Part shown: in pieces, positions 1 through 39,214 of the stretch | Position numbering within the stretch: the first letter of the stretch is position 1 | How the letters are laid out: each line of letters begins with the position of its first letter | IMG/VR virus record: IMGVR_UViG_2541047122_000029 | DNA length: 39,214 nt | Strand: one strand, 5' to 3' | DNA from: a virus | Lineage: Duplodnaviria > Heunggongvirae > Uroviricota > Caudoviricetes | Translations under genes and position numbers: made by a program | The notes under the pieces: generated by a model | Told to the model about the DNA's origin: nothing | Database searches by the model: none | What the model saw: the letters and a program-made list of their open reading frames with translations, nothing else

Positions 1-190
1 AAAGATACCTCTTGGTGCTTTTCTAAGGAAAGGTTTCTTTCTATTTATCCAATTGAAAAGTAAGGACAAAAGCAAAAATTAGCCAAAATACCAAAAATAC
101 CTTGATTTGGTATTTTTAGTGATGCATTATTTACCCGTGCAGATATCCGCACGAATATCCGCGCGGGTAACTTTTTAGAATAGAGGAAGT
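1..190. promoter_or_regulatory. Early operator/promoter region upstream of ner (repressor-ner intergenic region, cut by window edge)
   Basis: AT-rich non-coding stretch. Inverted repeat AAAAATACC (93-101) / GGTATTTTT (109-117). TTACCCG (131-137) / CGGGTAA (164-170) flank two direct ATATCCGC copies (143-150, 155-162). RBS AGAGGAAG at 181-188 before ATG 191. Confidence 0.6.
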
Positions 191-439
191 ATGAGTAGAA
201 GAGAAGTTTCAGATCACGATTGGCCGCCTGAAATCATCAAGGCGCGCTTACACATGGCTGGCTTATCACTGCGCTCTTTATCTTTAAAGGCTGGTTACAG
301 CAGGGATTCGCTGAAAAGCGTATTACGTACTCCTTGCCGACCGTATCAGCAAATAATTGCTGATGCTCTTGGGGTATCGCCTGAAGAAATCTGGCCCAGT
401 CGATACCAGGTTAAGAGCTATATGAGAAAGGCGTCATGA
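191..439 (+). CDS. ner: Ner-like DNA-binding early regulator
   Basis: 82-aa ORF with predicted HTH; C-terminal ...IIADALGVSPEEIWPSRYQ resembles Mu Ner; sits immediately upstream of the transposase as in Mu. Confidence 0.85.
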   Translation: MSRREVSDHDWPPEIIKARLHMAGLSLRSLSLKAGYSRDSLKSVLRTPCRPYQQIIADALGVSPEEIWPSRYQVKSYMRKAS

Positions 440-440
440 T

Positions 441-2531
441 ATGTATGTCATTGCAAAAGAACTGATTGGCGCGCCCGGAATGCCTGCTACAACAAAAGGT
501 ATTCGCCAGGCATTACAACGTTACGTACAAGGGAAAAGCTGTTGTTCCCGTCGTCGCTCAGGCTCTAAAGCAACTGAATACAGCATCGACTGTTTACCTG
601 AAGTGACGCAGCAGGCATTACGTGAACGCTACGCCCTGCAACTGATGACGCAAAAAGTCGATGAATCACCGGCTCCGGTGGTGACAAAGGCCAGACGCTC
701 GCCTGCCGTGGTTGATGCGGTGGAGGCATATCGCGGATCACCACAACTGATGGTCGAACGCCTTAATGCCCTGACTGAAAACCAGCGCCAGGTGGCTGAT
801 GCACGAATCGCGATCGTCAGCGAAGTTCTGAAAGTCGCGCAACAACCTGGTTTCAGCTGTGCGAAGGCTATCCGGTTTATCGTTGACAACCTGGCACGTT
901 CGCAGCTGGACGAGCGCATTGTGGCAATGGTTGAGACGGCGAACGCCAAAAAGGGAAACAGCCGCGCGTTAAGTGAAATCACGCTGAAACGCTGGATTGC
1001 GGCCTTTAACAAGGCGCAGAACGCCGCTGAACGCCTGCTTTTACTGGCACCGGGTAAGCGCCAGGAAATAAAAGCCGAAGATATTAACTGGCTGCCCGAA
1101 TTTCTGGCGCAGTATCGCCAGTCAAACGGCCGACCAATGACCGAGGCTTACGAGGATTTTGTCGCTGAATGGCAGCACCGGCACGCTGATGAGCCTTATA
1201 TGCTCGATATCATGCCGTCTTATGACACCATTCGCCGCGCAATGAAGAAACTGCCGGAAGTGGTGAAACAAAAAGGCCGGGTGACCGGCAGTGAATACCG
1301 CCAGCTTGAGGGATTCACGCGCCGCGACTGGTCAAAAATGCCGGTGAATTATGTCTGGATTGGTGACGGTCACGGCATGAAGCTGAAATGCGCACACCCG
1401 GTTCACGGTCGGCCATTTGCACCGGAAGTGACCTTTGTTATCGACGGTGGCACGCGCTTTGTGGTGGGCTGGAGCCTTGACCTGGCTGAAAATGTTTTCG
1501 CCGTAGCCGGTGCCATACAGCACGGCATTCGCCATCACGGCAAACCGTTTCTGTATTACTCGGATAACGGCTCCGGGGAAACCGCCGACATCCTGGATAA
1601 GGAGGTTGTGGGGATACTGCCGCGACTGGGGATTAATCACCCGACCGGGATTGCCGGTAACCCGCAGGGACGGGGCATTATCGAACGGCTTAACCGCACA
1701 TTACCGATGCGCATAGCCCGTAAATACCGCACCTATTTCGGGAAAGGTGCAGATCGCGAGACGTTACGCAAAACCAACCGCGATTTACGCTCGGCATTTA
1801 CCGCCCTGCAACAGGGCAAACGGCTGAACGCCCGGCAACAGTCAGCGATGCGTGATTTACCGTCCTGGGCTGAACTGATTGATGCCATTCGTGATGGTGT
1901 TGAGTGGTACAACAACCGGCCGCACGATGAATTACCGGTGAAGCCGAACGGCAAGCATTACAGCCCGGCGGAGTTCAGAAAAAAACGCCTGGCGGAAGAG
2001 GACACGGAAATTGAATGGCTGTCCGATGTTGAGCTGCGGGATATGTTCCGGCCGATGGTGGAACGCCCTGTAAGACGCTGTGAAATACGCTGGCTGAATA
2101 ATATTTACTACGCGCCCGAGCTGCGTGACGAGCATGGCCGTAAGGTGCTTATCAGCTATGACATTCATGATGCCGAACGAATTACCGTACGTCGCCTGGA
2201 TGGCAGCGTGATTTGCGAGGCGGTATGGGACGGTAATAAACGCGAAGCCTTCCCGGTTAGCGCGGAATACTACAAACAGCAGCAACGCCTTAAAGGCATG
2301 CGTAAACGCGCAGAGGAAAAAATCCGTGATGCCGAGGATGAGGTTGTCAACGTGCTGGAGCACAAGCCGCAGGAGCCCTGGCTGGAAAACATATACCGCC
2401 CTGTGGGTAATACGGTGACCGTTCAGCAACCGGTCGCTGACGATGAACCTGATGAAGAATACGAGCGTAATTTCCAGCGGGGATTGCAGTTGCTGGAAGC
2501 GAAATTAAAAGAAAATGACCCGCTGGCCTGA
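441..2531 (+). CDS. A: Mu-type DDE transposase A
   Basis: 696 aa, similar in length and sequence to MuA as I recall it (central catalytic region, acidic C-terminus ...DDEPDEEYERNF); ATG 441 directly follows ner stop. Confidence 0.93.
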   Translation: MYVIAKELIGAPGMPATTKGIRQALQRYVQGKSCCSRRRSGSKATEYSIDCLPEVTQQALRERYALQLMTQKVDESPAPVVTKARRSPAVVDAVEAYRGSPQLMVERLNALTENQRQVADARIAIVSEVLKVAQQPGFSCAKAIRFIVDNLARSQLDERIVAMVETANAKKGNSRALSEITLKRWIAAFNKAQNAAERLLLLAPGKRQEIKAEDINWLPEFLAQYRQSNGRPMTEAYEDFVAEWQHRHADEPYMLDIMPSYDTIRRAMKKLPEVVKQKGRVTGSEYRQLEGFTRRDWSKMPVNYVWIGDGHGMKLKCAHPVHGRPFAPEVTFVIDGGTRFVVGWSLDLAENVFAVAGAIQHGIRHHGKPFLYYSDNGSGETADILDKEVVGILPRLGINHPTGIAGNPQGRGIIERLNRTLPMRIARKYRTYFGKGADRETLRKTNRDLRSAFTALQQGKRLNARQQSAMRDLPSWAELIDAIRDGVEWYNNRPHDELPVKPNGKHYSPAEFRKKRLAEEDTEIEWLSDVELRDMFRPMVERPVRRCEIRWLNNIYYAPELRDEHGRKVLISYDIHDAERITVRRLDGSVICEAVWDGNKREAFPVSAEYYKQQQRLKGMRKRAEEKIRDAEDEVVNVLEHKPQEPWLENIYRPVGNTVTVQQPVADDEPDEEYERNFQRGLQLLEAKLKENDPLA

Positions 2532-2602
2532 AATAAAAAAATAACCCGAGCGGCGACTCAGGTTATTTGATTAAACAAGGTATCAAATGAGAGGTTAATA
2601 AT

Positions 2603-3535
2603 ATGACTGATATTAACGATGTAATCAAGACCATTGATGAACTTATTGATGGCGGCGTACTGACACAGTATGCCATCGCCAGAGAGGCGGGAATTTCCGA
2701 CGGCACATTATCGGCTTTCCGTAAGGGAAAATATAAAGGCGATAACGCTGCTGTGGCTGCTTCCCTGCGTTCCTGGTATGAGAACTGGAATAAACAAAGC
2801 GCACTGCCGGAACCGCCGCAGTTTGTGGAAACGCAGACAGTCCAGGAGCTGCGCACACTGTTTCAGGCGGTTCGTCTGATGGGCTGTATTAACGTTATTG
2901 TGGGCGTACCGGGTGTGGGTAAAACGGCCACTGCCCGTAATTACTGCCAGGAGCAACCAAACACCTGGATGATCACCCTGTCACCCGCGCACTCCAGCGT
3001 CACGGAGTGTCTGCTGGAGCTGGCCGATGCGCTGGGGATTGATTACACCCGCGCGAACAAAGGGGCATTATCCCGCGCCATCCGCCGTCGCCTGATGGGA
3101 ACGCGTGGACTGGTGATTGTGGATGAGGCGGATCATCTTGGTATTGACGGTCTGGAGCAACTCCGGGCAATTCAGGACGCCACGGGGATCGGGATGGTGC
3201 TTATTGGTAACCCGCGCGGATTGTTTAAAGGTGGACGCCGCGCCTTTGATGATTTATCGCGCCTGTTCAGCCGTCTTGCCCGTACAAAACAACTTCGCAA
3301 GGCCAAAAAGGCGGATGTGCTGGCCATTGCCAGGGCGTGGGGGATCAGTGGTGAGGCCGAGCTGGCCGTCATGCAGGCTATCGCTGAAAAGCCGGGAGCG
3401 TTACGCGTTCTGACACATACGCTTAACCAGGCGTGGCTCACCGCCAGCGGTGAAGGTGCGGCGCTGACAGAAAAACATATTAATGCGGCCTTTAAAGAGG
3501 TTTATACCAACCCTGAATTACTCTCACAGGTGTGA
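2603..3535 (+). CDS. B: Mu B-like transposition ATPase / target DNA activator
   Basis: 310 aa; N-terminal HTH, Walker A GVPGVGKT, IVDEADHL Walker B-like motif, conserved LPEPPQFVETQTV; matches Mu B organisation. Confidence 0.9.
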   Translation: MTDINDVIKTIDELIDGGVLTQYAIAREAGISDGTLSAFRKGKYKGDNAAVAASLRSWYENWNKQSALPEPPQFVETQTVQELRTLFQAVRLMGCINVIVGVPGVGKTATARNYCQEQPNTWMITLSPAHSSVTECLLELADALGIDYTRANKGALSRAIRRRLMGTRGLVIVDEADHLGIDGLEQLRAIQDATGIGMVLIGNPRGLFKGGRRAFDDLSRLFSRLARTKQLRKAKKADVLAIARAWGISGEAELAVMQAIAEKPGALRVLTHTLNQAWLTASGEGAALTEKHINAAFKEVYTNPELLSQV

Positions 3536-3537
3536 TT

Positions 3538-3759
3538 ATGGCGGTATTTTATATTCCTGATATTTACGGACGCTTTTACCTGGTTAATTTCGATAACGTG
3601 AAGGTGATTTCACTGGCCGAAAATAAAGAATGTGGCGATTTACTTTTTGAATTTAATGACCGCACACGAATGGTGATATCTGCCGGACTTGATCGCGAAG
3701 GTGCGACAGAAGTTTACAGCGGAATATGCCGTTCTGTTGGTGCGAAACAAGTCAGCTAA
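3538..3759 (+). CDS. Hypothetical early protein
   Basis: Track ORF 3532-3759 starts at GTG; first ATG is at 3538. Tightly packed after B. Confidence 0.5.
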   Translation: MAVFYIPDIYGRFYLVNFDNVKVISLAENKECGDLLFEFNDRTRMVISAGLDREGATEVYSGICRSVGAKQVS

Positions 3760-4026
3760 ATGAGGTGTTATATGAATATGCAATCCTGCGGTAACAAAAT
3801 GAATTTATTCGACTCCCTGAACAGCGCGCGCCGTCTGACCGAACTTGCCGGTGCGGTACTGGAACGCAGTAAGCGCTATCCGCAACGTTTTGCACTGAAA
3901 ACCACGCCGCCGGTAGGCAACGTGCAGGGAACCGGTGAAATTGAAATCACCATACAGACCAACGGCCTGCGCCGCCGTGTGAAGGCCACCCGCATCAGCG
4001 GCTGCACGGTTTACTGGGAGGTGTGA
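3760..4026 (+). CDS. Hypothetical early protein
   Basis: 88-aa ORF. An internal ATG at 3772 preceded by GAGGTG may be the true start. Confidence 0.5.
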   Translation: MRCYMNMQSCGNKMNLFDSLNSARRLTELAGAVLERSKRYPQRFALKTTPPVGNVQGTGEIEITIQTNGLRRRVKATRISGCTVYWEV

Positions 4027-4027
4027 G

Positions 4028-4309
4028 GTGAAAAAAAATCTCATTGCATGGGCGTGGTCGAGTGGTCTTATTGAGTTTGGTTACGTCCTGCCGGAAGGTG
4101 CATTGCCGATAGTTGCCGGAAAGCCTGCCACGGTACGGCATGTGATTGAGGTTATGGCGCGTCATGGACGTGATGAACAGGAGCAGTTACTGGTTCCGGG
4201 GATACCGGAAGCGGTGACGGAGGAAGAAGCCTTTAATGCCATGATTCGGTTCTGCCGTGAGGTCAGACGCCGGGTCAGTTATCCAAACAGAACGAGGACC
4301 AGAGGATGA
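4028..4309 (+). CDS. Hypothetical early protein
   Basis: 93-aa ORF, GTG start preceded by GGAGGTG; contiguous with neighbours. Confidence 0.5.
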   Translation: MKKNLIAWAWSSGLIEFGYVLPEGALPIVAGKPATVRHVIEVMARHGRDEQEQLLVPGIPEAVTEEEAFNAMIRFCREVRRRVSYPNRTRTRG

Positions 4310-4578
4310 GTAAAGTCGTACGCATTATTTTCGAATACAAGGAGCACGTTATCCATAAAAACGCGGATGGAACAGTGCGCATGGGGATAAGTCTGGACAT
4401 ACGTTCAACCGGGATAAAGCAGAAAGGTGATGGACCTGCCATGATTTTTGGGGTGGTTATGCTCGCGGAAAGCAGAGACTTTGCTGAACTTGTGGCAATG
4501 AAAGCCAGTGCGCTCATGAAAGATATGAGCATGCGTTCCGGGGTTATTAAAGGTAATGAATTTAATCAGCAGGGGTAA
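4306..4578 (+). CDS. Hypothetical early protein (paralog 1 of tandem pair)
   Basis: 90 aa; N-terminus MSKVVRIIFEYKEH... is paralogous to the next gene. Confidence 0.55.
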   Translation: MSKVVRIIFEYKEHVIHKNADGTVRMGISLDIRSTGIKQKGDGPAMIFGVVMLAESRDFAELVAMKASALMKDMSMRSGVIKGNEFNQQG

Positions 4579-4582
4579 TTCC

Positions 4583-4876
4583 ATGAGCAAAGTACGCGTT
4601 ATTTTTGAATTTAAGCATGTTTCGCATGACGAAAAACCGGCAGGCAATGACTGTGTTGAAGTGCATGAAAAGATTGGTGTGGATGTAAAAACAGAACGTG
4701 ATACGAATAACAGGCCGACGTCACTCTGTGACGTTTATGTAAGTATTCTCCAGTATCACAGTCCTGAAATTATTCAGTTTCTCTCAGCGGAATTTCAGGC
4801 ATCTGTACAGGCTTTTGGGGCGGATGCCATCATTAAACGCCACCGCGTGCATAAAGCATCAGGCACACTGCAATAA
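4583..4876 (+). CDS. Hypothetical early protein (paralog 2 of tandem pair)
   Basis: Internal ATG of track ORF 4556-4876 gives MSKVRVIFEFKH..., matching the start of the previous gene. Confidence 0.55.
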   Translation: MSKVRVIFEFKHVSHDEKPAGNDCVEVHEKIGVDVKTERDTNNRPTSLCDVYVSILQYHSPEIIQFLSAEFQASVQAFGADAIIKRHRVHKASGTLQ

Positions 4877-4887
4877 GGAAAAACAAA

Positions 4888-5418
4888 ATGGCAAAACGCG
4901 TTACAAAATTAAAGGCCGCAGCCGAGGCTGCACCGCAGACCCGCGAAGAGGTCAGCCGCGATATCCGCACCCTGGGCGATATTCAGCGAGAGGCGCTGCG
5001 GCTGGAAACGGCGATGAATGATGAAGTGGCAGAAATCACCGCCCGTTATACGCCGCAAATTGAAAACCTTAAAAAAGAAATCAAAGTGCTTTTTAAGGGG
5101 ATTCAGGACTGGTGCAAAACCAACCGAGATGAGCTGACGAACGGCGGCAAAACAAAAACTGCCAATCTGACCACCGGCACGGTGTCATGGCGGCTGGGAA
5201 ATCCATCATGCAGCGTCAGCCGTGATGTGGAAGGCGTGATTGAAATGCTGCGCCTTATGGGGCTTGAGCGATTCATCCGCACGAAAGAGGAAGTGAACAA
5301 GGAAGCCGTCCTGGCGGAGCCGGATGCGGTGAAAGGCATTGCCGGTATAAAGGTGAATAAAGGCGCTGAAAGTTTTTATGTCGAGCCTTTTGAACAGGAC
5401 GCCGGACTGAATAAATAA
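4888..5418 (+). CDS. gam: Gam-like host-nuclease inhibitor (DNA-end binding protein)
   Basis: 176 aa; ...RLETAMNDEVAEI..., ...NRDELTNGGKTKTANLTTGTVSWR..., ...FIRTKEEVNKEA... match Mu Gam as I recall it. Confidence 0.85.
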   Translation: MAKRVTKLKAAAEAAPQTREEVSRDIRTLGDIQREALRLETAMNDEVAEITARYTPQIENLKKEIKVLFKGIQDWCKTNRDELTNGGKTKTANLTTGTVSWRLGNPSCSVSRDVEGVIEMLRLMGLERFIRTKEEVNKEAVLAEPDAVKGIAGIKVNKGAESFYVEPFEQDAGLNK

Positions 5419-5515
5419 CACCACATTAAATCTTTAAATATCACATCGTTTTAATTATGGCGCTCGCGTCAGGGGACTGCCTGCGCCTGAAAGCTGAAAA
5501 TAAGGAATCGGAAAC

Positions 5516-6058
5516 ATGGCATATTTTTATTTCAAATTAGACATAGTGTACACAAATAAATATTTAACCGAATATCAGCGGGATGTTTTACCGCTACGCA
5601 ACAGTATTCTTCGGGCATTACTGAAAAATACAGGCGCTGCCGGATTGCGCTTAAAGCCGTTCGCCATGGACGTAATCAGTGAGTTTTATTTTTCTGGTTC
5701 TCTGCCTGCGGGCTGGCGTAAGCGCGATGATGTGGCTTTTATCGGGGGCGGACCGTGCTTTATTGCCAGACCTGATGAGTCATGCCCTGAAGGTCCGGCG
5801 ATTGCCGCAATGGTTGAAGCCGCTGAACGCGAGTTAAGAAAGCGTCCTGATTTCCTTGTCTGGCTCTGTGAAAAGCTGGGGGTAATGAGAATCCCCTCCA
5901 TGTTTAACACGGACTCCTGGTGGACCCCGTCACTCTCCCGTGATGCCCTGTGCGTGGTGTTTAAAGTAGGAACTTATGGCAGGGAAATAAAAGGGGGTAT
6001 TCCTGAAGAATGCCAGGAGATTAAACATTCTGAATATGTGGCGCTGACGGAGGAATAA
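5516..6058 (+). CDS. Hypothetical early protein
   Basis: 180-aa ORF after the only intergenic gap in the early operon (5419-5515); RBS TAAGGA upstream. Confidence 0.6.
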   Translation: MAYFYFKLDIVYTNKYLTEYQRDVLPLRNSILRALLKNTGAAGLRLKPFAMDVISEFYFSGSLPAGWRKRDDVAFIGGGPCFIARPDESCPEGPAIAAMVEAAERELRKRPDFLVWLCEKLGVMRIPSMFNTDSWWTPSLSRDALCVVFKVGTYGREIKGGIPEECQEIKHSEYVALTEE

Positions 6059-6061
6059 TTC

Positions 6062-6595
6062 ATGATTGATGCAAAAGTGCTTGAAGGGGTTAAAAACTGG
6101 CTGCGTATTTACGGACGTCTGACCTGCGGTATTCTGGCTGAAAAAATGAATATGCCGCCATCCTCCATGGTTTATTTTCTGCGTGATGCGGTTGATGCAG
6201 GCGTGCTGACGGAATGTAACGGTTTTTATGATATTCCGCGTCCCCGCCCGGTGCAGCCGGTTCGTCGCAAATGCAGCCAGGAGTCTGCGGCTGATGATGT
6301 TCAGTGGTGCAGCTTCAGAAAATCCCTGCCGTGGATTGAAGGGCATGATATTCCGTCGATGGCGTGGGAATTTGCTCAGGGCGTGCTGACCTGTGAAACC
6401 GTTTATGTGGTGGCTGAAGTTGATGAGCAGGCCATGAAAGAAGGCGTGCCCCAGTTTGTGATGTCGTATATCGACATCCGCCTGGGCGTCATTATCTGCG
6501 GTTTAAGCGGCTGGAATATCACCTCGCGCGTTCTGCGTTACCTGATTGTTGACCGGACGGCCGCGCCTGCCGGGATATCAGCGGAGGTGGCGTAA
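6062..6595 (+). CDS. Hypothetical early protein
   Basis: 177-aa ORF packed 3 nt after the previous stop. Confidence 0.6.
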   Translation: MIDAKVLEGVKNWLRIYGRLTCGILAEKMNMPPSSMVYFLRDAVDAGVLTECNGFYDIPRPRPVQPVRRKCSQESAADDVQWCSFRKSLPWIEGHDIPSMAWEFAQGVLTCETVYVVAEVDEQAMKEGVPQFVMSYIDIRLGVIICGLSGWNITSRVLRYLIVDRTAAPAGISAEVA

Positions 6596-7110
6596 TGTTC
6601 TTTAAAACATCAAACCCTTCCGCGCTGGCTGCGTGGCAAAAATACCAGCAGGACTGCCAGACGGTAAAAGATGAGGCGAAACGCCTTGAGGCCGTGCTGA
6701 ATGTTGCGTGCCGGTCGGTATTTGAATTCAGTATCAGTGGTTTTTGTTTTAAGGGACTGCGTTTTACGGAGGACAAATATCCTTTTCATCGTGATTTATG
6801 GCGAAAACCAACTGCGTCGAATGGCTGGAGCTGCACACCGCGCACATCACGTATTCCCAAAGCCCTGCGCGTTGCCTCTGACGAACTTAACAGTCTGTGG
6901 CGTGAATATTCGCCCGTCACGTATGCCAGAACCGATGCACTGTTGTTCTGGCTGGGCATTGATTTCTCGGCAATCCTGTTTGGCCCTGTGGAGTGGTTCT
7001 GCGTTGACGATGTGATTTACCTTCAGTGCGGCGTAAAACCCGCAAAACAGAAAATGACCGAAATTCTGTCTGATGAGTTTTATGCTGCTGAAAAGCGAGT
7101 CAGGGGGTGA
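6595..7110 (+). CDS. Hypothetical early protein
   Basis: 171-aa ORF; start overlaps previous stop (TAATG). Confidence 0.6.
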   Translation: MFFKTSNPSALAAWQKYQQDCQTVKDEAKRLEAVLNVACRSVFEFSISGFCFKGLRFTEDKYPFHRDLWRKPTASNGWSCTPRTSRIPKALRVASDELNSLWREYSPVTYARTDALLFWLGIDFSAILFGPVEWFCVDDVIYLQCGVKPAKQKMTEILSDEFYAAEKRVRG

Positions 7111-7113
7111 TGC

Positions 7114-7665
7114 ATGATGATATTACAACCCATGGGGAGAAAAGGCCGTGCACCCGCTCATGTTCGCGCATGGACACCTGAAGAAGATGCGCTGCTGATT
7201 GCGCTTTATCCATCCACCCCGGTTAAGGATATTGCTGTCAGGATAAAAAGAAGTTTCTGGGGTGTACATAACCGGATTGTTTTATTACGCGGTACTTACC
7301 CGGAGTTGCTCAAATGCAAACGCCTCAGATTTAAACCTGATGAAGATAAATTTATCCGAAAAAATGCCAGAACAATGACCGGTAAGCAAATAGGAGAATA
7401 TCTGGGGCGAGACCGGGATTCTGTCCACAATCGGGCGCGATATATTGGCGTAAGCATGAAAAAATACGGAGAGTTGCTGCCCTTCACCCGCATACCTGAC
7501 GATGATGTTCGTCTTATTCGTGAATTACGGGATGCTGAATCACCACGGCGTCTTACCTTTAGGGAAATCGGCGAGAAATTTGAATTATCCGAGGGCACGG
7601 TGAGTTTTATTTATCACCGTCGTCGGACTGCCGAAGATGTTGTATTACGGGAATTAATGCCATGA
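7114..7665 (+). CDS. Hypothetical protein with three tandem HTH-like repeats (putative DNA-binding)
   Basis: 183 aa; three repeats of about 45 aa (WTPEEDALLIALYP.., KPDEDKFIRKNARTMTGKQIGEYLG.., DDDVRLIRELRD..LTFREIGEKFELSEGTV); RBS GGGGGTGA upstream. Confidence 0.6.
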   Translation: MMILQPMGRKGRAPAHVRAWTPEEDALLIALYPSTPVKDIAVRIKRSFWGVHNRIVLLRGTYPELLKCKRLRFKPDEDKFIRKNARTMTGKQIGEYLGRDRDSVHNRARYIGVSMKKYGELLPFTRIPDDDVRLIRELRDAESPRRLTFREIGEKFELSEGTVSFIYHRRRTAEDVVLRELMP

Positions 7666-7973
7666 TAACGACATTATTTGTTGAATCAGATGAACCCCTT
7701 GTGTGTGCCGTCGGAATGCCGGTCTGTGGCGGAACGCTGACCGGTGTTTATTTCGGGGATTTGCGCGGTTATCCCTGGCATTCACTGAATGATGCTTTCC
7801 CGCCTGATATGGAGGCTGTCGTGCTGATTGTTCAGTATGGTGACCAACAGGAACTGCGCATCGGCCATATGGGGTATGAAGGCTTTTTTATTGATGAAGA
7901 AACCGGAGCCTGCCTTGAAGATGAGGACGGACAGGTGACGCACTGGTGCCATATTTCAGCTTTACCGGAATGA
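7662..7973 (+). CDS. Hypothetical early protein
   Basis: 103-aa ORF overlapping the previous stop by 4 nt. Confidence 0.55.
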   Translation: MITTLFVESDEPLVCAVGMPVCGGTLTGVYFGDLRGYPWHSLNDAFPPDMEAVVLIVQYGDQQELRIGHMGYEGFFIDEETGACLEDEDGQVTHWCHISALPE

Positions 7974-8338
7974 CGGGAGGTGAATGCGTGAGAAGTTATA
8001 TTGATAATGAAAAACTGAAGACAATCAGCGACTGTCTTAGCTTGCTGGCAAAAATAAAAGAAACCATTGAAGAGATTAAATTTCAGCTTGAATACGAACC
8101 CTGTGGCGATGATACATGGCGTAACTCTGCCAGAAAAGCACTGGCTGTCTTTCAGAAACAACGCCGGACTGTTGAATACCGCCTTGCTGTATTGCGCCAG
8201 GAGGAAAAGGAAAGAAATATAAGACGTCATGAACTCGTTAATGATTTTCTTGTTCGTGAATTAAAGGAGCGTGTGCCGGAGTCGGTATTTTTTGAGTGTG
8301 AGGCTGTTGCCCGTAGCAAAGCACTGGAAACTGATTAA
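7970..8338 (+). CDS. Hypothetical early protein
   Basis: In-frame ATG at 7970 overlaps the upstream stop (ATGA); track ORF 7946-8338 begins earlier; alternative GTG 7988 after GGGAGG. Confidence 0.5.
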   Translation: MTGGECVRSYIDNEKLKTISDCLSLLAKIKETIEEIKFQLEYEPCGDDTWRNSARKALAVFQKQRRTVEYRLAVLRQEEKERNIRRHELVNDFLVRELKERVPESVFFECEAVARSKALETD

Positions 8339-8350
8339 ACAGGCAGGTGA

Positions 8351-8686
8351 ATGATGAGTATTGAATTAAGATCGTCTTATGAATATCGTAAAATTCTCAT
8401 CGCCGGAGGCATGAAACCGGAAGATGCAGAAAAAATTGTTTCTTTTATGGATAAAGAATGTGACAAACGGGATATGCCAGAAATTATTATGGATGACATG
8501 ATTCTGCATTCAGCCGTAGCGTTAAGCCCGTTATGGATTGTGCATTCTCTTGCTGAAATTGCCAAAGGCACCGATAAACAGGCAGCTGTTGCTGCCCTTC
8601 AGACGCTTAATGAAATGCGTATATCTCCACGCCCGACATTAATACATATGATTCTCTCCAGTATGGAGGATAAAGCAAATGAATAG
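8351..8686 (+). CDS. Hypothetical early protein
   Basis: 111-aa ORF; AGGTGA RBS before the start. Confidence 0.55.
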   Translation: MMSIELRSSYEYRKILIAGGMKPEDAEKIVSFMDKECDKRDMPEIIMDDMILHSAVALSPLWIVHSLAEIAKGTDKQAAVAALQTLNEMRISPRPTLIHMILSSMEDKANE

Positions 8687-8876
8687 TCTACCCGCTGGAT
8701 GGGCGCGGCCACTAATGGCCAGGAAGCATCATTTTTTTAAAACAGGCGAAAATATCAGTATATGTGGACGGTGGTTATATCTGGCTCATAATCGCGAGCC
8801 GGATACATTTGAAAGCCCTGATGACTGTGCCGAATGCCGCAGAAGAGTGAATAAGGAGAAAGATAATGGACAATAG
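8679..8876 (+). CDS. Hypothetical small Cys-containing protein (possible zinc ribbon)
   Basis: 65 aa; Cys at ICGRW and CAEC; overlaps both neighbours. Confidence 0.45.
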   Translation: MNSLPAGWARPLMARKHHFFKTGENISICGRWLYLAHNREPDTFESPDDCAECRRRVNKEKDNGQ

Positions 8877-9162
8877 TTCTCTGTTGTTCTGGTGCTTATA
8901 TATCACATCCTTTTTCGGCGCATTTGTTATTACCCGGTGGTTATGTCGAAAAATCATCTGCTTTTTTGATAAAAGACATCCGGTTGAACGGGCGGCTGAT
9001 GCGCTCATTCAGCAGGCCATTGTGTTATATAGCGGTGAATTTTTCTGCCGAATAACAACCAGAGATGGCTGGCACATAATGATTATTCCACCAACACACC
9101 ATGCCCGGTGGGATGAGGCAGAAAAGGCTTTCCATGTCCGTAAAAAGGTAAATACGGTATGA
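8866..9162 (+). CDS. Hypothetical protein with N-terminal transmembrane helix
   Basis: 98 aa; hydrophobic N-terminus LLFWCLYITSFFGAFVITRWL. Confidence 0.5.
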   Translation: MDNSSLLFWCLYITSFFGAFVITRWLCRKIICFFDKRHPVERAADALIQQAIVLYSGEFFCRITTRDGWHIMIIPPTHHARWDEAEKAFHVRKKVNTV

Positions 9163-9668
9163 GAGGAAAACTGATATCCGCCATTCATGTGGCAAAGCGC
9201 GAGCTTGCCCTGGATGATGAGACTTATACATCCGCGCTGCTGGCAGCCACCGGCAAAACCAGCTGCCGGGATATGTCACCGGATGAGTTATCCCGCGTGC
9301 TGGATGTTTTCAAAAAACGCGGTTTTAAAGTGCGCCAGAAGCCGGTTAACCAGGCCTTAAAACCGGGTACGGTGACCGCCAAAATTCGTGCCATCTGGAG
9401 GGTGATGCACCGGCAGGGCTTTATCTCTGATGGTGCGGAAACCGCCCTTAACCGCTGGGTGAAATCGCAGACGGCCGCGCAGAACGGTGGCGAAGGTGTG
9501 GCAAACTGGCAGTGGCTGGAGCAACACCCCGCCCTGGCCTCAGATGTGCTGGAGCGTCTCAAGCGATGGCACCGCCGCAAAATGCTGGCCGCGATGGGAA
9601 TGCCCGAACGCACGCTGATGGGGTATGACGCCGTTTGCAGGCAGTATGAAAAATCACTTCCCCGTTAA
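9159..9668 (+). CDS. GemA-like protein (Mu gp16-like)
   Basis: 169 aa; N-terminal ...LISAIHVAKRELALDDETY... resembles the Mu GemA family as I recall it; last gene of the early operon, before a strong terminator. Confidence 0.55.
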   Translation: MRGKLISAIHVAKRELALDDETYTSALLAATGKTSCRDMSPDELSRVLDVFKKRGFKVRQKPVNQALKPGTVTAKIRAIWRVMHRQGFISDGAETALNRWVKSQTAAQNGGEGVANWQWLEQHPALASDVLERLKRWHRRKMLAAMGMPERTLMGYDAVCRQYEKSLPR

Positions 9669-9672
9669 CCCC

Positions 9673-9706
9673 AAATCCCGCCACAGCGCGGGATTTTTAT
9701 TTTAAA
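9673..9706 (+). terminator. Rho-independent terminator ending the early operon
   Basis: Perfect 9-bp stem AAATCCCGC (9673-9681) / GCGGGATTT (9688-9696), 6-nt loop, then TTATTTTAAA. Confidence 0.8.
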
Positions 9707-9737
9707 CTTACCGGGAACGCGAGAACCGGAGGCTGAT

Positions 9738-10163
9738 ATGGCAGAAACTCAGATGAGCATGTTTGGTGGTGACAGTGAGCAACTGCACGCCCTTATCGAC
9801 CGCCTTGATGACATCCCTGATGATGTTCTCAAAAAGAACTGGCCACGGACCCTGTCAGAACTGGTTGAAGTCACCGGCGCAGAACTTCAGCGTCAGGGGA
9901 TTGAGCCGGTACTGGCCGGTAAACTGGCACGCAAGGTGGCTGCGGCTCAGGCCGCCTATATGGGCGGACGGGGTTATTACCTGCCGGTCGGGGAATCTCT
10001 CTTTGCCGAGCTGCGAAACAATGAGATATTTTCGCGCTGGGACCGGGGCGAGAAAATTGAATCCCTTCGCCGACATTACCGGATGTCAGAAACCCAGATT
10101 TATACCGTCATACGTGAACAGCGCCGTCTGCATCTGGCAAGAACGCAACCGCCACTTTTCTGA
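9738..10163 (+). CDS. Mor/C-family transcriptional activator (middle/late gene activator)
   Basis: 141 aa; resembles Mu Mor/C (acidic N-terminus, C-terminal HTH ...SETQIYTVIREQRRL...). Only one member of this family is present in the window. Confidence 0.75.
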   Translation: MAETQMSMFGGDSEQLHALIDRLDDIPDDVLKKNWPRTLSELVEVTGAELQRQGIEPVLAGKLARKVAAAQAAYMGGRGYYLPVGESLFAELRNNEIFSRWDRGEKIESLRRHYRMSETQIYTVIREQRRLHLARTQPPLF

Positions 10164-10167
10164 TATT

Positions 10168-10181
10168 CCGCAAAGCCTGCC
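10168..10181 (+). promoter_or_regulatory. Candidate activator-binding motif of the lysis/late promoter
   Basis: CCGCAAAGCCTGCC, 54 bp upstream of the endolysin ATG; near-identical motif at 18095-18108 upstream of gene I. Confidence 0.4.
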
Positions 10182-10234
10182 GCCTTTCCTTCACCGTTAC
10201 GCTGACTCAGAGAACATCATGAGACAGCGTAACA

Positions 10235-10735
10235 ATGCCAAAACTCCCCGCACCACTGCGTAAAAAGCTGATTGCCCTTGTTCTGGCCGGTGCCGGGACG
10301 TTCACGATTGCCACGCATTACACCGGTTACTGGGAAGGGAAAGAAAACTCCACGTATATCGATCCCACCGGTACACCCACCATCTGTTACGGCCATACCG
10401 GCCCGGATGTGAAACCGGGTATGACCCTGACGGATGAAGAATGCCTGGAACTACTGGAAAAGGACATGAAATGGGCCTTTGCGGCCATTGATCGGCGTGT
10501 TCAGGTGCCGCTTACCCGTGGTCAGACGGTGGCGCTGGCTTCGTGGATCTTCTGGGCTGGTGAAACGAACTTCCGCAACTCCACGCTTCTGCGCCTGATC
10601 AATGCCGGGCAGATGCCCGCGTCCTGTAAGCAGTATATCCGCTGGATTTATTCAAAGGGGGTGAAACTTCCCGGCCTTGAGGCCCGCCGTTCGGCGGATG
10701 AATGGTTATGTCGCTACGACTTGCCGAAAGTCTGA
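10235..10735 (+). CDS. SAR endolysin (phage lysozyme, T4-lysozyme/GH24-like)
   Basis: 166 aa; N-terminal weakly hydrophobic signal-anchor-release segment LIALVLAGAGTFTIATHY; YWEGKENSTYIDPTGTPTICYGHTG contains the Glu-Asp-Thr catalytic pattern. Confidence 0.85.
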   Translation: MPKLPAPLRKKLIALVLAGAGTFTIATHYTGYWEGKENSTYIDPTGTPTICYGHTGPDVKPGMTLTDEECLELLEKDMKWAFAAIDRRVQVPLTRGQTVALASWIFWAGETNFRNSTLLRLINAGQMPASCKQYIRWIYSKGVKLPGLEARRSADEWLCRYDLPKV

Positions 10736-10808
10736 ACCGCTTCTGGCGACCGCTCATGATAGCGCTGCTGTGTGCGGTACTGCTGTTACGGGGTGTCCTG
10801 TGGCTGCG

Positions 10809-11198
10809 GTGAATAACGCCTTACCGGCCCTGATTGCCGGGGCGTGCATGGCGGCGCTGGGGATTATCGCTGTACTGGTTGCTGCGATATGGGGAATGCA
10901 CCAGAAGACGCAGCGCCTTGAGGACAATAATCAGGTACTTGTACGTGAGCGGGATGAGGCGCGTCAGGTGCTGGCAAATCAGCAGCACACCCTGCAACTC
11001 ATTTCACAAATCAGTGAGGCGGCCACGAATGAAAAGCAACAGAACATTCAGCACACCGAGGAGCAACAGAGCGTTGTCCGCCGGTCGCTGGCAGCAGTGC
11101 CTGCTGCCTCTGCCCCTGTTCCTGATGATGTGGCTGATCGGGTGCGCCGGGCCGTCTGTGAAATACGTGCCTGTGAAGCCGGTGCCGATCCCCGCTGA
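10809..11198 (+). CDS. i-spanin (Rz-like inner-membrane spanin)
   Basis: Within track ORF 10677-11198; N-terminal TM helix ALPALIAGACMAALGIIAVLVAAIW then Gln/Glu-rich coiled-coil. Start uncertain (GTG 10809 or ATG 10848). Confidence 0.65.
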   Translation: MNNALPALIAGACMAALGIIAVLVAAIWGMHQKTQRLEDNNQVLVRERDEARQVLANQQHTLQLISQISEAATNEKQQNIQHTEEQQSVVRRSLAAVPAASAPVPDDVADRVRRAVCEIRACEAGADPR

Positions 11199-11400
11199 AT
11201 GGCTGGCTGACTGCCTGGTCCCTCCTGCGCCGGAGCCGTTCACGTTTGGGGCATCGGTCACTTACAACCTGCAACTGCTGGCGGTGATCAAGAACTGCAA
11301 CGTGGACAAGGCCAGTATTCGTCGTCTGGAGGCGCGGCGACAACATGAATTTACTGATATGGCCGGAACGCCTGCTGTTCCGGCAGGAAAGACGAAGTAA
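11029..11400 (+). CDS. o-spanin (Rz1-like outer-membrane lipoprotein), overlapping the i-spanin in another frame
   Basis: Internal ATG of track ORF 10834-11400; signal peptide with lipobox LIGC, Pro-rich mature region VKYVPVKPVPIP; starts inside the i-spanin gene and extends past it. Confidence 0.7.
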   Translation: MKSNRTFSTPRSNRALSAGRWQQCLLPLPLFLMMWLIGCAGPSVKYVPVKPVPIPAEWLADCLVPPAPEPFTFGASVTYNLQLLAVIKNCNVDKASIRRLEARRQHEFTDMAGTPAVPAGKTK

Positions 11401-11410
11401 GGAAAAAGGT

Positions 11411-11638
11411 ATGGATGATTCAGATCGTGCTCAGGCTGTGATGGAGCGGGGATCAGAACGCGCCCTTTGTAACCGGCTGACACGTAAGCGCCGGGCAATG
11501 GATGCTCCGGGTAGACGTATTTGCGCGGACTGTGGCGGAGAGATCCCCGCCGCGCGTCTTGTTGCTGTGCCGGATGCCATCCGTTGTGTGAACTGCCAGA
11601 ACATCATGGAGGCCCGTCATGTGGGTCAGCATCGTTAA
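11411..11638 (+). CDS. TraR/DksA-type C4 zinc-finger protein
   Basis: 75 aa from ATG 11411 (RBS AAGGAAAAAGG); CADCGGEIP...RCVNCQ four-Cys motif. Confidence 0.6.
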   Translation: MDDSDRAQAVMERGSERALCNRLTRKRRAMDAPGRRICADCGGEIPAARLVAVPDAIRCVNCQNIMEARHVGQHR

Positions 11639-11930
11639 AGATTATGTTGTGCCGATCCTTTCGGCGACGGCAACCGCTGGCGGGATATTCATGGCGCTGA
11701 TGCGCAAAACGTTTGTCCCCCGCGAGGCCTTTGAAAAACTCTCCGACCGCGTTGAGAAGGTGGAAACCCGCCTGTCGTCACTGCCGACAGAAGCCGAGGT
11801 CAACCGTCTGAATGTGGAAATCGTGACCCTGCGGGGTGAACTGAAAACCACGAACGCCACGCTCCGCTCTGTCTCCTATCAGAACGAACTGCTGCTGGAG
11901 CAGGCTGTAAGGAAAAAAACGAATGAGTGA
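11619..11930 (+). CDS. Membrane protein with coiled-coil (possible lysis accessory/releasin-like)
   Basis: 103 aa; one N-terminal TM helix VVPILSATATAGGIFMALM then coiled-coil; lies between the lysis and packaging genes. Confidence 0.5.
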   Translation: MWVSIVKDYVVPILSATATAGGIFMALMRKTFVPREAFEKLSDRVEKVETRLSSLPTEAEVNRLNVEIVTLRGELKTTNATLRSVSYQNELLLEQAVRKKTNE

Positions 11931-12213
11931 TTTCATTACTGAAGATCAGCGTCTGGTCATTCTGCGGTCGCTGGCAGATTACAACGGTGAACTGGGTGAA
12001 TCCGTGCTCCAGGACTGTCTGGATGATTACGGCCACCGCGTGTCCCGCGACACCGTTCACACCCACATTGCCTGGCTTGCCGAGCAGGGACTGGTGCGCA
12101 AACGCGTTCTGATTAACGGTTATTTCATCGCGGAACTGACCGGCCGGGGGCAGGATGTGGCGGAAGGCCGCGCCAGCGTTCCGGGTGTGAAGAAACCACG
12201 CGCAAGGGGGTAA
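11923..12213 (+). CDS. Hypothetical winged-helix-like protein
   Basis: 96-aa ORF directly upstream of the packaging genes. Confidence 0.5.
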   Translation: MSDFITEDQRLVILRSLADYNGELGESVLQDCLDDYGHRVSRDTVHTHIAWLAEQGLVRKRVLINGYFIAELTGRGQDVAEGRASVPGVKKPRARG

Positions 12214-12215
12214 CG

Positions 12216-12797
12216 ATGGACAAGCCGACGCGTGGCCGCGTGCGCAAGGTGGATTTGCTCCCCGACAGCATCCGTAAGCCACTGCTGGAAATGCTGCGTG
12301 AAAAACGTCTGACGCAGGTCCAGATACGCGAGGAAATCAACCGTCTGATCCGTGAGGCGGGCCTGCCGGAAGAGCAGCAGCTTTCACCGGCGGCCATCAG
12401 CCGGGAAGCCTCCCGTAATGAGCTGATTGCCCGTAACCTGCGTGATTTACGCGAGCAGACAAAAGCCATGATGGCCGAACTGGGGGACAAGCCAACCGGT
12501 GAAACCACTGCATTGATCCTGGAGATGTCCCGCGCCCTGATGTACCGCCGTCTGCGTGCCGCGACCGAATCCCTGAACAGTGACAGCGACGTGGATATGC
12601 GTCTTATTAAGGACATCCTCCTGTCAGCACAGCGTGCGGAAAGTGCCGCCGAGCGCAGCATTAAGCGTGAAAAAGAAATCAGGGCTGCATTTGCTGAAGA
12701 GATGGCAAACGCCGTCACCGACGAGCTGCGCGGCGTGGACGGGATGAGTGAACAGCTTGAGTCCCGTATTAAGGGGATTCTGTTGGGTAAAGTCTGA
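12216..12797 (+). CDS. Mu gp27-like protein (putative small terminase subunit)
   Basis: 193 aa, highly charged and helical; immediately precedes the large terminase with an overlapping stop/start. Confidence 0.6.
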   Translation: MDKPTRGRVRKVDLLPDSIRKPLLEMLREKRLTQVQIREEINRLIREAGLPEEQQLSPAAISREASRNELIARNLRDLREQTKAMMAELGDKPTGETTALILEMSRALMYRRLRAATESLNSDSDVDMRLIKDILLSAQRAESAAERSIKREKEIRAAFAEEMANAVTDELRGVDGMSEQLESRIKGILLGKV

Positions 12798-14461
12798 TGA
12801 ATAACGCCGAAGAACTCTCCCCCTTACTGACGAATACCGTCTCCACCCGCAAAATTGATCTGGCCGGTGAAAAAGCCCTGCTGGGCGTGGATGTGCCGGA
12901 CAGCCTTGATTTGCCCGGTGATATGCCGGTATTTCTGGATTATCAGGCCCGCTGGTTTGAGGATGAAAGCGAGGTCTGCATCGCGGAAAAATCCCGCCGC
13001 ACCGGGCTTACCTGGGCGGAAGCCGGGCGTAACGTCATTACCGCTGCAAAACCGAAGCGGCGCGGTGGCCGCAATGTGTTTTATGTGGGGTCAAAGCAGG
13101 AGATGGCGCTGGAATATATTTCTGCCTGTGCACTGTTCTCCCGTGCCTTTAACCAGCTGGCAGATGCTGATGTGTATGAGCAGACCTTCTGGGATCGGGA
13201 TAAAAAAGAAGAAATTCTGACCTACATGATCCGCTTTCCGAACAGTGGATTCAAAATTCAGGCACTGTCTTCCCGTCCATCAAACCTGCGCGGCCTTCAG
13301 GGGGATGTGGTGATTGATGAAGCCGCGTTCCACGAGTCACTGGATGAGCTTCTCAAGGCGGCAATGGCGCTTACCATGTGGGGCGCGCGCGTGCGTATTA
13401 TCTCCACGCATAACGGCGTCGATAATCTGTTTAATCAGTACATTCAGGAAGCCCGCGAAGGGCGCAAGGATTACAGCGTCCACCGCATTACCCTGGATGA
13501 TGCCATTGCGGACGGGCTGTACCGTCGTATCTGTTATGTCACCGGCCGCGAATGGTCACCGGAAAGCGAGCAGAAGTGGCGTGATGATCTCTACAAAAAC
13601 GCCCCGACCCGTGAGGATGCCGACGAGGAATACGGCTGTATCCCGAAAAAATCCGGCGGTGCCTATATTCCTCACGCGCTTATTGAAATGGCGATGATCC
13701 GCGACATCCCGATTCTGACGTTTGAAGCCCCGGACGACTTCATCAGCCGTGCCGCATGGCTGCGTGAATCGGAAGTTTTAACCTGGTGTGAAGAACATTT
13801 AAAACCGCTTACAGAGAAATTAAATCCCCGTTCCCGCTTCAGCTTCGGGGAAGATTTTGCCCGCACCGGTGACCTGTCCTGCTTTGTGCTGCTGGAAATC
13901 ACCGAATCCCTGGCAAAACGCGAGGTGTTTCGCGTGGAGCTGCGTAACCTGCCATATGCCCAGCAGGAGCAGGTGATGATGTACATCCTGACCCGCGTTC
14001 CGGCGCTGACTGGCGCGGCGTTCGATGCCACCGGTAACGGCGGCTATCTGGCCGAAGCCGCGCTGCTGGCCTTTGGCCCGGACATCATCGACTGCGTGAT
14101 GTTATCGCCGAAGTGGTACGGCGAGTGGATGCCAAAACTGAAGGCCGAGTTTGAAGATCAGAATATCCTCGTCGCCCGCCATCAGACCACGCTTGATGAT
14201 TTGCGCCATGTGAAGGTGGTGAACGGTATCCCGCAAATCGACAAGGGGCGCACGAAGGACCAGAACGCAACGGCTGTGAACGCCCGCCGCCATGGTGATT
14301 TTGCCGTGGCGCTCTGTATGGCAAACCGGGCGTCATACATGGAGGGTTTCATCCTGGATGAATCAGCCTGTCAGGCGCTGCCGGAGCGGTCGCGGGCCAT
14401 GGAGGGCGGTTATCGTGATGACGATGAGGCATATCATGAATTTGATCGGGGGTGCTGGTAG
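12797..14461 (+). CDS. Terminase large subunit (Mu gp28-like)
   Basis: 554 aa; ATPase region followed by nuclease-like C-terminal region; position before the portal. Confidence 0.85.
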   Translation: MNNAEELSPLLTNTVSTRKIDLAGEKALLGVDVPDSLDLPGDMPVFLDYQARWFEDESEVCIAEKSRRTGLTWAEAGRNVITAAKPKRRGGRNVFYVGSKQEMALEYISACALFSRAFNQLADADVYEQTFWDRDKKEEILTYMIRFPNSGFKIQALSSRPSNLRGLQGDVVIDEAAFHESLDELLKAAMALTMWGARVRIISTHNGVDNLFNQYIQEAREGRKDYSVHRITLDDAIADGLYRRICYVTGREWSPESEQKWRDDLYKNAPTREDADEEYGCIPKKSGGAYIPHALIEMAMIRDIPILTFEAPDDFISRAAWLRESEVLTWCEEHLKPLTEKLNPRSRFSFGEDFARTGDLSCFVLLEITESLAKREVFRVELRNLPYAQQEQVMMYILTRVPALTGAAFDATGNGGYLAEAALLAFGPDIIDCVMLSPKWYGEWMPKLKAEFEDQNILVARHQTTLDDLRHVKVVNGIPQIDKGRTKDQNATAVNARRHGDFAVALCMANRASYMEGFILDESACQALPERSRAMEGGYRDDDEAYHEFDRGCW

Positions 14462-16050
14462 TGGGACGCATAATTGATCTTGACGGAAAACCTTTCTCCT
14501 TTGACCCGGAGATGCAGAGTGCCGTGCTGGATATTCCGCAGATTGCCAGCCGTTATATTGAACATCCGGCCTCGGGTATCACCCCGAACCGGGCGGCGCA
14601 GTGCCTTCGCGGGGCTGAACGTGGCGATCTGATTGCCCAGTCCGATCTGGCCGCTGACATTGAAGAAAAGGATACCCACCTTTTTGCAGAGCTGGGCAAG
14701 CGACGTCTTGCCATTCAGGGCGTGCCCTGGAGTATTGAGCCGCCACCGAACGCCAGCGCGAATGAGAAAAAGGACGCGGAAATGCTCGACGAATATCTTC
14801 ATTCCGCCGACTGGTTTGATGCCATGCTGTTTGATGCCACCGATGCCATCCTGAAGGGCTATTCCTGTATGGAGATTGAGCACGGGATGCTCGGTAAAAT
14901 GCACATCATCCGCGCCATCCGCTGGCGTGACAGCGGGCATTTCTGCCTTAACCCGGATGATTTGAGCGAACTGCGGCTGCGTGACGGCAGCCATGCCGGG
15001 GTGGCGTTTCAGCCCTTTGGCTGGATAGTGCATCAGTCACGTTCACGCACCGGTTACGGCGGCGCAACGGGGCTTGTCAGGACGCTTATCTGGCCGTTCA
15101 TTTTCAAAAACTATTCCGTGCGTGATCTGGCTGAATTTCTGGAGGTGTACGGCCTGCCGATGAAGGTCGGGAAATACCCGTCCGGGGCAACACCGGAGCA
15201 GAAAAGCGCCCTGATGCGGGCGGTGATGGATATCGGTCGACGTACAGGCGGGATCATCCCGGCCGGGATGTCGCTGGAGTTTCAGGCGGCAGCGAACGGT
15301 CAGGCCGATCCGTTTGAAACCATGATTTCGTGGGGGGAGCGTTCCATCTCCAAAGCTATCCTCGGCGGCACGCTGACCACGGAAGCCGGAGACAAGGGCG
15401 CGCGCTCGCTGGGTGAAGTGCATAACGAGGTGCGCCGGGAAATCAGGGATTCTGATTTACGTCAGCTGGCCGCCACGCTGAACCGCGATCTGGTGTATCC
15501 GCTGTATGCCCTGAACACCGCCCACGCCATAGATATCCGTCGCCTGCCGCGTATCTGTTTCCAGACAAAAGAGCCGGGGGATATCACCAAAATCACCAGT
15601 GCGGTGATGCAGCTCAGTACGGGGATGGATATTCCTGATCCCTGGGTACGGGAGCAGACCGGTATTCCACAGCCTGCCCCCGGTGAAGCCATCTTCCGTG
15701 TCCGTCAGAGTGGCAATGAACCTGCTCAGACAGACAAAGAGATGCCACCGGAAAAACAGGAGAAGACAGAGCAGACAGCGCTGGCTGCCAGACTGCCGGA
15801 AGCGAAGAGCAGCCCCCGAGATGAACTGGACGACATGGGGGACGCGGTGCCTGCCCGCCGGTTACAGGAGGCCATCGACCCGGTACTGGAGCCGGTCATT
15901 GAAGCCATCAGAACGCGGGGGCTGGCGGAGGCACTGGCAGACCTGCCTGCCCTTTACCGTGAAATGGATGATTCCCGCCTGATGACGCTGCTCAGTGATG
16001 CCATGTTTGCTGCGGAAATGAAGGGGATGCTGGATGGCACAGGGGATTGA
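14452..16050 (+). CDS. Portal protein (Mu gp29-like)
   Basis: 532 aa, GTG start overlapping terminase stop; acidic C-terminus; conserved position. Confidence 0.8.
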   Translation: MLVVGRIIDLDGKPFSFDPEMQSAVLDIPQIASRYIEHPASGITPNRAAQCLRGAERGDLIAQSDLAADIEEKDTHLFAELGKRRLAIQGVPWSIEPPPNASANEKKDAEMLDEYLHSADWFDAMLFDATDAILKGYSCMEIEHGMLGKMHIIRAIRWRDSGHFCLNPDDLSELRLRDGSHAGVAFQPFGWIVHQSRSRTGYGGATGLVRTLIWPFIFKNYSVRDLAEFLEVYGLPMKVGKYPSGATPEQKSALMRAVMDIGRRTGGIIPAGMSLEFQAAANGQADPFETMISWGERSISKAILGGTLTTEAGDKGARSLGEVHNEVRREIRDSDLRQLAATLNRDLVYPLYALNTAHAIDIRRLPRICFQTKEPGDITKITSAVMQLSTGMDIPDPWVREQTGIPQPAPGEAIFRVRQSGNEPAQTDKEMPPEKQEKTEQTALAARLPEAKSSPRDELDDMGDAVPARRLQEAIDPVLEPVIEAIRTRGLAEALADLPALYREMDDSRLMTLLSDAMFAAEMKGMLDGTGD

Positions 16051-17365
16051 TTTAGGTTATGCCGCCACGCTTCCCTCAAAAGAGGCGGTGGCATACTTCC
16101 GCGCCAAAGGGGCGCATATCAGCTGGAACTGGTTCGAAACAGACGCGGATGTTCATGCCCGTTCATTCACGGCGGCAAAAGCGGCACGCCTGGACGTACT
16201 GACCACACTACAGGCGGAAGTGCAGCGTGCTGTTGATGAGGGGATTTCACAGAAAGCATTTATCCGCACACTGACACCCCGCCTGCAAAAGCTGGGATGG
16301 TGGGGAAAGCAGATTGTGGTGGACAGCGCCGGTAACGCAGAAGAAGTGCAACTGGGCAGTCCCCGCCGTCTGGCGCTGATTTACAACGTGAACACCCGCG
16401 TGGCTTACAATGCCGGGCGTTACACGCAGATGATGAACAACACGGACACGCATCCGTTCTGGCAGTATGTGGCGGTGATGGACAGCCGCACCCGCCCGGC
16501 GCATTCCGCCCTTAACGGGCTGGTATTCCGCTATGACGATCCGTTCTGGAATACACACTACCCACCCAATGGCTGGAACTGCCGCTGCCGTGTCCGGCCA
16601 TTGTCTCAGGCCCGTCTGGATGCGATGGGGCTGTCTGTTTCATCCGGTCAGGATCATCTTTCCACCCGCAATGTTGAGGCTGGCGTGGATAAGCAGACCG
16701 GAGAAGTCAGAGAAATGCCGGTGACCACATATTCAGATGGCACCAGAACCATGACACCGGATGTGGGCTGGTCATATAACCCCGGCTCGGCGGCGTTCGG
16801 CACAGACCAGGCGTTGATCCGTAAACTGATCGAGGTGAAAAGCCCGGCGCTGCGGGAAATGGTGGTGCAGGAGATGAACAACAGCCCGGAGCGGCAGCTG
16901 GCGTTCCGCATCTGGGCAAAAAACATCATGAAAACCCGGCGAGGCGGTAACGATATCCGCACGCTGGGCTTTATGACCGAAAGTATTGCGCAGGCGGTGG
17001 AAAGCCGGACGGGAACGCCACCGGCCCGCCTGCTGGCGATGAGCGGTAAAAATGTGCTCCATGCGGACAGCATGAAACATCAGAATGACGGTATCGCCCT
17101 GACGCCGGAGGATTTCGGTCGATTACCGGCAATGCTGGCAAAGCCAAAAGCGGTGCTGTGGGACAAACGCCACAACAATCTGATGTATATCGTGGAAAGT
17201 AAGGATAGCAGTGTGCAGATTGCCGTTAATGCGCCGTACAGCCTGAAGCGTCAGCCGGATAAACTGGATGTGATTGTGAATGCTTACCGGGTTATCAATA
17301 TGGATAAGCTGAAATCGGATATCCGGGGTGGAATGCTTGAGGTACTGGAAGGAGATATTGATTAA
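16034..17365 (+). CDS. Head morphogenesis protein (Mu F / gp30-like)
   Basis: 443 aa; conserved ...RPAHSALNGLVFRYDDPFW...PPNGWNCRCRV... motif typical of the Mu F / SPP1 gp7 family. Confidence 0.85.
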   Translation: MAQGIDLGYAATLPSKEAVAYFRAKGAHISWNWFETDADVHARSFTAAKAARLDVLTTLQAEVQRAVDEGISQKAFIRTLTPRLQKLGWWGKQIVVDSAGNAEEVQLGSPRRLALIYNVNTRVAYNAGRYTQMMNNTDTHPFWQYVAVMDSRTRPAHSALNGLVFRYDDPFWNTHYPPNGWNCRCRVRPLSQARLDAMGLSVSSGQDHLSTRNVEAGVDKQTGEVREMPVTTYSDGTRTMTPDVGWSYNPGSAAFGTDQALIRKLIEVKSPALREMVVQEMNNSPERQLAFRIWAKNIMKTRRGGNDIRTLGFMTESIAQAVESRTGTPPARLLAMSGKNVLHADSMKHQNDGIALTPEDFGRLPAMLAKPKAVLWDKRHNNLMYIVESKDSSVQIAVNAPYSLKRQPDKLDVIVNAYRVINMDKLKSDIRGGMLEVLEGDID

Positions 17366-17460
17366 CGGTCAGTGGCGGGGGTTGAACCCGCATACATGAT
17401 CCACCCGGAGGCAGGCACCGACTTTACCAGTTAAGCGTACACTGACCGCCTGTTTATTTT
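17366..17460 (+). other. Structured intergenic element between F and G (long-range inverted repeat plus T-run)
   Basis: CGGTCAGTG (17366-17374) / CACTGACCG (17440-17448) enclose an inner hairpin GCGGG..CCCGC (17375-17391); followed by CCTGTTTATTTTAT. Confidence 0.4.
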
Positions 17461-17486
17461 ATATTCATCCTTTATGCGGAGGCAAT

Positions 17487-17960
17487 ATGTCATCCATTGA
17501 TGCCGCTGTCGTTGTTGACGTTACGCGTCTCCAGCGGGTCTTTGCCCGGCTTCAGTTTGTGGGTGGAGGGAAAGACCTGGCCCGCAGTGTGGCGGCGAGT
17601 CTTCTGTCATCGTCAGAAATGGCGTTTGAACAGGAAAAAGAGCCGGACGGCGAACGCTGGCATGACTGGTCAGATCCTTACCGCAAGTGGCGTACCCGTA
17701 AGGGATACATGCCCGGCAAAATCCTGACGCTGAACGGCGATCTGGCCCGACGCCTGACCACGGATTATGGCGATACCTGGGCGCTGATTGGATCAAATGA
17801 GCCTTATGCGGCCATTCATCAGTGGGGTGGCCTGCCAGGTATGCCGCCTGGACCGGCGGCCATTGGTGCACGTCCGTATATGGGCTTTGATCAGGTGGCA
17901 GAGCAGGAGATCATGGACGAAATCAGAAAACGCTTTAAAAAGGCCACAGAAACGCCTTAA
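17487..17960 (+). CDS. Virion morphogenesis protein (Mu G / gp31-like)
   Basis: 157 aa; resembles the Mu G family as I recall it; positioned between F and I. Confidence 0.7.
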   Translation: MSSIDAAVVVDVTRLQRVFARLQFVGGGKDLARSVAASLLSSSEMAFEQEKEPDGERWHDWSDPYRKWRTRKGYMPGKILTLNGDLARRLTTDYGDTWALIGSNEPYAAIHQWGGLPGMPPGPAAIGARPYMGFDQVAEQEIMDEIRKRFKKATETP

Positions 17961-18094
17961 TTGTTTAAGGTATGCAAATGCATTACCTTACCCCCTTCAG
18001 GCGCGTGTCGTGATTTTCTAACCTGTATTTAACGGGCTTTAAAATCTGCGTGAAGCGCCTTTGTATTTTTCCCCTGGAAGCACTTCCTGAAATC

Positions 18095-18108
18095 CCGCAA
18101 AACCCGCC
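18095..18108 (+). promoter_or_regulatory. Candidate activator-binding motif of the head-gene late promoter
   Basis: CCGCAAAACCCGCC in the 176-bp gap upstream of gene I; shares CCGCAAARCCYGCC with 10168-10181. Confidence 0.4.
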
Positions 18109-18136
18109 CTGAAAATTCCCGGCTTATGCTGCCGGA

Positions 18137-27729: not shown

Positions 27730-28837
27730 ACTGTATCTGGGCGGTGAGATTTTTTCCGGCTGGCTGACGGTGAGTGTTCGTCGCTCTCTTGAACATCTGG
27801 CGGGCTCCTTTGAACTGGGGGTAATGATGCCCGGTGTACGCCTTCCGTCATCCGTCCGTGCCGGTCAGTCTCTGGAATTGCGCATTGACGGTCAGCCTGT
27901 GATCACTGGCTGGCTGGATCAGGTCCGGCAGCGCATCAGCGCCACGCGTTTTCAGATCACGCTCAGCGGACGGGATAAAACCGGTGACCTGGTGGACTGT
28001 TCAGCCATTCATCCGGGCAGCCAGTGGAGGAACCGCACGCTGGAGCACATTGCTTCAGATTTGTGTGCTCCGTTCGGGGTCACGGTGCGCTGGCAGGTAA
28101 ATGATGCAACGGCAGCCCGGCCCTTTTCCACCTTCACACTGGAAAATTCAGAAACCGTGGCAGATGCGCTGACACGGGCCGCGAGACACAGAGGCGTCCT
28201 GGTAACCAGTAATGCCGCCGGTGAACTGGTTTTCACTCAGGCCGGCAGTCAGCGTGGCGACACGCTGACGCTGGGCGAAAATCTGCTGGATTTGGATCAC
28301 AACGTGGATCACCGTCTGCGCCACAGTGAATACCGTGTACGGGGGCACGGGCGTGGTGGTGGTCATGCCGGGGATGCACTGACAGCCGGAACGCTGGCCG
28401 CACCAGTTGGTACGGTGACAGACAGTGCCATCCACCGTTACAGACCGAAAATTGTGCTGGCGGATCATGCTGTTGATGCAGACGGTGCACGCCAGAGGGC
28501 TGTCCGGGAAATGCGCCGGGCGGTTGCCCGCTCTGTGCGCCTGACAGCCACCGTGCGGCACTGGTTTCGGGAGAACGGCCAGTTGTGGGATATCAACCTG
28601 CTGACGGCTGTCACGGCTCCCCGCACCGGAGTGGAAGAGCGTGATCTTCTTGTCTGTCAGGTGGAGTTTTCGCTGGATGCAAATCACGGCGAAACCACCC
28701 GTCTGATTCTGGCACCCCGTGACGGCTTTATTGTTCCGGCAGAGCCGGGAAACAGCGGAAGCGGAAATGCGGGTGACGTGGACGCCTTCGTGCGGGCACA
28801 GATGAAAAAACAGGGGATTAAATTCAATGATGAATGA
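27713..28837 (+). CDS. Baseplate hub-like tail protein (Mu P / gp44-like)
   Basis: 374 aa; GTG start with RBS GGAGGTGA. Confidence 0.7.
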   Translation: MSSRVELYLGGEIFSGWLTVSVRRSLEHLAGSFELGVMMPGVRLPSSVRAGQSLELRIDGQPVITGWLDQVRQRISATRFQITLSGRDKTGDLVDCSAIHPGSQWRNRTLEHIASDLCAPFGVTVRWQVNDATAARPFSTFTLENSETVADALTRAARHRGVLVTSNAAGELVFTQAGSQRGDTLTLGENLLDLDHNVDHRLRHSEYRVRGHGRGGGHAGDALTAGTLAAPVGTVTDSAIHRYRPKIVLADHAVDADGARQRAVREMRRAVARSVRLTATVRHWFRENGQLWDINLLTAVTAPRTGVEERDLLVCQVEFSLDANHGETTRLILAPRDGFIVPAEPGNSGSGNAGDVDAFVRAQMKKQGIKFNDE

Positions 28838-29441
28838 CGAAGTCATCAGCCGCCTTCTGGCCCCCGTGATGCGGGGTGTTCGTCTGCTGTTCGGGCGTGG
28901 TGTACTGACCGGCACAACGGACACGCTGAAAATCCAGAATGTGCAAATCACCGGTATGGATGGTGAAACCTTTGATGACGTTGAACGCCCCCAGCAGTAC
29001 GGGCAAATCAGCGTCCCCCTGCCTGGTGCGGAAGTTTTTCTGGCCTGTGCTGGCGGACAACGGGATCAGGCCGTGGTGCTTGTGGTGGAAGACCGCCGCA
29101 GTCGCCCGACCGGACTTACCGCCGGAGATACCGGCGTGTATCACCATGAGGGGCACCGTATACGTCTGACAAAGAACGGCCGGATCATTGTGACCTGTAA
29201 GACGCTGGAGATTTACGCCGATGAAGGTGTTCAGGTGGATACACCGGAGGCTCACTTTACCGGTAATATCACAGTGGATAAGAACCTGCATGTCAAAGGC
29301 AATGTGTCCATTGACGGCACCGGAAGATCACAGGGGGCGTTCACGATGTCCGAAGCGGTTATTGCCGGGATCACCTATTCAGGTCATGTGCATCACGATA
29401 ACGGTGAAGGCAGCAAAACGGGAGGACCAGAGAATGGCTGA
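28827..29441 (+). CDS. Baseplate assembly/spike protein (Mu gp45-like)
   Basis: 204-aa ORF in the baseplate block. Confidence 0.7.
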   Translation: MMNDEVISRLLAPVMRGVRLLFGRGVLTGTTDTLKIQNVQITGMDGETFDDVERPQQYGQISVPLPGAEVFLACAGGQRDQAVVLVVEDRRSRPTGLTAGDTGVYHHEGHRIRLTKNGRIIVTCKTLEIYADEGVQVDTPEAHFTGNITVDKNLHVKGNVSIDGTGRSQGAFTMSEAVIAGITYSGHVHHDNGEGSKTGGPENG

Positions 29442-29871
29442 TATTGCTGTCGTCTGGGATCAGGGTTGTGGTTCCCTGCAACTGAACGGCGCAGATCTTC
29501 TGACGGATAACAGCCTGCTGACTGCGGTCATTATTTCACTGTTTACGGACAGGCGGGCGCTGGATTCCGATGAAATCCCTGACGGCACCCGTGACCGTCG
29601 GGGATGGTGGGGAGACAGTTTCCGGGAGCGCCCCATTGGCTCCCGTCTCTGGCTGTTAAGCCGTGAAAAGACGCTGTCCTCCGTGGTCAGCCGTGCACAG
29701 GCCTATGCTGATGAAGCGCTGGCGTGGCTGCATAAAAGCGGTGTTGCCACATCCGTGGTATGTCATGCCATGCGTGTGGGGCATGATCGCCTTTCGCTTT
29801 CCGTGAAAATCACCCTGCCGGACGGAAGCAGACATCCGATGATTTTTTATGCTGATATGAAGGGGGAATGA
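29434..29871 (+). CDS. Baseplate protein (Mu gp46-like)
   Basis: ATG 29434 inside track ORF 29221-29871; the upstream extension overlaps the previous gene and is unlikely to be coding. Confidence 0.6.
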   Translation: MADIAVVWDQGCGSLQLNGADLLTDNSLLTAVIISLFTDRRALDSDEIPDGTRDRRGWWGDSFRERPIGSRLWLLSREKTLSSVVSRAQAYADEALAWLHKSGVATSVVCHAMRVGHDRLSLSVKITLPDGSRHPMIFYADMKGE

Positions 29872-30953
29872 TGCCTTATCAGCCCTTACCACTGGCGCAA
29901 CTGATCACACAGACACAACAGGATATCAGCCAGCGCCTGCCCGGTTCGCAGCCGGGCGTGAATGAAACCACCCTGAATGCCATTGCGTATGCACTGGCGG
30001 GTCTGTCAGCACAGGAGCATGAACATCTGGCCTGGATCTCCCGGCAGATAATTCCGACAGAAGCTGATGAAGCCGAACTCCTGAAACACTGCGCATTCTG
30101 GGGTGTCATCCGTAAACCGGCTTCCCGCGCTGACGGACCGGTACAACTGATGCTGACCACGGATGCAGGGATCACGGAAGGCGTACTCCTTCAGCGAAGC
30201 GATGGTGTTGTGTACCGCATCACCGGCTCTGCGACCGGAAAAGCCGGAACACTGAATGTTAATGTGGAGGCGGAAAGTGCGGGGCGCGCCGGAAATACCC
30301 CGACCGGAACCCGCCTGTCCTTTATCACGCCACAGGCGGGCATCAACCAGACAGCCACGGTTACCGGCACGGGACTCACCGGTGGTGCGGATGTGGAAAC
30401 GGTGCCGGAGTTGCTGTCCAGGCTGGTATTCCGGGTACAGAACCCGCCATCAGGGGGAACACAGTATGATTTTGAACGCTGGGCACGGGAAGTACCGGGC
30501 GTGACGCGGGCATGGTGTAAGCCTGAATGGCCTGAGGCGGGTAGTGTTGGTGTGACTTTTGTTCAGGATAATAACCCTGACATTTTCCCCGGAGAAGGTG
30601 ATGTGAAGCGGGTGGCGGATTATATCCGCAGTCATGATGATCCGGCGACGGGCCAGCCCGTTGGTCAGCCACTTGGGCCGACAATCAGCGTGTTTAAGCT
30701 GACCAATAAGCCGGTGGCGTTTGAGATCAGGATTGTACCCAAAACGCCGGAAAATCAGGCTGCCGTAAAACAGGCATTAACGGACCTGCTTTATAACGAA
30801 TCGCGGCCGGGTGGACTTGTATTGCCTTCATCATTCTGGCGGGCTGTTGCAGGGGTGAAAGGACTGGAGGATTTTGAAGTTCGCAGTCCGCTGAAGTCCG
30901 TGATGGCCGGAGATACAGAGTTGCTGACTGTGGGGGAAATCACATGGCTGTAA
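29868..30953 (+). CDS. Baseplate J-like protein (Mu gp47-like)
   Basis: 361-aa ORF, overlapping start/stop with neighbours. Confidence 0.8.
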   Translation: MMPYQPLPLAQLITQTQQDISQRLPGSQPGVNETTLNAIAYALAGLSAQEHEHLAWISRQIIPTEADEAELLKHCAFWGVIRKPASRADGPVQLMLTTDAGITEGVLLQRSDGVVYRITGSATGKAGTLNVNVEAESAGRAGNTPTGTRLSFITPQAGINQTATVTGTGLTGGADVETVPELLSRLVFRVQNPPSGGTQYDFERWAREVPGVTRAWCKPEWPEAGSVGVTFVQDNNPDIFPGEGDVKRVADYIRSHDDPATGQPVGQPLGPTISVFKLTNKPVAFEIRIVPKTPENQAAVKQALTDLLYNESRPGGLVLPSSFWRAVAGVKGLEDFEVRSPLKSVMAGDTELLTVGEITWL

Positions 30954-31504
30954 CCCTGACCCCGCATCAGCGCGCCCTGTTGCAGTTGCTGCCTGACGGG
31001 CTGGCATGGGATAAGCGGCCGTCATCCGTTCTTGCAGCTTTGTGCCTGGGCCTCAGTCATTCCACGGAGCGTGTTTCCTGGACCGGTAACCAGATGCTGG
31101 CAGAACGTTTTCCTGATTCATCCCGTCTGCTGCTGGAAGACTGGGAGCGTTATCTGGGGTTACCGGAATGTGATATGACCGGCGCAACCATTCAGGAACG
31201 TCAGCGTTATGCAGGGAATAAATACCGGATGAAACCCTCTCTTAACCGTGAATTTTATATCCGGTTTGCGGCAGAGTTTGGTTATGAAATAGATATTCAG
31301 CCATCACCGGATTCACAGTGGGTCAGTATTGTCACGATAAACAGTGAAACCGGCTACCGGAATATGAATGTGCTGGATGATATTCTCACCCCGCTGCGTA
31401 TTTATGAGGGTGGTGCGCTGGAATGTATTCTGAACCGTTATAAGCCTGCATGGCAGACGTTTATTTACGTATATGCAAACAGTCACGAAGAGGAGACTAT
31501 TTAA
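30944..31504 (+). CDS. Tail protein (Mu gp48-like)
   Basis: 186-aa ORF preceding the tail-fibre gene. Confidence 0.7.
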   Translation: MAVTLTPHQRALLQLLPDGLAWDKRPSSVLAALCLGLSHSTERVSWTGNQMLAERFPDSSRLLLEDWERYLGLPECDMTGATIQERQRYAGNKYRMKPSLNREFYIRFAAEFGYEIDIQPSPDSQWVSIVTINSETGYRNMNVLDDILTPLRIYEGGALECILNRYKPAWQTFIYVYANSHEEETI

Positions 31505-32415
31505 TGTTCCATGTTGATAATAATTCCGGCGTGGCGAATATGCCTGAACTGGCTCCGGCGCAGAGTAATACCACCACCTGGTTTACCGAAGGTGACGGAC
31601 AAAAAGGTATCAGCTGGATTGGTCAGGACTGGCTGAATATTCTCCAGGCCGAACTGCTGAATATTCTGGCTGAAGCCAGTATTCAGCCGGATAAGGCGCA
31701 GTTAAACCAGCTTACGCTGTCCATTAAAGCCATTATCGCTGCGAATGCCTTTTCCCGGAAAAACAACCTGAAAGAAATTGCTGATGCCGGTGCGGAAGCC
31801 CAGCGTCTGGCCCGTGGTTATCTTGGTCTGGGGACGCTTGCCACAAAAAACAGTCTTGGTCCCGCTGACGTTAATGCCCTGGCGAAGGATCAGAACCTTG
31901 CCGACCTGGAGAATGCGGAAACCGCCCGTAATAATCTGGATGTTTACAGCAGGAGCGAAGGTGATAACCGTTACCTGCGCAGGGAGCAGAACGGCGCAGA
32001 CATTCCGGATAAAGGCGCTTTTATCGATAACGTCGGTTTACGGGAAACGGTAAATAAGGCTGCTGATGCCCTGCCATCGGGTGGAACCGCCGTGGCAGCA
32101 AACAGACTCGCCACCCCAAGAAATATTAATGGCGTTCCTTTTGACGGAACGCAGGATATCAACATCACGTCAGGAATGACGCAGTCAACCGCAGATGGCC
32201 GGTATGTACAGAATGTTCAGCTTGGAGCACAGAGCTATCATTCACCCGGAGGCAATGAAATATCATGGAATTACAGCGCACCTTCCGGTTGTATGCTTTC
32301 CGGTATTAACGTGCAGGAAACCGGCTCCCGGTCTGCGGACAATATCGGTGGGGTCTATTATCGCCCGGTTCAGATTTATATTAATAATGCCTGGAGAACG
32401 GTAAGTTCAGTGTAA
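31504..32415 (+). CDS. Tail fibre protein (Mu S-like); constant N-terminal part plus variable C-terminal part in the current orientation
   Basis: ATG 31504 inside track ORF 31450-32415 (TAATG overlap). The 3' part from about 32035 lies inside the invertible segment and is paralogous to the minus-strand segment 33093-33458. Confidence 0.8.
   Translation: MFHVDNNSGVANMPELAPAQSNTTTWFTEGDGQKGISWIGQDWLNILQAELLNILAEASIQPDKAQLNQLTLSIKAIIAANAFSRKNNLKEIADAGAEAQRLARGYLGLGTLATKNSLGPADVNALAKDQNLADLENAETARNNLDVYSRSEGDNRYLRREQNGADIPDKGAFIDNVGLRETVNKAADALPSGGTAVAANRLATPRNINGVPFDGTQDINITSGMTQSTADGRYVQNVQLGAQSYHSPGGNEISWNYSAPSGCMLSGINVQETGSRSADNIGGVYYRPVQIYINNAWRTVSSV
32021..32046. other. gix-like crossover site (left) of Gin-type invertible segment
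   Basis: TTATCGATAACG-TC-GGTTTACGGGAA, 12-bp half-sites around a 2-bp core at 32033-32034; resembles Mu gix / Salmonella hix half-sites as recalled; inside the tail-fibre gene where homology with the minus-strand segment begins. Confidence 0.65.
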
Positions 32416-32425
32416 ACCACAGAAA

Positions 32426-32444
32426 AGGGTGCTGAATGCACCCT
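32426..32444 (-). terminator. Hairpin between convergent fibre gene and assembly gene (likely terminator for the minus-strand unit)
   Basis: AGGGTGC (32426-32432) / GCACCCT (32438-32444), 5-nt loop; on the minus strand it is followed by TTTTCTGTGG. Confidence 0.5.
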
Positions 32445-32449
32445 CTGAA

Positions 32450-32971
32450 TTATTCCGGTTTTTCCGGCCAGGGAATCGCCTGGTAATGCCCCTCACTGGC
32501 AATATCATTAAAGTGCATTTCTTTAAGCTGTCGGATATACGCCATCCAGCGCGTCAGCTGTAATTTATTTTCATCGCTAATCATGTCCAGTTTTAATTCT
32601 GTTTTCCAGTCATCCACGGTTTCGTTGGCTTCCTGGAGCAGCGATGAGCGACGCTTTTCAGCAACCGTCTTCCAGTTTACCGGCACCTTTGATATCAGGC
32701 CATCAGAAAACTGCCAGTTACCGTCAATATTCACACCTTCCGGCAGTTCGTCCACTTCAACAACAGTAAAACCTGCCGGATATAAAGCAGAGACATCTTC
32801 AGCAACAGAGCAGATAATACCCGTTACAGGCGAAATACAGAGTTTGTATTTCTTTGTGAAAAGCGGGATAGATTCATAAAAATCCCTTCCGTCCTCACTC
32901 TGGAAATACTGAACATCCTCACCATAGGGTTTGTCTTTCGGGTAATATCGTTTGACATTAATCAGTTGCAT
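32450..32971 (-). CDS. Tail fibre assembly protein (Mu U/U'-like chaperone)
   Basis: Minus-strand ATG at 32971 (RBS GGTGA) inside track ORF 32450-33022; N-terminus MQLINVKRYYPKDKP... and C-terminus ...WPEKPE resemble Mu U as I recall it. Confidence 0.8.
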   Translation of the reverse strand: MQLINVKRYYPKDKPYGEDVQYFQSEDGRDFYESIPLFTKKYKLCISPVTGIICSVAEDVSALYPAGFTVVEVDELPEGVNIDGNWQFSDGLISKVPVNWKTVAEKRRSSLLQEANETVDDWKTELKLDMISDENKLQLTRWMAYIRQLKEMHFNDIASEGHYQAIPWPEKPE

Positions 32972-33092
32972 AAACATCACCATGTAAATCAATGATAAAA
33001 ACAGGAATAATACTATCGCCATATACAGGCAATGCTTGTCTGAAATAACGCATATTTCAGATGCTGGCTGCTGTGTGCTATGCCCCCGTTAA

Positions 33093-33458
33093 TTAAATAC
33101 TTGCAGCGGATACCCAATGCCCATTAATACAATATTGTATCTGTCTGTAATAAACACGGTCATCACCACCACGCATTTCCCAGTCTCCGTTAGTCTTAAA
33201 ACCGGTAATCACATTTCCTGATGACAGGGAGTAATTATATTCCAGTCCGCCGCTTAATGCCTGCGCTCCCAGTCTTACCCCTGTAACATAACGCTGATTG
33301 GCCGTTGATTCCGGCATTCCTGACGTAATGTTTATATCCTGCGTGCCGTCAAAGGCGACACCATTGATTCTGCGGGCATTTGCCAGCCTGCTTGCTGCAA
33401 CAGCCGTACCGTTTGATGGCAGGGCATTCGCGGCCCTGTTTACCGTATCCCGTAAACC
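33093..33458 (-). CDS. Alternative tail-fibre C-terminal segment (S'v-like; no own start, expressed only after inversion)
   Basis: Minus-strand frame open from the crossover site to the stop at 33093-33095; encodes RDTVNRAANALPSNGTAVAAS...GTQDINITSGM..., paralogous to fibre residues LRETVNKAADALPSGGTAVAAN...; a TGA lies in frame just upstream of the site. Confidence 0.7.
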   Translation of the reverse strand, partial: GLRDTVNRAANALPSNGTAVAASRLANARRINGVAFDGTQDINITSGMPESTANQRYVTGVRLGAQALSGGLEYNYSLSSGNVITGFKTNGDWEMRGGDDRVYYRQIQYCINGHWVSAASI

Positions 33459-33472
33459 GAGGTTTCAGGGAT
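33447..33472. other. gix-like crossover site (right) of Gin-type invertible segment
   Basis: ATCCCGTAAACC-GA-GGTTTCAGGGAT, near-perfect palindrome with 2-bp core at 33459-33460, inverted relative to the left site; about 55 bp upstream of the invertase start. Confidence 0.7.
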
Positions 33473-33526
33473 GCCGTATATCTGCTTTAAAAGGCCTTTC
33501 CACCTCTTTTTAAGGAAGGTAAATAC

Positions 33527-34087
33527 ATGCTGATTGGCTATATACGCGTATCAACAAATGACCAGAACACAGGTTTACAAAGAAATGCGCTGGAATGTGC
33601 AGGATGTGAGCAGATTTTTGAAGACAAAATGAGTGGTAAAACGACACAGCGGCCGGGACTGAAGCGGGCACTGAAGAAACTAAAACCCGGTGACACGCTG
33701 ATGGTCTGGAAACTGGACAGGCTGGGGCGCAGTATGCGCCACCTTGTTGCGCTGACAGATGAATTACAGCAACAGGGGATAAATTTTCGTAGTTTTACTG
33801 ACAACATTGATACGTCAACCCCCATGGGGCGCTTCTTTTTTCACATAATGGGTGCGCTGGCAGAAATGGAGCGTGAATTAATTGTCGAACGGACACGGGC
33901 TGGTCTTGCAGCTGCCCGTGAAAGGGGACGAACCGGCGGCAGACCCCGCCGTCTCACGCAGGAACAATACGAGCAGGTCGGGCGTTTACTGGCCGGGGGT
34001 GTCAGTCGAAGACAGGTGGCACTTATTTTTGATATCGGTCTTTCAACCCTTTATCGTTATTATCCTGCGAGCGTTTCGGAAAAATAA
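33527..34087 (+). CDS. gin: Gin/Hin/Cin-family serine DNA invertase
   Basis: 186 aa; resolvase-type catalytic N-terminus MLIGYIRVSTNDQNTGLQ (catalytic Ser), C-terminal HTH; RBS AAGGAAGG upstream. Confidence 0.9.
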   Translation: MLIGYIRVSTNDQNTGLQRNALECAGCEQIFEDKMSGKTTQRPGLKRALKKLKPGDTLMVWKLDRLGRSMRHLVALTDELQQQGINFRSFTDNIDTSTPMGRFFFHIMGALAEMERELIVERTRAGLAAARERGRTGGRPRRLTQEQYEQVGRLLAGGVSRRQVALIFDIGLSTLYRYYPASVSEK

Positions 34088-34186
34088 GACGCTCTCTTTG
34101 TTGGGCCTTTACTGAATTAACGCAAAATGGCGTTTATCGGTCTGTGGATATGATAATTCAGTTTATTCAGGAACAGGCTGATTATT

Positions 34187-36226
34187 ATGACGTCCAAATG
34201 GGTTCAACTATCATCAATGCCCGGAAACTTTACTGTTAAAGTTTCCGGTGGTACAGCGGCATTTCTTGAGGCTCCCTTTCCTCCGGCCGAAACAAAAGGA
34301 GGAATGACATTTGCTGACTGTCTCATCAGTTTTAATACACGGGATTGCCTGTGGGTAAGGCCAGTATCCGGTGATCCGAGTGTGGAAATTACCGGAGCGG
34401 GTATTGGTGCGGTCATTCCGTTAAGTGCTGATGTTGCCGGTACTGCTGAACCGTCAGACTGGGATAATGCTGAAACACATACCCGTCCGTCAGGAAATGA
34501 AACTGCTTCCAGCTCCCCTTCCTGGTATTACGTGGTGGTTCTTGCTGGTCAGTCAAACGGTATGGCTTACGGTGAAGGTCTGCCACTGCCGGAGACATAT
34601 GACCGCCCCGAACCGCGTATTATGCAGTTAGCCCGTCGCAGTACAGTCACGCCGGGAGGTAAAGCCTGTCAGTATAACGACATCATTCTGGCCGACCACT
34701 GTCTGCATGATGTGCAGGATATGAGTGGAAAAAATCACCCGAAAGCGGATGTGGCTAAAGGGCAATATGGCACCGTGGGTCAGGGGCTTCACATTGCCAA
34801 AAAACTGCTGCCGTTTATTCCGGCAGATGCGGGGATTCTGCTGGTTCCCTGCTGCCGTGGTGGTTCTGCATTCACGGCGGGTGCTGACGGCACGTACAGT
34901 GACAGCACGGGTGCTTCAGAGGACTCAGCCCGCTGGGGTGTGGATAAGCCGCTGTATAAGGACTTAATCAGCCGGACAAAAGCGGCACTGGCGAAGAACC
35001 CGAAAAACCGCCTGCTTGCTGTGGTGTGGATGCAGGGCGAGTTTGATATTGATGCGAAGCCGACGGAGCATTCTGCGCTGTTTCTGGCGATGGTGGAAAA
35101 ATTCCGCGCAGACCTGGCTGAACAGGCGGAACAGTGTACCGGTGGCAGTGCTGCTGGCGTTCCGTGGATTTGTGGTGATACCACGTATTTCTGGAAACAG
35201 AAAAACGAACAGGCATACCAGGCAATCTATGACGGCTACAAAAATAAAACAGATAAAAACATTCATTTCGTCCCATTAATGACAGATGAAAATGGCGCGA
35301 ATGTACCCACCAACAATCCGGCAGAAGACCCGGATATTGAATCCATTGGTTATTACGGCTCAACGTGGCGTAACAGTGCCGCCACCTGGACATCTACGGA
35401 CCGGGCCAGCCATTTCAGTTCATGGGCACGTCGTGGGATTATTTCCGACCGTCTGGCCACGGCAGTTCTGACTCATGCGGGGCGAACCACAGTAAAAGCC
35501 GATGTTCCATCTTCTGAAACTGAAGCACCAGTGCCGTCACCTTCAGAAACTGAAGCAGTAACCACAACACTGCTGTCTTACCGTGTCAGTGAGTCAGAAG
35601 GAAATCTGAAAGCCCAGGGCTGGGAGCCGGCTGGCGGTAAAGCTGAAATTATCAGTGATGCAGGAGGCACAGGTGGTAAGGCAATGAAACTGACCAAGGA
35701 AACAGGTAAATCATCCTGGTATCTGGATCATGATGCCGGTACTGGTGCTGAACTGCTGAAAAATGGTGGTTTAATCAGTTGTCGTTTTAAAGTACCGGGC
35801 GACCTGGTGGCAAACCAGTATGTCATGGCGCTTTACTGGCCGGTTTCCTCTCTGCCGCAGGGTGTCACCCTGACAGGGGATGCAGGGAATAATCTGCTGG
35901 CATCGTTCTACATCCAGACAGACGCAAAAGACCTGAATGTGATGTACCACAATGCAAAAGTGGCAACAAATAACCAGAAACTGGGAACCTTTGGTGCATT
36001 TGATAATGAATGGCATACGCTGGCCTTCCGTTTTGCAGGAAATAACAGCCTTCAGGTTATTCCGGTTATTGATGGTCAGGATGGTGCCGCGTTTACCCTG
36101 ACGCAGTCACCAGTAGGAACTTTCCCGGTGGACAAACTCCGCGTAACGGATATCACAAAAAATGCAACTTACCCGGTGCTGATTGACAGCATTGTGGTGG
36201 AAGTGAAAAAAGCGGTAACAGAATAA
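34187..36226 (+). CDS. Multidomain SGNH/SASA-type carbohydrate esterase with Pro/Ser/Thr/Glu-rich linker and C-terminal lectin-like domain (cargo gene)
   Basis: 679 aa; AGQSNGMAYGEG (catalytic-Ser GQSN block), WMQGEFD and DRASHF motifs match sialate O-acetylesterase-type domains as recalled; linker PSSETEAPVPSPSETEA; no N-terminal signal peptide; sits between gin and com/mom, where Mu has no gene. Confidence 0.75.
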   Translation: MTSKWVQLSSMPGNFTVKVSGGTAAFLEAPFPPAETKGGMTFADCLISFNTRDCLWVRPVSGDPSVEITGAGIGAVIPLSADVAGTAEPSDWDNAETHTRPSGNETASSSPSWYYVVVLAGQSNGMAYGEGLPLPETYDRPEPRIMQLARRSTVTPGGKACQYNDIILADHCLHDVQDMSGKNHPKADVAKGQYGTVGQGLHIAKKLLPFIPADAGILLVPCCRGGSAFTAGADGTYSDSTGASEDSARWGVDKPLYKDLISRTKAALAKNPKNRLLAVVWMQGEFDIDAKPTEHSALFLAMVEKFRADLAEQAEQCTGGSAAGVPWICGDTTYFWKQKNEQAYQAIYDGYKNKTDKNIHFVPLMTDENGANVPTNNPAEDPDIESIGYYGSTWRNSAATWTSTDRASHFSSWARRGIISDRLATAVLTHAGRTTVKADVPSSETEAPVPSPSETEAVTTTLLSYRVSESEGNLKAQGWEPAGGKAEIISDAGGTGGKAMKLTKETGKSSWYLDHDAGTGAELLKNGGLISCRFKVPGDLVANQYVMALYWPVSSLPQGVTLTGDAGNNLLASFYIQTDAKDLNVMYHNAKVATNNQKLGTFGAFDNEWHTLAFRFAGNNSLQVIPVIDGQDGAAFTLTQSPVGTFPVDKLRVTDITKNATYPVLIDSIVVEVKKAVTE

Positions 36227-36231
36227 AAAAA

Positions 36232-36260
36232 TCCCGCCGGTCATGATATGGCTGGCGGGA
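36232..36260. other. Stem-loop immediately downstream of the esterase gene
   Basis: TCCCGCC (36232-36238) / GGCGGGA (36254-36260); preceded by A7 (36224-36230), so it reads as hairpin plus U-run on the minus strand; no U-tract after it on the + strand. Confidence 0.4.
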
Positions 36261-36372
36261 GCTACCTAACCCATAAAGGAAAATAAAAATACTCCCGAAG
36301 GAGTGGTTATCAGTCGCTTCGATGTTTTTACCCGATAACGAATTATGTAGTCAATATCAAAGGTAAGGTTAT

Positions 36373-36555
36373 ATGACATTCGTTCATACAATGCTGCTTT
36401 ATTTCTGCGCAGTGGTCAGTGCGTTATATCTGGTGAGCGGCGGTTATAAGGTCATCAGAAATTATATTCGCCGTAAAATTGATGATGCGGCAGCTGAAAA
36501 ACTCAGTAAAACAGCACAGGCACCGTCATCCCCAAACGACCCGACCCCGCTCTGA
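36373..36555 (+). CDS. Small single-pass membrane protein (cargo, unknown function)
   Basis: 60 aa; TM helix MLLYFCAVVSALYLVSGGY then charged tail; RBS AAGGTAAGG upstream. Confidence 0.55.
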   Translation: MTFVHTMLLYFCAVVSALYLVSGGYKVIRNYIRRKIDDAAAEKLSKTAQAPSSPNDPTPL

Positions 36556-36590
36556 TAACGGGGCAATATACCTGCAAAAGGAGAATATTC

Positions 36591-36836
36591 ATGCCAGAGA
36601 TTAAAGGCACGGTTACTGAAGAGCTTGTCAAACAGGCACTTTATTCTGAAGAAGTGAACCGCGTGCTGAAGGCGCAGGTTCGCAAGGATTTTGAGGCACA
36701 AATCGACGCATATGTTGATGAAGTGCTGGCCCGAATGGTTGGCCATTCTCCGGCTGAAAACAGCACGGAGAATGAGCCTCAAGCCGTAGAGCAACCAGAG
36801 CCGGTTCAGCCCGGAACTGACGGTACTATGATGTAA
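36591..36836 (+). CDS. Small acidic helical protein (cargo, unknown function)
   Basis: 81 aa; RBS AAAGGAG 8 nt upstream of ATG; followed by a clean terminator. Confidence 0.65.
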   Translation: MPEIKGTVTEELVKQALYSEEVNRVLKAQVRKDFEAQIDAYVDEVLARMVGHSPAENSTENEPQAVEQPEPVQPGTDGTMM

Positions 36837-36845
36837 CAATACCGA

Positions 36846-36876
36846 CCGGCAGGTTTCCCTGCCGGGTGAATTTGTT
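36846..36876 (+). terminator. Rho-independent terminator after the small two-gene cassette
   Basis: CCGGCAGG (36846-36853) / CCTGCCGG (36858-36865), loop TTTC, then GTGAATTTGTT. Confidence 0.7.
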
Positions 36877-37045
36877 AATGCACGTTTTGTGTACTTTCCC
36901 TCCGGGGAGAACAGGCAGGACATATCAGCATCCTGAAACAGGACGCATTTTGGGGTTTGTATGTCTTGCCATTTTGAGATCGAGAACGGCGATAGATGAG
37001 CTGTAAGGGAGTCTTACAGGCAGGGCAAACAGGCTCTTTATCCAT
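36875..37045 (-). CDS. Possible small zinc-ribbon protein, divergent from com/mom (low confidence)
   Basis: Minus-strand 56-aa ORF MDKEPVCPACKTPLQ...CPACSPRRE with two CPAC pairs; AAGGAG 9 nt upstream of ATG at 37045; track ORF 36875-37069 starts 8 codons earlier. Confidence 0.3.
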   Translation of the reverse strand: MDKEPVCPACKTPLQLIYRRSRSQNGKTYKPQNASCFRMLICPACSPRRESTQNVH

Positions 37046-37139
37046 GATAAAGATCTCCTTTTTATGCATCTCTGCTTTACAGGAGACCGGGGAATATCAT
37101 AGGATACGACACGAGCTCGAAGTAAAGCATTGATGCGAA

Positions 37140-37410
37140 TTTGTTCCAGGTCCAGATAGCTGTAACTATCTGGACCTCCCTTTATGTAGTATCCTGTTGA
37201 TTTGAAACATACTACATATACGCGCGATCCTACCTTCACTGTATAAAAAGTCAATAAAATGATCATTTTATGATCGTTTTCACCACCTAAGTCTTCGTTT
37301 TCTTTAAGTAAATAATCACCGCCCTGAATCATTGTTGATGACTTTTCAATCTATTTGTTGTATCAATTAAACAAATCGAATCGATCGTTTTTGTCGATCG
37401 ATTGCATGAG
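37140..37410. promoter_or_regulatory. com/mom upstream control region (palindromes plus GATC cluster, likely Dam-methylation-sensitive promoter)
   Basis: AT-rich. 12-bp inverted repeat AGGTCCAGATAG (37148-37159) / CTATCTGGACCT (37166-37177); 9-bp inverted repeat ATGTAGTAT (37184-37192) / ATACTACAT (37209-37217); GATC at 37226, 37261, 37272, 37383, 37396. Confidence 0.6.
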
Positions 37411-37446
37411 AAAGGCATCAACAACAAAGCAGGAGGTTATGCGGCC

Positions 37447-37647
37447 ATGTATCGAAACATACGGTGCCGACACTGCAATAAGCTACTGGCACGGGCCAGT
37501 TTCAGTTATCTGGAAGTAAAATGTCCGCGCTGTAAAACCCTCAATCAAATCACATCTCCGAGCGCCACAGAGCACCCCACATACACAAGGAAATCCTGTC
37601 GTGGGGAACAGAAAGCAAGTCACATCCCGTATCATCAGCACGCCTGA
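37447..37647 (+). CDS. com: Com-like zinc-finger translational activator of mom
   Basis: ATG 37447 (RBS AGGAGG) inside track ORF 37402-37647; [13 protein letters not shown]...[12 protein letters not shown] matches Mu Com (IRCKNCNKLLFKA...IRCPRCKRH) as I recall it; overlaps the next gene. Confidence 0.75.
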
Positions 37648-38338
37648 ACTTATTCGCTATAACGACAATATCGTTGGTTATGGCTCCCGTGAGTTGCGGG
37701 TTGAGACAATAAGTTGCTGGCTGGCCAGACTGGTCATCGTCAATAAACATTACAGCCACCGTTTCGTAAATAACTCCTACCTTCATCTGGGCATATTTTC
37801 AGAACGGGAGCTGGTTGGCGTAATGCAATGGGGCTATGCCCTTAATCCAAACAGTGGTGCACGCGTCGTAACGGGCACGCGGAACCGTGAATATATGGAG
37901 CTTAACCGGTTATGGCTGCATGACTGTATGCCGAGAAACTCCGAATCAAGGGCAATCAGTTACGCGCTCAAGCTAATCAGGCAGCTTTATCCGCAGGTAC
38001 AGTGGGTTCAGTCGTTTGCAGATGAGCGTTGTGGCTGTCTTGGTGTCGTGTATCAGGCAAGCAATTTTGATTATGTAGGCAGCCACGAATCAACATTCTA
38101 TGAACTTGATGGCGAGTGGTATCACGAGATTTGCAGGAATGCCATTAAACGAGGCGGACAGCGAGGTGAACATCTGAGGGCTAATATCGACAGAGCCAGT
38201 GTTCATAAATTCCGTCAGTTTCGTTACATCCGGTTTCTGAACAAGAGGGCCAGAAAACGCCTCAACACAAAGCTATTCAAAGTCCAGCCTTACCCAAAAC
38301 CACAAACAGTTAAAACTGGTTTAAAAGAGAGTGAGTGA
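37601..38338 (+). CDS. mom: Mom-like DNA modification protein (anti-restriction)
   Basis: 245-aa ORF overlapping the end of com; ...[16 protein letters not shown]...[23 protein letters not shown] resembles Mu Mom as I recall it. Start uncertain (GTG 37601 in track). Confidence 0.75.
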
Positions 38339-38375
38339 ACGCTTAAAAACTCATTCTAAAACCCAAAAGAAAAGC

Positions 38376-38416
38376 GCCGATTTAGTATCAAATAAGTTGC
38401 GTATCGGCGTTTTTCA
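38376..38416 (+). terminator. Terminator-like hairpin downstream of mom
   Basis: CGCCGAT (38376-38382) / ATCGGCG (38403-38409) with a large 20-nt loop, then TTTTTCAG. Confidence 0.35.
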
Positions 38417-38449
38417 GCGGTATCAAATGAAATGCAAATCGGTATCAAA
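38384..38449. repeat. Three direct copies of RGTATCAAA in the region after mom (candidate end-binding sites; prophage right terminus not resolved)
   Basis: AGTATCAAA 38384-38392, GGTATCAAA 38419-38427, GGTATCAAA 38441-38449. Confidence 0.3.
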
Positions 38450-38920
38450 AAAATCGCCGCGCTATAGGCTTTTGCTGAGTTACAAAGGCGAATTCTGGAT
38501 AATCAACAGACAGGGAGTGCGCAATCTGATGCAGCATTGCTCTGGAGTTTTTGGAACTCTTACTCTGCAGATGAACTGGTCGATGACTTAGTCATTCGCT
38601 GTGGTCTGGAAAGCGCCGTTGAAATCGTCCTTTTTGCCCTTCAACTCAAATATAAACCAGTAAAAGGCGCAGTAACCACCATCATTCCACCTAATCACGA
38701 AGCAGAATCGCTACCTAGTTAGCATCAACGTCTATGTCATCATCTTTCACTCGCTTCAGAAGATGAGTGGCAACGCTGTGTAGATAAAGTACTCACCGCC
38801 ATTCCGACGCTATCCCCCGCACGGCAACCTTTTGCGGCGTTACTGCTCCCTGAACGCCCGGATATCGCCCATGCTATAGATCTACGCTATGCAGACCAAA
38901 ACGTCCCGGCGATGACCTGG

Positions 38921-39214
38921 TGAACCGCCCCGGGTTTCCTGGAGAGTGTTTTATCTGTGAACTCAGGCTGCCAGATCATCGTTTCCGATGGAAGCATAAT
39001 AAGCTTTTTCTGCTTCTGCCGGAGGAGTATGGCCCAGCCTTCCCAGCAATCGTCGATTGTTATACCAGTCCACCCACGTTAGTGTGGCCAGTTCCACTTC
39101 TGCACGGTTTTTCCAGCTCTTACGGTGTATTACCTCCGCTTTGTAAAGACCATTGATGCTCTCAGCCATCGCGTTGTCATACGAGTCGCCTGTACTCCCT
39201 GTTGATGCCAGTAA
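38921..39214 (-). mobile_element. IS3-family insertion sequence, partial (continues past window end)
   Basis: Terminal sequence TGAACCGCCCCGGGTTTCCTGGAGAGTG from 38921; minus-strand transposase 3' end lies 42 bp inside it. Confidence 0.8.
38963..39214 (-). CDS. IS3-family transposase OrfB, C-terminal fragment (5' part outside window)
   Basis: Minus-strand frame open to the window edge: ...GDSYDNAMAESINGLYKAEVIHRKSW..., matching the DDE-integrase C-terminal block of IS3-family OrfB; stop at 38963-38965. Confidence 0.8.
   Translation of the reverse strand, partial: LLASTGSTGDSYDNAMAESINGLYKAEVIHRKSWKNRAEVELATLTWVDWYNNRRLLGRLGHTPPAEAEKAYYASIGNDDLAA

Follow-up and report, generated by a model that had tools for sequence, protein, structure and literature searches.

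A tandem pair of small early genes upstream of gam in a Mu-like prophage of Escherichia coli: evidence for one diverged protein family

The semi-essential early region of bacteriophage Mu contains 14 ORFs, most of them uncharacterised, which are carried on a long early transcript together with the transposition genes A and B; besides kil, the region specifies further host-lethal functions (PMC3325207). One of its products, gp7 (E6, AAF01086.1, phrog_10252), is a small early protein of 87 aa encoded between kil and gam, as are the two proteins described below, and it begins with MAKVIIEIKN, an amphipathic first strand similar to theirs. Unlike the pair described here, the gp7 gene is separated from gam in Mu by gp8 and gp9.

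We analyzed a stretch of 39,214 nucleotides (IMG/VR record IMGVR_UViG_2541047122_000029), referred to below as the window. It is a Mu-like prophage, and positions 3500-5500 are 97% identical to an 'inserted Bacteriophage Mu-like phage' within a Stx2c phage record. Among 5,426 complete E. coli genomes, 232 contained the segment 4028-4890, and O157:H7 and other STEC account for many of these; this prophage is common among Shiga-toxin E. coli. The part of the window considered here is the counterpart of the Mu semi-essential early region, and its genes are as follows:

2603-3535, + strand: MuB
3532-3759, + strand: ORF of 75 aa (phrog_3375)
3787-4026, + strand: Kil
4028-4309, + strand: ORF of 93 aa (phrog_1518, labelled 'host nuclease inhibitor')
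4306-4578, + strand: gene A, 90 aa (phrog_4107), the extra copy restricted to E. coli
4583-4876, + strand: gene B, 97 aa (phrog_2230), the conserved copy immediately before gam
4888-5418, + strand: gam, encoding Mu Gam, a host-nuclease inhibitor (PF07352, E=1.1e-40; 57% identical to Gam of Mu)

Genes A and B are arranged head to tail with no gene between them, the stop codon of A ending at 4578 and B starting at 4583. An earlier reading made from the letters of the window alone (the sequence-only reading) had described them as adjacent early genes of 90 and 97 codons just upstream of gam, and both the ORFs and the match of the next gene to Gam agree with that description. The stop of the 93-aa gene overlaps the start of A in an ATGA at 4306-4309, which implies translational coupling of these two genes. 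The ATG of A is preceded at a distance of 7 nt by GAGGA, and that of B, at the same distance, by the Shine-Dalgarno sequence AGGGG. The longest ORF for B would comprise 106 aa from an ATG at 4556, overlapping the end of A; RefSeq at near-identical loci and all homologues start B at 4583, which gives the 97-aa form. Synteny with Mu suggests that the long early transcript covers both genes.

Some observations on the surrounding genes can be added here. The 4028-4309 gene is named 'host nuclease inhibitor protein' in some of its RefSeq copies; it is unrelated to Gam and gave no match in Pfam or NCBIfam. Not all E. coli prophages possess it, and where it is absent a remnant of its 3′ end, about 66-74 nt long, forms the leader before A (L004 and L016) or before B (L002). 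The 3532-3759 gene overlaps the stop codon of MuB; its product has 73-75 aa and is conserved between E. coli and Salmonella prophages at 54-97% identity, and BLASTP found no counterpart for it among Mu gp5-gp9. After gam the window carries a 180-aa gene (5516-6058, phrog_2260), in place of which other E. coli and Salmonella prophages have a 192-aa DUF5420 protein; the replacement at 3764-4342 of L004 is only 23% identical to the phrog_2260 protein. This position is another allelic or replaceable slot of the early region.

RefSeq lists both A and B as hypothetical proteins. A matched the phrog_4107 HMM (PHROGs v4) over its full length (1-90 of 90, E=2.1e-61) and gave no phrog_2230 match at E<=0.1; B matched the phrog_2230 HMM of the same release, its residues 3-97 aligning with positions 1-88 of the 89-position profile (E=1.7e-39). 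A is basic (pI 9.45, charge +2.7), and B has a pI of 6.6 and a charge of -1.0; neither carries a strong charge. Purifying selection acts on both alike, which together with the RefSeq entries speaks for real genes: median dN/dS was 0.30 for 20 alleles of A and 0.35 for 24 alleles of B, the alleles being drawn from IMG/VR and genome loci and only pairs with dS>0.1 being counted.

Both genes are individually dispensable, as follows from an IS66-family insertion, from frameshifted or truncated variants and from an in-frame A-B fusion. In E. coli 23CRST047 (L003, 2779-5439) A is interrupted directly behind codon 81 by ISEc22, an element of the IS66 family, which replaces the C-terminus of A and separates A from B. 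The fusion protein (P0036, E. coli, 67 aa) joins residues 1-49 of A to residues 79-97 of B. Its junction, 'FG', coincides with the 8-nt microhomology TTTTGGGG, which A (4446-4453) shares with B (4813-4820); the two copies are 367 nt apart, a spacing that turns the reading frame of A into that of B.

Comparison of the two proteins supports the view that A and B have diverged within a single family of small soluble early proteins, about 90-100 aa in length, which enterobacterial Mu-like prophages encode. The sequence-only reading had called them paralogues which share a near-identical N-terminal segment and then diverge. The segment is indeed common to both, with 12 of 15 aligned residues identical, and is encoded as follows:

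4306-4356, + strand: conserved N-terminal coding segment of A, MSKVVRIIFEYKEHVIH; first beta-strand, left boundary of the A cassette
4583-4627, + strand: conserved N-terminal coding segment of B, MSKVRVIFEFKHVSH; first beta-strand, left boundary of the B cassette

BLASTP aligned residues 1-17 of A with residues 1-15 of B (12/17 columns identical, 2 gaps, E=0.001 as a single comparison); when sequences were shuffled, the local score was reached in 2 of 2000 trials and the global score in none of 2000. The homology was borne out by two further approaches. The window yields 517 ORF segments of 40 aa or more in its six frames. When an HMM of the B family was searched against all of them, A was the only other match (E=1.2e-4), the next best having E=1.7, and no third paralogue was found among these segments. 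Profile-profile comparison of the A and B families with hhalign gave 93% probability and E=3.6e-7 over 71 columns, with reversed-sequence controls at P of about 0.5. With the A family (22 sequences) and an E. coli-only B family the probability was 84% over 33 columns, and addition of the distant B-type proteins raised it to 87-93% (E=3.6e-7 to 3.9e-6, 66-71 columns). A also aligned with a profile built from Salmonella and Serratia B-type proteins only (P=4e-4, 64 columns), and a small search gave an 86-column alignment of A with the divergent B allele of E. coli CI5 (E=7e-5). The profile results being significant, the pairwise alignment does not reflect a chance agreement of a few residues.

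As to the divergence that was said to follow the N-terminus, the drop in similarity is strong, but the wording was too sharp, since weak collinear similarity can be followed as far as residue 65-70 or so. In the last 25 or so residues no similarity between A and B was detected. The link between the two proteins joins phrog_4107 and phrog_2230 into one family.

Alleles of both genes from other prophages were compared with the window by profiles of DNA identity in 30-nt windows. These delimited two variable regions:

4328-4537, + strand: variable body of A, allelic cassette (identity profiles with L021 and L043)
4610-4867, + strand: variable body of B, allelic cassette (identity profiles with L040, L043 and L047)

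Near-identical DNA was found at 4268-4327, at 4538-4597 and from 4868 on. Each variable body is thus bounded on its left by a conserved N-terminal coding stretch. Alleles of A, in classes of 78-100% identity, and alleles of B (58-100%) were found in all combinations. The variable bodies would be swapped between phages by recombination in the conserved flanks, the N-terminal coding stretches included. Such mosaicism is the usual pattern of cassette exchange in phages.

Recombination of this kind could also explain the resemblance of the two proteins, if A were an unrelated small gene which had gained a B-like 5′ end of about 45 nt, so that the homology would be that of the first beta-strand. 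The steep fall in identity, from 12/15 at the N-terminus to about 11% elsewhere, fits such a chimera, as does the pairwise alignment of A and B, which was not significant once the N-termini had been removed (z of about 0). Moreover, the N-terminal coding segments are located at the cassette boundaries, where recombination clearly happens, and, although A resembles E. coli B in its N-terminus, the Salmonella types are slightly nearer to it in the body. Against this explanation, the profiles of the two families still aligned collinearly with hhalign, in an unchanged register, after the first 17 residues of A and 15 residues of B had been cut (P=0.003, 42 columns), and A without its N-terminus still aligned with the Salmonella/Serratia-only profile (P=0.004, 38 columns), reversed controls for these comparisons being 0.5-0.7. 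In addition, A shares with the Salmonella protein P0065 the pattern G-I-S-x-x-[IV]-R-S-x-G-[IL] ... G-P, and the same order of hairpin and helix is predicted in A and B (see below). We therefore regard a chimeric origin of A as unlikely and favor homology of the two proteins, with the qualification that similarity past the first 15-17 residues appears as a weak, modest profile signal (P of about 0.003-0.004).

The first strand is the best conserved part of the B family, V6, F8 and F10 being invariant from E. coli to Serratia. The complete set of invariant residues, V6, F8, F10, I55, L56, E70 and G79, belongs mostly to the hydrophobic core and, as far as conservation can tell, carries no catalytic signature. 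The hallmark of the family is an amphipathic N-terminal beta-strand, M-S-K/N-x-V-x-V-I-F-x-F, opening a long hairpin. In the AF2 model of B (pLDDT 83, pTM 0.66) the hairpin strands comprise residues 4-21 and 24-39 and are followed by helices at 48-58 and 60-77. The model of A is poor (pLDDT 59), with a hairpin at 3-18/24-38, a low-confidence strand at 45-53 and a helix at 57-73. Structure prediction is in partial agreement with the relationship: a hairpin followed by helix is seen in both models, but that of A is of low quality and the third element differs, being a low-confidence strand in A and a helix in B. A fold common to A and B is plausible on the basis of these models. In such a fold the N-terminal strand would open the long beta-hairpin, which would pack against the C-terminal helices.

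A Foldseek search revealed no known fold relative, all matches having E>=0.08; the nearest likenesses were to the dimerisation domain of M20 peptidases and to ACT-like alpha/beta two-layer sandwiches (7ljh, 6slf, 1ysj, 1zpv). In the B model the helices cannot cover the full length of the hairpin. This over-long hairpin, together with the likeness to domains that pair their sheets, suggests that the modelled protein may oligomerise, and the exposed part of the hairpin would probably mediate it.

A survey of copy number showed that A lies immediately upstream of B in 40 of the 41 IMG/VR loci that have B, and that relatives in Salmonella, Serratia and Citrobacter have a single B-type gene. E. coli CI5 (L002) and one further locus (L046) carry B without A. 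Homologues of A were found only in E. coli, at 72-98% identity, and a scan with an A pattern detected no A-type gene in species-representative genomes; this range of A comes from word-indexed and pattern-based searches, the exhaustive HMMER search having covered the B family only. The latter search, with the B profile, found just 11 representatives. Five of these are full-length proteins of Salmonella enterica and Serratia, 25-30% identical to B, and a pattern scan added a B-type protein of Citrobacter braakii. When A, B and P0065 were compared by tblastn with 50,697 phage records, the only matches were two Stx-phage records with an inserted Mu-like element.

In all six contexts outside E. coli (L005, L007, L091, L092/L093, L094 and L095) the B-type gene is single, comes after kil with or without a gene of the 4028 type, and is located directly upstream of the gam or DUF3164 gene. 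Where the 4028-type gene is present in the Salmonella and Citrobacter relatives, it overlaps the start of the B-type gene in the same way as it overlaps A in the window. A side observation concerns the next gene: a 212-aa DUF3164 protein (PF11363) takes the place of Gam in three Salmonella/Citrobacter loci (L005 4303-4941, L092 3303-3941 and L095 2803-3441), and the otherwise similar prophages L007, L094 and L091 keep Gam there. This suggests that functionally alternative modules, Gam and DUF3164, occupy the slot after the B-type gene.

The single B-type copy in the relatives and the confinement of A to E. coli indicate that B is ancestral and that A is an addition limited to one lineage. Past the N-terminus, A is identical to B or to B2, an allele about 60% identical to B in protein, at 8 of 75 positions, and to the single-copy Salmonella B-type proteins at 10-15 of 75; A is found paired both with B and with B2. 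The body of A being no closer to B than to the Salmonella proteins, and A being paired with both alleles, the event that gave rise to A must be old. We conclude that A goes back either to an old duplication event or to offset recombination in which the partner phages had divergent alleles. A would have been wedged between the 4028 gene and B and would then have diverged strongly, the N-terminal strand alone staying well conserved.

Local duplication had been proposed by the sequence-only reading. The neighbours are homologous, as this requires, but a recent event is without support at the DNA level. If B had recently undergone in-place tandem duplication in the E. coli prophage lineage, and the upstream copy had then diverged very rapidly, this would account for two adjacent genes of similar length on the same strand, for the confinement of A to E. 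coli, and for the N-terminus of A (MSKV-R-IFE-K-H), which is nearer to that of E. coli B than to the Salmonella/Serratia type (MSNK-Q-IFTFE). However, no direct DNA repeat linking A and B was detected, neither the upstream nor the downstream flank is duplicated, and the DNA shows no sign of a recent conversion tract either. The 5′ coding DNA of the two genes is identical at 35 of 45 bases, with similarity limited to these first 45 aligned coding bases, and four of the seven N-terminal codons that differ do so by synonymous changes, so that the segments must have been separate for long. The 8/75 and 10-15/75 identities given above also argue against a recent duplication, and the occurrence of A with both B and B2 indicates that A predates their split or is independent of it. 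We consider a recent duplication improbable, more so than a chimera, and retain an old origin of A.

The 5′ segment might instead have been kept as a nucleic-acid element, that is a translation-initiation region or a regulatory RNA, and not as a peptide. Both copies do start at the initiation codons of tightly packed and probably coupled genes, which would suit such an element. The differences between them nevertheless gather at synonymous third codon positions, the peptide being preserved, no similarity exists upstream of the two starts, where the Shine-Dalgarno regions are unrelated, no Rfam family matched in the window, and the numbers of predicted promoters and terminators in 3400-5600 do not exceed those in shuffled sequence. 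From the synonymous codon differences, the unrelated upstream regions and the absence of a direct repeat and of an Rfam match we infer that the peptide is the conserved entity; a nucleic-acid element is very hard to credit. A chance likeness between two unrelated short ORFs, to which the BLASTP value of only 0.001 over 17 columns might point, is still less credible and is effectively refuted by the window-wide HMM search that picked out A alone and by the hhalign result with its clean reversed controls; the match also begins at residue 1 of each protein. Taken as a whole, the account given here, of a homologous family with an old origin of A, exchangeable cassettes and a putative binding function, is the best explanation and a probable one.

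Searches for a function gave no direct indication. Neither A nor B had a meaningful match in Pfam (E<=0.1), NCBIfam or the sequences of the PDB; a weak match to an AI-designed TIM barrel (E=0.001) was dismissed, as no stretch of it passes on its own. No model of anti-phage defence in PADLOC-DB matched either protein at E<=1, and in the literature we did not find a study of these ORFs. Two specific identities were considered and rejected. Acidic DNA-mimic anti-restriction proteins of the Ocr/ArdA type are strongly negative, which, by the charges given above, neither A nor B is. Identity with Mu Gam, the host-nuclease inhibitor, does not hold for A or B either, PF07352 being matched by the 4888-5418 gene only.

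Tentatively, A and B may be small oligomeric, non-enzymatic proteins that bind host factors in early lytic growth; we put this forward as a possibility to which we would give well under an even chance. Such binding would serve host takeover or counter-defence, and A would add a second specificity. It could further be imagined that the two form a diversifying host-targeting pair, in which the N-terminal strand oligomerises, possibly into A-B heterodimers, and the bodies are swapped specificity cassettes. We think this unlikely; if it were true, E. coli prophages would carry two specificities and their relatives one. When semi-essential regions of the Mu type are screened for host takeover or counter-defence, A and B are reasonable but not outstanding candidates.

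Among known proteins, those of phrog_2230 are the closest relatives of the pair. The B-type proteins of Salmonella, Serratia and Citrobacter (for example EAO9321158.1 and WP_048797090.1) have the same length as B (93-98 aa) and share with it the N-terminal V-x-V-I-F-x-F strand and the place directly upstream of gam or DUF3164; among Mu-like prophages of enterobacteria, gam/DUF3164 thus has a conserved neighbour in the B-type protein. Each of these relatives has a single copy and the window has two, with A in the separate phrog_4107. The likeness to Mu gp7 is more distant. It is collinear with phrog_2230 at E=0.009, and hhalign gave P=0.07 against B and 0.14 against A; neither BLASTP, hhalign (with the single sequence or with a family of 21 sequences) nor hmmsearch found its similarity to A or B significant. 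Nevertheless gp7 (E6) may be the classical counterpart in Mu. Compared with what is known of such phages, the pair is ordinary, a case of routine accessory-gene paralogy and shuffling in a phage early operon, in which the variable bodies of A and B are shown to behave as exchangeable cassettes.

Follow-up and report, generated by a model that had tools for sequence, protein, structure and literature searches.

The nine small genes between gam and gemA of this Mu-like prophage are best explained as the accessory, gam-to-gemA half of the "semi-essential" early region of a Mu-type phage. This explanation, which we consider likely, divides the block into two layers, a conserved core and a set of cassettes. 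Within the early operon, the block is a variable part that is probably not essential, and it is an ordinary if unexplained region; what we describe is of a known kind, and no function is added. The comparison with related phages splits the ancestral core (O2-O3, plus O4 in the lineage of the window) from a zone of cassettes with exact stop/start junctions and therefore shows experimenters which genes to try first.

Gene block and transcription unit

The window (the whole stretch of DNA that was analysed, 39,214 nt) is a Mu-like prophage that shows 100% identity to loci on chromosomes of E. coli O157:H7 and is carried by 232 of the 5426 complete E. coli genomes. Within E. coli it belongs to the Sp18-type Mu-like prophages, and about 4% of the complete genomes of this species, many of Shiga-toxin producers among them, contain such a prophage. 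The order ner-A-B-...-gam-block-gemA-mor-lys agrees with the gene order of Mu (A, 441-2531; B, 2603-3535). The left flank of the block is gam (4888-5418) and the right flank is a GemA-family gene (9159-9668; PF06252, E 5e-30).

The block (5516-9162, + strand) consists of ORFs O1 to O9, with products of 65-183 aa. That nine small same-strand ORFs are tightly packed between gam and gemA had been noted from the letters alone, and this is borne out by the ORF positions, by RefSeq, in which the same nine CDSs are annotated, by PHROG matches for all nine ORFs (E 1e-32 to 1e-105) and by a Shine-Dalgarno-like site at each of the nine starts. From O1 to O9, the junctions are +3, -1, +3, -4, +14, +15, -8, and -11 nt; that between O9 and gemA is -4 nt. 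When compared to relatives, dN/dS is 0.09-0.18 in eight ORFs, O1 (0.44) being the exception; this purifying selection shows that O1 to O9 are real genes and not chance ORFs. The GC content is 0.40-0.45 in O6 to O9, compared to 0.57 in gemA and about 0.55-0.60 in most of the remaining phage.

Position, strand, and the absence of an internal terminator all agree with a Mu-type gam-gemA region. The terminator scan returned no strong + strand terminator within the block; a clear one appears first just past gemA, as an intrinsic terminator-like hairpin (9673-9696, + strand; 9-bp stem, 5 of its pairs GC, then TTATTTT), which is the probable 3' end of the transcription unit containing the block. This fits co-transcription with the early operon: starting at the early promoter, ner, A, B, gam, and the block would be expressed as a single, translationally coupled string.

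Four weak promoter-like sites are found on the + strand in the AT-rich distal part of the block (8366-9080), so that independent expression of the distal genes is possible. These sites, the transmembrane-like segment at the N-terminus of O9, and the occurrence of another small membrane ORF in other arrangements would suit distal genes that are lysogen-benefit "morons", which the repressed prophage would express from promoters of their own, with O9 acting, for example, in superinfection exclusion. We consider this improbable. The sites show only 9/12 matches, and the whole region has fewer of them (7) than expected in shuffled sequence (11.6). Each gene is coupled by start and stop to the one upstream, the terminator-promoter bracket typical of morons is absent, and searches with the PADLOC defence models gave no match beyond E 0.01-0.035 and less than 14 bits.

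The gap after gam and the ancestral core

An intergenic element follows gam (5419-5515, + strand). Within it are an AT-rich tract, TTTTAATTAT, a GC hairpin with imperfect pairing (5459-5487; GGCGC-TC-GCGTC-AGGG-GAC(T)GC-CT-GCGCC), and the Shine-Dalgarno site of O1. The pattern of AT-rich tract plus GGCGC...GCGTCAGGG...GCGCC occurs once within the window. It is found after gam in Mu, D108, SfMu, YpM3, Kluyvera, and other Enterobacteriaceae prophages and in 26 further IMG/VR loci (Gam identity 52-99%); Yersinia Mu-like phages have the same gap with the conserved element 3' of gam. The element is kept whatever gene comes next, and divergence starts directly past GCGCCTGAA, according to that gene. 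The hairpin stem is invariant across loci and shows no covariation, and its fold stability is not above that of shuffles (z -0.5). The terminator scan did not call the element, the hairpin being followed by TGAAAGC and not by a T-run, and a search of Rfam with it gave no match.

The sequence-only reading had taken this gap to be the only one in the early operon and to indicate modular acquisition of the block. Both points need correction. A gap of 71 nt also exists between A and B, and the 97 nt between gam and O1 are merely the largest. Because the same gap and element follow gam in Mu, D108, SfMu, Kluyvera, and other Mu-like prophages, the gap is no evidence for acquisition of the whole block; judged by this distribution it is ancestral, and at most, the element delimits one variable slot, the position of O1, on its left side. 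O2 and O3, which come next, are ancestral Mu genes. The block is not one acquired module. What remains of the modular view is that the distal genes behave as an accessory set, being mosaic and low in GC and having relatives of O6 and O8 elsewhere.

The ancestral genes are O2 (6062-6595, + strand, 177 aa) and O3 (6595-7110, + strand, 171 aa), the orthologues of Mu gp11 (67% identity) and gp12 (55%), both over the full length (tblastn, E 1e-73 and 4e-61). O2 has an N-terminal domain and a Gp11_C domain; residues 90-167 match the full profile of PF25754 (132.8 bits with a cut-off of 27, E 5.6e-39). For O3, all 46 of 46 homologues carry precomputed PF26885, 95%-identical cluster representatives included. 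The two genes always occur together, the O3 start overlapping the O2 stop by 1 nt. O2 is found in every related locus, and of the block genes it alone has homologues (35-38%) in Mu-like prophages that are more distant; it is also found in Kluyvera and Pantoea prophages. A PDB search for relatives of O2 returned none.

In the lineage of the window, the core also includes O4 (7114-7665, + strand, 183 aa), a predicted gp9-like multi-HTH DNA-binding protein. It is basic (pI 10.2), with three HTH-like repeats. Residues 66-166 align to the whole of Mu gp9 (32% identity, E 2e-9), and O4 matches phrog_323, "transcriptional regulator, D5-like" (E 6e-58). The Pfam HTH scores are just below threshold (Sigma70_r4, 23.3 vs. 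24.1 bits; AsnC-type HTH, 21.5 vs. 27), and a Myb match is weak; modules similar to the repeats occur in mycobacteriophages, as DNA-binding parts fused to HNH or methylase genes. All members of the lineage of the window carry O4, in two alleles (95% and 73% identity); Mu, D108, SfMu, and YpM3 lack it.

The persistence of O2-O3 in Mu, D108, SfMu, and the lineage of the window, and of O2 also in Kluyvera and Pantoea, could equally mean that these two genes have a phage-internal function, aiding replication or transposition, and not a host-directed one. Extended to the whole block, this would make the genes phage-internal, broadly housekeeping helpers that make Mu transposition and replication more efficient or control the timing from early to late. 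The basic multi-HTH protein O4, as a relative of Mu gp9, points in the same direction, as does the stimulation of replication by non-essential early functions reported in classical Mu genetics. For the block as a whole, however, we regard such a role as possible but not probable: nature dispenses with six of the nine genes, which close relatives lack, more distant Mu-like prophages are nearly empty between gam and gemA, and no homology to replication or transposition proteins was detected.

Single-gene cassettes

The other six genes, O1 and O5 to O9, are probably interchangeable single-gene cassettes, which forms part of the two-layer explanation that we favour. Among 32 related loci, at least six arrangements of the interval occur, with O2-O3 constant and O1 and O5 to O9 variable; cassettes are present, absent, or replaced although the flanking genes are 90-99% identical. 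The AT-richer genes O5, O6, O8, and O9 each behave in this way among near-identical prophages. Relatives carry alternative cassettes (homologues of Mu gp13 and gp14, a 61-aa membrane ORF), and one relative at 95% identity has two extra genes placed exactly at the ATGA junction of O4 and O5. Between the gam end and the gemA match, more distant Mu-like prophages have from about 50 bp to about 2.9 kb, where the window has 3.7 kb; O2 alone persists in them. The turnover of cassettes would proceed by recombination among Mu-like prophages and other phages, each gain, loss, or exchange being exact to the stop/start junction.

O1 (5516-6058, + strand, 180 aa) occupies the first slot. It is 41% identical to SfMu gp11, which is annotated as DUF5420. 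No Pfam match is obtained with O1, even at E up to 10, yet a profile including O1 retrieves PF17457-annotated proteins (E 6e-71); we thus consider it a divergent relative of DUF5420 and not a scoring member. Alleles of O1 share only 24% identity. A PDB fold search with the models of O1 and O3 (confident or fair) gave no match.

O5 (7662-7973, + strand, 103 aa; phrog_6925) is highly acidic, with 18 acidic and 2 basic residues (pI 4.1). Its family comprises 14 representative clusters among 1.84 billion proteins. Assignment to DUF551 was rejected: the profile does not match at E up to 10, neither homologues nor remote representatives carry precomputed Pfam domains, and the label traces only to the UniProt name of one cluster member. 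A link to the Ea22 variants of Stx phages via DUF551 was dropped, as the label was not reproduced.

For O6 (7988-8338, + strand, 116 aa; predicted helical; phrog_6158), RefSeq has a GTG start at 7988 with a GGGAGGTG site upstream, whereas the longest ORF begins at 7946. The start at 7988 is supported because phrog_6158 covers residues 15-130 of the long ORF. Homologues with about 40% identity occur in phages Fraca, AsXd-1, SaltyDalty, and Fostie. O7 (8354-8686, + strand, 110 aa; phrog_1988) is a homologue of SfMu gp14 (34% identity) and of Yersinia Mu-like phage proteins. The small, Cys-containing O8 (8679-8876, + strand, 65 aa; phrog_2358) has homologues (33-45%) in 195 phage records, mostly of PB1-like Pseudomonas phages; in PB1 the homologue belongs to a series of small genes for which the annotation gives no more than conserved hypothetical proteins. 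O9 (8866-9162, + strand, 98 aa; phrog_17269), the stop of which overlaps the gemA start, has one N-terminal hydrophobic segment (residues ~5-23; Kyte-Doolittle maximum 1.82 at residue 5). It occurs in two alleles, and relatives show identities of 100%, 90%, or 51%, or lack it.

Possible roles and known systems

When compared to Pfam, the nine proteins gave no significant match beyond Gp11_C and the weak HTH scores, and none was obtained with NCBIfam or PDB sequences. The earlier statement that the block has no assignable function holds in that none of its genes has a characterised function, but O2 is assigned to Gp11_C/gp11, O3 to gp12, and O4, by prediction, to the HTH proteins. RefSeq calls Mu gp9, gp11, and gp12 "hypothetical", apart from a predicted regulator label on gp9. 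Because these counterparts lack a characterised function, the ORFs do not each correspond to a characterised Mu housekeeping protein, in keeping with the sequence-only reading. We know of no function assigned to the Mu gam-gemA interval (gp11-gp15) since it was sequenced. The sequence-only reading placed host-takeover functions in this region of Mu; the Mu genes in question are kil, gam, and gemA, which lie outside this interval.

Most likely, the block encodes non-essential early accessory proteins that would be active within minutes of induction or infection, conditioning the host and protecting or promoting phage DNA during transposition. We would expect DNA-binding factors in O2 and O4, protein inhibitors in O5, which is acidic, and O1, which evolves fast, and a small membrane protein in O9. 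In classical Mu genetics the genes of the semi-essential region are dispensable, and the same is presumed for plaque formation by this prophage; natural relatives lack O1 and O5 to O9 in various combinations. Gam and GemA, the flanking genes, were reported to act on DNA ends and RecBCD access in the Mu-like phage JBD30 (bioRxiv 10.1101/2025.08.30.673261).

An anti-defence role of the block is plausible on circumstantial grounds. In its specific form, at least one cassette would be a dedicated anti-defence protein and the block an anti-defence island beside the RecBCD antagonist Gam, with prime candidates in O5 (acidic), O1 (rapid evolution, swapped alleles), and O6 to O9. Presence/absence and allelic replacement among near-identical prophages argue for it, as do the high dN/dS of O1 (0.44) relative to its neighbours (0.08-0.18) and its divergent alleles, the early context beside gam, the low GC of the distal part, and the O6 and O8 relatives in accessory early regions of other phages. 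Low pI, as seen in O5, is common among protein or DNA-mimic inhibitors. Nevertheless, variability and acidity are generic among accessory genes of phages, conservation and not variability is seen in O2, O3, and O4, and no gene is linked to any particular defence system. We therefore regard this form as possible but not probable. The string of small, variable early genes with an HTH protein resembles the anti-CRISPR loci of Pseudomonas Mu-like phages, in which the acr locus is in the late (head) region. Unlike in the anti-defence clusters of phages and plasmids, no block protein is similar in sequence to known anti-defence families represented in Pfam or matches a known member in fold. It is a tentative suggestion that at least one cassette (the acidic orphan O5, or the fast-evolving O1, the confident model of which has no solved counterpart) is a new anti-defence or host-takeover effector and that the hairpin downstream of gam is an undescribed signal setting expression of the accessory half. 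If a cassette were a counter-defence factor, it would represent a new family, and transposable phages would keep such genes beside Gam.

The two-layer organisation can be related to known early regions. The Mu interval has the same operon position, the same post-gam element, and gp11 and gp12 in common with the window, and some close relatives of the window hold gp13 and gp14 homologues instead of O6 to O9. Mu differs in size (1.9 kb with four forward genes and one reverse gene, compared to 3.7 kb and nine genes), and O1 and O4 to O9 have no counterpart in its interval. The gp9-like gene is upstream of gam in Mu but downstream in the window, and gemA overlaps mor in Mu but is followed by a terminator in the window.

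SfMu carries its O1 and O7 homologues, ORF11 and ORF14, in the same slots (ORF11 first after the gap, ORF14 distal to gp12-gp13); both ORFs were described as absent from Mu and D108 (PMC4406740). Identity is low, however, and SfMu keeps Mu gp13, gp14, and gp15 and is devoid of O4, O5, O6, O8, and O9. Lambdoid early regions have a lambdoid and not a transposable architecture, and O6 is the only shared gene found. Nevertheless, regions of the lambda exo-xis type (PMC10834534) likewise hold small, early, non-essential genes, mostly of unknown function and with mosaic distribution, and in Fraca the O6 homologue is directly upstream of xis-int, inside an accessory operon.

Gene content and core structure of the block

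The sequence-only reading had described nine small genes between gam (4888–5418) and gemA (9159–9668), and these are present as claimed, filling positions 5516–9162 on the + strand: O1 (5516–6058), O2 (6062–6595), O3 (6595–7110), O4 (7114–7665), O5 (7662–7973), O6 (7988–8338), O7 (8354–8686), O8 (8679–8876), and O9 (8866–9162). With RefSeq starts, successive junctions are +3, −1, +3, −4, +14, +15, −8, and −11 nt, followed by −4 nt into gemA. A Shine-Dalgarno-like sequence is found upstream of all nine starts. Every ORF matches a PHROG family (E 1e-32 to 1e-105). The exact sequence of each occurs in a large public protein cluster of 233–2247 members, counts that are affected by a database artefact: the unrelated proteins O1 and O2 share one 2247-member cluster at 90% identity, probably because the collection includes a sequence in which the two are fused or read through. 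The dN/dS values against close relatives are 0.09–0.18 for eight of the ORFs, similar to the range for B, gam, gemA, and mor (0.05–0.17), and 0.44 for O1. The family matches, cluster matches, and dN/dS values together argue that the nine genes are real and kept by selection.

When the block ORFs were compared to Mu and SfMu using tblastn, O2 matched Mu gp11 (67% identity) and O3 matched Mu gp12 (55% identity); O2 is also well above the Pfam threshold for Gp11_C. Both genes occur in every one of 32 related loci, and in distant Mu-like prophages only O2 is recognizable (35%–38% identity). The gene O4 is found, in two allelic forms, in all loci of the window's own lineage, whereas Mu, D108, SfMu, and YpM3 do not have it in the gam–gemA interval. 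Its product is basic (pI 10.2) and contains three HTH-like repeats; over residues 66–166 it aligns to the entire Mu gp9 (32% identity, E 2e-9), but the gp9-like gene is located upstream of gam in Mu and downstream of gam here.

The remaining genes are variable. Across the 32 related loci, O1 (41% identity to SfMu gp11 by tblastn) is present, replaced, or absent, and O5–O9 form at least six different combinations, with Mu gp13 and gp14 homologues or a 61-aa membrane ORF as the alternatives. While O7 has a counterpart in SfMu (gp14, 34% identity by tblastn), O5, O6, O8, and O9 have none in Mu; O9 alleles are as low as 51% identical across related loci. The families of O1 (36 hits, some PF17457/DUF5420) and O3 (46 hits, all PF26885) are both restricted to E. 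coli and Salmonella. A relation of O1 and O3 as paralogues was rejected upon negative results with BLASTP and hhalign; the two proteins are similar in the order of their secondary structure elements.

How such genes are exchanged is illustrated by a 95%-identical relative, L186 (LC727881.1), which has eleven block genes. Its two extra genes (2444–2853) code for a membrane protein of 61 aa and an acidic protein of 75 aa. They sit precisely at the O4/O5 ATGA overlap and are linked to each other and to their flanks by ATGA stop/start overlaps. These joins show that the cassettes were inserted with translational coupling kept. In more distant Mu-like prophages, the gemA match lies between about 50 bp and about 2.9 kb past the end of gam, compared to 3.7 kb in the window. 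The GC content is 0.40–0.45 in O6–O9, 0.57 in gemA, and 0.55–0.60 in most of the late region. Relatives of O8 were found in 195 phage records, mainly from PB1-like virulent Pseudomonas phages, and the homologue in PB1 lies within a run of small genes annotated just as conserved hypothetical protein. Relatives of O6 occur in phages Fraca and AsXd-1, and the Fraca homologue belongs to an accessory operon, where it immediately precedes xis-int. The constant presence of the core, the variability of the cassettes, and the relatives outside the Mu lineage point to a block of two layers, an ancestral core (O2–O3, with O4 in this lineage) and a zone of exchangeable single-gene cassettes (O1, O5–O9). 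The cassettes behave like accessory early genes in other phages.

The conserved element after gam

The 97 nt between gam and O1 (5419–5515) had been taken as the sole gap between genes of the early operon, which is wrong since 71 nt separate A from B, and as a sign of modular acquisition. An equivalent gap follows gam in Mu (6326–6423), D108, SfMu, and Yersinia phage vB_YpM_3, and these phages share a motif in which an AT-rich tract with TTTTAATTAT at its end is followed by GGCGC, GCGTCAGGG, and GCGCC, with a short spacer before GCGTCAGGG and a further spacer after it. This non-coding element spans 5434–5490 in the window, 6326–6400 in Mu, and 7523–7590 in L043, and it is also found in L045 and L046. 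It follows gam in prophages from Kluyvera and other Enterobacteriaceae, where Gam identity is only 54%–58%, and adjoins gam in 26 further IMG/VR loci. These 26 are the only hits kept from a motif scan that proved too loose, as 92 of its 118 hits represent unrelated GC-rich DNA. Mu-like prophages of Orbaceae, Pseudomonas, and others are devoid of the element, and there the next gene begins immediately.

Similarity is lost a few bases past GCGCC, and the downstream sequence depends on the gene that follows, which may be O1, an O1 allele with 24% identity, a remnant of 14 codons, or gp11 as the immediate neighbor. The element is thus conserved after gam whatever follows it, so that the gap is no evidence of modular acquisition. 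With gap and motif shared across Mu-like phages, the element is ancestral and conserved rather than an insertion scar; at most, it marks, as a fixed border, the left side of a single variable slot. In Kluyvera-type prophages, the gene after the element codes for a protein of 88–91 aa with an acidic tail (…EDEDDE), which is unrelated to O1 (L043 7609–7875; L045 7609–7884; L046 7580–7846).

The element contains a hairpin (5459–5487), but a reading of the gap as an RNA structure was not supported: the 5-bp outer stem is invariant among relatives and thus provides no covariation evidence, and stability is no greater than that of shuffles (z −0.5). Simple scans revealed no promoter or terminator match and no T-run, and there was no Rfam match. 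We know of no earlier description of this element.

Possible roles of the block

All nine ORFs were searched against Pfam, NCBIfam, PHROGs, and PADLOC, which returned only Gp11_C, sub-threshold HTH matches, and unnamed PHROGs. There was nothing beyond noise in NCBIfam and PADLOC, and no Pfam match at E up to 10 for O1, O3, and O5–O9. A PDB sequence search with eight ORFs (O1, O2, and O4–O9) as single sequences, and with O2 also as a profile, gave nothing significant. In the literature searched, no function was found for Mu gp11–gp14, DUF5420, or the early genes of this prophage. The AlphaFold2 model is confident for O1 (pLDDT 91, pTM 0.82) and fair for O3 (pLDDT 83, pTM 0.79, with about 63 for the other four O3 models). 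Foldseek of O1 against viral models retrieved three unnamed phage proteins (TM about 0.7, 16%–18% identity), so the modeled fold appears to recur among phages, where it is unannotated. The protein O5 is strongly acidic (pI 4.1) and nearly an orphan, as 1.84 billion proteins include just 14 representative clusters of its family. Its assignment to DUF551, a UniProt label on one cluster member, was rejected because it was not reproduced by Pfam, homologue domains, or remote representatives, and a 981-aa hit proved to be a spurious fn3-repeat protein. O8 is small with three cysteines, and O9 has a single N-terminal hydrophobic segment.

The comparison yields no function for the block genes. On the best-supported reading, the block is the accessory half of the Mu semi-essential early region, a half that is probably dispensable and whose genes are expressed together with those for transposition. 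The start/stop-coupled and conserved pair O2–O3, and here O4, may serve the early program of the phage or act on host DNA. An anti-defense role of block genes is reasonable but circumstantial. It would fit the cassette mosaicism, the rapid evolution of O1 and the exchange of its alleles, the acidic nature of O5, and the neighbors Gam and GemA, which have recently been tied to DNA-end/RecBCD antagonism in the Pseudomonas Mu-like phage JBD30 (bioRxiv 10.1101/2025.08.30.673261). However, the proteins have no similarity to known inhibitors, and features of this kind are common to accessory genes whatever their function. That these are "moron" genes which benefit the lysogen is the least likely option because they are coupled to upstream genes and no credible promoters were found in a scan. 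Regions of this type have long been known in Mu, and hundreds of genomes carry annotations of these genes, which also belong to PHROGs. The new findings are descriptive, namely the division into core and cassettes, the precise behavior of the junctions, and the conserved element after gam.

The flanking early operon

A terminator scan found no convincing + strand terminator within the block. In the region 9669–10235, gemA is directly followed by a strong terminator-like hairpin (9673–9696, + strand, 9-bp stem and T-run), with a 69-nt gap between gemA and mor. In Mu and D108, by contrast, these two genes overlap and the terminator lies downstream of mor. The Mor-family gene (9738–10163) directly precedes the lysozyme gene (10235); no homologues of gp18–20 or C are found between the two, which suggests a regulatory cascade shorter than that of Mu. 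There may be a Kil-like gene upstream of gam: the ORF at 3760–4026, second of the small early ORFs that follow B, weakly resembles Mu Kil (33% over 39 residues, E 3e-4). The intergenic region between A and B (2532–2602) carries a 13-bp palindromic hairpin (2539–2568), which scored as terminator-like on the minus strand.

Follow-up and report, generated by a model that had tools for sequence, protein, structure and literature searches.

The DNA analysed here (the window, 39,214 nt) is a Mu-like prophage of the Escherichia coli O157 'Sp18' type. The segment 7114-7665 is found at 100% identity in many O157:H7 chromosomes, Stx-phage records list the region as 'inserted Mu-like phage', and Sp18 is considered intact by Asadulghani et al. 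(PMC2669165). The + strand encodes, in its 5′ part, a ner-like HTH protein, MuA, MuB, several small ORFs and gam. These are followed by a gp11-like gene, the gene under study with one ORF immediately on either side and further small ORFs, and then by gemA, one Mor-family gene, the lysozyme gene and the late genes; the right end of the window encodes Gin, a NanS-like esterase and Mom. Coordinates of the relevant features are collected in Table 1. The gene under study is preceded by a Shine-Dalgarno-like AGGGGG run 7-12 nt 5′ of its ORF, starts 3 nt past the stop codon of the preceding ORF and has a stop codon that overlaps the start of the next one (ATGA). These signals place it in the early polycistron, translationally coupled with its neighbours, and together with the gene order they bear out the early-operon location proposed in the first-pass annotation of this DNA.

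Table 1. Features of the triple-HTH gene and of the surrounding early region (window coordinates; aa, residues of the 183-aa protein).
Feature	Position	Strand	Description
gam	4888-5418	+	
gp11-like gene	6062-6595	+	
ORF directly 5′ of the triple-HTH gene	6595-7110	+	
Triple-HTH gene	7114-7665	+	183 aa plus stop; pI 10.2; PHROG 323 (D5-like); RefSeq WP_000973023 'DNA-binding protein'
N-terminal arm, aa 1-18	7114-7167	+	Predicted disordered (pLDDT <50, residues 1-10); conserved M2, L4, P6, G11, P14, H16
Repeat 1, aa 19-60	7168-7293	+	Myb/SANT/GcrA-like three-helix HTH; W20-T-P-E-E-D start; helix 3 = aa 48-59
Mosaic divergent patch within the gene	7201-7650	+	71-85% nt identity to the 'B' allele, flanks 92-97% (sliding identity against L044)
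Repeat 2, aa 72-112	7327-7449	+	Myb/GcrA-like three-helix HTH; F73-K-P-D-E-D start; helix 3 = aa 101-110; homologous to repeat 1
R2-R3 linker, aa 113-124	7450-7485	+	Conserved; K117 and G119 invariant; 'S-L-x-K-C/Y-G-D/E'; family signature
Repeat 3, aa 125-170	7486-7623	+	Diverged HTH; P-D-D-D start; helix 3 (aa 160-169) variable
C-terminal helix, aa 173-181	7630-7656	+	TAEDxxLRELxP, conserved
ORF directly 3′ of the triple-HTH gene	7662-7973	+	
gemA	9159-9668	+	
Mor-family (C-like) gene	9738-10163	+	Sole true Mor/C family member in the window

The encoded protein contains three tandem HTH-type domains. The three acidic starts from which repeats had been proposed (EED, DED and DDD) are present within P22-E-E-D25, P75-D-E-D78 and P128-D-D-D131, and the P-[ED]-[ED]-D motif recurs with a period of exactly 53 residues (22, 75 and 128); the repeat length of about 45 residues given in the first-pass annotation thus holds for the folded units (roughly 40-45 aa) but not for the period. 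Self-alignment places the internal repeats above chance, with a best off-diagonal Smith-Waterman score of 57 against 26.8 ± 4.3 (maximum 45) for 200 shuffled sequences, none of which reached 57. Single-sequence comparison of repeat pairs gives 7/1000 for R1-R2, 11/1000 for R2-R3 and 179/1000 for R1-R3, the last being not significant. Profiles were built from an alignment of 25 full-length homologues (A1): hhalign pairs R1 with R2 at a probability of 98% (E 1.7e-13) and R2 with R3 at 54% (E 1.3e-4), in register, and the weak R1-R3 profile match nonetheless brings the HTH helices into register. Repeats 1 and 2 are unmistakably duplicates of each other, while repeat 3, much more diverged than either, is a diverged or differently derived unit of the same architecture. 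A search for tandem repeats at the DNA level within the gene found none.

The AlphaFold2 model computed on A1 (mean pLDDT 84.9, pTM 0.54) shows three three-helix bundles of HTH type: H22-31/H37-43/H48-59, H75-84/H90-97/H101-110 and H129-140/H149-156/H160-169, followed by an additional helix at 173-181. The pTM value fits an arrangement in which the bundles would behave as beads on a flexible string. Residues 2-56, which span the N-terminal arm and most of the first bundle, are also matched by PHROG 38779, and the arm itself may contact DNA. The signature of the R2-R3 linker recurs in the distant full-length relatives P0082, P0135 and P0165. In repeat 3, helices 1 and 2 (DxDVxLIRELRD ... LTFREIGEKF) show the highest conservation within the whole family in A1, with D129, D131, L134, R136, L138, R139, D140, F149, I152, E154, K155 and F156 invariant. 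The C-terminal helix is a candidate protein-protein or dimerisation element.

Profile comparison assigns the protein to PHROG 323, annotated 'transcriptional regulator, D5-like': residues 2-182 align to profile positions 80-256 with an E-value of 6.3e-58. The same profile is matched by D5 of phage T5 (1e-71), by gp9/E8 of Mu (5e-29) and by P2-like homologues (Shae_phiSM, P0027). An affinity with either Myb/SANT or sigma region 4 had been suggested earlier. All Pfam matches of the single sequence, namely Sigma70_r4, HTH_AsnC-type, MarR_2 and Myb, lie below their gathering thresholds; Myb/SANT (PF00249 / PF13921) scores 16.9 bits, where the cutoffs are 24.4 and 22.9. The family profile matches c-Myb R2R3 in the PDB with an E-value of 4e-6, both repeats and their linker being in register, and several homologues of 42-48% identity carry precomputed PF00249 matches. 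Repeat 3 alone shows a weak resemblance to sigma-70 region 4 and AsnC-type HTHs, and against PDB sequences it retrieves generic HTH matches only (best E 0.007).

Three other assignments were rejected. The protein is not a sigma-70 factor: its region-4-like HTH at residues 145-169 scores 23.3 bits against 24.1, it has no region 2, and its TIGR02937 score is 18.9 against 42.9. Nor does it belong to the AsnC/Lrp family, since HTH_AsnC-type scores 21.5 against 27 (residues 131-163) and the all-helical model lacks an alpha/beta RAM domain; the NCBI label 'AsnC family protein' carried by homologues is a misnomer. Membership of the GcrA family (PF07750) was discarded because there is no PF07750 match and the C-terminal sigma-70-binding domain is absent.

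An exhaustive profile search at E <= 1e-3 collects 12,956 proteins, many of which are long and carry the unit W-T-x-E-E-D...I-A-x-x-L-G-R-S...A-x-x-R-A-x-x-L-G 4-10 times; these score above the Pfam Myb thresholds, sometimes match GcrA, and include some helicase fusions. The BFVD likewise holds many similar multi-HTH phage proteins, among them entries named 'D5 protein', 'Myb-like' and 'GcrA'. Two of the fusions of Myb-like repeats to helicases may be singled out: T5.108 (T5 L059 1546-4332), annotated 'replication origin binding' and carrying SANT/Myb and helicase InterPro domains, and the metagenomic protein P0033, in which a ResIII/Helicase_C N-terminus is followed by nine Myb-like repeats.

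Comparison with known proteins brings out both likenesses and differences. T5 D5 (T5.118, YP_006946) aligns over all three repeats (hhalign 96.6%, residues 17-171 on D5 71-232), is expressed ahead of the late genes and is encoded beside replication genes. Its T5 record reads 'DNA-binding protein; required for DNA replication and late transcription; also involved in shutoff', roles which PMC12630848 attributes to McCorquodale 1979. D5 belongs, however, to a virulent phage, is longer (255 aa), has an additional segment at its N-terminus as well as a C-terminal tail, and is acidic to neutral (pI 6.3, against 10.2), with about 24% identity; this distance and the difference in charge make the transfer of function from D5 weak. 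Mu gp9 (E8, Mup09, NP_050613) is, likewise, an early-operon gene product of a Mu-type phage and matches repeats 2-3 (32% identity, E 2e-9 by BLASTP; hhalign 97.8%), repeat 2 being the counterpart of its first repeat in the alignment. It has only two repeats in 99 aa, and most of the residues that are invariant in repeat 3 of the 183-aa family are missing from it. The gp9 gene lies upstream of gam, whereas the triple-HTH gene lies downstream, and the window ORF in the gp9 slot directly 5′ of gam (4583-4876) gave no BLASTP alignment to gp9; the D5-like gene thus occupies different early-region slots in Mu and in Sp18-type phages. Literature searches on the 7114-7665 protein and on Mu gp9 found nothing.

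Against c-Myb (PDB 1H88, 1MSE; PF00249), repeats 1-2 align in register with R2-R3, linker included, and each repeat forms, as in c-Myb, a three-helix bundle whose helix 3 is the presumed recognition helix. Of the Trp triad of c-Myb, each repeat retains a single Trp or Phe: only the first residue of the aromatic core is kept (W20, F73), and the other core positions, read from the sequence, are apparently aliphatic. The phage protein further differs from its eukaryotic counterpart in having a third, non-Myb-like HTH appended, and in belonging to a bacterial virus. Caulobacter GcrA (PDB 5YIU; PF07750) has one such domain joined to a sigma-70-binding C-terminal domain. DNA binding is predicted from these sequence relationships, and the earlier proposal of a candidate regulator fits a triple-HTH protein of the D5-like PHROG 323.

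The gene is found in two contexts. The first is that of the Sp18-type Mu-like prophages of E. coli and Salmonella, in which the flanking ORFs are always the same. In complete E. coli genomes it occurs at 270 places, compared with 277 for MuB and 274 for the ORF upstream, so that it is almost never lost and is near-core in this phage type. The second is that of P2/186-like prophages of Salmonella and Citrobacter, with 41-48% identity. All 12 P2-like loci found (L002-L007, L050-L055) share the order Dam-type methyltransferase (PF02086), 0-2 small ORFs, D5-like gene and gene A, and in L002-L007 the stop codon of the triple-HTH gene overlaps the start of this replication gene. Phage Shae_phiSM, which is P2-like, also has the homologue upstream of gene A, and the stretch examined there contains no annotated Dam. 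A scan of genome contigs yielded a single distant locus. In one Salmonella P2-like prophage that carries a homologue, the replication module is directly followed by a gene for a Fic-domain protein (L002 11444-12841).

The recurrent Dam neighbour raises the idea of a GcrA-like reader of adenine-methylated DNA (Dam GATC or Mom-modified) that would link modification to transcription or replication. The methyltransferase gene lies immediately or nearly immediately upstream in the P2-like loci, Mom is encoded in the window, and the idea also draws on a structural match to GcrA and on the multi-repeat relatives that match Pfam GcrA (P0036). The protein itself, however, has neither the Pfam match nor the sigma-70-binding domain of GcrA, Mu-like phages have no Dam gene, the Shae_phiSM homologue stands without one in the stretch examined, and the synteny with Dam may reflect inherited gene order. 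We regard this reading as highly improbable.

Within the Sp18-type phages the gene exists as two alleles. The second ('B', for example in L044) encodes a protein of 72-73% identity and occurs in phages with 92-97% identity in the flanks, and the divergence forms a mosaic patch confined to the gene (Table 1). Purifying selection acts on both alleles, as dN/dS against the diverged alleles is 0.19-0.25. The allelic differences are unevenly distributed over the fold: they affect 22 of the 41 positions of helix 3 and its preceding turn, compared with 5 of 55 in helices 1-2 (Fisher p = 2e-6), and this enrichment is seen in all three repeats. The early region as a whole is a patchwork (compare L044 and L031), further blocks, at 5551-6000, 7651-8400 and 8551-9150, being replaced or missing in one relative or another.

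Such a pattern could be read as an arms race, the protein reprogramming host promoters or binding a nucleoid or defence protein of the host. A role directed at the host or against its defences would suit a gene located in a mosaic, accessory-rich early region that moves among unrelated phage types (Mu-like, P2-like and T5-like), in which the divergent patch ends at nearly identical flanks and the substitutions gather on the exposed helix 3; the variability of this helix could mark a protein-binding surface under diversifying pressure rather than DNA specificity. It would also suit the outcome of a search for a phage-internal target: the k-mers shared by intergenic regions of the window comprise only A/T-rich words and AAATCCCGC, the latter being largely terminator-stem sequence, and no recurring operator candidate for the triple-HTH protein emerged. 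Yet the overall dN/dS of 0.2 is purifying and not diversifying, the patch resembles the ordinary mosaic recombination of neighbouring segments, and the only characterised relative, T5 D5, acts on the phage's own programme. A host-directed role is therefore considered unlikely.

We favour, with moderate confidence, a basic, all-helical, triple-HTH D5-like protein that would most likely act as an accessory DNA-binding factor, tuning early lytic replication or transcription rather than serving as the primary late activator; the description as a triple-HTH D5-like DNA-binding protein is held with much higher confidence than this specific role. The accessory role is preferred because of the analogy with T5 D5 and the recurrent placement near replication genes: MuA and MuB in the same operon, gpA in P2-like phages, and the ligase/helicase/primase/polymerase cluster in T5, to which helicase fusions such as P0033 and the annotated T5.108 may be added. 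The Mu early region between B and mor, gp9 included, is dispensable for plaque formation, which would argue for an accessory role as well. During early lytic development the protein would bind phage (or host) DNA and so tune the replication or transcription programme. Its three helix-3 elements may contact successive stretches of duplex DNA in the manner of Myb R2R3. Binding is probably sequence-selective and would differ between alleles, because the allelic differences concentrate in helix 3. The KxG linker and the C-terminal helix, together with the invariant face presented by helices 1-2 of repeat 3, may offer a partner protein a conserved docking surface.

The first-pass annotation had gone further, proposing that the protein might be a missing second Mor/C-like activator. 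Mor and C (PF08765) are also small phage HTH proteins, encoded in the same genome region and acting on host RNA polymerase promoters, but they are dimers with a dimerisation domain and a single HTH. No relationship with the 183-aa protein is detectable: there is no Pfam Mor match, and the hhalign probability with the Mor-family protein of the window is 0.1%. Membership of the Mor/C family was accordingly rejected. The premise that a Mor is missing fares better. The window contains no second Mor-family gene, and a single one, C-like, is present in every related locus; the window's copy is 39% identical to Mu C (E 4e-35), compared with 27% to Mu Mor. An ORF at 3538-3759 with a 39-aa match to Mu Mor (E 0.01) was dismissed as a chance similarity.

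The C-like gene lies directly before lys and follows an intrinsic terminator, a perfect dyad at 9673-9696 with a T tract (between the gemA stop and the lys start, window 9668-10235). The dyad reads AAATCCCGC-CACAGC-GCGGGATTT and is followed by the T tract. The sequence GCGGGATTTTT and most of the T tract are kept in every related locus examined, Salmonella included, and the full element GCGGGATTTTTATTTTAAACTT is kept in the E. coli loci. RNA polymerase must therefore get past this element, or start after it, for the C-like gene to be transcribed. The layout mirrors that of Pm in Mu (Mu L058 9170-9248), where the Mor site overlaps the early terminator according to the description of Pm given in PMC4390567. 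In L027 a gene for a 445-aa IS4-family-like transposase (10056-11393) lies between gemA and the C-like gene and replaces the left arm of the dyad; the extra DNA of this locus was considered as a Mor gene and rejected, being an IS4-type insertion.

The dyad was also examined as a repeated operator and discarded, the full dyad and its conserved right half each being unique in the window. The 9-mer arm AAATCCCGC does recur in the window (26 matches against 12.7 expected, one mismatch allowed), with copies at 18090-18107 (two in tandem, just 5′ of a gene starting at 18137), 12989, 24375 and 36229, the last forming part of a terminator-like hairpin. These copies might be sites for the C-like activator or merely terminator stems.

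An unrelated protein could nonetheless stand in for Mor. As a middle-stage activator, the triple-HTH protein would activate transcription of the C-like gene at the dyad and T tract, or allow read-through into it. The solitary C-like gene, the strong terminator that parts it from gemA, the conservation of this element and its Pm-like layout would be compatible with such a role, as would the annotation of T5 D5 as needed for late transcription and the near-core status of the gene. The family, however, does not track the absence of Mor, because members are carried by Mu, which has both Mor and C and still keeps the two-repeat gp9, and by P2-like phages with another type of late control (an Ogr/Delta-type gene, recognised by a weak Pfam match in L002 and L003). 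The window allele has no -10-like hexamer at the right distance from the dyad, and the dyad centre lies only ~53 nt from the ATG. The alleles of the two genes do not strictly co-vary either (in L023 and L025 the triple-HTH gene is 92-93% identical and the Mor-family gene 83-87%), and terminator read-through with autoactivation by the C-like protein is simpler. Substitution for Mor is thus unsupported and quite unlikely. Its evolutionary form, in which Sp18-type phages lost the Mor tier and the triple-HTH protein supplies it at 9673-9707 to switch on the C-like activator, is very unlikely; if true, an unrelated DNA-binding fold would have taken over a Mor-type step, echoing the need for D5 in T5 late transcription.

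The protein is a three-repeat, temperate-phage member of an already catalogued family; it qualifies as a candidate regulator and does not represent a novel type of system. For a gene carried by over 200 complete E. coli genomes and found in most O157:H7 Sp18-type prophages, the analysis provides a fold, a family assignment and a mechanism open to testing, and it corrects an annotation for which database labels were inconsistent ('AsnC family', 'SANT/Myb', 'DNA-binding protein'). It also allows T5 D5 and Mu gp9/E8 to be recognised as tandem Myb/GcrA-like HTH proteins of one family that moves among Mu-, P2- and T5-like phages. Identifying the DNA targets of any member would help to explain how D5 couples replication, early shut-off and late transcription, a long-standing problem. 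In practical terms the gain is modest, and the useful outputs include the allelic pattern of helix 3.

[quoted passage not shown]

Follow-up and report, generated by a model that had tools for sequence, protein, structure and literature searches.

[quoted passage not shown] The early-Mor-C-late relay of Mu is the textbook model for transposable phages. The best explanation overall for the arrangement found here, which we hold with slightly more conviction than doubt, would be a cascade of two tiers in which the terminator acts as the gate and is overlapped by a promoter that lacks a -35.

A single Mor/C-family gene in an Sp18-type prophage

The stretch of DNA under analysis (the window, 39,214 nucleotides) is assigned to a Mu-like E. 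coli prophage of the Sp18 type. Strain 2010C-3347 of E. coli carries a prophage with 100% identity to it, and 231 of 5,426 complete genomes of the species contain a close copy, with many O157:H7 or other Shiga-toxin-associated serotypes among the genomes listed; the same element is on record as a 'Mu-like phage' inserted in Stx phages. The prophage appears to be of the type of Sakai prophage Sp18 (PMC2669165), the expression of which has been reported at gene level only, by microarray (PMC2669165) and as read counts (PMC13502914). Its left end lies ~1.2 kb beyond the window start, so that the repressor gene falls outside the window. The window holds the early gene ner (191-439), transposase A (441-2531), B (2603-3535), gam (4888-5418), a Mu gp11-like gene and, closing the early operon, gemA of the gp16 family (9159-9668, + strand, stop codon at 9666-9668; Pfam GemA, 5.1e-30; RefSeq 'gp16 family protein'). 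The first late gene is the endolysin gene lys (10235-10735, + strand; Pfam Phage_lysozyme, 6e-37), which is followed by Mu-type head and tail genes, the invertase gene, com and mom.

The activator gene begins with an ATG preceded by GGAGG at 9728-9732. Residues 34-140 of its product match positions 2-107 of the 107 in the Pfam profile PF08765 (Mor) at 2.8e-32 and 111.3 bits (cut-off 24.9), the protein matches PHROG 532 ('late transcriptional activator') at 3e-45, and the RefSeq annotation of the identical gene agrees on the start and gives the product as 'Mor transcription activator family protein'. The coordinates and description of a Mor/C-family activator in the original prediction were therefore correct. 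Mu Mor and Mu C are 37% identical to one another. The activator is 39% identical to Mu C end to end (4e-35, 105 bits) and 27% identical to Mu Mor (3e-14, 51.6 bits), and searches against PDB chains gave 1e-26 for C and 2e-9 for Mor. A better score to Mor than to C was obtained for only 4 of 143 retrieved family representatives, a set that is biased because it was gathered with a C-like query.

The likeness to Mu C (gp21; PDB 9L0X, 9VW8) extends to length (140 aa in Mu C), to the linker G-G-R-x-x-Y-x-P-x-G, to the contact residues S110, Q113 and Y115, to the N-terminal QxxMF and C-terminal QPxLF motifs, and to the position before lys. Mu Mor (gp17; PDB 1RR7) belongs to the same family and its gene likewise comes immediately after gemA, but Mor is without the C-terminal QPxLF. 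The beta-strand linker residues described as invariant in C (G70, G71, Y75, P77 and G79; PMC2582627) have their counterparts in G76, G77, Y81, P83 and G85 of the activator, and in a 40-sequence alignment G76, Y81 and P83 are invariant and G77 is nearly so. The DNA-contacting residues of the HTH of C are R98, S110, Q113, Y115, Q116 and R120 (bioRxiv 2025.05.02.651988); by alignment the S, Q and Y are retained in the activator, while the remaining three of the six positions differ (E105, T123 and E127, corresponding to R98E, Q116T and R120E). The HTH fold is presumably kept, whereas the DNA specificity probably differs from that of Mu C, and given the three altered contacts the site of the activator is probably not the TTAT-N6-ATAA of Mu. 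The termini carry QMSMF, with S where D or E is expected, and QPPLF, a resemblance at the level of motifs only to the clamp-binding motifs of the family (N-terminal Qx[D/E][L/M]F, C-terminal QPDLF; PMC12867686).

The gene context agrees with this assignment. C-type traits are the closer relationship to C than to Mor and the location directly upstream of lys, which starts 72 bp downstream; Mor-type traits are absent, the gene being downstream of the hairpin, with no second family member and no middle operon, since the next gene is lys. By these comparisons the protein is a C-type late activator, the predicted counterpart of Mu C. In Mu, however, C comes fourth in a middle operon that is transcribed from the Mor-dependent Pm and ends in its own terminator, whereas the window gene stands alone with no terminator before lys; and mor of Mu lies upstream of the early terminator and overlaps gemA, whereas the window activator lies downstream of the terminator.

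The original prediction recognized only one family member and offered, among other possibilities, that a second activator is one of the unassigned early proteins. A family profile of 146 members (143 of 150 collected representatives together with Mu Mor, Mu C and the window protein) was searched against the full six-frame set of 905 ORFs, taken from stop to stop with a minimum length of 25 aa. It gave one match, at 9669-10160 (E = 1.5e-49), the next best having E = 1.9, while in the first 12 kb of Mu, used as a positive control, the same profile recovered both C (2.5e-49) and Mor (5.3e-35). The two related loci that reach the prophage left end beyond the window (L002 and L003) each contain a single Mor/C match. 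The uniqueness of the gene is thus established, and no second homologue was detected among the early ORFs. Sixteen of the 19 ORFs between B and gemA (3532-9162) carry no Pfam assignment, which leaves room in principle for a highly diverged second paralogue. We regard this as hardly credible given the negative six-frame search with its Mu control, the lack of any Pfam Mor match at E <= 1 in the other early ORFs, and a maximum of 3.8% probability (for the generic HTH of the ORF at 7114-7665) when the Mor/C profile was aligned by hhalign with 21 other ORFs; a second activator among the unassigned early proteins finds no support from the Mor/C family.

The original prediction also implied that a lone activator is an anomaly. 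We took a census of 83 loci on viral contigs, with up to 10 kb on each side, around homologues from four sub-families, and found a single Mor/C match in 81; one locus has a second, partial copy in addition and one a weak second match, and in the sample only Mu itself has two full-length copies. Further scans for related loci (P0097, P0098 and one scan of genome contigs) found none. A GemA-C pair is described in Shewanella phage MuM16-1 (PMC8541194), and in Pseudomonas phage Fc02 gemA-mor closes the early operon, the mor homologue being within the early pE operon (PMC9936078). A lone activator is therefore the ordinary state of Mu-like prophages, and the gene found here, already annotated as such, belongs to a known family in a known kind of element. 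The census suggests that the two-activator cascade of Mu is an exception among Mu relatives, the Mor-C relay being a peculiarity of the Mu genus where its relatives use one C-type activator. The idea that one protein serves both roles holds insofar as a sole activator is the best fit; it fails as a merger of roles, given that the gene is of the C type and that single activators are common.

Single-activator phages such as Shewanella MuM16-1 and Pseudomonas Fc02/B3 are like the window in that one Mor/C gene beside gemA drives the later genes; unlike the window, several of them have the activator translationally coupled to gemA inside the early operon, without a terminator. In one distant sub-family of the census gemA overlaps the activator start in many loci, again with no terminator, whereas the Sp18-type enterobacterial lineages have a conserved terminator between gemA and the activator, with the hairpin always after gemA. 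In another sub-family (P0096; L044-L063), where gemA and the activator are ~2 kb apart, a conserved block AATGTGCGCATAAAATGG...AATCGGCGCACCGCTTTTTCTGTTTT is found ~40-100 nt upstream of the activator ATG; it has a long-range inverted repeat and a T-run that comes within ~12-25 nt of the ATG, so that this boundary is organized in another way there.

The hairpin between gemA and the activator gene

The hairpin (9673-9696, + strand) starts five bases past the gemA stop codon and ends 42 bp before the activator ATG. Its arms, AAATCCCGC (9673-9681) and GCGGGATTT (9688-9696), enclose the loop CACAGC and form a stem of 9 pairs, 5 of them G-C, with a 6-nt loop and 9 U in the next 10 nt, the form of an intrinsic terminator; the fold has an energy of -13.5 kcal/mol (z = -4.1). 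The sequence downstream is TTATTTTAAA, including TTATTTT, and the T-tract TTTTTATTTT (9694-9703, + strand), which ends 35 bp before the ATG, would act as the terminator tail and, were there a promoter here, also as a T-rich spacer just upstream of its -10. Of the terminator-like sites that a scan listed on the + strand of the early region, this one had the longest stem, together with a T-run. The claim that the gene is downstream of a strong terminator is thus confirmed as to form and to position after gemA, and from the same two features the hairpin at 9673-9703 is probably the early terminator. Given the A-run upstream and the T-run downstream the hairpin is symmetric, and it could terminate transcription in both directions.

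The scan detected no terminator-like site between the activator and lys (10164-10234), so that nothing but the hairpin would hold early transcription back from the activator and lysis genes. Such a role as sole barrier fits the strength and conservation of the hairpin. Rfam gave no match in the window.

The arms are invariant in 7 sequences from divergent lineages while the loops vary, and there are no compensatory changes. Identical arms are present in the window, in a second E. coli lineage whose activator has 84-88% identity, and in L039, L042 and L043, of which L039 has an activator ~57% and L042 one ~49% identical to that of the window. The loops are CACAGC, CGGTCAGA, ATTATC and TAATCG, and the flanks and leaders also differ among lineages. 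Within the E. coli lineages TTATTTTAAACTT follows the right arm identically in 34 of 35 loci, and the ~19 nt beyond it exist in two unrelated versions.

That the sequence of the arms and not just their pairing is preserved would be expected if the inverted repeat were mainly an operator, at which the prophage repressor, GemA or a host factor shuts an activator promoter in the lysogen, the terminator shape being secondary. The dyad would lie at ~-40 to -17 of the putative promoter described below, a typical position for a repressor. Yet a search of the window allowing up to 3 mismatches revealed no credible second copy of the full dyad (the other match, at 976, is transposase coding sequence), every feature of an intrinsic terminator is present, including the A- and T-runs, and in relatives the hairpin also ends inserted genes on the reverse strand; we consider a primary operator very unlikely. 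Stems of A-run plus CCCGC are common in enterobacterial terminators and one more is found in the window at 36229, so that the invariance of the arms may reflect terminator optimization and not protein binding. Other copies of the 9-mer AAATCCCGC were rejected as further sites: those at 12989 and 24375 are both coding, the counterpart of the former being a conserved EKSRR terminase motif in all lineages, and the copy at 36229 is the other terminator just mentioned.

Promoter-like sequence and insertions at the early/late boundary

Proteins of the Mor/C family activate sigma-70 promoters that have no -35, and they do so from a dyad with its centre at -43.5 (PMC4287176, PMC2582627). Abutting the T-run of the window are two overlapping -10-like hexamers on the + strand, TATTTT (9698-9703) and TAAACT (9703-9708), with no match to a -35 and a predicted start at ~9710-9716. 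The window hexamer is mediocre, matching at 4 of 6 positions, and a sigma-70 scan found no -35/-10 pair at the junction. In L039, L042 and L043 the corresponding hexamers are TATACT, TATACT and TATAAT, 3-4 nt after the arm. Across four divergent lineages the T-run is thus followed within 3-6 nt by TAAACT, TATACT, TATACT or TATAAT, at a nearly fixed offset, and the leaders that follow the hexamer are 23-33 nt long and include a ribosome-binding site. We infer from this pattern a promoter at 9698-9708. The hairpin centre would be at ~-26 to -31 from the predicted start, as against -43.5 for Mor and C, and the poor hexamer, the absent -35 and a dyad at about -30 instead of -43.5 call for caution in reading the site as a promoter.

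The corresponding junction of Mu provides a comparison. After mor comes the hairpin AAAGCCGG-TTAAT-CCGGCTTT (9176-9196) and then T7. The positions -57G and -54A and a 16-bp Mor site of 5-6-5 organization are published (PMC4390567, PMC4287176); checked on the Mu sequence, they put the Mor site at 9173-9188, the -10 of Pm (TATCCT) at 9211-9216 and its +1 at 9224, so that Pm overlaps the hairpin after mor. The hairpin itself was rejected as the Mor site, since the 5-6-5 description and -57G/-54A put that site 5 bp upstream, where it overlaps the left arm only (PMC4390567). The two junctions are alike in having a GC-stem hairpin and T-run after the last early gene, overlapping a -35-less promoter (putative in the window), and the Pm leader is also short, at about 24 nt (PMC4390567). 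They differ in that the -10 of Mu is 14 nt beyond the T-run and the Mor site AGTAA-AGCCGG-TTAAT (-51 to -36) overlaps the left arm, whereas in the window the T-run runs directly up to the -10-like hexamer and a Mor protein that could bind is lacking.

Further evidence comes from relatives with additional genes at the boundary. Three independent accessory genes were found between gemA and the activator, each bracketed by two copies of the hairpin: one of 113 aa on the reverse strand in strain M1 and L028, a different one of 140 aa, also on the reverse strand, in L021, and one of 140 aa with a signal-peptide-like N-terminus on the forward strand in L042. None of the three has a Pfam match. The insertion regions are 3570-4240 in L004, 2566-3330 in L021, 8830-9520 in L028 and 9375-9965 in L042. 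The activator-proximal copy of the hairpin always retains the T-run and the -10-like hexamer, while the gemA-proximal copy does so in L042 only. The boundary between early and late genes looks like a recurrent insertion spot, and the hairpin module marks both that boundary and the site at which accessory genes are inserted in these prophages.

In L027 a ~1.44-kb element (8494-10000) lies inside the hairpin, so that the left arm is cut off from the other parts of the module. Its ends are TAATGCCGATCAG.../...CGGCATTA and it comes with an 11-bp duplication, GCCACAGCGCG; the ends and the length of the duplication look like those of IS4.

These observations bear on how the activator is first made, for which readthrough had been one of the original suggestions. 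In its simplest form the hairpin would be solely a terminator, early transcripts that escape it would carry the activator and lys, and the resulting trickle would set the late delay. The canonical terminator, the mere 35 bp from T-run to ATG and the lack of a -35 or of a called promoter all agree with this, as does the other branch of the family, in which gemA overlaps the activator start and the activator is simply the last early gene, and the mor homologue of Fc02 is likewise part of the early pE operon (PMC9936078). In the relatives with a reverse-strand gene and two symmetric terminators, however, it would require double readthrough against antisense transcription. Terminators are generally thought to need a U-tract of roughly 8 nt, and TTATTTTAAACTT is invariant well past that length; the -10-like hexamer, the offset of which hardly varies among the four divergent lineages, also counts against pure leakage. 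Pure leak-through is a serious rival, which we regard as distinctly possible though not probable. The reverse-strand insertions with their doubled terminators argue that a promoter exists, and together with the conserved hexamer after the T-run they argue that there is more to the expression of the activator than readthrough.

A promoter at the hairpin could instead depend on an early regulator outside the Mor/C family that plays the part of Mor. The candidate is the ORF at 7114-7665 (+ strand), which encodes an early HTH protein of 183 aa that is not Mor/C-like; it matches PHROG 323 ('transcriptional regulator, D5-like', 6e-58), gave repeated weak HTH/Myb-like matches with Pfam HTH below threshold, and is the only other predicted regulator of the early region. 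Nearly every locus of the E. coli lineages has it, but phmmer (E <= 1e-5) did not detect it in L037-L043, which keep the hairpin, the T-run and the -10 module, and this makes its involvement unlikely. Moreover, the RefSeq product label of Mu gp9 is also that of a 'D5-like' regulator, a label shared with the window protein, and yet Mu has both Mor and C, which argues that such a protein is by itself no substitute; nor was a shared site found.

The two-tier cascade that we favour would proceed from early to late without the three tiers of Mu. The early operon (ner, A, B ... gemA) would end at the strong symmetric terminator at 9673-9703, and this terminator would impose the delay for which Mu relies on its Mor step. 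The first, low-level activator would come from readthrough of the early transcript, from the weak -35-less promoter (TATTTT/TAAACT, 9698-9708), or from both, and the activator would then turn on the promoters of lys and gene I (head protease) through a common 32-bp element. Counting against this explanation, a constitutive promoter for an activator that triggers lysis would harm the lysogen. Were the gate and the overlapping promoter real, they would account for how late timing is set without Mor, and would suggest that the cascade of Mu originated when a duplicated copy of the activator was placed upstream of a pre-existing terminator. The conserved cassette of terminator and promoter-like sequence, reused around inserted genes, is in our view modestly more interesting than the gene count.

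Candidate late promoters, possible autoregulation and other features of the window

The 32-bp element, CACTT..CTGA.A..CCGCAAA.CC.GCC, is found at 10153-10184 and 18080-18111, in each case 17 nt before a -10-like hexamer, and ends with CCGCAAA(G/A)CC(T/C)GCC. At lys the candidate promoter (10168-10203, + strand) consists of CCGCAAAGCCTGCC, 17 nt and TACGCT (10198-10203), and at gene I (18080-18130, + strand) the common element is followed after 17 nt by TATGCT (18125-18130). A matrix made from the lys and I sites scores 38.6 and 39.3 at them and 14.4 at the next best site in the window, and the two elements are likely the main targets of the activator. No element of this type was seen before the tail genes or com/mom, and upstream of com no convincing mom promoter of the lys/I type was found.

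On the Mu sequence, Plys, PI and Pmom share the arrangement ATAA, 6 nt, 18 nt and -10; at the window lys and I sites it is CAAA, 6 nt, 17 nt and -10, and the promoters of lys and I in relatives adopt the same frame, with for example TTAA-N6-GTAA, TCCC, 18 nt and TATCCT or CACACT in L039. The candidate lys promoter has the same layout as Mu Plys, and in both CAGAGAA follows the -10. The Mu C site TTAT-N5-6-ATAA is absent from the candidate late promoters; its two matches in the window (37038 and 37650) are in or near coding sequence by mom, are in number within chance, and were rejected as promoters. At the candidate gene I promoter (18125-18139) the predicted -10 ends only 6 nt before the annotated ATG (18137), and likewise in L039, L042 and L043; either the protease-gene mRNA is leaderless or the true start codon is further downstream.

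A likeness to the part of the lys/I element nearer the promoter is seen in CAAATCCCGCC, the left hairpin arm, which suggests that the activator may also boost its own promoter. The resemblance is contained in CCCCAAATCCCGCC (9669-9682, + strand): the pattern CCSCAAADCCBGCC, which was derived from the three sites, has exact matches only at 9669, 10168 and 18095, and the hairpin site fits the frame of the late promoters with 16 nt to TATTTT or 21 nt to TAAACT. The full 32-bp matrix, however, scores 11.2 at the hairpin, within the range of shuffled sequences (mean maximum 13.8), and we downgraded the idea of autoregulation because of this; upstream of the activator-proximal hairpin copies the sequence is not conserved. 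Activation of its own promoter by the activator is thus no more than a possibility, from a likeness of 11-14 nt that was chosen post hoc.

A more elaborate reading, which we put forward tentatively, would give the hairpin a dual use, as a terminator in RNA and, in DNA, as a promoter of the late type (CAAATCCCGCC, T-tract and -10) bound by the C-like activator. Readthrough would trip a self-amplifying switch that replaces the Mor-to-C relay, and the module would be a portable cassette at which inserted genes dock. Mu Plys and Pmom have a T6 stretch directly before the -10 (PMC4461284).

Several other features of the window were observed. A gene of 679 aa at 34187-36226, between the invertase gene and mom, has a sialate O-acetylesterase-like SASA domain and DUF6645, with a minus-strand terminator after it; the gene has the look of cargo more than of a phage function. 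In the stretch 37333-38338, com (Zn-ribbon, 4.7e-13) and mom (4.5e-77) are preceded by a cluster of GATC sites and the 7-bp inverted repeat ATTTGTT-N10-AACAAAT; this is reminiscent of the Dam-dependent control of mom in Mu, but a Mu-type C site is absent. In the RefSeq annotation of the identical prophage the DUF935 portal-like gene is given as frameshifted (14461-16015; L003 16362-17916), so that this copy may be defective; the ORF list gives a 532-aa frame at 14452-16050 for the portal-like gene. Finally, a TraR/DksA-type zinc-finger gene lies at 11345-11638 among the lysis-region genes downstream of the activator, and its product could be an RNA-polymerase-binding modulator of late transcription.

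Follow-up and report, generated by a model that had tools for sequence, protein, structure and literature searches.

C-dependent late promoters of phage Mu have a -10 element and no -35 element, the activator C protecting about -30 to -55, and the C box is an imperfect dyad centred at -43.5 with the consensus TTAT-N5-6-ATAA (PMC2582627, PMC12867686). Activation complexes of Mor/C proteins have recently been visualised (bioRxiv 10.1101/2025.05.02.651988). In the Mu sequence, the promoter-proximal half-site ATAA(T/C) of Plys, PI and Pmom begins 28 bp ahead of the -10 when the -10 elements are read as TAGACT, CAAACT and TAAGAT, respectively, and the assignment for Pmom reproduces the published ACCACA/19-bp spacing and agrees with the box centre at -43.5 (PMC2582627). 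The consensus TTAT-N5-6-ATAA has eight matches in Mu itself, Pmom among them. Two further systems resemble parts of the loci described below. The cI mRNA made from lambda PRM is leaderless and activator-dependent, with six bases between the -10 hexamer and the A of the ATG, and in the IS10 and IS50 transposase genes a fold-back hairpin blocks the translation of read-through transcripts.

In this study, the window is the whole analysed stretch of 39,214 nucleotides from a tailed phage (IMGVR_UViG_2541047122_000029). This 39-kb sequence is identical to the prophage of E. coli O157:H7 strain Z1813, and related prophage copies were found in 256 of the 5426 complete E. coli genomes searched (~5%), O157:H7 included. 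Comparison of the annotation with Mu showed that the early genes follow the Mu order (ner-like, transposase A and B, gam, gemA), and that gemA is followed by one Mor-family gene, lysozyme, packaging and head genes, G, protease I and major head T; next come the genes of tail and baseplate, an invertible tail-fibre segment that has a gin-type recombinase, and then com/mom. Because this gene order matches that of phage Mu, the window belongs to the Sp18-type Mu-like prophages of E. coli O157:H7, Sp18 having been described as an apparently intact Mu-like prophage (PMC2669165). The literature searched contained neither published work on the promoters of Sp18-type prophages nor transcript or binding data for this phage. 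ARAGORN found no tRNA over the whole window; the RefSeq annotation of the strain 600029 prophage (L077) places a 'tRNA-OTHER' on the minus strand of the F-G gap, at 18674-18753 (window equivalent 17365-17487).

An earlier note on this DNA had described a motif, CCGCAAARCCYGCC, at 10168-10181 before the endolysin gene and at 18095-18108 before the head protease/scaffold gene. Both coordinates are correct, on the + strand (CCGCAAAGCCTGCC and CCGCAAAACCCGCC, respectively), and the window-wide scan for further copies that the note had called for returned these two sites as the sole exact matches. They lie directly upstream of the endolysin gene and of gene I, the places at which Mu has Plys and PI. 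We consider it quite probable, from the sequence features set out below, that the two copies are parts of activator-dependent sigma-70 late promoters, the counterparts of Mu Plys and PI. The features concerned are as follows.

9669 to 9708, + strand: weak motif-like copy CCCCAAATCCCGCC (9669-9682), forming the 5' arm of the terminator hairpin behind the gemA-like gene
9738 to 10163, + strand: C-like late transcription activator gene (Pfam Mor PF08765, E=2.8e-32)
10156 to 10181, + strand: lys-promoter block TTTTCTGATATTCCGCAAAGCCTGCC, 20/26 identical with 18083-18108, at about -54 to -29
10196 to 10233, + strand: inverted repeat/RNA hairpin, arms 10196-10209 and 10220-10233, 14 nt, 93% complementary
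10198 to 10203, + strand: predicted -10 TACGCT of the lys promoter, 16 bp from the block as in copy 2, kept in all relatives
10235 to 10735, + strand: endolysin gene (Pfam Phage_lysozyme, E=6.3e-37, and annotation), first of the lys/packaging/head operon
18083 to 18108, + strand: gene I promoter block CTTCCTGAAATCCCGCAAAACCCGCC, at about -54 to -29, conserved in relatives
18125 to 18130, + strand: predicted -10 TATGCT of the gene I promoter, from spacing and conservation
18137 to 19261, + strand: head protease/scaffold gene I (Mu gpI homology from M1)
34108 to 34154, + strand: likely third, weaker promoter, with block TTTACTGAATTAACGCAAAATGGCGT (34108-34133), a 15-bp spacer and TATGAT (34149-34154), found by a loose rule

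The motif as originally stated is present but incomplete, being the 3' (promoter-proximal) half of a 26-bp block. In register, 10156-10181 and 18083-18108 are identical at 20 of 26 positions, and the first 8 bases of the lys block are shared with the end of the activator gene (its last codons and stop codon). The 16 bases that follow the block agree at only 3 positions between the copies, and are T-rich before lys and A-rich before gene I; after them come the hexamers TACGCT (10198-10203) and TATGCT (18125-18130), identical at 5/6 (TAYGCT), while the flanks upstream of the blocks agree at 8/33, about chance level. The R and Y positions of the motif do not hold as constrained positions, since relatives carry G, T or A at the one and T, C, G or A at the other, and a better description of the box would be TTyCTGAwrTyCCGCAAAnCCnGCC. 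Copy 2 also contains a 10-bp-spaced direct repeat, AAATCCCGC/AAAACCCGC, seen by eye.

This extended comparison bears on the promoter geometry, which the earlier note had called unresolved given the unequal distances to the start codons. The distances do differ, with 53 and 28 bases between motif and ATG, but the gap from block to -10-like hexamer is 16 bp in both copies; block and hexamer stand in the same register, and the start-codon distances differ because the leader lengths differ. Both hexamers retain A-11 and T-7. If the hexamer is numbered -12 to -7, as assumed throughout, the block lies at -54 to -29 and the motif at -42 to -29, and transcription of lys is predicted to start at about 10209-10211. 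The suggestion that these promoters lack a -35 element in the manner of Mu C-dependent promoters agrees with the sequence: the bases at -35 to -30 are GCCTGC for lys and ACCCGC for gene I, each matching TTGACA at 0/6, and a scan for consensus sigma-70 promoters returned nothing at either site.

In the same numbering, the Mu half-site (C/A)ATAA(T/C) occupies -42 to -36, and the window has CCGCAAA at exactly those positions. Downstream of the half-site both phages have a C-rich -35 region, where the CCnGCC half of the window motif lies, and TACGCT-gac-TCAGAGAA before lys in the window parallels TAGACT-gcca-TCAGAGAA in Mu Plys. Because the half-site position, the C-rich -35 region and TCAGAGAA agree, the architecture, and for lys also the core promoter, correspond to those of Mu. 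The correspondence does not extend to the box sequence. TTAT-N5-6-ATAA is absent from all three sites in the window, its two matches (37038 and 37650) lying elsewhere and being no more than chance would give; we tried to align the block with the Mu Plys box as a homologue, and it aligned only with indels, 2-8 bp out of register, so homology of the box itself is not claimed. A search for inverted repeats with a seed of at least 6 found none inside the blocks, and by eye TyTG-N8-CAAA can be seen around -43.5. A different box sequence is as expected for a protein 39% identical to C.

That protein is the product of 9738-10163, directly upstream of lys, which is closer to Mu C (39% identity, E=4e-35) than to Mu Mor (27%), with SETQIYTVIREQR as putative recognition helix residues where Mu C has SQPQIYQIIARQR. 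The RefSeq annotation of the prophage lists one Mor-family gene, and a Mor domain was absent from the seven scanned early-region genes upstream of the activator (7114-9668). Among these early genes, 7114-7665 encodes a 183-aa protein with weak matches to sigma-70 region 4 and a Myb-like HTH, which could be a regulator in place of the missing Mor. We infer that, like Mu C, the C-like protein would bind the block and recruit or reposition host RNA polymerase, at promoters that would each consist of the 26-bp block at -54 to -29, a 16-bp spacer of free sequence and a weak -10 TAYGCT, with no -35; activator-dependent starts would then lie at about 10210, 18137 and 34161, and the third promoter (34108-34154) would drive an accessory gene (DUF6645). 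This proposal builds on what could be observed directly, namely the sequence architecture, the register, the conservation pattern, the synteny and the family of the activator.

The reader of the block might instead be a host factor or another phage protein, a reading that we consider unlikely, though it has more in its favour than the other alternatives discussed below. The block shows no clear dyad of the kind expected for Mor/C and is without the Mu C consensus, and the prophage encodes other DNA-binding or RNA-polymerase-binding proteins, the candidates being a TraR/DksA-family protein (11411-11638) and the early HTH protein (7114-7665). However, TraR/DksA proteins bind RNA polymerase and not DNA, and the position at -54 to -29, the lack of a -35, the synteny with Mu Plys/PI and the C homologue directly upstream all fit the C paradigm (PMC2582627), which argues for the C-like protein as the reader.

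The region upstream of the activator gene was also considered. An intrinsic terminator at 9673-9696, identified by a terminator scan directly after the gemA-like gene, consists of a G+C-rich hairpin of 9 pairs followed by TTATTTT, and its 5' arm is formed by the weak motif-like copy at 9669-9682. This copy was rejected as an autoregulatory site of the activator gene, as its PWM score of 8.6 falls within the shuffle range (0.7-14.5) and it is a terminator arm; another, unrelated hairpin, at 36228, contains its 10-mer AAATCCCGCC too, and its membership of the motif family is doubtful. The terminator hairpin and the AT-rich TTTTTATTTTAAACTT that follows it (9673-9709) are kept even at mosaic junctions that replace the upstream gene (L016, L023), and L022 has lost the 5' arm of the hairpin. 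Past AAACTT, downstream of the gemA terminator, the sequences of relatives diverge sharply, and TAAACT there could serve as the -10 in a promoter of that gene's downstream neighbour, the activator gene.

A second alternative is that the similarity between the two sites is a functionless duplication relic or chance, with lys and gene I expressed by upstream read-through only. For the 14-mer, the shuffle expectation of 0.01 is circular, as the pattern came from these two copies, and when only 10120-10234 and 17961-18136 were shuffled (400 trials), a fairer null, a 12/14 match arose in 13 of the 400 (3%), so that the 14-mer by itself is only mildly unusual and weak evidence. The 20/26 block and the 25/32 composite of block and in-register hexamer, on the other hand, were reached in none of the 400 shuffles, the null maximum being 18/26. 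A PWM built from all variants scored the two sites at 53.5 and 50.1, with a next best of 8.6 and shuffle maxima of 0.7-14.5. A block-like sequence at 6224-6249 (TTTTATGATATTCCGCGTCCCCGCCC), inside an early gene and with no -10 after it, has a PWM score of 14.5, which 2 of 30 shuffles reached, and its resemblance is probably due to chance.

The pattern of conservation also speaks against a relic. In 29 IMG/VR loci with activators 83-100% identical, block and hexamer are kept at both promoters and the spacer stays at 16 bp while its sequence varies (gcctttccttcaccgt, cactttttcccacggt and cccttttttccacggt before lys; ctgaaaattcccggct, ccgaaaaacaccggct and ccaaaaatacccggct before gene I), and relatives with activators 83-88% identical show the same drift in spacer sequence at fixed length. 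The lys block is invariant save one base, although the flanking coding sequence and the spacer have diverged in relatives; the 18 bases upstream of the gene I block are variable and the block is conserved. When CCGCAAANCCNGCC-N16-TANGCT was searched over 2.9 million viral contigs, 53 of the 54 matches in the fetched stretches were of the lys or gene I promoter type of this phage family. The relatives are just moderately diverged, so that the conservation partly reflects shared ancestry; the conservation of TACGCT before lys could alternatively be due to the hairpin that contains it. More distant relatives for footprinting were sought in two scans of genome contigs, of which the first returned nothing and the second one locus, L032, which was ruled out as a footprint relative for its C, 74% identical to Mu C, and its Mu-type promoters, and served for the Mu geometry. 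Within the G-I intergenic region, about 70 bp (17990-18060) are identical in all relatives and thus better conserved than the promoter; this stretch has GATTTT..AACC.GTATTTAACGG in common with the Mu G-I gap, where a strong gyrase site is annotated, and is possibly the counterpart of that site.

Further candidate sites were sought with a loose rule drawn from the first two, CCGCAAA with at most one mismatch followed by TAnnnT at 29-31 bp. Its six matches in the window are about what chance would give (rough estimate ~5), a result that suits the relic or chance reading. All four + strand matches are nevertheless intergenic, just before genes; one of them, at 34120, is the third site, upstream of the DUF6645 gene (34187-36226), and another, the terminator arm at 9669, is doubtful and is not counted. 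Its block has CTGA and CGCAAA in register with the first two, and its core TGAATTAACGCAAA is an exact match to the common core TGAWWTNMCGCAAA. This pattern, itself derived from the three sites it matches, has three exact matches in the window, each in an intergenic gap, on the coding strand, with a start codon 26-54 bp further on. The third-promoter region is 66% identical in E. coli strain 600029, where CTTTTTTGAATTTCCGCAAAA and TATTCT are kept at the same spacing, flanks and spacer having diverged, and the prophage of this strain shows the same three hits. Taken with the shuffles and with blocks that are conserved while adjoining spacers and flanks drift, the retention of the third copy in this relative and the placement of the three core matches leave relic or chance very improbable, and functional promoters remain the preferred reading. 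The third site does not keep the CCnGCC half of the motif, so CGCAAA and TGAWWT are the most constrained parts. We regard 34108-34154 as likely to be a third late promoter of the same design, with a putative transcription start at about 34161.

Other sequences near or like the third site were noted. A perfect inverted copy of the left part of its block (ACTGAATTA) surrounds the predicted +1, at 34154-34162, and a second, imperfect one lies at 34161-34173; strain 600029 retains the downstream copy. In the invertible tail-fibre segment, 33036-33061 forms a perfect 9-bp palindrome, TCTGAAATA-ACGCA-TATTTCAGA, the first 16 bases of which match the third block at 14/16, with a similar ctgtg..TATG after it; this could be a decayed or switchable copy of the third promoter, or a binding site. 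After the DUF6645 gene, a hairpin at 36226-36262 (AAAAAAATCCCGCCGG...CTGGCGGG) with a T run on the minus strand only looks like a terminator of leftward transcription.

No promoter of this type was found before tail gene P, there being no + strand core match within 20-31 kb, and the gene I promoter probably serves the tail genes as well. CCACCGAGCCTGCA at 27584 was rejected as a P-gene promoter, being coding, at the wrong spacing (26) to TACCGT and low in PWM score. A hit at 14224 (CGGTATCCCGCAAA, present in L077 too) was also rejected, as it is coding and has no -10. Before com/mom no promoter block was found; upstream of com, the position of the Mu C box is variable: the window has an imperfect dyad there, strain 600029 TGATA-N4-TATCA. 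A GATC cluster at 37378-37407 (AATCGATCG...GATCGATT), also upstream of com, is shared with the Mu mom regulatory region and is all that is conserved there.

The lys ATG is preceded by a hairpin (10196-10233) of -20.1 kcal/mol, a stability reached by 0 of 200 shuffles (z=-6.9). The 5' arm, which includes the -10, extends to the predicted +1, and the 3' arm ends 1 nt before the lys ATG. RNA from 10210 folds at only -2.9 kcal/mol and is essentially unstructured. The two substitutions that relatives carry in the hairpin are at unpaired positions. Mu (z=-1.7), L032 (z=-2.7) and Pasteurella phage Pmp9 (z=-4.7) each have a hairpin in this position. A 14-codon ORF (MRQRNNAKTPRTTA, 10219-10263), its sequence conserved in relatives, begins in the hairpin loop and runs past the start of lys. 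That the conserved sequence acts as an RNA structure or processing site in read-through transcripts and not as DNA, as the very stable hairpin beside copy 1 and the small one around the second hexamer might suggest, is the least probable alternative of all, since the block is unpaired in the predicted folds, the lys hairpin involves hexamer and leader and not the motif, the region around copy 2 folds no better than shuffles (z=0.07), and an Rfam search of the whole window matched no family.

With the activator gene ending 72 bp ahead of lys and the scan listing no terminator in the gap, every activator transcript would run into lys, and the hairpin would stop those transcripts from making endolysin. 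In the predicted folds, then, the lys start would be masked in read-through transcripts only and free in transcripts from the late promoter. Such a mask may matter, as premature endolysin would be dangerous because the protein has a membrane signal-anchor, and since Mu, a Mu-C-type prophage and a Pasteurella phage have hairpins there too, an endolysin gate could be general among Mu-like phages.

At gene I, 6 nt separate TATGCT from the ATG and there is no Shine-Dalgarno sequence, an arrangement kept in relatives; the hexamer itself sits in the loop of a small inverted repeat, CCGGC/GCCGG. ATG 18137 is the only possible start, because there is an in-frame stop at 18110-18112 and no other start codon. 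Since the ATG begins 6 nt after the -10 hexamer, the gene I mRNA is predicted to be leaderless, starting at about 18137. Weak translation of the full-length protease might be acceptable, because in Mu, according to its annotation, an internal start within I yields the abundant scaffold. As a tentative proposal, for which we think the balance leans somewhat against, the late genes may be licensed twice, in that only transcripts from the activator-dependent promoters could be translated, lys being masked and gene I being readable only as a leaderless message.

These results give the late-promoter box and the exact promoter geometry of Sp18-type Mu-like prophages, and a putative second specificity for comparing Mor/C activators, if the C-like protein reads the box as we propose. 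They also make testable predictions: three start points, a leaderless protease mRNA and a read-through-specific mask on the endolysin start. The accepted view of how this promoter class works is unchanged, and the element is of an ordinary, well-understood kind, late promoters that have a box sequence of their own; the specialist might take an interest only in the predicted leaderless mRNA and the predicted fold-back mask.

Compared with Mu Plys and PI, the two main promoters are alike in lying before lys and gene I, with a Mor/C activator just upstream of lys, and they resemble Mu C-dependent promoters in an element at about -55 to -30 over the -35 region, its position resting on the -10 assignment, and in their T/A-rich spacers. 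They differ in the box, which is not TTAT-N5-6-ATAA; in a block without evident dyad, whereas the C and Mor boxes are imperfect dyads; and in the register of the copies, exact in the window and about 10 bp out between Mu Plys and PI for their 10-bp match (TCCCGCACCT), by our -10 assignment. Mu has C-dependent promoters before P and com/mom (PP and Pmom); in the window none of this type was found there, and a third promoter is instead predicted before an accessory gene. The window phage has one activator, not the Mor-then-C cascade of Mu. As at Mu Pm, a terminator-like dyad lies directly upstream of the activator gene (Mu 9176-9196; window 9673-9696), but unlike at Pm, no Mor gene was detected, there is no -10 at the Mu-equivalent distance, and the weak motif copy is not significant.

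The gene I start recalls lambda PRM-cI in its 6-base gap, its lack of a Shine-Dalgarno sequence and its putatively activator-dependent promoter, but the gene encodes a head protease/scaffold and its start point is predicted; in Mu and L032, gene I has a leader of about 20 nt with a Shine-Dalgarno sequence, unlike in the window. The lys hairpin resembles that of IS10/IS50 in pairing sequence upstream of its own promoter start with the ribosome-binding region, but its predicted function, given the predicted start, would be to guard against premature endolysin made from activator-gene transcripts. By their sequence, the promoters of the window would thus be of the same kind as the C-dependent promoters of Mu with a different box, outside a strict definition of the Mu C box.

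Follow-up and report, generated by a model that had tools for sequence, protein, structure and literature searches.

How does a Mu-like prophage that encodes no recognizable holin lyse its host? The question is raised by a lysis cassette at positions 10235 to 11930 of a 39,214-nucleotide stretch of caudoviricete DNA (IMG/VR record IMGVR_UViG_2541047122_000029; the whole stretch is referred to here as the window). The model for such a cassette is that of phage Mu, which comprises the signal-anchor-release (SAR) endolysin gp22, the spanins gp23/gp23.1, gp24, and the releasin gp25 (Chamblee et al. 2022, mBio, PMC9239132). Deletion of Mu gp25 abolishes timely lysis, residues K6/K7 of gp22 make the release of the endolysin depend on gp25, and neither triggering by DNP nor holin activity was found for Mu gp19, gp20, and gp25 (PMC9239132).

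A Mu-type lysis region in an E. coli prophage

The window comprises a complete Mu-like E. coli prophage of the Sp18 type, with genes for MuA, MuB, Gam, GemA, gp27, Mu portal, MuF, Gin, and Mom. This prophage was found in 231 of 5,426 complete E. coli genomes (about 4%), including O157:H7 and other Shiga toxin producers, and the cassette is present in those 231 genomes at 80 to 100% identity. Every cassette ORF is intact. The prophage type is common among E. coli O157-type strains. When the endolysin was used as query, a scan of genome contigs gave one locus, in Citrobacter braakii, and a scan of IMG/VR gave 37 loci, which are mostly near-identical. One locus, L043, was dropped as a relative, being an unrelated phage that carries its own holin-like gene. 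Because mitomycin C did not induce Sp18 (PMC2669165), the lytic competence of this prophage type is a prediction.

The cassette and its neighboring genes are collinear, gene by gene, with genes 21 to 28 of Mu (AF083977), and every lysis gene other than the one in the gp24 position shows significant similarity to Mu. The lysis proteins are 27 to 40% identical to those of Mu, and the products of the next two genes are 63% and 57% identical to Mu gp26 and gp27 (blastp, AF083977 proteins). In Mu, too, the genes follow that of a C-type activator in this order and precede gp26, gp27, and the gene for the large terminase subunit. The original prediction had read the locus as a lysis cassette and had suggested a comparison with Mu gp22 to gp25; the comparison yields homology with full synteny, and by homology that reading was right.

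The cassette is preceded by a gene for a Mor/C-family late transcription activator (9738 to 10163, plus strand, as are all features described here; Pfam Mor, 2.8e-32), which by blastp is nearer to Mu C (40% identity, 1e-32) than to Mu Mor (27%, 1.7e-13). A tblastn search with Mu Mor and C identified no second Mor-family copy in the window. Whereas Mu has the middle genes gp18, gp19, and gp20, no homologs of these were found in the window by tblastn with queries from the Mu record, and the Mor/C-family regulator is single. The intergenic gap between activator and endolysin (10164 to 10234, plus strand, 71 bp) presumably holds a late promoter, since the C-dependent Plys promoter occupies the equivalent position in Mu. 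No sigma-70 consensus site was found in the gap, as is expected where a promoter depends on an activator, and, unlike in Mu, no terminator lies between activator and endolysin. A gap of only 71 bp leaves no room for an ORF, in agreement with the earlier statement that no holin-like ORF separates the two genes.

An endolysin with a SAR-type N-terminus

The first gene of the cassette (10235 to 10735, plus strand) encodes a putative SAR-type endolysin, a 166-aa lysozyme (Pfam Phage_lysozyme, 6.3e-37; PHROG endolysin, 8e-51) homologous to Mu gp22 (39% identity, 1e-32, residues 1 to 155, blastp). A pattern search placed the catalytic motif E-x8-D-x5-T at E34/D43/T49. The N-terminus consists of MPKLPAPLRKK and then LIALVLAGAGTFTIAT, so that R9-K10-K11 directly precede a hydrophobic stretch in which 9 of the 16 residues from L12 to T27 are A, G, S, or T. 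The Kyte-Doolittle maximum over 19 residues (KD19) is 1.39 for this protein and 1.09 for Mu gp22. Both values lie below 1.6, the threshold used for ordinary membrane helices, which is surpassed by the true ones of the window. LRKK is unchanged in all relatives, and the catalytic triad, the SAR-like composition, and the basic cluster are also invariant. From these features we infer that the N-terminus is of the SAR type, and the signal-anchor-release character claimed in the original prediction is borne out at the level of sequence features (RKK and a weakly hydrophobic stretch rich in A/G/S/T).

Mu gp22 is likewise a lysozyme with the E-x8-D-x5-T motif and a basic plus weakly hydrophobic N-terminus, and an N-terminal SAR-type domain is also common to the endolysins of the phage 21 S21/R21 system and P1 (Lyz). 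The two Mu-type enzymes differ in the 16-residue stretch, which has 2 Gly here versus 5 in Mu gp22, and in the position of the basic residues, R9-K10-K11 versus K6-K7. Because the basic residues are at positions 9 to 11 and not 6 to 7, the dependence of the endolysin on a releasin may differ from that in Mu. A20 and A26 (AGA-G and TIA-T) are small residues that offer potential signal peptidase sites, and the N-terminus could therefore be a cleavable signal peptide instead of a SAR anchor (see below).

A releasin homolog of the DUF2730 family

The last gene of the cassette (11619 to 11930, plus strand) encodes a DUF2730 protein of 103 aa (Pfam DUF2730, 7.4e-20) that is homologous to the Mu releasin gp25, with 34% identity (3e-17 in blastp; 9e-10 in tblastn against all phages). 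The match to DUF2730 scores 71.4 bits against a cut-off of 24.9 and covers profile positions 3 to 101 of 102, a better fit than that of Mu gp25 itself, and the protein matches PHROG 736 at 6.9e-32. The prototype of the DUF2730 family is the Mu releasin (PMC9239132). A membrane helix (residues 10 to 28, KD19 1.80) is followed by M-R-K, an RK junction motif, and then by about 75 aa that form a helical domain in the cytoplasm; the positive-inside rule points to an N-out/C-in topology. An AF2 single-sequence model is all-helical (residues 2 to 28, 35 to 52, and 58 to 102) and of low confidence (pLDDT 63), and it was thus taken for secondary structure alone. With its similarity to gp25, its N-terminal helix, and its RK junction motif, the protein would class as a Type I DUF2730 protein. 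Mu gp25 has the same plan of membrane helix, RR/RK junction motif, and helical tail. The original prediction had likened this TM plus coiled-coil protein, as a candidate lysis accessory factor, to the Mu releasin, and the DUF2730 match and the 34% identity support the proposal.

A GGAGG sequence lies 7 nt upstream of the ATG at 11619. Counted from the endolysin gene, it is the fourth annotated gene downstream, or the fifth if the small ORF described below is included; all phage DUF2730 genes have been reported to lie within five genes of the endolysin gene (PMC9239132). Between the E. coli and Citrobacter lineages the DUF2730 protein is 80% conserved. Because DUF2730 proteins are also found in Mu-like phages with cytoplasmic endolysins (PMC9239132), the role of the family may be broader or a different one. 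The RefSeq name of the releasin homolog is merely “DUF2730 family protein,” so that its recognition is a gain in annotation.

Between the o-spanin and DUF2730 genes sits a gene that the original prediction did not mention (11411 to 11638, plus strand). It occupies the Mu gp24 position and encodes a TraR/DksA-family C4 zinc-finger protein of 75 aa (Pfam zf-dskA_traR, 4.6e-12; NCBIfam TIGR02419, 8.9e-22; PHROG 54, 2.2e-19). Its similarity to Mu gp24 is weak (E=0.04, blastp): the zinc finger is clear here, whereas Mu gp24 falls below that Pfam family. The order of a zinc-finger gene followed by a DUF2730 gene is shared by Shewanella phage MuM16-2 and Klebsiella phage Kp4866-3, two phages whose endolysins are non-SAR enzymes of the GH108 type and whose membrane proteins are different.

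Overlapped spanin genes

The i-spanin gene (10800 to 11198, plus strand) encodes about 132 aa from a GTG at 10800 and belongs to the Rz-like spanins of PHROG 214 (9.1e-33); its product is 27% identical to Mu gp23 (5e-7, blastp). It has an N-terminal membrane helix (residues 12 to 30, KD19 2.64) and then a helical periplasmic domain. The start is marked by a conserved GGGG located 6 nt upstream, and the Citrobacter homolog has an ATG at the position equivalent to 10800; a GTG at 10809 is an alternative start. Starts at the ATG at 10698 or at the RefSeq GTG at 10770 were rejected, as the stretch up to 10799 evolves as noncoding in the i-spanin frame (pN/pS 2.43, with 17 of 77 substitutions synonymous). 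The RefSeq i-spanin start thus falls where the frame is not conserved and calls for an annotation correction.

The o-spanin gene (11029 to 11400, plus strand) encodes a predicted outer-membrane lipoprotein precursor of 123 aa (Pfam LysC, 4.4e-16; PHROG 3001, 7.8e-42) with 40% identity to Mu gp23.1 (9e-14, blastp) and 14 Pro residues among its 123. Lipidation is predicted at Cys39 of the lipobox LIGC, the next residue being Ala and not Asp. The lipobox, in the variants LIGC, LTGC, LSGC, and LTAC, and the ATG are kept in all relatives, and a GAGG sequence lies 9 nt upstream of the ATG. Here also the RefSeq annotation needs correction, because its o-spanin start falls after the lipobox.

The o-spanin ATG at 11029 lies in the +1 frame within the i-spanin gene, and the two genes share 170 nt before the o-spanin gene continues for 202 nt past the i-spanin stop. 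The original prediction correctly gave the LIGC lipobox, the start inside the i-spanin gene in another frame, and the extension of about 200 bp, but its term “nested” is wrong, because the o-spanin gene overlaps and outruns the i-spanin gene: the architecture is overlapped, not nested or embedded. The Mu o-spanin gene likewise runs 202 bp beyond gp23, whereas the spanin genes of lambda (Rz/Rz1) are embedded. The pair also resembles the overlapped LysB/LysC spanins of P2 in its LysC family, +1 start inside, end beyond, Pro-rich composition, and canonical lipobox. However, P2 pairs LysB/LysC with the holin Y and the endolysin K, whereas the endolysin and release system here are of the Mu type.

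A conserved small ORF between the endolysin and i-spanin genes

The original prediction placed the i-spanin gene after the endolysin gene. The order is correct, but the genes are not directly adjacent: a conserved ORF of 34 to 36 aa lies between them (10702/10708 to 10812). This unannotated small ORF, recognized by its conservation and selection, encodes 34 aa with one membrane helix at 10708 to 10812 on the plus strand (36 aa from the ATG at 10702), and its translation is MSLRLAESLNRFWRPLMIALLCAVLLLRGVLWLR. It starts within the last endolysin codons, in the -1 frame relative to them, and ends in a TGA that overlaps the region of the i-spanin start. It lacks a RefSeq annotation and is absent from Mu, where the gp22 and gp23 genes overlap without such an extra gene between them.

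The ORF is open and has an identical end point in all 41 sequences that bear the junction (the window and 40 fetched loci). In one of the 41, L031, it is fused to the endolysin; the fusion reads like a base gained after a Lys codon, and, with other local frame errors present, it looks like the product of a poor-quality assembly. A programmed -1 frameshift from the endolysin into the hydrophobic tail of the small ORF was also considered and rejected, as 10698 to 10735 contain no slippery heptamer. Over the 64 nt that the small ORF shares with no other gene, pN/pS is 0.39 in its own frame; the i-spanin frame has a value of 2.43, and stops interrupt the remaining frame. Of the 77 substitutions placed on a parsimony tree, 42 are synonymous versus 28% expected (P ~1e-6). 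Purifying selection acts on the reading frame of the ORF. Its product has 62% identity across the E. coli and Citrobacter lineages, compared with 41% for the i-spanin. On such sequence evidence, the 34-aa peptide is a real gene.

The peptide has a basic N-terminal segment (R4, R11, and R14) followed by a helix of high hydropathy (KD19 2.31), and its predicted topology is N-in. A weak Shine-Dalgarno-like sequence, GGCGGA, is located 9 nt upstream of the ATG at 10708. In a phmmer search of 1.84 billion representatives, the sole true match was a called gene of 34 aa (P0003), the two further matches being repeat artefacts, and a tblastn search against phages returned only two Stx-phage records, both of which carry the same inserted Mu-like element. 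No family match was found in PHROGs (E<=0.01) or NCBIfam (E<=1), and Pfam (E<=1) gave only a chance match to PsaM (E=0.98, 9.7 bits versus a cut-off of 21.1). No counterpart of the ORF was found in Klebsiella phage Kp4866-3 or Shewanella phage MuM16-2.

Two known proteins invite comparison. Mu gp20 (39 aa, one membrane helix) is also a short single-helix protein encoded near lysis genes, but the small ORF shows no similarity to it, and gp20 is a middle gene dispensable for lysis. Lcc6 of Shewanella LambdaSo is a small lysis-linked membrane protein that shows that extra small membrane factors can be required for lysis; however, it is longer, with a membrane helix and 43 residues in the cytoplasm, and its gene lies at another place in its genome, whereas the 34-aa ORF lies inside the cassette.

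The holin question

All ORFs of the window were scanned for hydropathy, and those with a membrane helix gave no match to a known holin family when compared with Pfam, PHROGs, and NCBIfam. A tblastn search with lambda S, S21, P2 Y, and P2 LysA also gave no match in the window, a result of little weight. Neither Mu nor the cassette described here has a recognizable holin. The small ORF belongs to no described holin family in Pfam, PHROGs, and NCBIfam and has no relatives outside the prophage lineage. Together with a 98-aa membrane-helix ORF at 8866 to 9162, the 34-aa peptide is a candidate for a membrane-acting lysis function. The original prediction called the cassette holin-less. This holds insofar as the window has no recognizable holin, but the conserved small membrane ORF inside the cassette was overlooked, and because of that ORF the term, carried over from Mu, is unproven for this lineage.

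Proposed mechanism and alternative explanations

The cassette is the late lysis operon of the Sp18-type prophage and very probably works as has been shown for Mu. This model builds on what can be read directly in the DNA: homology and synteny, the catalytic motif, the lipobox, the overlapped genes, and the features of hydropathy and charge. The Mor/C-family activator would turn on a promoter within the 71 bp that precede the endolysin gene at 10235. The endolysin would be exported by Sec and held inactive in the inner membrane by its weakly hydrophobic SAR helix, which the cytoplasmic R9-K10-K11 cluster would lock in place. Oriented N-out, with the helical domain facing the cytoplasm, the DUF2730 protein would promote escape of the SAR helix from the bilayer, upon which the freed lysozyme would refold and degrade the peptidoglycan. 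After loss of the wall, the i-spanin and the lipoprotein o-spanin, which would already span the periplasm, would fuse both membranes. By analogy with Mu, SAR release would depend on the releasin, and no recognizable holin, nor presumably any holin function, would be involved. The scheme differs from pinholin systems such as that of phage 21, since no pinholin homolog is present here and release is predicted to proceed via the DUF2730 releasin.

What the 34-aa peptide adds to this scheme is a matter of conjecture. Our working guess is that it modulates lysis timing, and, tentatively, it might be a new component of the releasin system, either an anti-releasin-like timing regulator or a minimal depolarizing substitute for a pinholin. 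One form of this idea, that the peptide is a releasin-pathway timing regulator acting as a nonreleasable decoy that mimics a SAR domain (an “anti-releasin”) or as a modulator of the spanin complex, is in itself unlikely. It draws on the selection for the small-ORF frame and on the basic segment (R4, R11, R14) and helix, whose predicted N-in orientation is like that of a SAR domain. The slot is also suggestive: in P2, the lysis-timing gene lysA lies between the endolysin and i-spanin genes. Furthermore, gp25 shows no sequence specificity among the diverse SAR domains on which it acts (PMC9239132), and a SAR mimic could therefore compete. However, the proposal is purely inferential, the peptide has no homolog of known function, and its translation is putative, given the weakness of the Shine-Dalgarno-like GGCGGA. 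A bolder version, which we consider improbable, makes the 34-aa peptide (10708 to 10812) a miniature pinholin or depolarizing trigger of the SAR endolysin, so that the cassette would have a holin and the DUF2730 protein would be an accessory. The location inside a late lysis operon, the strongly hydrophobic helix (KD19 2.31), the purifying selection, and a conservation greater than that of the i-spanin all suit such a role, and SAR endolysins are generally released by depolarization, Mu gp22 being releasable by the phage 21 pinholin. But the peptide resembles no holin family in Pfam, PHROGs, or NCBIfam, and we know of no holin as short as 34 aa with a single helix. In addition, DNP delays Mu lysis and does not trigger it, and the releasin homolog is kept at full length and 80% conserved between the lineages, which argues that release is still its own job.

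The remaining alternative, which we regard as very improbable, leaves the small peptide aside and questions the endolysin: the enzyme would be secreted by way of a cleavable signal peptide, and the DUF2730 protein would have a function unrelated to release, such as head assembly or DNA packaging. The potential signal peptidase sites after A20 and A26 are compatible with this explanation, as are the adjacency of the DUF2730 gene to gp26 and the terminase genes and the occurrence of DUF2730 in Mu-like phages with non-SAR endolysins (Kp4866-3 and MuM16-2; PMC9239132). It conflicts, however, with the 39% identity, N-terminus included, to Mu gp22, an experimentally shown SAR endolysin, and with a hydrophobic stretch that is rich in A/G/T like SAR domains. 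Moreover, an uncontrolled secreted lysozyme would burst cells too early, and the Mu gp25 knockout has a lysis phenotype (PMC9239132). We favor the Mu-type model, in which the DUF2730 protein would release a SAR endolysin.

Implications

The cassette is largely an ordinary Mu-type one, save for the conserved 34-aa peptide gene that is absent from Mu. Releasin-type, apparently holin-free lysis would extend beyond the laboratory phage Mu to a diverged lineage of prophages (27 to 40% identity). This lineage, with its different basic cluster, few glycines, and better-fitting DUF2730 protein, is a natural variant for asking how releasins recognize SAR anchors. The 34-aa peptide is the only element of the cassette able to change the understanding of such systems. 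Should the peptide affect lysis, no regulator of a releasin system would have been described before it, and a Mu-like prophage that is widespread in E. coli would have a layer of lysis control absent from Mu.

The cassette as a diverged Mu-type lysis system

The lysis genes at 10235-11930 are a diverged member of the known releasin-type lysis system of Mu. Their order is identical to that of the Mu record AF083977, which runs C (gene 21), Plys, gp22, gp23, gp23.1, gp24, gp25, gp26, gp27, and gp28. The comparison with Mu gp22-gp25 proposed in the original prediction found the two cassettes to be collinear, and blastp paired gp22 with the endolysin (39% identity, 1e-32), gp23 with the i-spanin (27%, 5e-7), gp23.1 with the o-spanin (40%, 9e-14), and gp25 with the 103-aa protein (34%, 3e-17). 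Likewise, the activator matches Mu C (40%, 1e-32), and the first and second genes after the 103-aa protein gene match gp26 (63%, 1.2e-39) and gp27 (57%, 2.1e-73). In Mu, gp22 is by experiment a SAR endolysin and gp23 and gp23.1 are the spanin subunits, while deletion of gp25, the releasin, blocks timely lysis, a dependence that derives from two adjacent basic residues (K6 and K7) in the cytoplasmic N terminus of gp22 (PMC9239132). By homology, the pathway is most likely the same here: upon late transcription of the cassette, an inactive tethered lysozyme would be inserted via Sec, the DUF2730 protein would help its release, the released lysozyme would degrade the wall, and the spanin complex would then fuse the membranes. 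The differences from Mu described below leave the kind of system unchanged.

The endolysin (10235-10735, 166 aa) belongs to the lysozymes (Pfam, 6e-37), and its catalytic triad has the form E34-x8-D43-x5-T49. The N terminus reads MPKLPAPLRKK and continues with LIALVLAGAGTFTIAT, in which 9 of 16 residues are Ala, Gly, Ser, or Thr; the 19-residue hydropathy maximum is 1.39, compared with 1.09 in Mu gp22 and 1.8 to 2.6 in the true membrane helices of the window. The RKK cluster and this weakly hydrophobic stretch fit the predicted SAR-like N terminus, which would probably act as a releasable anchor rather than as a cleavable signal peptide. The RKK cluster (residues 9-11, directly before the helix) is invariant among relatives and would fit a locked anchor that needs help leaving the membrane, although its position differs from that of the Mu lysines, and the helix has two Gly residues where the equivalent 16-residue stretch of gp22 has five; the degree of dependence on the releasin may therefore differ.

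The releasin homologue is the 103-aa protein (11619-11930), whose residues 10-28 form a hydrophobic helix and whose remainder is predicted to be helical as well; a low-confidence AF2 model (pLDDT 63) places helices at 2-28, 35-52, and 58-102. The assignment, as originally suggested, follows in sequence terms from its similarity to gp25, from a match to the whole Pfam DUF2730 profile (71.4 bits, E=7e-20, against 50.4 bits for gp25 itself), and from an Arg-Lys pair at the membrane/cytoplasm junction, a pair noted as conserved by Chamblee et al. (PMC9239132). At the gp24 position, the window carries a clear TraR/DksA zinc finger (11411-11638), as do Shewanella and Klebsiella Mu-like phages, whereas Mu gp24 misses this family.

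Spanin genes and their annotated starts

Both spanins are present as predicted. The i-spanin matches Rz-like spanins in PHROGs (9e-33), and the o-spanin (11029-11400) matches Pfam LysC (4e-16) and a PHROG spanin family (8e-42). The o-spanin ATG at 11029, preceded by GAGG at 9-nt spacing, lies within the i-spanin gene in the +1 frame, and the lipobox LIGC predicts lipidation of Cys39; all relatives conserve the start codon along with a canonical lipobox (LIGC, LTGC, LSGC, or LTAC). The two genes had been described as nested, with an extension of 200 bp. The extension stands (the stops are at 11198 and 11400, 202 bp apart), and in it the o-spanin gene resembles its Mu counterpart, which also runs past gp23 by 202 bp; the genes are, however, overlapped, as in P2 LysB/LysC, rather than nested, as in lambda.

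RefSeq/PGAP starts the o-spanin (“lysC”) at GTG 11158 (11158-11400), past the codon for the lipobox Cys (11143-11145), which leaves the annotated protein without signal peptide and lipidation site; the true start is likely ATG 11029, which is conserved and has GAGG as a ribosome-binding site. The RefSeq i-spanin (10770-11198, from GTG 10770), named “hypothetical protein” or “endopeptidase,” begins within a stretch selected in a different frame (see below). GTG 10800 is the better-supported start, given the ATG of the Citrobacter homologue and a conserved GGGG motif.

Prophage context and regulation

The 39.2-kb window amounts to an essentially complete Mu-like prophage and encodes MuA transposase (441-2531), MuB (2603-3535), GemA (9159-9668), a Mor/C-family activator (9738-10163), a gp27-like small terminase subunit (12216-12797), Gin invertase (33527-34087), and Mom (37601-38338), together with Gam, the large terminase subunit, a Mu-type portal, MuF, tail sheath, and tape measure. 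Chromosomes of E. coli 2010C-3347 and two O157:H7 strains carry the segment 10100-12000 at 100% identity, and 231 of 5,426 complete E. coli genomes have it at 80 to 100% identity; in the phage collection, it is present only as an “inserted Mu-like phage” within two Stx-phage records. The window matches the Mu-like prophage type Sp18 of O157 Sakai, which is intact by prediction yet was not induced by mitomycin C (PMC2669165).

Between Gin and the com/mom region (34187-36555) lies cargo typical of Stx/lambdoid phages, namely a 679-aa SASA/DUF6645 esterase (NanS-p-like 9-O-acetylesterase) and a 60-aa single-helix DUF1378 protein. Beyond Mom, a minus-strand fragment (38963-39169) resembles the C terminus of an IS3-family transposase (integrase core) and probably indicates host or IS sequence where the prophage ends on the right.

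In Mu and in a relative from Citrobacter braakii, a GC-rich hairpin terminator separates the activator gene from the endolysin (1884-1907 in locus L001; about 3900-3925 in L008). It has been lost from the E. coli lineage of the window (10164-10234), where transcription of the activator gene may thus continue into the lysis operon. Because the prophage has a single Mor/C-family regulator where Mu has Mor and C, carries a terminator-like hairpin after gemA (9673-9696), and lacks the middle genes gp18-20, its middle/late cascade may be simpler than that of Mu.

The holin question

The 71-bp gap between activator and endolysin is too short for any gene, in agreement with the original prediction that it holds no holin-like ORF. 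A hydropathy scan of all ORFs of at least 30 aa on both strands of the window found, on the plus strand and not nested in longer genes, membrane helices in the i-spanin, the o-spanin signal sequence, the DUF2730 protein, a 34-aa ORF, and the ORFs at 8866-9162, 36373-36555, and 20608-21027. The last (139 aa) has an internal hydrophobic stretch (KD19, the maximum Kyte-Doolittle hydropathy over 19 residues, of 1.79) and lies among morphogenesis genes. The 98-aa protein at 8866-9162 (PHROG 17269, N-terminal membrane helix) is encoded in a segment of low GC content (42%) shortly before gemA and is the only other small membrane protein of the early/middle region. In lambdoid phages, DUF1378 stands immediately upstream of the holin.

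None of the ORFs scanned against Pfam, PHROGs, and NCBIfam matched a holin family, the window has no homologues of Mu gp19 and gp20, and no lambda-type holin follows the DUF1378 gene (36373-36555); by analogy with Mu, “holin-less” is therefore the best reading, though a provisional one: the window also encodes two uncharacterised small membrane proteins, one within the operon itself, where the original prediction had missed a small membrane-peptide ORF.

In Klebsiella phage Kp4866-3, which bears DUF2730, a Mu gp18 homologue and a multi-helix ORF at the gp19 position (489-2791 of the fetched locus) lie directly 3′ of a non-SAR endolysin, within the late lysis block. This arrangement raises the possibility that gp19-like proteins serve as the holins in Mu-like phages whose endolysins are cytoplasmic.

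A conserved 34-aa peptide gene

About 65 nt separate the endolysin stop (10735) from the i-spanin, a stretch without counterpart in Mu because gp22 and gp23 overlap there. It is spanned by a small ORF, MSLRLAESLNRFWRPLMIALLCAVLLLRGVLWLR, of 36 aa (10702-10812), or of 34 aa if it starts at ATG 10708, the better conserved of the two; its frame is -1 with respect to the endolysin. The RefSeq annotation omits it. The ORF encodes a single strongly hydrophobic helix (KD19, 2.31) and is open, with an identical end point, in all 41 junction-carrying sequences (the window and 40 fetched loci from E. coli, Citrobacter braakii, and IMG/VR contigs). Over the 64 nt that belong to no other gene, its frame has a pN/pS of 0.39 and the i-spanin frame one of 2.43; the third frame contains stops. 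Of the 77 substitutions on a parsimony tree of 34 haplotypes, 42 are synonymous in the small-ORF frame versus 28% expected (binomial P=1e-6), and no synonymous excess was seen in the other two frames. Comparison of the E. coli and Citrobacter lineages gives 62% identity for the peptide, 41% for the i-spanin, and 40% for the zinc-finger protein. On this sequence evidence, we consider the gene real.

In one of the 41 sequences, IMG/VR contig L031 (3405-3995), the endolysin reads in frame into the hydrophobic tail of the small ORF, and other local frame differences occur; the fusion is probably an assembly error but, if real, would anchor the endolysin at its C terminus.

Elsewhere, a 34-aa version is present among called genes (protein match P0003), beyond which no relatives were found among 1.84 billion representative proteins; Pfam, PHROGs, and NCBIfam assigned no family, and no similarity to Mu gp20 was found. 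The peptide gene is an addition relative to the Mu cassette, and its product might regulate the timing of SAR release, depolarise the membrane as a minimal peptide, or modulate the spanins. It is the sole lead of the cassette that we judge worth an experiment.

Follow-up and report, generated by a model that had tools for sequence, protein, structure and literature searches.

A working tail-fibre inversion switch of the Mu type, with a Gin-family invertase, is present in the window (the whole 39,214-nt stretch of viral DNA analysed here), and its invertible segment is a minimal G segment carrying two short paralogous fibre tips (Sv and Sv') and one tail-fibre assembly chaperone gene (tfa). The element belongs to the Sp18-type Mu-like prophages of E. 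coli O157, and the locus is already known. It is of one family with the Sp18 of O157:H7 Sakai: O157:H7 Z1813 is 100% identical over the 2.8 kb tested and over the right end, and the 95NR1 variant carries Sakai-era protein accessions. The switch is itself ordinary, having already been reported for Sp18; this one varies a known system only modestly. What is new here is the class A partner family of the Tfa, the conservation of the class A arm, the selection on Sv, and the recurrence of segments with one Tfa. Judged from sequence, one promiscuous Tfa shared by both arms is most likely. Our confidence is about even in the complete reading, in which the switch is functional, the one Tfa serves both tips, and Tfa is made independently of the late S transcript when Sv is on.

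Architecture of the switch

The invertible DNA (32035-33458, 1,424 bp) lies between two inverted gix sites and adjoins gin. The features of the locus are as follows.

31504-32034, plus strand, constant N-terminal part of S (baseplate attachment), ending at the crossover point
32021-32046, gixL, 26 bp, TTATCGATAACG-TC-GGTTTACGGGAA, central TC at 32033-32034
32035-32415, plus strand, Sv arm, the fibre tip now expressed (class A), stop codon included
32424-32446, G+C-rich hairpin, candidate terminator where Sv and tfa converge; on the tfa strand it has a clear T-run
32450-32971, minus strand, tfa, single tail-fibre assembly chaperone gene, 173 aa, PF02413 (Caudo_TAP, 1.9e-18)
32972-33092, minus strand, non-coding spacer of 121 nt from the Sv' stop to the tfa start
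33093-33458, minus strand, Sv' arm, the silent alternative tip (class B, like the Mu S tip), stop codon included
33447-33472, gixR, 26 bp, reverse complement ATCCCTGAAACC-TC-GGTTTACGGGAT, plus-strand central GA at 33459-33460
33527-34087, plus strand, gin, serine DNA invertase, 186 aa, Ser9

A Gin-type invertible tail-fibre switch had been proposed in the first-pass annotation, and this is borne out by the pair of gix sites, the in-frame arms and the invertase. The TC central dinucleotide is common to gixL and gixR, and no further such core occurs in the window (chance expectation 0.15). When aligned with the Mu gix sequence, gixL is identical at 22/26 positions and the reverse complement of gixR at 19/26; gixR also aligns with Mu gixR. 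The arms of the repeat (32029-32207 and 33286-33464, 179 nt, 75% complementary) are inverted, as had been claimed, and not direct. Paralogous peptides encoded on opposite strands are likewise found, although the roughly 150 bp first allotted to them is too short: the whole arms, of 126 aa (Sv) and 121 aa (Sv'), are paralogous end to end (54% identity, E=5e-40). The interval first given for the switch, 32021-33526, starts correctly at gixL, but gixR ends at 33472, and 33526 is the base before gin.

S follows a homologue of Mu gp48 (PF10076), and its residues 1-198 match residues 1-191 of Mu S (PDB 5yvq_A, E=1.4e-48). Both arms join this constant part in frame, and Sv has homologues in the Mu S tip and in further fibre tips. 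Gin shares 75% identity with Mu Gin, carries the motif YIRVS(9)T, and has Resolvase (PF00239, 5.8e-51) and HTH_7 (PF02796, 1.7e-14) domains. Mu has its Fis-dependent recombinational enhancer in cis, within the 5' portion of gin. Over the first ~190 nt, the gin of the window aligns with Mu gin without gaps, with Fis sites too degenerate to call from sequence, and the gixR-gin alignment with Mu has 83% mean column identity over its full length. Downstream of gin, RefSeq annotation gives DUF6645/SASA, DUF1378, DUF826, a frameshifted ORF, com and mom. In the mechanism that we propose, Gin recombines gixL and gixR and flips the 1,424 bp, so that the invariant 5' portion of S is continued by Sv (class A) in one orientation and by the Mu-S-like Sv' (class B) in the other, and the two fusions would give two host-range variants.

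Inversion in natural genomes

The segment inverts in nature. Among complete E. coli genomes, 183 show the native layout and 26 the flipped one that was predicted; 4 of the flipped genomes match at >=99% in one piece. Both predicted flipped-junction 60-mers are exact in O157:H7 strain Z869, and the genome OkiPb01696 carries two related prophages in opposite orientations. This evidence is at the population level, across genomes rather than within one culture, and it answers, in favour of inversion, the main doubt attached to the original proposal. Both fusion proteins (S-Sv and S-Sv') are annotated in RefSeq genomes, and in flipped genomes Sv' forms the 3' end of an annotated full-length fibre CDS. 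The present finding corrects the RefSeq labels of the silent arm as "hypothetical", "partial" or a pseudogene. Among the rows listed for 209 related E. coli loci, each names a single "tail fiber assembly protein".

With Gin intact and natural inversion clear, Tfa might be supplied in trans: during replicative transposition in the induced cell, some of the ~100 prophage copies would flip to tfa-on and provide Sv-on genomes with small, catalytic amounts of Tfa, with mixed fibres as a possible result. Mu-type phages amplify their genome before assembly. However, classical studies of Mu reported infection-grown lysates to be nearly uniform in G orientation, a sign of slow flipping, and the 183:26 orientation bias fits slow, clonally inherited flipping. 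Mu Tfa also remains fibre-bound in the virion (PMC9608196), which points to a stoichiometric rather than a catalytic need. We regard supply in trans as improbable.

Comparison with Mu and with other single-Tfa segments

The locus resembles Mu in the order gp48, S, invertible segment, gin, then com and mom, in its homologous constant S, in the gix sequence type, in a crossover inside S, and in alternative C-termini of the Mu S tip fold family. It differs in segment size (1.4 kb vs 3.0 kb in Mu), in arm length (121-126 aa vs about 320-335 aa), in the gap before tfa (121 nt vs 2 nt), and in about 3.3 kb of extra genes between gin and com, including DUF6645/SASA. Mu has U and U', whereas here there is one tfa, and the rule of one chaperone for each arm fails. 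The first-pass annotation had noted this difference from Mu, and it stands, with a single Caudo_TAP match in the window. No earlier description of the one-chaperone asymmetry was found in the accessible literature.

Gin-linked segments with one Tfa were found elsewhere: in a Citrobacter braakii prophage (ATCC 51113, L007) and in three IMG/VR loci (L045, L046 and L054). All four are bounded by inverted repeats, adjoin a Gin homologue, and have two (or three) arms and a single detectable tfa, although their fibre and Tfa types are different from those of the window. In C. braakii, the class A arm is co-directional with tfa, and in L046 and L054 no spacer separates tfa from its arm. A census through the constant S, with one genome per species, gave 5 loci: three non-invertible S-Tfa prophages, the C. 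braakii prophage, and L008, which lies at a contig end and was left out. The inversion confirmed with long reads by Milman et al. (CP066032) proved to be that of a canonical two-Tfa segment of the Mu type.

The single Tfa and its relatives

Tfa has the two-domain layout of the Caudo_TAP family (Mu U / P2 G / lambda Tfa), whose members bind their cognate fibre tip and are needed for it to trimerise. PF02413 spans residues 64-173, and residues 3-147 align with Mu U (PDB 5yvq_B, 1e-15). In this family the N-domain is variable and binds the fibre, and the C-terminal domain is conserved (PMC9608196, summarising North et al. 2019). As first described, tfa is co-oriented with the silent Sv' arm on the minus strand and is convergent with Sv. 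A search for a chaperone-like ORF elsewhere had been suggested; tblastn across the 39-kb window gave neither a second tfa nor a remnant of one.

The nearest phage relatives of Tfa are Rac-SA53 tail2 (51% identical overall, 67% in the N-domain), the Tfa of phage 186 and that of CR3. P0047, the Tfa of the prophage L026, is 56% identical, and the Tfas of CR3, CR8 and phiTE are about 40% identical. In Rac-SA53 (tail1/tail2), L026 and CR3 (gp028/gp029), tips share 48-65% identity with Sv, and the N-domain of the accompanying Tfa is 40-67% identical to that of the window Tfa; their genes are co-directional, 2-14 nt apart and have no invertase, whereas the window pair is convergent around the hairpin. 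L026 is an E. coli prophage, Mu-like and non-invertible. P2-like P22H4, phAPEC8, CR3, Rac-SA53 and L026 all have a co-directional tfa 0-14 nt after their class A tip gene. In all, a co-directional tfa lies 3' of the class A tip in 7/7 other phage and prophage fibres examined, six of them in E. coli, Cronobacter and P2-like elements (gap 0-14 nt) and the other in C. braakii (69 nt). By homology, the single Tfa is the natural partner of the Sv arm on the opposite strand. The Tfa of phage 186 is 50% identical in the N-domain, yet its partner tip is of a different type, so family membership is no proof of class A specificity.

These relatives bear on the possibility that the Sv fibre needs no phage Tfa, folding unaided, with host chaperones, or with the Tfa of other STEC prophages, while the resident Tfa serves Sv' only. 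The gene order co-transcribes tfa with Sv' only, promoter scans gave no clear tfa promoter (see below), and L046-type single-Tfa segments leave no room for one. The fibre is also short (303 aa vs 504 aa in Mu), and Gin-linked segments lacking a detectable Tfa exist, namely four IMG/VR loci bounded by inverted repeats, and mEpX1. However, the seven class A tips elsewhere all have their co-directional tfa, the resident Tfa is homologous to exactly those class A partner chaperones, and dependence on other prophages would no longer work once the phage entered a new host. We therefore consider an Sv fibre without phage Tfa rather unlikely, although it is the strongest competitor to a shared Tfa. 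Folding of the variable region with no chaperone, one of the options first offered for the present orientation, is disfavoured because of the same seven tips.

Possible routes of tfa expression in the Sv-on orientation

If one Tfa serves both tips, its production in the Sv-on orientation would be independent of the late S transcript. Transcription would most likely start at a promoter that precedes tfa, within either Sv' or the spacer, or enter from the gin side, and would stop at the hairpin shared with Sv. Such expression is plausible from the layout, given the length of the spacer before tfa (in Mu there are only 2 nt), a Shine-Dalgarno-like GGTGA in it just upstream of the tfa ATG, the hairpin, and the sites found in C. 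braakii. The Sv and tfa stops are 34 nt apart, and the hairpin between them is also present in the Sakai-type locus. In C. braakii, the spacer contains two promoter-like sites, and a perfect 17-bp bidirectional terminator occurs at the same place as the hairpin.

A promoter of its own for the chaperone gene had been among the options first listed, and it remains the most economical, but its best candidate is poor: sigma-70 scans of three spacer variants gave nothing significant. The highest-scoring sigma-70-like site ahead of tfa falls within Sv' coding DNA, and against random windows it reaches no higher than the top 4-10%. The window-type and Sakai-type spacers have only the ribosome-binding region in common. 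The phage's own late-promoter motif, TYCCGCAAARCCYGCC-N16-TAYGCT, is confined to the regions upstream of lys and I and is absent from the segment. The single-Tfa segments of L046 and L054 lack a spacer, and a spacer is thus not a general solution.

Two other candidates in the spacer were rejected. A C-dependent late promoter of the Mu type was dismissed, as the Mu box CCATAACCCC is unused by this phage, and a structured RNA was dismissed on the lack of an Rfam match and a fold z-score of -1.3; the 8-bp hairpin in the spacer shows no compensatory change keeping it in O91:H21.

Variation and conservation among Sp18-type variants

The Sakai-type Sp18 has the same Sv and the same Tfa (98%) as the window, but differs from it in a class D Sv' arm and a 79-nt spacer. 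Class A is the arm convergent with tfa in 5/5 Sp18-type variants, and the co-directional arm in these five is B, D or F. The same Tfa (98%) accompanies an Sv' arm of class B or D, and arms that are 96-98% identical are found with Tfas only 64% identical. Across these combinations, Tfa and arms shuffle freely. The one-tfa layout persists in lineages where identity has fallen to about 70% for S and 64% for Tfa. Compared with O91:H21, Sv has a dN/dS of 0.11-0.12 at a dS of 0.37: it is functional and under purifying selection.

The same observations bear on the proposal that one chaperone gene was lost. In a decayed G segment, the chaperone of Sv would be missing and Sv-on particles would be defective and fibre-less, an effective OFF state. 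Canonical relatives do have two tfa genes (Mu, P88, Fels-2, E. coli FDAARGOS_1059 and about 19-22 IMG/VR loci), and the invertible host-specificity region of Sp18 has been called "atypical" (Asadulghani et al. 2009). However, no tfa remnant is seen, the gap between Sv and tfa being a hairpin, and the conserved arm is the one without a co-directional tfa, the exchanged arm being the other. C. braakii has the layout too, there with a Tfa of unrelated type. Recent loss is unlikely because the layout is kept in diverged lineages, there is no remnant, and Sv is under purifying selection; decay has in our view only a slim chance of being correct.

More tentatively, and at somewhat less than even confidence, the shared-Tfa reading can be extended to a "cassette acceptor", in which a conserved core, made of the class A arm and a promiscuous Tfa expressed either way, would accept a freely exchanged arm in front of tfa, of which classes B, D and F are known. 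If so, a single chaperone would fold four or more distinct fibre tips, and the import of just about 0.4 kb of tip DNA could bring a new host range.

A tail-fibre chaperone is commonly taken to be specific for a single fibre partner, which limits host-range engineering. Here, a natural switch pairs at least two different tips with one chaperone gene, which is antisense in one state. If the Tfa truly serves all arms, the locus would be a ready-made test case for chaperone promiscuity, and would show how little DNA a phage needs for a second host range.

Layout of the invertible segment

The window is a Mu-like prophage with ner, transposase A and B, lysis, head and tail genes, and baseplate gp44-48. 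Beyond gp48, the tail-fibre gene S leads into a short segment that can invert; next come the invertase gene gin, extra genes spanning about 3.3 kb, and com and mom. The 2.8-kb stretch tested here is 100% identical to E. coli O157:H7 Z1813, as is the right end of the prophage, to ~38468, and the element falls within the Sp18 family, a group of Mu-like STEC prophages.

Features of the invertible segment and its flanks
31504: start of S
32021-32046: crossover site gixL, 26 bp, TTATCGATAACG-TC-GGTTTACGGGAA, Mu gix type, at the outer end of a repeat arm
32029-32207 and 33286-33464: arms of an imperfect inverted repeat, 179 nt, 75% complementary
32035-32415, plus: Sv arm, the currently expressed fibre tip
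32424-32446: G+C-rich hairpin in the 34-nt gap between Sv and tfa
32971-32450, minus: tfa, the single assembly chaperone gene (Caudo_TAP, E=1.9e-18)
Between tfa and the Sv' arm: spacer, 121 nt
33458-33093, minus: Sv' arm, the currently silent alternative
33447-33472: crossover site gixR, 26 bp, reverse complement ATCCCTGAAACC-TC-GGTTTACGGGAT, Mu gix type, at the outer end of a repeat arm
33527-34087: gin, adjoining the segment and followed by the extra genes

The two sites share the central dinucleotide TC, and are the only matches in 39 kb to the 17-nt core pattern (0.15 expected by chance); they are inverted, with 1,424 bp of invertible DNA between the cores. Sv and Sv' are paralogous end to end (54% identity, E=5e-40), and the constant part of S fuses in frame with either. 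Given the repeat, the gix pair, the one tfa and the paralogous in-frame arms, the first-pass annotation of inverted gix sites, paralogous opposite-strand arms and one chaperone gene is therefore correct apart from small details. It had confined the paralogy to about 150 bp next to each site; the arms are indeed paralogous, but align over their whole length.

RefSeq places a 61-aa 'hypothetical protein' (WP_001497588.1) at 33328-33513 (plus), which is almost certainly a spurious call because it reads on the strand opposite the silent Sv' arm and spans gixR. In many genomes the silent arm is without annotation or labelled a pseudogene. From 38469 to 39214 the window departs from Z1813, which runs on into puuB; a fragment of an IS3-family transposase (IS3-like ORF 38963-39169, minus) lies at the window's end. 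Thus, this copy lies at another insertion site than in Z1813, or beside an IS.

Inversion in E. coli genomes

The predicted post-recombination sequence was built at both TC cores and searched in 5,426 complete E. coli genomes, a genome being counted when coverage of the 2.8-kb query reached 80%. The native arrangement was found in 183 genomes and the flipped one in 26, four of which align as a single ungapped piece at 99% identity or higher. Both orientations, which the first pass had proposed to seek in raw reads or by PCR, are therefore present in public genomes: O157:H7 Z869 carries both predicted flipped-junction 60-mers exactly and neither native junction, and differs from the predicted sequence by only 22 scattered mismatches in 2,801 nt. 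Its S-Sv' fusion is a full-length 298-aa 'phage tail protein' in RefSeq. In OkiPb01696, two related prophages lie in opposite orientations within a single genome.

The invertase shares 75% identity with Mu Gin and retains Ser9, and gixR together with the 5' end of gin aligns with Mu sequence. Assignment to the Gin/Hin/Cin/Pin inversion family has good support. The host-specificity function of Sp18 was graded '(+), atypical' by Asadulghani et al., and the switch itself is therefore not new. The locus is a real, active, previously reported Gin-type host-range switch, reduced to one chaperone.

Distribution of the one-chaperone layout

Mu carries S-U and U'-S' pairs with 2-nt gaps, and P88, Fels-2 and an E. 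coli Mu-type prophage carry two tfa each, whereas the window has a single tfa; a tblastn search of the whole 39 kb found no second one, in agreement with the contrast to Mu drawn in the first pass. Among related E. coli loci, every one listed names a single 'tail fiber assembly protein'. The one-tfa layout is kept in O91:H21 FWSEC0008 (S constant part 70%, Tfa 64% identical), in the Sp18-family locus of O157:H7 Sakai type, in a variant with a 71%-identical Tfa that occurs in both orientations, and in IMG/VR contigs L031-L034. It also arises independently, with a different Tfa type, in a Citrobacter braakii prophage (ATCC 51113).

From the best 80 of 576 Gin-linked IMG/VR loci, 53 contigs were examined, each with a close Gin homologue preceded by 3 kb or more of sequence. 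About 19-22 of the 53 have two convergent tfa, while clear one-Tfa segments are of the Sp18 type (L031-L034) and a P2-H-like type (L045, L046, L054). Several apparent one-Tfa cases contain a small second chaperone-like ORF, and Tfa was not detected in four inverted-repeat-bounded segments of this sample. As clear one-Tfa segments are of more than one type, the asymmetry is recurrent in nature; no discussion of it was found in the papers searched.

Contig L045 (2585427732_000011) has, 2.0 kb upstream of the invertase, one expressed and two tandem silent arms with a single tfa. All three arms end in ...RPRNIAFNYIVRAA, and this looks like a shufflon-like three-arm form of the one-chaperone design. 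Downstream of gin in the C. braakii locus (9934-11486) are a 320-aa collagen-repeat (G-x-y) fibre-like protein and a 192-aa protein resembling the DUF4376-like C-terminal part of its Tfa. Together these would make up a further fibre/chaperone pair, beyond the invertible segment. A comparable second fibre and DUF4376 protein are seen in E. coli loci L026-L028.

Fibre tip classes

Residues 1-198 of S match Mu S 1-191, and the last ~75 match the Mu S tip (residues 434-503, PDB 5yvq); the ~230 Mu residues in between are missing, so that S is a shortened Mu S. Tfa in turn matches the Mu U chain of that structure. Fibre tips were sorted into four classes.

Fibre tip classes
Class A: Sv; motif ...PGGNEISW..SGCMLSGINVQETGSRSADNIGGVYYRPVQ...
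Class B: Sv'; Mu S tip-like
Class D: Sv' of the Sakai-type variant
Class F: expressed arm of contig L034

Class A tips are present in P2-like phages, phAPEC8-like and CR3-like myoviruses, Rac-SA53 and L026, a non-invertible E. coli Mu-like prophage. A co-directional tfa follows the class A fibre gene within 0-14 nt in all five non-invertible loci opened, and the C. braakii class A arm too has one, 69 nt downstream. An intrinsically chaperone-free class A tip, and with it the earlier suggestion that this variable region folds unaided, thus seems unlikely. The wider alternative, that Sv is Tfa-independent or host-assisted, is less likely than a shared Tfa and ranks first among the three rival readings.

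Partner of the single Tfa

The N-domain of Tfa, its fibre-binding part according to PMC9608196, where North et al. 2019 is summarised, was compared with sequenced phages. The best matches are Rac-SA53 tail2 (67%), phage 186 Tfa (50%) and the Tfa of CR3, CR8 and phiTE (~40%). Rac-SA53 tail2, 51% identical to the window Tfa over its full length without gaps, sits directly 3' of a fibre that shares 65% identity with Sv in its tip, and in L026 a 56%-identical Tfa lies downstream of an S protein whose class A tip is 64% identical to Sv. From these pairings the single Tfa is, by homology, the natural partner of the opposite-strand arm, Sv. The partnership is not strict, because the Tfa of phage 186 goes with a tip of another class.

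Within tail-fibre gene K of phage 186 (L017, 1909-1934), the record marks a 'Mu-like inversion crossover site'. There is no invertase at that site, and among phage relatives of the window Tfa N-domain the phage 186 Tfa comes second in closeness. Such gix relics may mark old cassette-exchange points.

Expression of tfa and shuffling of arms

With the segment Sv-on, tfa may be expressed independently, in line with one of the three options of the first pass, a chaperone with its own promoter. In favour of this, the spacer before tfa is 121 nt in the window, 79 nt in the Sakai type and 69 nt in C. braakii, whereas the corresponding gap is 0-14 nt in Mu and non-invertible phages; tfa has its own Shine-Dalgarno-like sequence; the hairpin between the convergent genes has a T-run on the tfa strand; and the C. 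braakii spacer holds two promoter-like sites and a perfect 17-bp bidirectional terminator. However, no significant sigma-70-like promoter was found (the best-scoring sites fall within the top 4-10% of random windows), the spacer variants have no common motif except the ribosome-binding site, the phage's own late-promoter motif, used at lys and I, does not occur in the segment, and in L046 and L054, of a different one-Tfa segment type, tfa abuts its arm. Supply of Tfa in trans by flipped copies within the same induced cell is improbable.

The Sakai-type variant exchanges Sv', the spacer and the first ~15 tfa codons, yet its Tfa is still 98% identical; in O91:H21 both tips are 96-98% identical but Tfa only 64%. 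In 5/5 Sp18-type variants classified, class A is the type of the arm convergent with tfa, and the co-directional arm belongs to class B, D or F. Purifying selection acts on Sv (dN/dS 0.12; its last 80 codons show 16 synonymous and 8 non-synonymous changes). This shuffling and selection argue against a decayed switch, and so against the suggested loss of a chaperone gene; a defective Sv-on state is accordingly given little weight. They favour a chaperone of loose specificity, serving whichever arm is expressed, and the main interest of the locus is as a natural test for chaperone promiscuity.

In O91:H21 the first 150 nt of the arms (L004, 2133-2290 versus 3400-3556) share 94% identity, compared with 75% in the window, and the intervening tfa is down to 66% at the nucleotide level. 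These repeats have been homogenised, probably by gene conversion.

Other features of the prophage

Between gin and com/mom, at 34187-36226 (plus), lies a gene whose 679-aa product has a sialate-O-acetylesterase-like SASA domain at residues 116-312 and carries DUF6645 at its C-terminus (E=4e-70). Mu has nothing at this position, and the gene is kept in every Sp18-type locus opened. It could encode a receptor-modifying or virion-associated esterase, or be a lysogenic-conversion gene. Upstream of the lysis gene and head gene I (10166-10203 and 18093-18130, plus) is a common motif, TYCCGCAAARCCYGCC-N16-TAYGCT, and the Mu C-protein box CCATAACCCC is absent from both places; the late promoters probably answer to a different activator specificity. 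The mom regulatory region of Mu is under Dam/OxyR control, and a GATC cluster (ATCGAATCGATCGTTTTTGTCGATCGATTG) at 37340-37400 (plus), just 5' of com (37402-37647) and mom (37601-38338), is reminiscent of it.

Follow-up and report, generated by a model that had tools for sequence, protein, structure and literature searches.

Downstream of the invertase gene of the Mu-like prophage analysed here lies a large esterase gene, at a place where, as an earlier note on this DNA had remarked, Mu has no gene, the gin stop codon and the com start being only 94 bp apart in Mu. The locus raises the question of what this enzyme is and what role it might play in a transposable phage. The stretch of DNA that was analysed (the window) is 39,214 nt in length, and positions are given as those of the whole window.

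The prophage and its extra block

The window was identified as a Mu-like transposable prophage of the Sp18 type, carried by Shiga-toxigenic E. coli (STEC), a context supported by Pfam matches to Resolvase, Com, Mom and Caudo_TAP and by the PGAP names of the baseplate genes. A 179-nt inverted repeat flanks an invertible fibre segment, and the insertion site is variable, the host genes flanking the prophage differing between strains. Sp18 itself has been described previously; it is not mitomycin-inducible, and the DNA of Sp18-type particles is packaged efficiently (PMC2669165). About 4% of the complete E. coli genomes, most of them STEC from cattle and humans, contain prophages of this type, and a single genome may have as many as four. 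The right end resembles that of Mu in gene order and orientation, in the presence of GATC sites upstream of com and in its proteins (75% amino acid identity for Gin, 80% for Mom and 46% for Com), although the C-terminal tail of Gin is unlike that of Mu Gin.

The gin-type serine DNA invertase gene (33527..34087, + strand; Pfam Resolvase, E=6e-51, and HTH_7) forms the left border of an extra block of approximately 3.3 kb. At the right border (37355..37403, +) similarity to the region of Mu comprising the gin 3′ end and mom operator resumes (ATCAATTAAA...), with GATC occurring at 37383 and again at 37396, and com (37447-37647, +; Pfam Zn_ribbon_Com, E=3e-12) and mom (37601-38338, +; Pfam Mom, E=4.5e-77) follow, both being annotated by PGAP in an identical prophage. 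The block contains four genes. The esterase gene, referred to below as nanS-p, is followed by a DUF1378 gene (36373..36555, +; 60 aa with one N-terminal transmembrane helix; Pfam E=1e-38) and a DUF826 gene (36591..36836, +; 81 aa, acidic; Pfam E=2e-15), which bears out the suggestion that it forms part of a larger unit together with the genes that follow it. The fourth gene lies on the reverse strand (36875..37332, −; phrog_26524, function not assigned) and its product has a CxxC...CxxC zinc ribbon at the C-terminus; a 1-nt deletion near 37040 shifts the frame in the window, whereas in other strains the gene is intact and encodes 154 aa. A perfect 12-bp hairpin (37148..37177) lies within a hypervariable patch of about 45 nt, and other alleles of this patch retain the hairpin with an altered stem sequence. 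A search of NCBIfam gave no match for any of the cassette proteins. [quoted passage not shown] Comparison with relatives agrees with the earlier note in that nanS-p is not a core gene of the tail operon and is absent from Mu, but within its own lineage it is a constant feature.

The interval 34088-36270, proposed previously for the esterase gene, contains the whole reading frame (34187-36226) but also takes in the 99-nt gap that follows gin (34088..34186, +) and 44 nt of 3′ flank. The only candidate ribosome binding site in this gap, a weak AGG/AGGA sequence, precedes the ATG by about 9-17 nt and is plausible but not strong. The upstream inverted repeat that had been pointed out is real, each of its arms measuring 9 bp and not 8 (ACTGAATTA at 34111-34119 and TAATTCAGT at 34154-34162). 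When the 99-nt gap was shuffled, 1.1% of the shuffles contained a perfect inverted repeat of at least 9 bp, as did 3% of real 99-nt segments taken from this sequence. Four of six related prophages have TAATTCTGT as the right arm without a compensating change in the left arm. As it is neither conserved nor compensated, we rejected the repeat as a regulatory element and treat it as a chance occurrence. A generic promoter and terminator scan gave promoter-like sites below the shuffle mean and none that was convincing upstream of nanS-p, nor was a convincing terminator found in the gap. The Mu late-promoter box TTAT-N6-ATAA has no match anywhere in the window, a Mu late-promoter search with CCATAACCCC allowing two mismatches gave matches at chance level, and the candidate late-promoter gaps, compared by eye, have no motif in common. 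Located 99 nt past gin and not within the late structural operons, nanS-p fits better as a moron than as a structural gene.

Catalytic and lectin domains

The nanS-p reading frame (34187-36226, +) starts with ATG and encodes a 72-kDa protein of 679 aa, a longer frame being ruled out by an in-frame stop at 34154. Pfam and PDB matches confirm the reading of the product as a SASA/SGNH esterase of several domains whose C-terminus is lectin-like, and the SGNH fold on which that reading depended is present. The catalytic domain comprises residues 113-435 (34523..35491, +): residues 104-428 align with E. coli NanS (PDB 3pt5) with E=5e-118, and Pfam SASA (PF03629) matches residues 116-312 with E=5.5e-12, above the gathering score. 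Chromosomal NanS (YjhS) is homologous to this domain over its full length, with the GQSN serine and RxSH histidine aligned, but is a single-domain protein without the N-terminal barrel and linker or the C-terminal lectin domain. The numbering of its catalytic residues as Ser19 and His301 is consistent with the offsets in the 3pt5 alignment. The sequence blocks that define NanS-type SGNH enzymes are the GQSN serine and an RSSH or RASH histidine, the usual Asp being missing (PMC10462455), and both are present here as Ser123 in GQSN (VLAGQSNGM, codon 34553-34555) and His409 in RASH (DRASHFS, codon 35411-35413).

A Pro/Ser/Glu-rich linker (residues 436-460, 35492..35566, +; KADVPSSETEAPVPSPSETEAV) follows, in which SETEA occurs twice as a short imperfect repeat, so that its earlier description as a repeat linker was a fair one; in an alignment with phage 1717 NanS-p it falls on the linker between the two domains, and lambdoid NanS-p proteins have a Pro/Ser-rich linker in the equivalent position. 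The remainder (residues 461-679 and the stop codon, 35567..36226, +) is a lectin-like jelly-roll carbohydrate-binding domain: residues 459-674 align with the NanS-p C-terminal lectin domain (PDB 6yp6; E=3e-112) and Pfam DUF6645 (PF20350) matches residues 524-642 (E=4e-70). The aromatic binding residues of the vb_24B_21 lectin domain, Y510, Y515, Y540 and F611 (PMC10462455), are retained as Y545, Y550, Y575 and F646.

The esterase assignment was thus correct, but the previously described family to which the protein belongs had not been recognized. A PHROG search gave phrog_143 with E=0, the nanS-p DNA matches more than 290 Stx-phage records at 60-90% identity, and the catalytic and lectin domains are, respectively, 82% and 79% identical in amino acid sequence to those of phage 1717 NanS-p. 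The Ser/His motifs and the binding aromatics are common to the NanS-p proteins of lambdoid Stx and non-Stx prophages (933W L0105/z1466, phi24B vb_24B_21, i.e. gp84, and phage 1717 gp44). On this evidence the product is very probably a member of the NanS-p family of prophage-borne 9-O-acetyl-sialate esterases, a degree of confidence that we extend to both family identity and chemistry.

The gene neighbourhood is partly shared as well, since nanS-p, DUF1378 and DUF826 succeed one another in phage 1717 just as they do in the window (see also PMC10462455). There, however, a holin gene follows, and lambdoid nanS-p generally lies between Q/stx and the holin gene S of a lambdoid phage, whereas in the window the carrier is a Mu-like transposable prophage of the myovirus type and the gene has gin on one side and com/mom on the other, with no holin gene following it. 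With nanS-p outside the Q/stx–holin interval, neither Q antitermination nor SOS induction applies, and the Mu-like copies are not under SOS/Q control.

Lambdoid NanS-p enzymes have been found to de-O-acetylate Neu5,9Ac2 and the mucin O-glycans of the animal host, and a growth advantage for the bacterial host has also been described (PMC8065619). By analogy with these homologues (79-82% identical over both domains) the enzyme would strip the 9-O-acetyl group from Neu5,9Ac2 and from acetylated gut mucin O-glycans, the lectin domain would keep it on the glycan and de-O-acetylation would make the sialic acid usable by E. coli. As sequence inspection revealed no signal peptide or other export signal, the substrate would be reached only when the phage lyses the cell. 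Its likely substrate is host mucin sialic acid rather than LPS. It could be argued instead that the enzyme works on bacterial surfaces, de-O-acetylating LPS O-antigen or capsule and so aiding adsorption or excluding superinfecting phages. SGNH esterases do act as receptor-modifying enzymes in some tailspikes, among relatives no part of the protein varies more than the lectin domain (38-100% identity), as expected of a surface-recognition module, and residues 210-311 give a weak match to a PHROG ‘tail protein’ (E=4e-5). LPS or capsule as a NanS-p substrate has indeed been raised, without experimental evidence (PMC8065619). Nevertheless we consider this explanation improbable, as the catalytic domain matches the sialate-specific NanS and the lambdoid enzymes that act on Neu5,9Ac2 and mucin, no tail-adaptor, beta-helix or tail-related Pfam domain is present in the protein, and with no export signal the lysogen’s own surface is out of reach. 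The suggestion that the protein is a second receptor-binding protein likewise found no support.

The N-terminal domain and a probably exchangeable payload

What is new in this protein is its N-terminus. Lambdoid NanS-p starts with DUF1737, which in phi24B gp84 is a capsid anchor through which gp84 decorates the capsid (bioRxiv 10.64898/2026.04.10.717836). In the window protein this place is taken by an unrelated, predicted all-beta barrel of about 80 aa (residues 1-80, 34187..34426, +) and a linker of about 30 aa (residues 81-112, 34427..34522, +), predicted to be disordered (pLDDT <50) and ending ...TASSSPS. The barrel has neither histidines nor a signal peptide, and AF2 gave a pLDDT of 78 for the first 10-residue block (residues 1-10) and of 87-92 for the blocks covering residues 11-70. 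The N-terminal 112 residues have no Pfam match even at E up to 10, and DUF1737 (PF08410) was not detected at this cut-off in them or in the full protein, whereas the same type of search detects PF08410 in phage 1717 NanS-p with E=1e-15; the N-termini of the two proteins fail to align.

Relatives of the domain are few. PHROGs gave only phrog_4772 at E=0.006, and a fold search returned weak cupin-like matches only, the nearest neighbours being cupin barrels, some of them dimerization domains. A library of 1.84 billion representatives yielded five matches, one of them a low-complexity repeat protein, although clustering of this library at 50% may hide further homologues. Nothing was found when genome contigs were searched with a two-sequence profile of the domain or viral contigs with the Salmonella version, and tblastn against 50,697 phage records matched only two records, which carry an inserted Mu-like phage. 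In the searches made, homologues were located only beside or downstream of gin in Mu-like prophages. Three diverged Mu-like lineages have the domain directly 3′ of gin: the Sp18 type, that of E. coli DEC6C and Shigella sonnei (60% identity) and that of Salmonella (29-36%; baseplate protein J is 32% identical there). Close alleles differ in this domain by six synonymous and two non-synonymous substitutions. In DEC6C the esterase gene is fragmented into pieces, and in the Salmonella prophage a terminator and an HTH gene precede the esterase gene.

The fragmentation in DEC6C, like the frameshift in the adjoining reverse-strand gene of the window, is what might be expected if the cassette were captured lambdoid prophage DNA, functionless in a Mu-like phage and decaying. 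This seems very unlikely, however, as the reading frame is full length in the window and free of internal stops in all eight related loci tested, the catalytic and binding residues are retained, no empty site was found in the 233 genomes and the arrangement persists in a lineage in which baseplate proteins are only 32% identical.

The rest of the protein behaves differently from the N-terminal domain. Within one Mu-like backbone the domain is 91-100% identical, while identities fall to 67-68% for the SASA domain, 38-45% for the lectin domain and 57-59% for DUF1378; at loci L014-L017, where DUF1378 shows this divergence, the flanks are 96-100% identical, and DUF826 is 96-98% identical across all relatives. 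The payloads of the window, L014 and L017 are of three types. DNA similarity to Stx-phage nanS-p begins at 34532, just beyond the linker, and for the payload alleles of L014 and L017 the phage records gave no match past the shared N-domain region that would point to their source. From these comparisons the linker (34427..34522) appears as the left recombination breakpoint of an exchangeable payload: the N-terminal domain and DUF826 evidently remain with the Mu-like backbone, and the esterase, lectin and DUF1378 segments are swapped by recombination. The pattern is comparable to that of phage fibres and tailspikes, in which a conserved N-terminal particle-binding module is joined to an exchangeable distal domain, but the domain found here has no sequence or fold relation to known fibre or spike anchors and nanS-p lies outside the tail operon.

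Particle tether or free enzyme

As the N-terminal domain stays with the backbone while the payload is exchanged, it is most likely a lineage-specific tether or oligomerization module. Judging from the anatomy of the protein, the barrel and flexible linker could stand in for the DUF1737 capsid anchor, and as a tentative reading, in which we have less than even confidence, the domain would be a tether that probably fixes the enzyme to the Mu-like particle. More generally, NanS-p may be built as a particle anchor joined to an exchangeable glycan-esterase payload, the barrel at 34187-34426 being the Mu-like counterpart of DUF1737; this too we regard as possible rather than probable.

The main competing explanation is that the product is a soluble lysogenic-conversion enzyme, freed by lysis of some of the lysogens as a public good, in which the barrel serves folding, oligomerization or stability and never contacts the virion. 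We consider this a realistic possibility, although somewhat short of a probable one. It is the classical view of NanS-p (PMC8065619) and would suit a gene at the right end of the prophage, near gin and mom and outside the structural operons, for which a late promoter was not found. The cupin barrels among the nearest folds, with dimerization domains among them, are in keeping with it, and the mosaic pattern could simply reflect co-resident lambdoid prophages that supply homology only from the SASA domain onward. On the other hand, chromosomal NanS, whose alignment starts at residue 104, works without any N-terminal extension, so that a free enzyme has no evident need for the domain. The conservation of the domain across three diverged Mu-like lineages, with few and mostly synonymous substitutions between close alleles, also argues against a free enzyme, as does the proven capsid anchor at the equivalent position of the lambdoid counterpart (bioRxiv 10.64898/2026.04.10.717836).

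If the tether reading is correct, Sp18-type virions would carry a surface sialate esterase and lectin for traversing or gripping host mucus, and different strains would mount different payloads on one anchor. The replacement of the N-terminal domain coincides with the finding that DUF1737 anchors its enzyme to the capsid, and raises the question of whether this mucus-acting enzyme is tethered by phages that differ in architecture, each to its own particle. NanS-p has been discussed as a fitness or virulence accessory of Stx phages, and the literature that we found treats it as a trait of lambdoid phages; no mention of nanS-p in a Mu-like phage was found in the literature searched. A Mu-like transposable prophage nevertheless carries the same enzyme cassette as a fixed component. 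Annotation names the Mu-like copies only ‘DUF6645 domain-containing protein’, and they may consequently be overlooked when the nanS-p alleles of a strain are counted.

The nanS-p gene and its position

The nanS-p ORF (34187..36226, + strand, 679 aa, ATG start) was as the earlier note had described it, and an in-frame stop at 34154 makes a longer reading impossible. It begins 99 nt past the stop codon of a gin-type invertase gene (33527-34087; Pfam Resolvase E=6e-51) and ends ~1.2 kb upstream of com (37447-37647; Pfam Com E=3e-12) and mom (37601-38338; Pfam Mom E=4.5e-77). In Mu, which is without the extra block found here, the gin stop and com start are 94 bp apart. Comparison of the junction sequences with Mu indicated that the block spans ~34065 to 37355: the C-terminal tail of the window Gin is unlike that of Mu Gin, and the Mu-like 'ATCAATTAAA...GATC' operator sequence picks up again at ~37355. 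The ribosome-binding site of nanS-p is weak (AGG/AGGA) and no promoter or late-gene signal for it was found in the window. The inverted repeat previously pointed out upstream of the gene is real (9 bp, arms 34111-34119 and 34154-34162) but is treated as chance, as 1.1% of shuffled versions of the gap and 3% of actual 99-nt windows from the same sequence contain a repeat of this size, and in 4/6 related prophages one arm is substituted without a compensating change in the other.

Judged by its sequence, the product belongs to the NanS-p family. It matches phrog_143 (PHROGs, E=0) and carries Pfam matches to SASA (residues 116-312) and DUF6645 (residues 524-642); residues 104-428 match the E. coli 9-O-acetyl-N-acetylneuraminate esterase NanS (crystal structure 3pt5, E=5e-118), and residues 459-674 the solved NanS-p C-terminal domain (6yp6, E=3e-112). 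The catalytic and lectin domains are 82% and 79% identical, respectively, to those of NanS-p from the lambdoid Stx2 phage 1717. The NanS-type SGNH motifs (as defined in PMC10462455) are kept, GQSN with Ser123 and RASH with His409, as are Y545, Y550, Y575 and F646, the counterparts of four aromatic residues of vb_24B_21 (NanS-p of phage phi24B) that have been proposed as carbohydrate binders (PMC10462455). The protein thus agrees with the family in its catalytic domain, lectin domain and neighbourhood, whereas it lacks the usual DUF1737 N-terminus and lambdoid late-region location. RefSeq names it 'DUF6645 domain-containing protein', and in our literature search no paper reported nanS-p from a Mu-like phage. 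As an enzyme it is unremarkable; what is new is its N-terminus.

Of 5426 complete E. coli genomes, 205 contain the gap together with the sequence for this N-terminal domain (N-domain) at an identity of at least 96%; the majority are cattle and human STEC, and a single genome holds as many as four copies. This gin or com was present in 233 genomes. When the empty site was represented by the gin 3' end fused to the com 5' end, the two were adjacent in none of these 233, and the block is fixed in this lineage rather than sporadic cargo. Among 50,697 phage records the N-domain occurred in only two, both of them Stx-phage records with an inserted Mu-like phage.

The N-terminal domain and the exchangeable payload

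Lambdoid NanS-p proteins start with DUF1737 (PF08410 E=1e-15 in phage 1717), whereas residues 1-112 of the window protein are unrelated to it, and DNA similarity to Stx-phage nanS-p is first seen at 34532 (codon 116). AlphaFold2 predicted a compact six-stranded beta-barrel for residues 5-78 (pLDDT averages 78 over residues 1-10 and 87-92 in the 10-residue blocks of residues 11-70); the barrel contains no histidine and is followed by a stretch that is disordered in the model (residues 81-112), the linker ending in SSSPS. Sensitive searches gave very few relatives of the N-domain, and all those with readable context lie directly 3' of gin in a Mu-like prophage. Versions with 60% identity were found in E. 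coli DEC6C, Shigella sonnei and two metagenome contigs (L020-L022), and versions with 29-36% identity in Salmonella enterica (L005), where the prophage has baseplate J 32% and Gin 67% identical to those of the window and has two small genes plus a terminator separating gin from the esterase gene. The Mu-like prophage of DEC6C (L021, GCA_000249635.2) passes directly from the early genes to baseplate J and has apparently lost the head genes and most of the tail genes; its esterase gene, with a 60%-type N-domain, is fragmented into several ORFs.

A perfect 12-bp hairpin (34221-34248, CCGGAAACTTTA-CTGT-TAAAGTTTCCGG) lies over nanS-p codons 12-21, 34 nt past the start codon. Perfect hairpins of at least 10 bp number three in the whole 39-kb window against 0.1 in shuffles, and in relatives this one varies in its loop alone (CTGT or CCGT); the Salmonella homologue has no such palindrome. 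The hairpin might affect translation or be due to chance.

Twelve IMG/VR loci, two E. coli genome loci (L002 and L018) and L001, a GenBank Stx-phage record with an inserted Mu-like phage, were compared. Loci L014-L017 share the backbone of the window at the amino acid level (baseplate J 99-100%, Gin 98-99%, DUF826 96-98%, Com 100%, Mom 98-99%) and also its N-domain (91-97%), but identity falls to 67-68% in SASA, 38-45% in the lectin domain and 57-59% in DUF1378. The left breakpoint is at the linker/SASA start and the right one between DUF1378 and DUF826. Independent variation is seen in the lectin domain as well (78% in L009, 86% in L001 and L007), and the two divergent payload types had no match among phage records. 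From the backbone-like conservation of the N-domain, set against the divergence of the rest of the cassette, we infer that the N-domain acts as a component of the Mu-like backbone and that esterase, lectin and DUF1378 form an exchangeable payload. The mosaic pattern can also be explained neutrally, a co-resident lambdoid nanS-p being homologous only from SASA onward. That the gene is a decaying passenger is very improbable: the ORF has no internal stop in 8/8 loci tested. The catalytic Ser and His are kept in both divergent payload types. Alleles differ little in the N-domain, and chiefly by synonymous changes (6 versus 2 non-synonymous). DUF1378 is swapped along with the esterase and lectin while the adjoining DUF826 stays at 96-98%, and this co-exchange may reflect a functional link to the esterase or the mere position of the breakpoint.

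L001, L007 and L012 share the nanS-p block with the window at 96-100% identity. In these loci Mom gave no tblastn match, Com matched over its first 56 residues only and the tail region has just 82% DNA identity, so the right end and tail genes are mosaic around a conserved nanS-p block. DNA similarity to Mu_JNE122137 ends at 37614.

Cassette neighbours and proposed function

Downstream of nanS-p are a DUF1378 gene (36373-36555; 60 aa, one transmembrane helix) and a DUF826 gene (36591-36836). Phage 1717 has the order nanS-p, DUF1378, DUF826, holin S with similar spacing, and Stx2a phages have the same order (PMC10462455); the suggestion of a larger cargo system with the downstream genes was therefore right, in the form of a conserved three-gene cassette. 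The reverse-strand gene between DUF826 and com (36875-37332, − strand) carries a frameshift here, owing to the loss of 1 nt near 37040, and is intact elsewhere (e.g. 154 aa in O103:H2 strain CEC12044). Its product has a C-terminal CPAC...CPAC zinc ribbon and phrog_26524 (function unknown) as its sole family match.

Closely related NanS-p alleles have been found experimentally to take 9-O-acetyl groups off Neu5,9Ac2 and acetylated mucin glycans (PMC8065619). By analogy the window enzyme would do the same, which would allow E. coli to use the sialic acid, and the lectin domain would direct the enzyme to its substrate. No hydrophobic N-terminal stretch was seen in the protein, and hence no signal peptide; because there is no export signal it would be predicted to act only after phage-induced lysis. 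A receptor-modifying enzyme acting on LPS or capsule, as the earlier note had proposed, is without specific support and seems improbable.

The NanS-p of phi24B (gp84) is a capsid-decoration protein according to proteomics and cryo-EM, its DUF1737 forming a hexamer that sits in capsid hexons, and it later undergoes self-processing at linkers that contain SSP (bioRxiv 10.64898/2026.04.10.717836). The anatomy of the window protein and this analogy suggest that the N-terminal barrel could tether the protein in a lineage-specific way, probably to the Mu-like particle. We propose this only tentatively, at somewhat less than even confidence, because of the negative searches for a promoter or late signal, the location of the gene outside the structural operons and the neutral explanation of the mosaic. 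About equally likely is the main rival, a purely soluble conversion enzyme in which the N-domain just oligomerises or stabilises the protein. The clean replacement of the DUF1737 anchor by a putative second one, in a phage of different architecture, is a lead that is both timely and open to test.

Other features of the window

A second perfect 12-bp hairpin (37148-37177, AGGTCCAGATAG-CTGTAA-CTATCTGGACCT) lies within a ~45-nt hypervariable patch (37138-37180) whose flanks are ~98% identical between strains (the window, L001 and L006-L018). Other alleles of the patch are still hairpins (CCCAGCATAG-TTCCAG-CTATGCTGGG, or CCCAGAATAG-TTCGCG-CTATCTGGG with a single bulge); in three loci a tandem duplication of ~75 nt contains two hairpins, and (C)TTTATGTAGT comes after every hairpin on the + strand. 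Possible explanations are a structured element, for example a terminator of the nanS-p unit, or mutation by quasi-palindrome template switching; the hairpin is within the reverse-strand ORF and alters the encoded protein sequence.

Inverted repeats of 179 nt (32029-32207 and 33286-33464, 75% complementary) bound the invertible fibre segment, which holds a single tail-fibre assembly gene (32450-33022, − strand) adjoining an alternative fibre C-terminus (33093-33317, − strand). As the segment now lies, no assembly gene shares the strand of the fibre gene (31450-32415).

The region upstream of com (37355-37447) has just two GATC sites (37383 and 37396) and is ~30 nt shorter than that of Mu, and a Mu-type TTAT-N6-ATAA C-protein box was found neither there nor anywhere in the window; mom control may therefore differ from Mu in this phage. 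Similarity to other Mu-like prophages stops at ~38468, which is likely to be the right end of the prophage. Beyond this point, within 38468-39214, a fragment on the − strand (38963-39169) appears, in translation, to resemble the C-terminal end of an IS3-family transposase.

What the first reader, a model, noticed from the sequence alone, without database searches (positions are those of the whole stretch)
36271..36876. Two-gene small cassette (membrane protein plus acidic protein) with its own terminator
A 60-aa single-pass membrane protein and an 81-aa acidic helical protein, both with good RBSs, are followed by a clean terminator and are absent from the canonical Mu map. Small membrane-protein and partner pairs in prophage cargo positions are often exclusion, abortive-infection or toxin-antitoxin-like modules. 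The function here is unknown.
Basis: inference. Interest (0 to 1): 0.55.

Follow-up and report, generated by a model that had tools for sequence, protein, structure and literature searches.

The report
NanS-p cargo module: two small genes, antisense sRNA
The two small genes are real, already catalogued genes of unknown function that travel with a phage sialic-acid esterase gene and with an overlooked antisense small RNA, and nothing here shows them to be a toxin-antitoxin or defence cassette.

Summary
Both ORFs exist as described: 36373-36555 (60 aa, Pfam DUF1378) and 36591-36836 (81 aa, Pfam DUF826). Both have good ribosome-binding sites and are under purifying selection. The exact proteins occur on at least 1000 public contigs each. 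The window matches the Mu-like prophage Sp18 of E. coli O157 Sakai (genes ECs4994/ECs4995).

They are not an independent cassette. In 84 of 84 usable loci they follow a NanS-p sialate O-acetylesterase gene in the same order. This holds in two unrelated phage backbones: lambdoid, between Q/stx and the pinholin S, and Mu-like, between gin and com-mom. S21-holin phages without NanS-p lack the pair, so the pair is linked to nanS-p rather than to the holin.

The nanS-p/DUF1378 spacer also carries a conserved minus-strand promoter and terminator. This spacer is 100% identical to the Sakai ECs4993-ECs4994 spacer. Published Hfq crosslinking found an abundant minus-strand RNA there (EcOnc37, uncharacterised).

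No match was found to known defence systems, solved structures or RNA families. The function remains untested. My best guess is a membrane-anchored basic protein plus an acidic cytosolic partner, co-expressed with NanS-p and modulated by the antisense sRNA. The finding is already known as sequence and of moderate-to-low interest.

The parts
34187..36226 (+). NanS-p-type sialate O-acetylesterase gene (679 aa). It is the upstream member of the module and lies outside the finding's coordinates.
   Evidence: Pfam SASA PF03629 (5.5e-12) plus DUF6645 PF20350 (4e-70) and phrog_143. It precedes the pair in every locus that has enough flanking sequence.
36225..36260 (-). Minus-strand intrinsic terminator. 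The hairpin spans 36232-36260. An A7 run on the plus strand at 36225-36231 reads as U7 on the minus strand. On the plus strand the same hairpin lacks a U tract.
   Evidence: The plus-strand fold is -23.2 kcal/mol, z = -5.6. An A7-8 run followed by a GC hairpin is conserved in both backbones and in distant loci. 39 of 41 unique spacers have a U run of 6 or more on the minus strand, against 1 of 41 on the plus strand.
36226..36318 (-). Predicted ~93-nt Hfq-binding sRNA, the counterpart of EcOnc37 in Sakai prophage Sp18. It has a 5' UUCG-tetraloop hairpin, a U/A-rich linker and a Rho-independent terminator. It is antisense to any nanS-p-to-DUF1378 read-through transcript.
   Evidence: The spacer is 100% identical to Sakai ECs4993-ECs4994. 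Tree et al. 2014 (PMC4104026) Table S1B ranks that spacer 57th, with reads on one strand only. Table S2 lists EcOnc37 in Sp18 on the minus strand with a terminator, in 5 of 5 datasets. The 5' end is predicted, not mapped.
36325..36354 (-). Candidate minus-strand promoter of the sRNA. TTGACT (-35) lies at 36354->36349, followed by an 18-nt spacer and TAAAAA (-10-like) at 36330->36325.
   Evidence: The pattern (-35 matching at least 5 of 6, then 16-19 nt, then TAnAAn) occurs in 38 of 41 unique spacers on the minus strand. It occurs in 0 of 41 on the plus strand and is expected 0.25 times in shuffles. The -10 lacks the usual final T, so the generic scan did not list it.
36360..36368 (+). Shine-Dalgarno region of the DUF1378 gene (AAGGTAAGG).
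   Evidence: Read from the sequence. Partly conserved in the alignment.
36373..36555 (+). DUF1378 gene (60 aa). It encodes a predicted single-pass inner-membrane protein with the N terminus outside. The helix continues into a basic cytosolic stretch, and the tail is disordered.
   Evidence: PF07125 at 131.5 bits over 1-59/59 and phrog_494. AlphaFold gives a helix over residues 3-49. dN/dS is 0.18 overall and 0.24 within Mu-like loci.
36578..36583 (+). Shine-Dalgarno sequence of the DUF826 gene (AAGGAG, 7 nt before the ATG).
   Evidence: Read from the sequence.
36591..36836 (+). DUF826 gene (81 aa). It encodes an acidic soluble protein with a short helix at residues 10-17 and a long helix at 20-50. 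An acidic disordered tail ends in a conserved hydrophobic tip (TMM).
   Evidence: PF05696 at 57.1 bits and phrog_311. AlphaFold pLDDT is 84-95 over residues 11-50. dN/dS is 0.19 in the domain and 0.44 in the tail. The C-terminal tip is visible in the alignment.
36846..36876 (+). Terminator-like hairpin closing the module. It has an 8-bp GC stem, a TTTC loop and the tail GTGAATTTGTT.
   Evidence: A hairpin with a T-rich tail follows DUF826 in nearly all unique variants. It is canonical in lambdoid phages, where it lies between DUF826 and the holin S.

Best explanation
SHOWN. The two ORFs are genuine, conserved genes of Pfam families DUF1378 (PF07125) and DUF826 (PF05696). They form the distal half of one mobile cargo module: nanS-p (sialate O-acetylesterase), then a convergent antisense sRNA gene, then DUF1378, DUF826 and a terminator. 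In lambdoid (largely Shiga-toxin) prophages this module sits in the Q-dependent late operon, between Q/stx and the pinholin gene S. Here it has been placed between gin and com-mom of a Mu-like prophage that matches Sakai Sp18.

INFERRED, about 0.25-0.3 probability for this mechanistic part:
- DUF1378 is a bitopic inner-membrane protein with its N terminus outside. Its helix continues into a basic cytosolic stretch.
- DUF826 is an acidic cytosolic helical protein that this stretch recruits to the membrane.
- Both are made from read-through of the nanS-p transcript. No promoter of their own is seen, the two genes are 19-40 nt apart, and one terminator follows both.
- Their level is set by the stable hairpin after nanS-p and by the Hfq-bound antisense sRNA (the EcOnc37 equivalent). 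That sRNA is fully complementary to the read-through mRNA just upstream of the DUF1378 ribosome-binding site.
- The pair serves the NanS-p cargo or the lysogen, not the holin. It is not a stand-alone toxin-antitoxin or abortive-infection cassette.
For: Identity: Pfam and PHROG hits. The exact proteins occur on at least 1000 contigs each under those names. Matching DNA is found in 212 of 5426 complete E. coli genomes, annotated the same way.

They are real genes: dN/dS is 0.18 and 0.27, and stays at 0.24 and 0.14 within Mu-like loci. Nearly all copies are intact.

They belong to the nanS-p module:
- All 84 loci with both genes intact have NanS-p, DUF1378 and DUF826 in that order, in the Mu-like and lambdoid backbones alike.
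- Distant homologues (~30% identity) keep the same order, next to a different holin family, PF16080.
- S21-holin phages without NanS-p have neither small gene.

Mu insertion: phage Mu has 95 bp between gin and com. Homology to Mu resumes in mom.

sRNA: the minus-strand promoter and terminator patterns are conserved. The spacer is identical to Sakai ECs4993-ECs4994. Hfq-CRAC reads fall on the minus strand only, and EcOnc37 is listed for Sp18 (PMC4104026 supplement).

Protein architecture.

Late, Q-linked expression of nanS-p in lambdoid phages: PMC10462455.
Against: - NanS-p occurs without the pair, in PPyecE_EH1910 and Sakai Sp9. The esterase therefore does not need them.
- A tail-less DUF826 clade occurs alone, without DUF1378 or NanS-p.
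- Alleles of the two small genes are shuffled relative to each other, so any interaction is not allele-specific.
- No experiment or complex model here shows that the two proteins bind.
- Co-transcription with nanS-p is inferred from the absence of a promoter-like site, not shown.
- Six Mu-like loci have a 57-nt spacer with no sRNA gene yet keep the pair.
- The sRNA 5' end is predicted. EcOnc37 coordinates are from an older Sakai version that is 128 bp shorter overall, going by the originally published genome length, which I recall rather than checked here. The assignment therefore rests mainly on the named intergenic row of Table S1B.
- The sRNA could act purely in trans, like the other prophage sRNAs of that study.
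Confidence: 0.55

Rival explanations
1. Lysis-accessory pair. A small membrane protein plus a small cytosolic partner tunes holin triggering or lysis timing, as an antiholin-like function, in the late operon.
For: In lambdoid loci the pair lies immediately upstream of a class II holin gene. This holds for two different holin families, PF04971 and PF16080. The architecture (a membrane protein plus an ~80-aa helical cytosolic protein) recalls T4 RI/RIII; that comparison is from memory and is not a test.
Against: - S21-holin phages that lack NanS-p lack the pair.
- NanS-p + S21 phages can also lack it.
- In Mu-like prophages the pair has no adjacent holin, yet it stays intact and under purifying selection.
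- A canonical terminator separates DUF826 from S.
- No sequence similarity to any lysis family was found.
Confidence: 0.15
2. Type I toxin-antitoxin-like unit. DUF1378 is a membrane-damaging peptide whose synthesis is held down by the cis-encoded antisense sRNA, and DUF826 is an accessory or neutralising partner.
For: - DUF1378 is a small hydrophobic single-pass protein.
- An Hfq-bound sRNA gene lies directly upstream on the opposite strand. It is fully complementary to a read-through 5' leader.
- The sRNA elements are absent where the pair is absent (L087).
Against: - Six loci keep an intact pair with no sRNA gene.
- The protein has a conserved 35-residue cytosolic part and a conserved protein partner, which is unusual for type I toxins.
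- There is no PADLOC or Pfam toxin hit.
- The sRNA shows no outstanding complementarity to the two translation-initiation regions.
- Toxicity is untested.
Confidence: 0.1
3. Superinfection exclusion or another anti-phage function expressed from the prophage.
For: The genes occupy a cargo (moron) position with a terminator of their own. Small inner-membrane proteins of prophages often block DNA entry; this is general knowledge and was not tested here. In the Mu-like context the module lies downstream of gin with no terminator in between, so expression in the lysogen is possible.
Against: - No match to 5027 defence-system models.
- In lambdoid phages the module is in the Q-dependent late operon.
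- The strict linkage to nanS-p has no obvious rationale under this model.
Confidence: 0.1
4. Chance ORFs, or decaying hitch-hikers without function.
For: Both are short, and no function has been published.
Against: - Strong family matches.
- dN/dS well below 1 in both backbones.
- 83 of 85 and 81 of 86 copies are intact.
- Start codons, ribosome-binding sites and spacing are conserved.
- The overlapping 153-aa antisense ORF has no family and is not conserved in length.
Confidence: 0.03

Closest known systems
DUF1378 (PF07125 / phrog_494) and DUF826 (PF05696 / phrog_311) genes between nanS-p and holin S of Stx phages such as 933W and VT2-Sakai
   Same: Same two families, in the same order, with the same short spacing. 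The same NanS-p gene lies upstream and a terminator lies downstream. PMC10462455 mentions them as ORFs of unknown function.
   Different: Here the backbone is Mu-like and no holin follows. The proteins are only 52% and ~42% identical to the 933W-type copies. The NanS-p N-terminal ~115 residues are also unrelated, since DNA homology to VT2-Sakai starts at 34541.
ECs4993-ECs4995 and sRNA EcOnc37 of prophage Sp18, E. coli O157:H7 Sakai
   Same: Same gene order. The nanS-p/DUF1378 spacer is 100% identical. The published Hfq binding therefore applies to this sequence.
   Different: Essentially none for the region studied. The minus-strand ORF to the right is 135 aa here and is annotated as 154 aa in Sakai.
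Convergent prophage sRNAs in the lambdoid 'moron' region (AsxR/EcOnc02, AgvB; Tree et al. 2014)
   Same: A short Hfq-bound RNA, transcribed against the late operon from a cargo region, ending in a Rho-independent terminator. Its ends are conserved and its body is variable.
   Different: It lies after nanS-p rather than after stx. The predicted length is ~93 nt rather than 51-60 nt. There was no Rfam match. No target or function is known, and anti-sRNA activity was not tested.
Type I toxin-antitoxin loci (tisB/istR-1, zorO/orzO, hok/sok)
   Same: A small hydrophobic protein gene with an sRNA gene on the opposite strand next to its 5' leader.
   Different: The protein is longer, has a conserved cytosolic part and has a protein partner. 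It follows a 2-kb enzyme gene instead of having its own promoter. The sRNA is dispensable in some loci. No homology was found.

Membership tests
Pfam PF07125 (DUF1378) | Score above the curated gathering threshold, over the full-length model | tested here: met
   131.5 bits against a cut-off of 25. Residues 1-59 match model positions 1-59 of 59.
Pfam PF05696 (DUF826) | Score above the curated gathering threshold | tested here: met
   57.1 bits against a cut-off of 25. Residues 1-54 match model positions 1-56 of 75. The phrog_311 match is full length.
nanS-p cargo module of E. coli prophages | A SASA + DUF6645 esterase gene directly upstream, the same strand, and the order NanS-p, DUF1378, DUF826 | tested here: met
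   (84 of 84 loci).
nanS-p cargo module of E. coli prophages | A terminator after DUF826 | tested here: met
   The hairpin is present and is conserved in position. The U tract is weak in this copy.
Hfq-dependent sRNA (EcOnc37 equivalent) | In vivo Hfq binding of an RNA from this strand and place | tested here: met
   Published CRAC data exist for a spacer of identical sequence. The strand was calibrated against AsxR and known sRNAs in the same table.
Hfq-dependent sRNA (EcOnc37 equivalent) | A Rho-independent terminator with a poly-U tail, and its own promoter | tested here: met
   The terminator is supported. The promoter pattern occurs in 38 of 41 variants, but its -10 is non-consensus.
Hfq-dependent sRNA (EcOnc37 equivalent) | Mapped 5'/3' ends and a discrete band on a Northern blot | not testable with these tools
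   The Northern column for EcOnc37 in Table S2 is empty. No main-text mention was found anywhere.
Type I toxin-antitoxin system | The toxin gene always co-occurs with its antisense RNA | tested here: not met
   The L002-type spacer (57 nt, 6 loci) has no sRNA promoter or terminator, yet both genes are intact.
Type I toxin-antitoxin system | Toxicity of the small protein when over-expressed | not testable with these tools
   This needs an experiment.
Known anti-phage defence systems (PADLOC-DB 2.0) | A match of either protein to a system component model | tested here: not met
   No hits at E up to 1 for these proteins, for their 933W counterparts, or for the neighbouring genes.
Holin / antiholin lysis cassette | Genetic linkage to a holin-endolysin cassette | tested here: not met
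   No holin follows here. The prophage's own lysis genes lie about 26 kb away, at 10235-11400. S21-holin phages without NanS-p lack the pair.
Canonical phage Mu gene set | A counterpart in the Mu gin-com interval | tested here: not met
   Mu has 95 bp between gin and com.

The most novel reading that the evidence does not exclude
DUF1378 is a membrane-active protein whose production is gated by the cis-antisense, Hfq-bound sRNA in the nanS-p/DUF1378 spacer. DUF826 is its cytosolic partner. Together they would form an RNA-controlled membrane switch, either type I toxin-antitoxin-like or a non-holin release device for the signal-less NanS-p (and possibly Stx). Such a switch would be present in most Shiga-toxin phages and copied into Mu-like prophages.
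Probability: 0.12. Interest if true: 0.65.

Novelty: already known. Interest (0 to 1): 0.36.

Why it matters
The same two genes sit next to stx and the lysis genes in several hundred sequenced Shiga-toxin phages, and no function has been assigned to them. This work adds three concrete points:
- They are tied to the NanS-p esterase rather than to the holin.
- They survive transplantation into a Mu-like phage.
- They are preceded by a conserved, experimentally Hfq-bound antisense sRNA.

Together these give a testable framework. If the pair or the sRNA affects release of NanS-p or toxin, lysis timing or lysogen fitness, that would bear on EHEC biology. As it stands, this is an annotated pair of unknown function in a well-sequenced prophage.

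Tried and rejected
- **Defence, toxin or named families.** PADLOC and NCBIfam gave nothing.
- **Solved structures.** Sequence profiles of both families gave no PDB match. A Foldseek search with the DUF826 model gave none. Both models are simple helices, so fold comparison cannot inform function.
- **Rfam scan of 35900-37700.** Only chance-level hits.
- **HnrS (EcOnc10-12) as the spacer sRNA.** Rejected: in Sp9 it lies after Rz, and Sp9 has no pair.
- **Trans pairing of the predicted sRNA with the two translation-initiation regions.** Duplex energies of -13.9 and -20.5 kcal/mol fall inside the background of 46 other genes in the window.
- **Genome-contig scan with the DUF1378 alignment.** No confirmed locus, so taxonomic breadth rests. 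The family is small: only 60 representative clusters among 1.84 billion proteins.
- **Pseudo-complex prediction from the natural frameshift fusion P0176.** MAFFT misaligned the two families and the tool reports no contacts, so I did not run it.
- **The 153-aa antisense ORF 36462-36923.** No family match, and not conserved in length.
- **Literature on locus tags (L0106, Z1467, ECs1208).** Nothing relevant.

Full report
**1. Observation**

The window carries ORF 36373..36555 (+, 60 aa) and ORF 36591..36836 (+, 81 aa). Each is preceded by a Shine-Dalgarno sequence. AAGGTAAGG lies at 36360-36368, 4 nt from the first ATG. AAGGAG lies at 36578-36583, 7 nt from the second.

The first protein has one strongly hydrophobic segment (residues 3-21, Kyte-Doolittle mean 2.02). 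It is followed by five K/R residues within 12 positions, so by the positive-inside rule the N terminus is outside and the C terminus is in the cytoplasm. AlphaFold models it as a single helix, residues 3-49, with a disordered end.

The second protein is acidic (pI 4.4, net charge -9). It has a short helix (residues 10-17) and a long helix (20-50), modelled with pLDDT 84-95, then a disordered acidic tail.

An 8-bp GC hairpin (36846-36865) follows the second gene. Its U tract is interrupted, so the consensus scan did not list it. Phage Mu has only 95 bp between gin and com, whereas here 3.4 kb separate them.

**2. Identity**

The proteins match Pfam DUF1378 (PF07125, E = 1e-38, full length) and DUF826 (PF05696, E = 2e-15). 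They also match PHROGs 494 and 311, both of unknown function. The exact sequences occur on at least 1000 public contigs each under those names. 212 of 5426 complete E. coli genomes carry matching DNA, at 95% identity or more in nearly all of them, with the same annotation.

The window is a Mu-like prophage. It encodes the transposase region, GemA, Mor, Lys, a LysC-type spanin, gp27, gin, com and mom. It corresponds to Sp18 of O157:H7 Sakai, where the two genes are ECs4994 and ECs4995.

Both genes are under purifying selection. Median pairwise dN/dS is 0.18 and 0.27 overall. Within Mu-like loci it is 0.24 and 0.14. For DUF826 it is 0.19 in the helical domain and 0.44 in the tail. 83 of 85 and 81 of 86 copies are intact.

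**3. Context: not a two-gene cassette**

The gene upstream (34187-36226) is a NanS-p-type sialate O-acetylesterase, with SASA and DUF6645 domains. This is a known prophage enzyme that lets EHEC use O-acetylated sialic acids (PMC8065619).

In 80 IMG/VR loci retrieved with DUF826, together with the annotated records fetched for comparison and further loci found through distant homologues, the order NanS-p, DUF1378, DUF826 held in every one of the 84 loci with both genes intact (the window included). The two small genes lie 19-40 nt apart.

Two unrelated backbones carry this trio:
- Mu-like prophages, between gin and com/mom.
- Lambdoid prophages, between Q/stx and the S21-type pinholin and endolysin.

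Distant DUF826 homologues (~30% identity) keep the same order next to a different holin family, PF16080. The family is small, with only 60 representative clusters in 1.84 billion proteins.

The linkage is to nanS-p and not to the holin:
- S21-holin phages without NanS-p have neither small gene.
- The pair stays intact and constrained in Mu-like prophages, where no holin follows.
- The dependence runs one way only. NanS-p occurs without the pair in PPyecE_EH1910 and Sakai Sp9.
- A tail-less DUF826 clade occurs alone.

**4. Transcription signals**

No sigma-70-like plus-strand promoter lies between nanS-p and DUF1378. A hairpin with a T-rich tail follows DUF826 in nearly every variant. In lambdoid phages it is a canonical terminator lying between DUF826 and S. 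The trio therefore looks like one unit closed by a terminator, which Q-modified polymerase would read through. In lambdoid phages nanS-p rises 1 to 2.4 logs on mitomycin C induction (PMC10462455).

**5. An overlooked element inside the finding's coordinates**

Directly after the nanS-p stop codon there is a run of 7-8 A followed by a GC-rich hairpin with no U tract after it. On the minus strand this reads as an intrinsic terminator. It is conserved in both backbones and in distant loci, although the stem sequences differ.

Reading the spacer on the minus strand shows the following:
- 38 of 41 unique variants have a -35 hexamer matching TTGACA at 5 of 6 positions or better, then 16-19 nt, then TAnAAn. 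The counts are 0 of 41 on the plus strand and 0.25 expected in shuffles.
- 39 of 41 end in a run of at least 6 U.
- The variants are related and the pattern was defined after inspection, so these counts show conservation and are not a probability.

In the window the elements are TTGACT (36354->36349), TAAAAA (36330->36325), the hairpin 36260->36232 and U7 (36231->36225). The predicted ~93-nt RNA has a UUCG-tetraloop hairpin, a U/A-rich linker and the terminator.

The spacer is 100% identical to the Sakai ECs4993-ECs4994 spacer. Tree et al. 2014 (PMC4104026) provide the experimental support:
- Table S1B lists 'ECs4993...ECs4994' as the 57th most Hfq-crosslinked intergenic region. Read counts are 15921|0, 5032|0, 11303|1, 91585|187 and 2303|0.
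- The first column is the minus strand. This follows from AsxR (given as minus-strand in Table S2 of the same paper) and from ryhB and omrA/B, compared with chiX, fnrS and the tufB tRNAs; the orientations of these E. coli K-12 genes are from memory.
- Table S2 lists EcOnc37 in Sp18, on the minus strand, with a Rho-independent terminator, in 5 of 5 datasets.
- Its coordinates (5077340-5077410) refer to an older genome version that, by the original length as I recall it, is 128 bp shorter than the current record. With that shift they fall on window ~36190-36290.
- EcOnc37 appears in no main text in the library and has no Rfam family.

Where the pair is absent (L087), these elements are absent too. 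However, six Mu-like loci with a 57-nt spacer keep the pair without the sRNA gene.

**6. Mechanism**

Shown: the family membership, the module structure, its transplantation into a Mu-like phage, the purifying selection, and the Hfq-bound antisense RNA.

Inferred, at about 0.25-0.3:
- The basic cytosolic helix of the membrane-anchored DUF1378 recruits the acidic DUF826.
- Both are translated from nanS-p read-through mRNA.
- Their level is set by the hairpin after nanS-p and by the antisense sRNA, which is fully complementary to the leader of DUF1378.

Three observations weigh against a strict functional tie. NanS-p exists without the pair. Alleles of the two small genes are shuffled relative to each other. 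No evidence of binding exists.

Rival explanations:
- Lysis accessory (0.15). Adjacency to holins favours it. The distribution data, the intervening terminator and the Mu-like context count against it.
- Type I toxin-antitoxin-like (0.10). The sRNA and the small hydrophobic protein favour it. The loci without the sRNA, the presence of a protein partner and the lack of any homology count against it.
- Superinfection exclusion or defence (0.10). There is no PADLOC hit.
- Non-functional ORFs (0.03). This is contradicted by the selection data.

**7. Comparison and novelty**

The closest known things are the same two DUF genes between nanS-p and S in Stx phages, mentioned once in the searched literature, and only in passing, and ECs4994/ECs4995 with EcOnc37 in Sakai Sp18. 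The sequence is already known and annotated. Its function is not known.

This analysis adds the one-way linkage to nanS-p, the independence from the holin, and the recognition that a conserved antisense sRNA gene belongs to the module. Interest is moderate to low unless the RNA-gated membrane-protein reading proves true.

Noticed in passing
window 36925-37332 (- strand), also 36875-37069: A convergent 135-aa ORF (phrog_26524, E = 6e-95, no Pfam or PADLOC hit) fills the space between the module and com. RefSeq relatives annotate it as frameshifted, while Sakai annotates it as 154 aa (ECs_4996). Other Mu-like prophages carry an unrelated 97-aa ORF at the same place, so this slot is variable.
   Followed up: partly
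L073 (IMG/VR contig UViG_2617270951_000022), 96-5136: A gin-like invertase and a Mu-type NanS-p are followed by lambdoid-type DUF1378/DUF826 and then S and R. This is either a recombinant between a Mu-like and a lambdoid prophage with a crossover near the end of nanS-p, or an assembly chimera. Homology to the window runs over 33443-36239 only.
   Followed up: partly
window 34187-34540: The N-terminal ~115 residues of this NanS-p have no Pfam match. They are unrelated to the DUF1737 domain at the N terminus of lambdoid NanS-p, and DNA homology to VT2-Sakai begins at 34541. The left junction of the transplanted module may therefore lie inside the gene.
   Followed up: partly
window 36824-36836 (end of DUF826): The variable acidic tail of DUF826 ends in a conserved hydrophobic tip (TMM, MMM, TML, LMQQ) across distant homologues. 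That may be a short binding motif. The tail-less clade lacks it.
   Followed up: partly
L092 6001-6180 and L089 207-389: A ~60-aa tail-less DUF826 clade occurs without DUF1378 or NanS-p. In one prophage it lies between a methyltransferase gene and the terminase genes. In another it lies next to a KilA-N/ORF11CD3 gene.
   Followed up: partly
proteins P0176 (163 aa) and P0192 (122 aa): Public gene calls fuse DUF1378 to DUF826 through the out-of-frame spacer. These look like frameshift or read-through artefacts. The 139-aa 'orf43' of VT2-Sakai is similarly an over-extended DUF826 call that hides the DUF1378 gene.
   Followed up: partly
window 36232-36260: The hairpin after nanS-p is more stable on the plus strand (-23.2 kcal/mol) than on the minus strand (-14.7 kcal/mol) because of G-U pairs. 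Besides terminating the antisense sRNA, it may therefore act as a 3' stabiliser of nanS-p mRNA.
   Followed up: no
window 38963-39169 (- strand): An ORF beyond mom at the right edge of the window reads like the C-terminal part of an IS-type transposase. This suggests an insertion sequence next to the prophage end.
   Followed up: no
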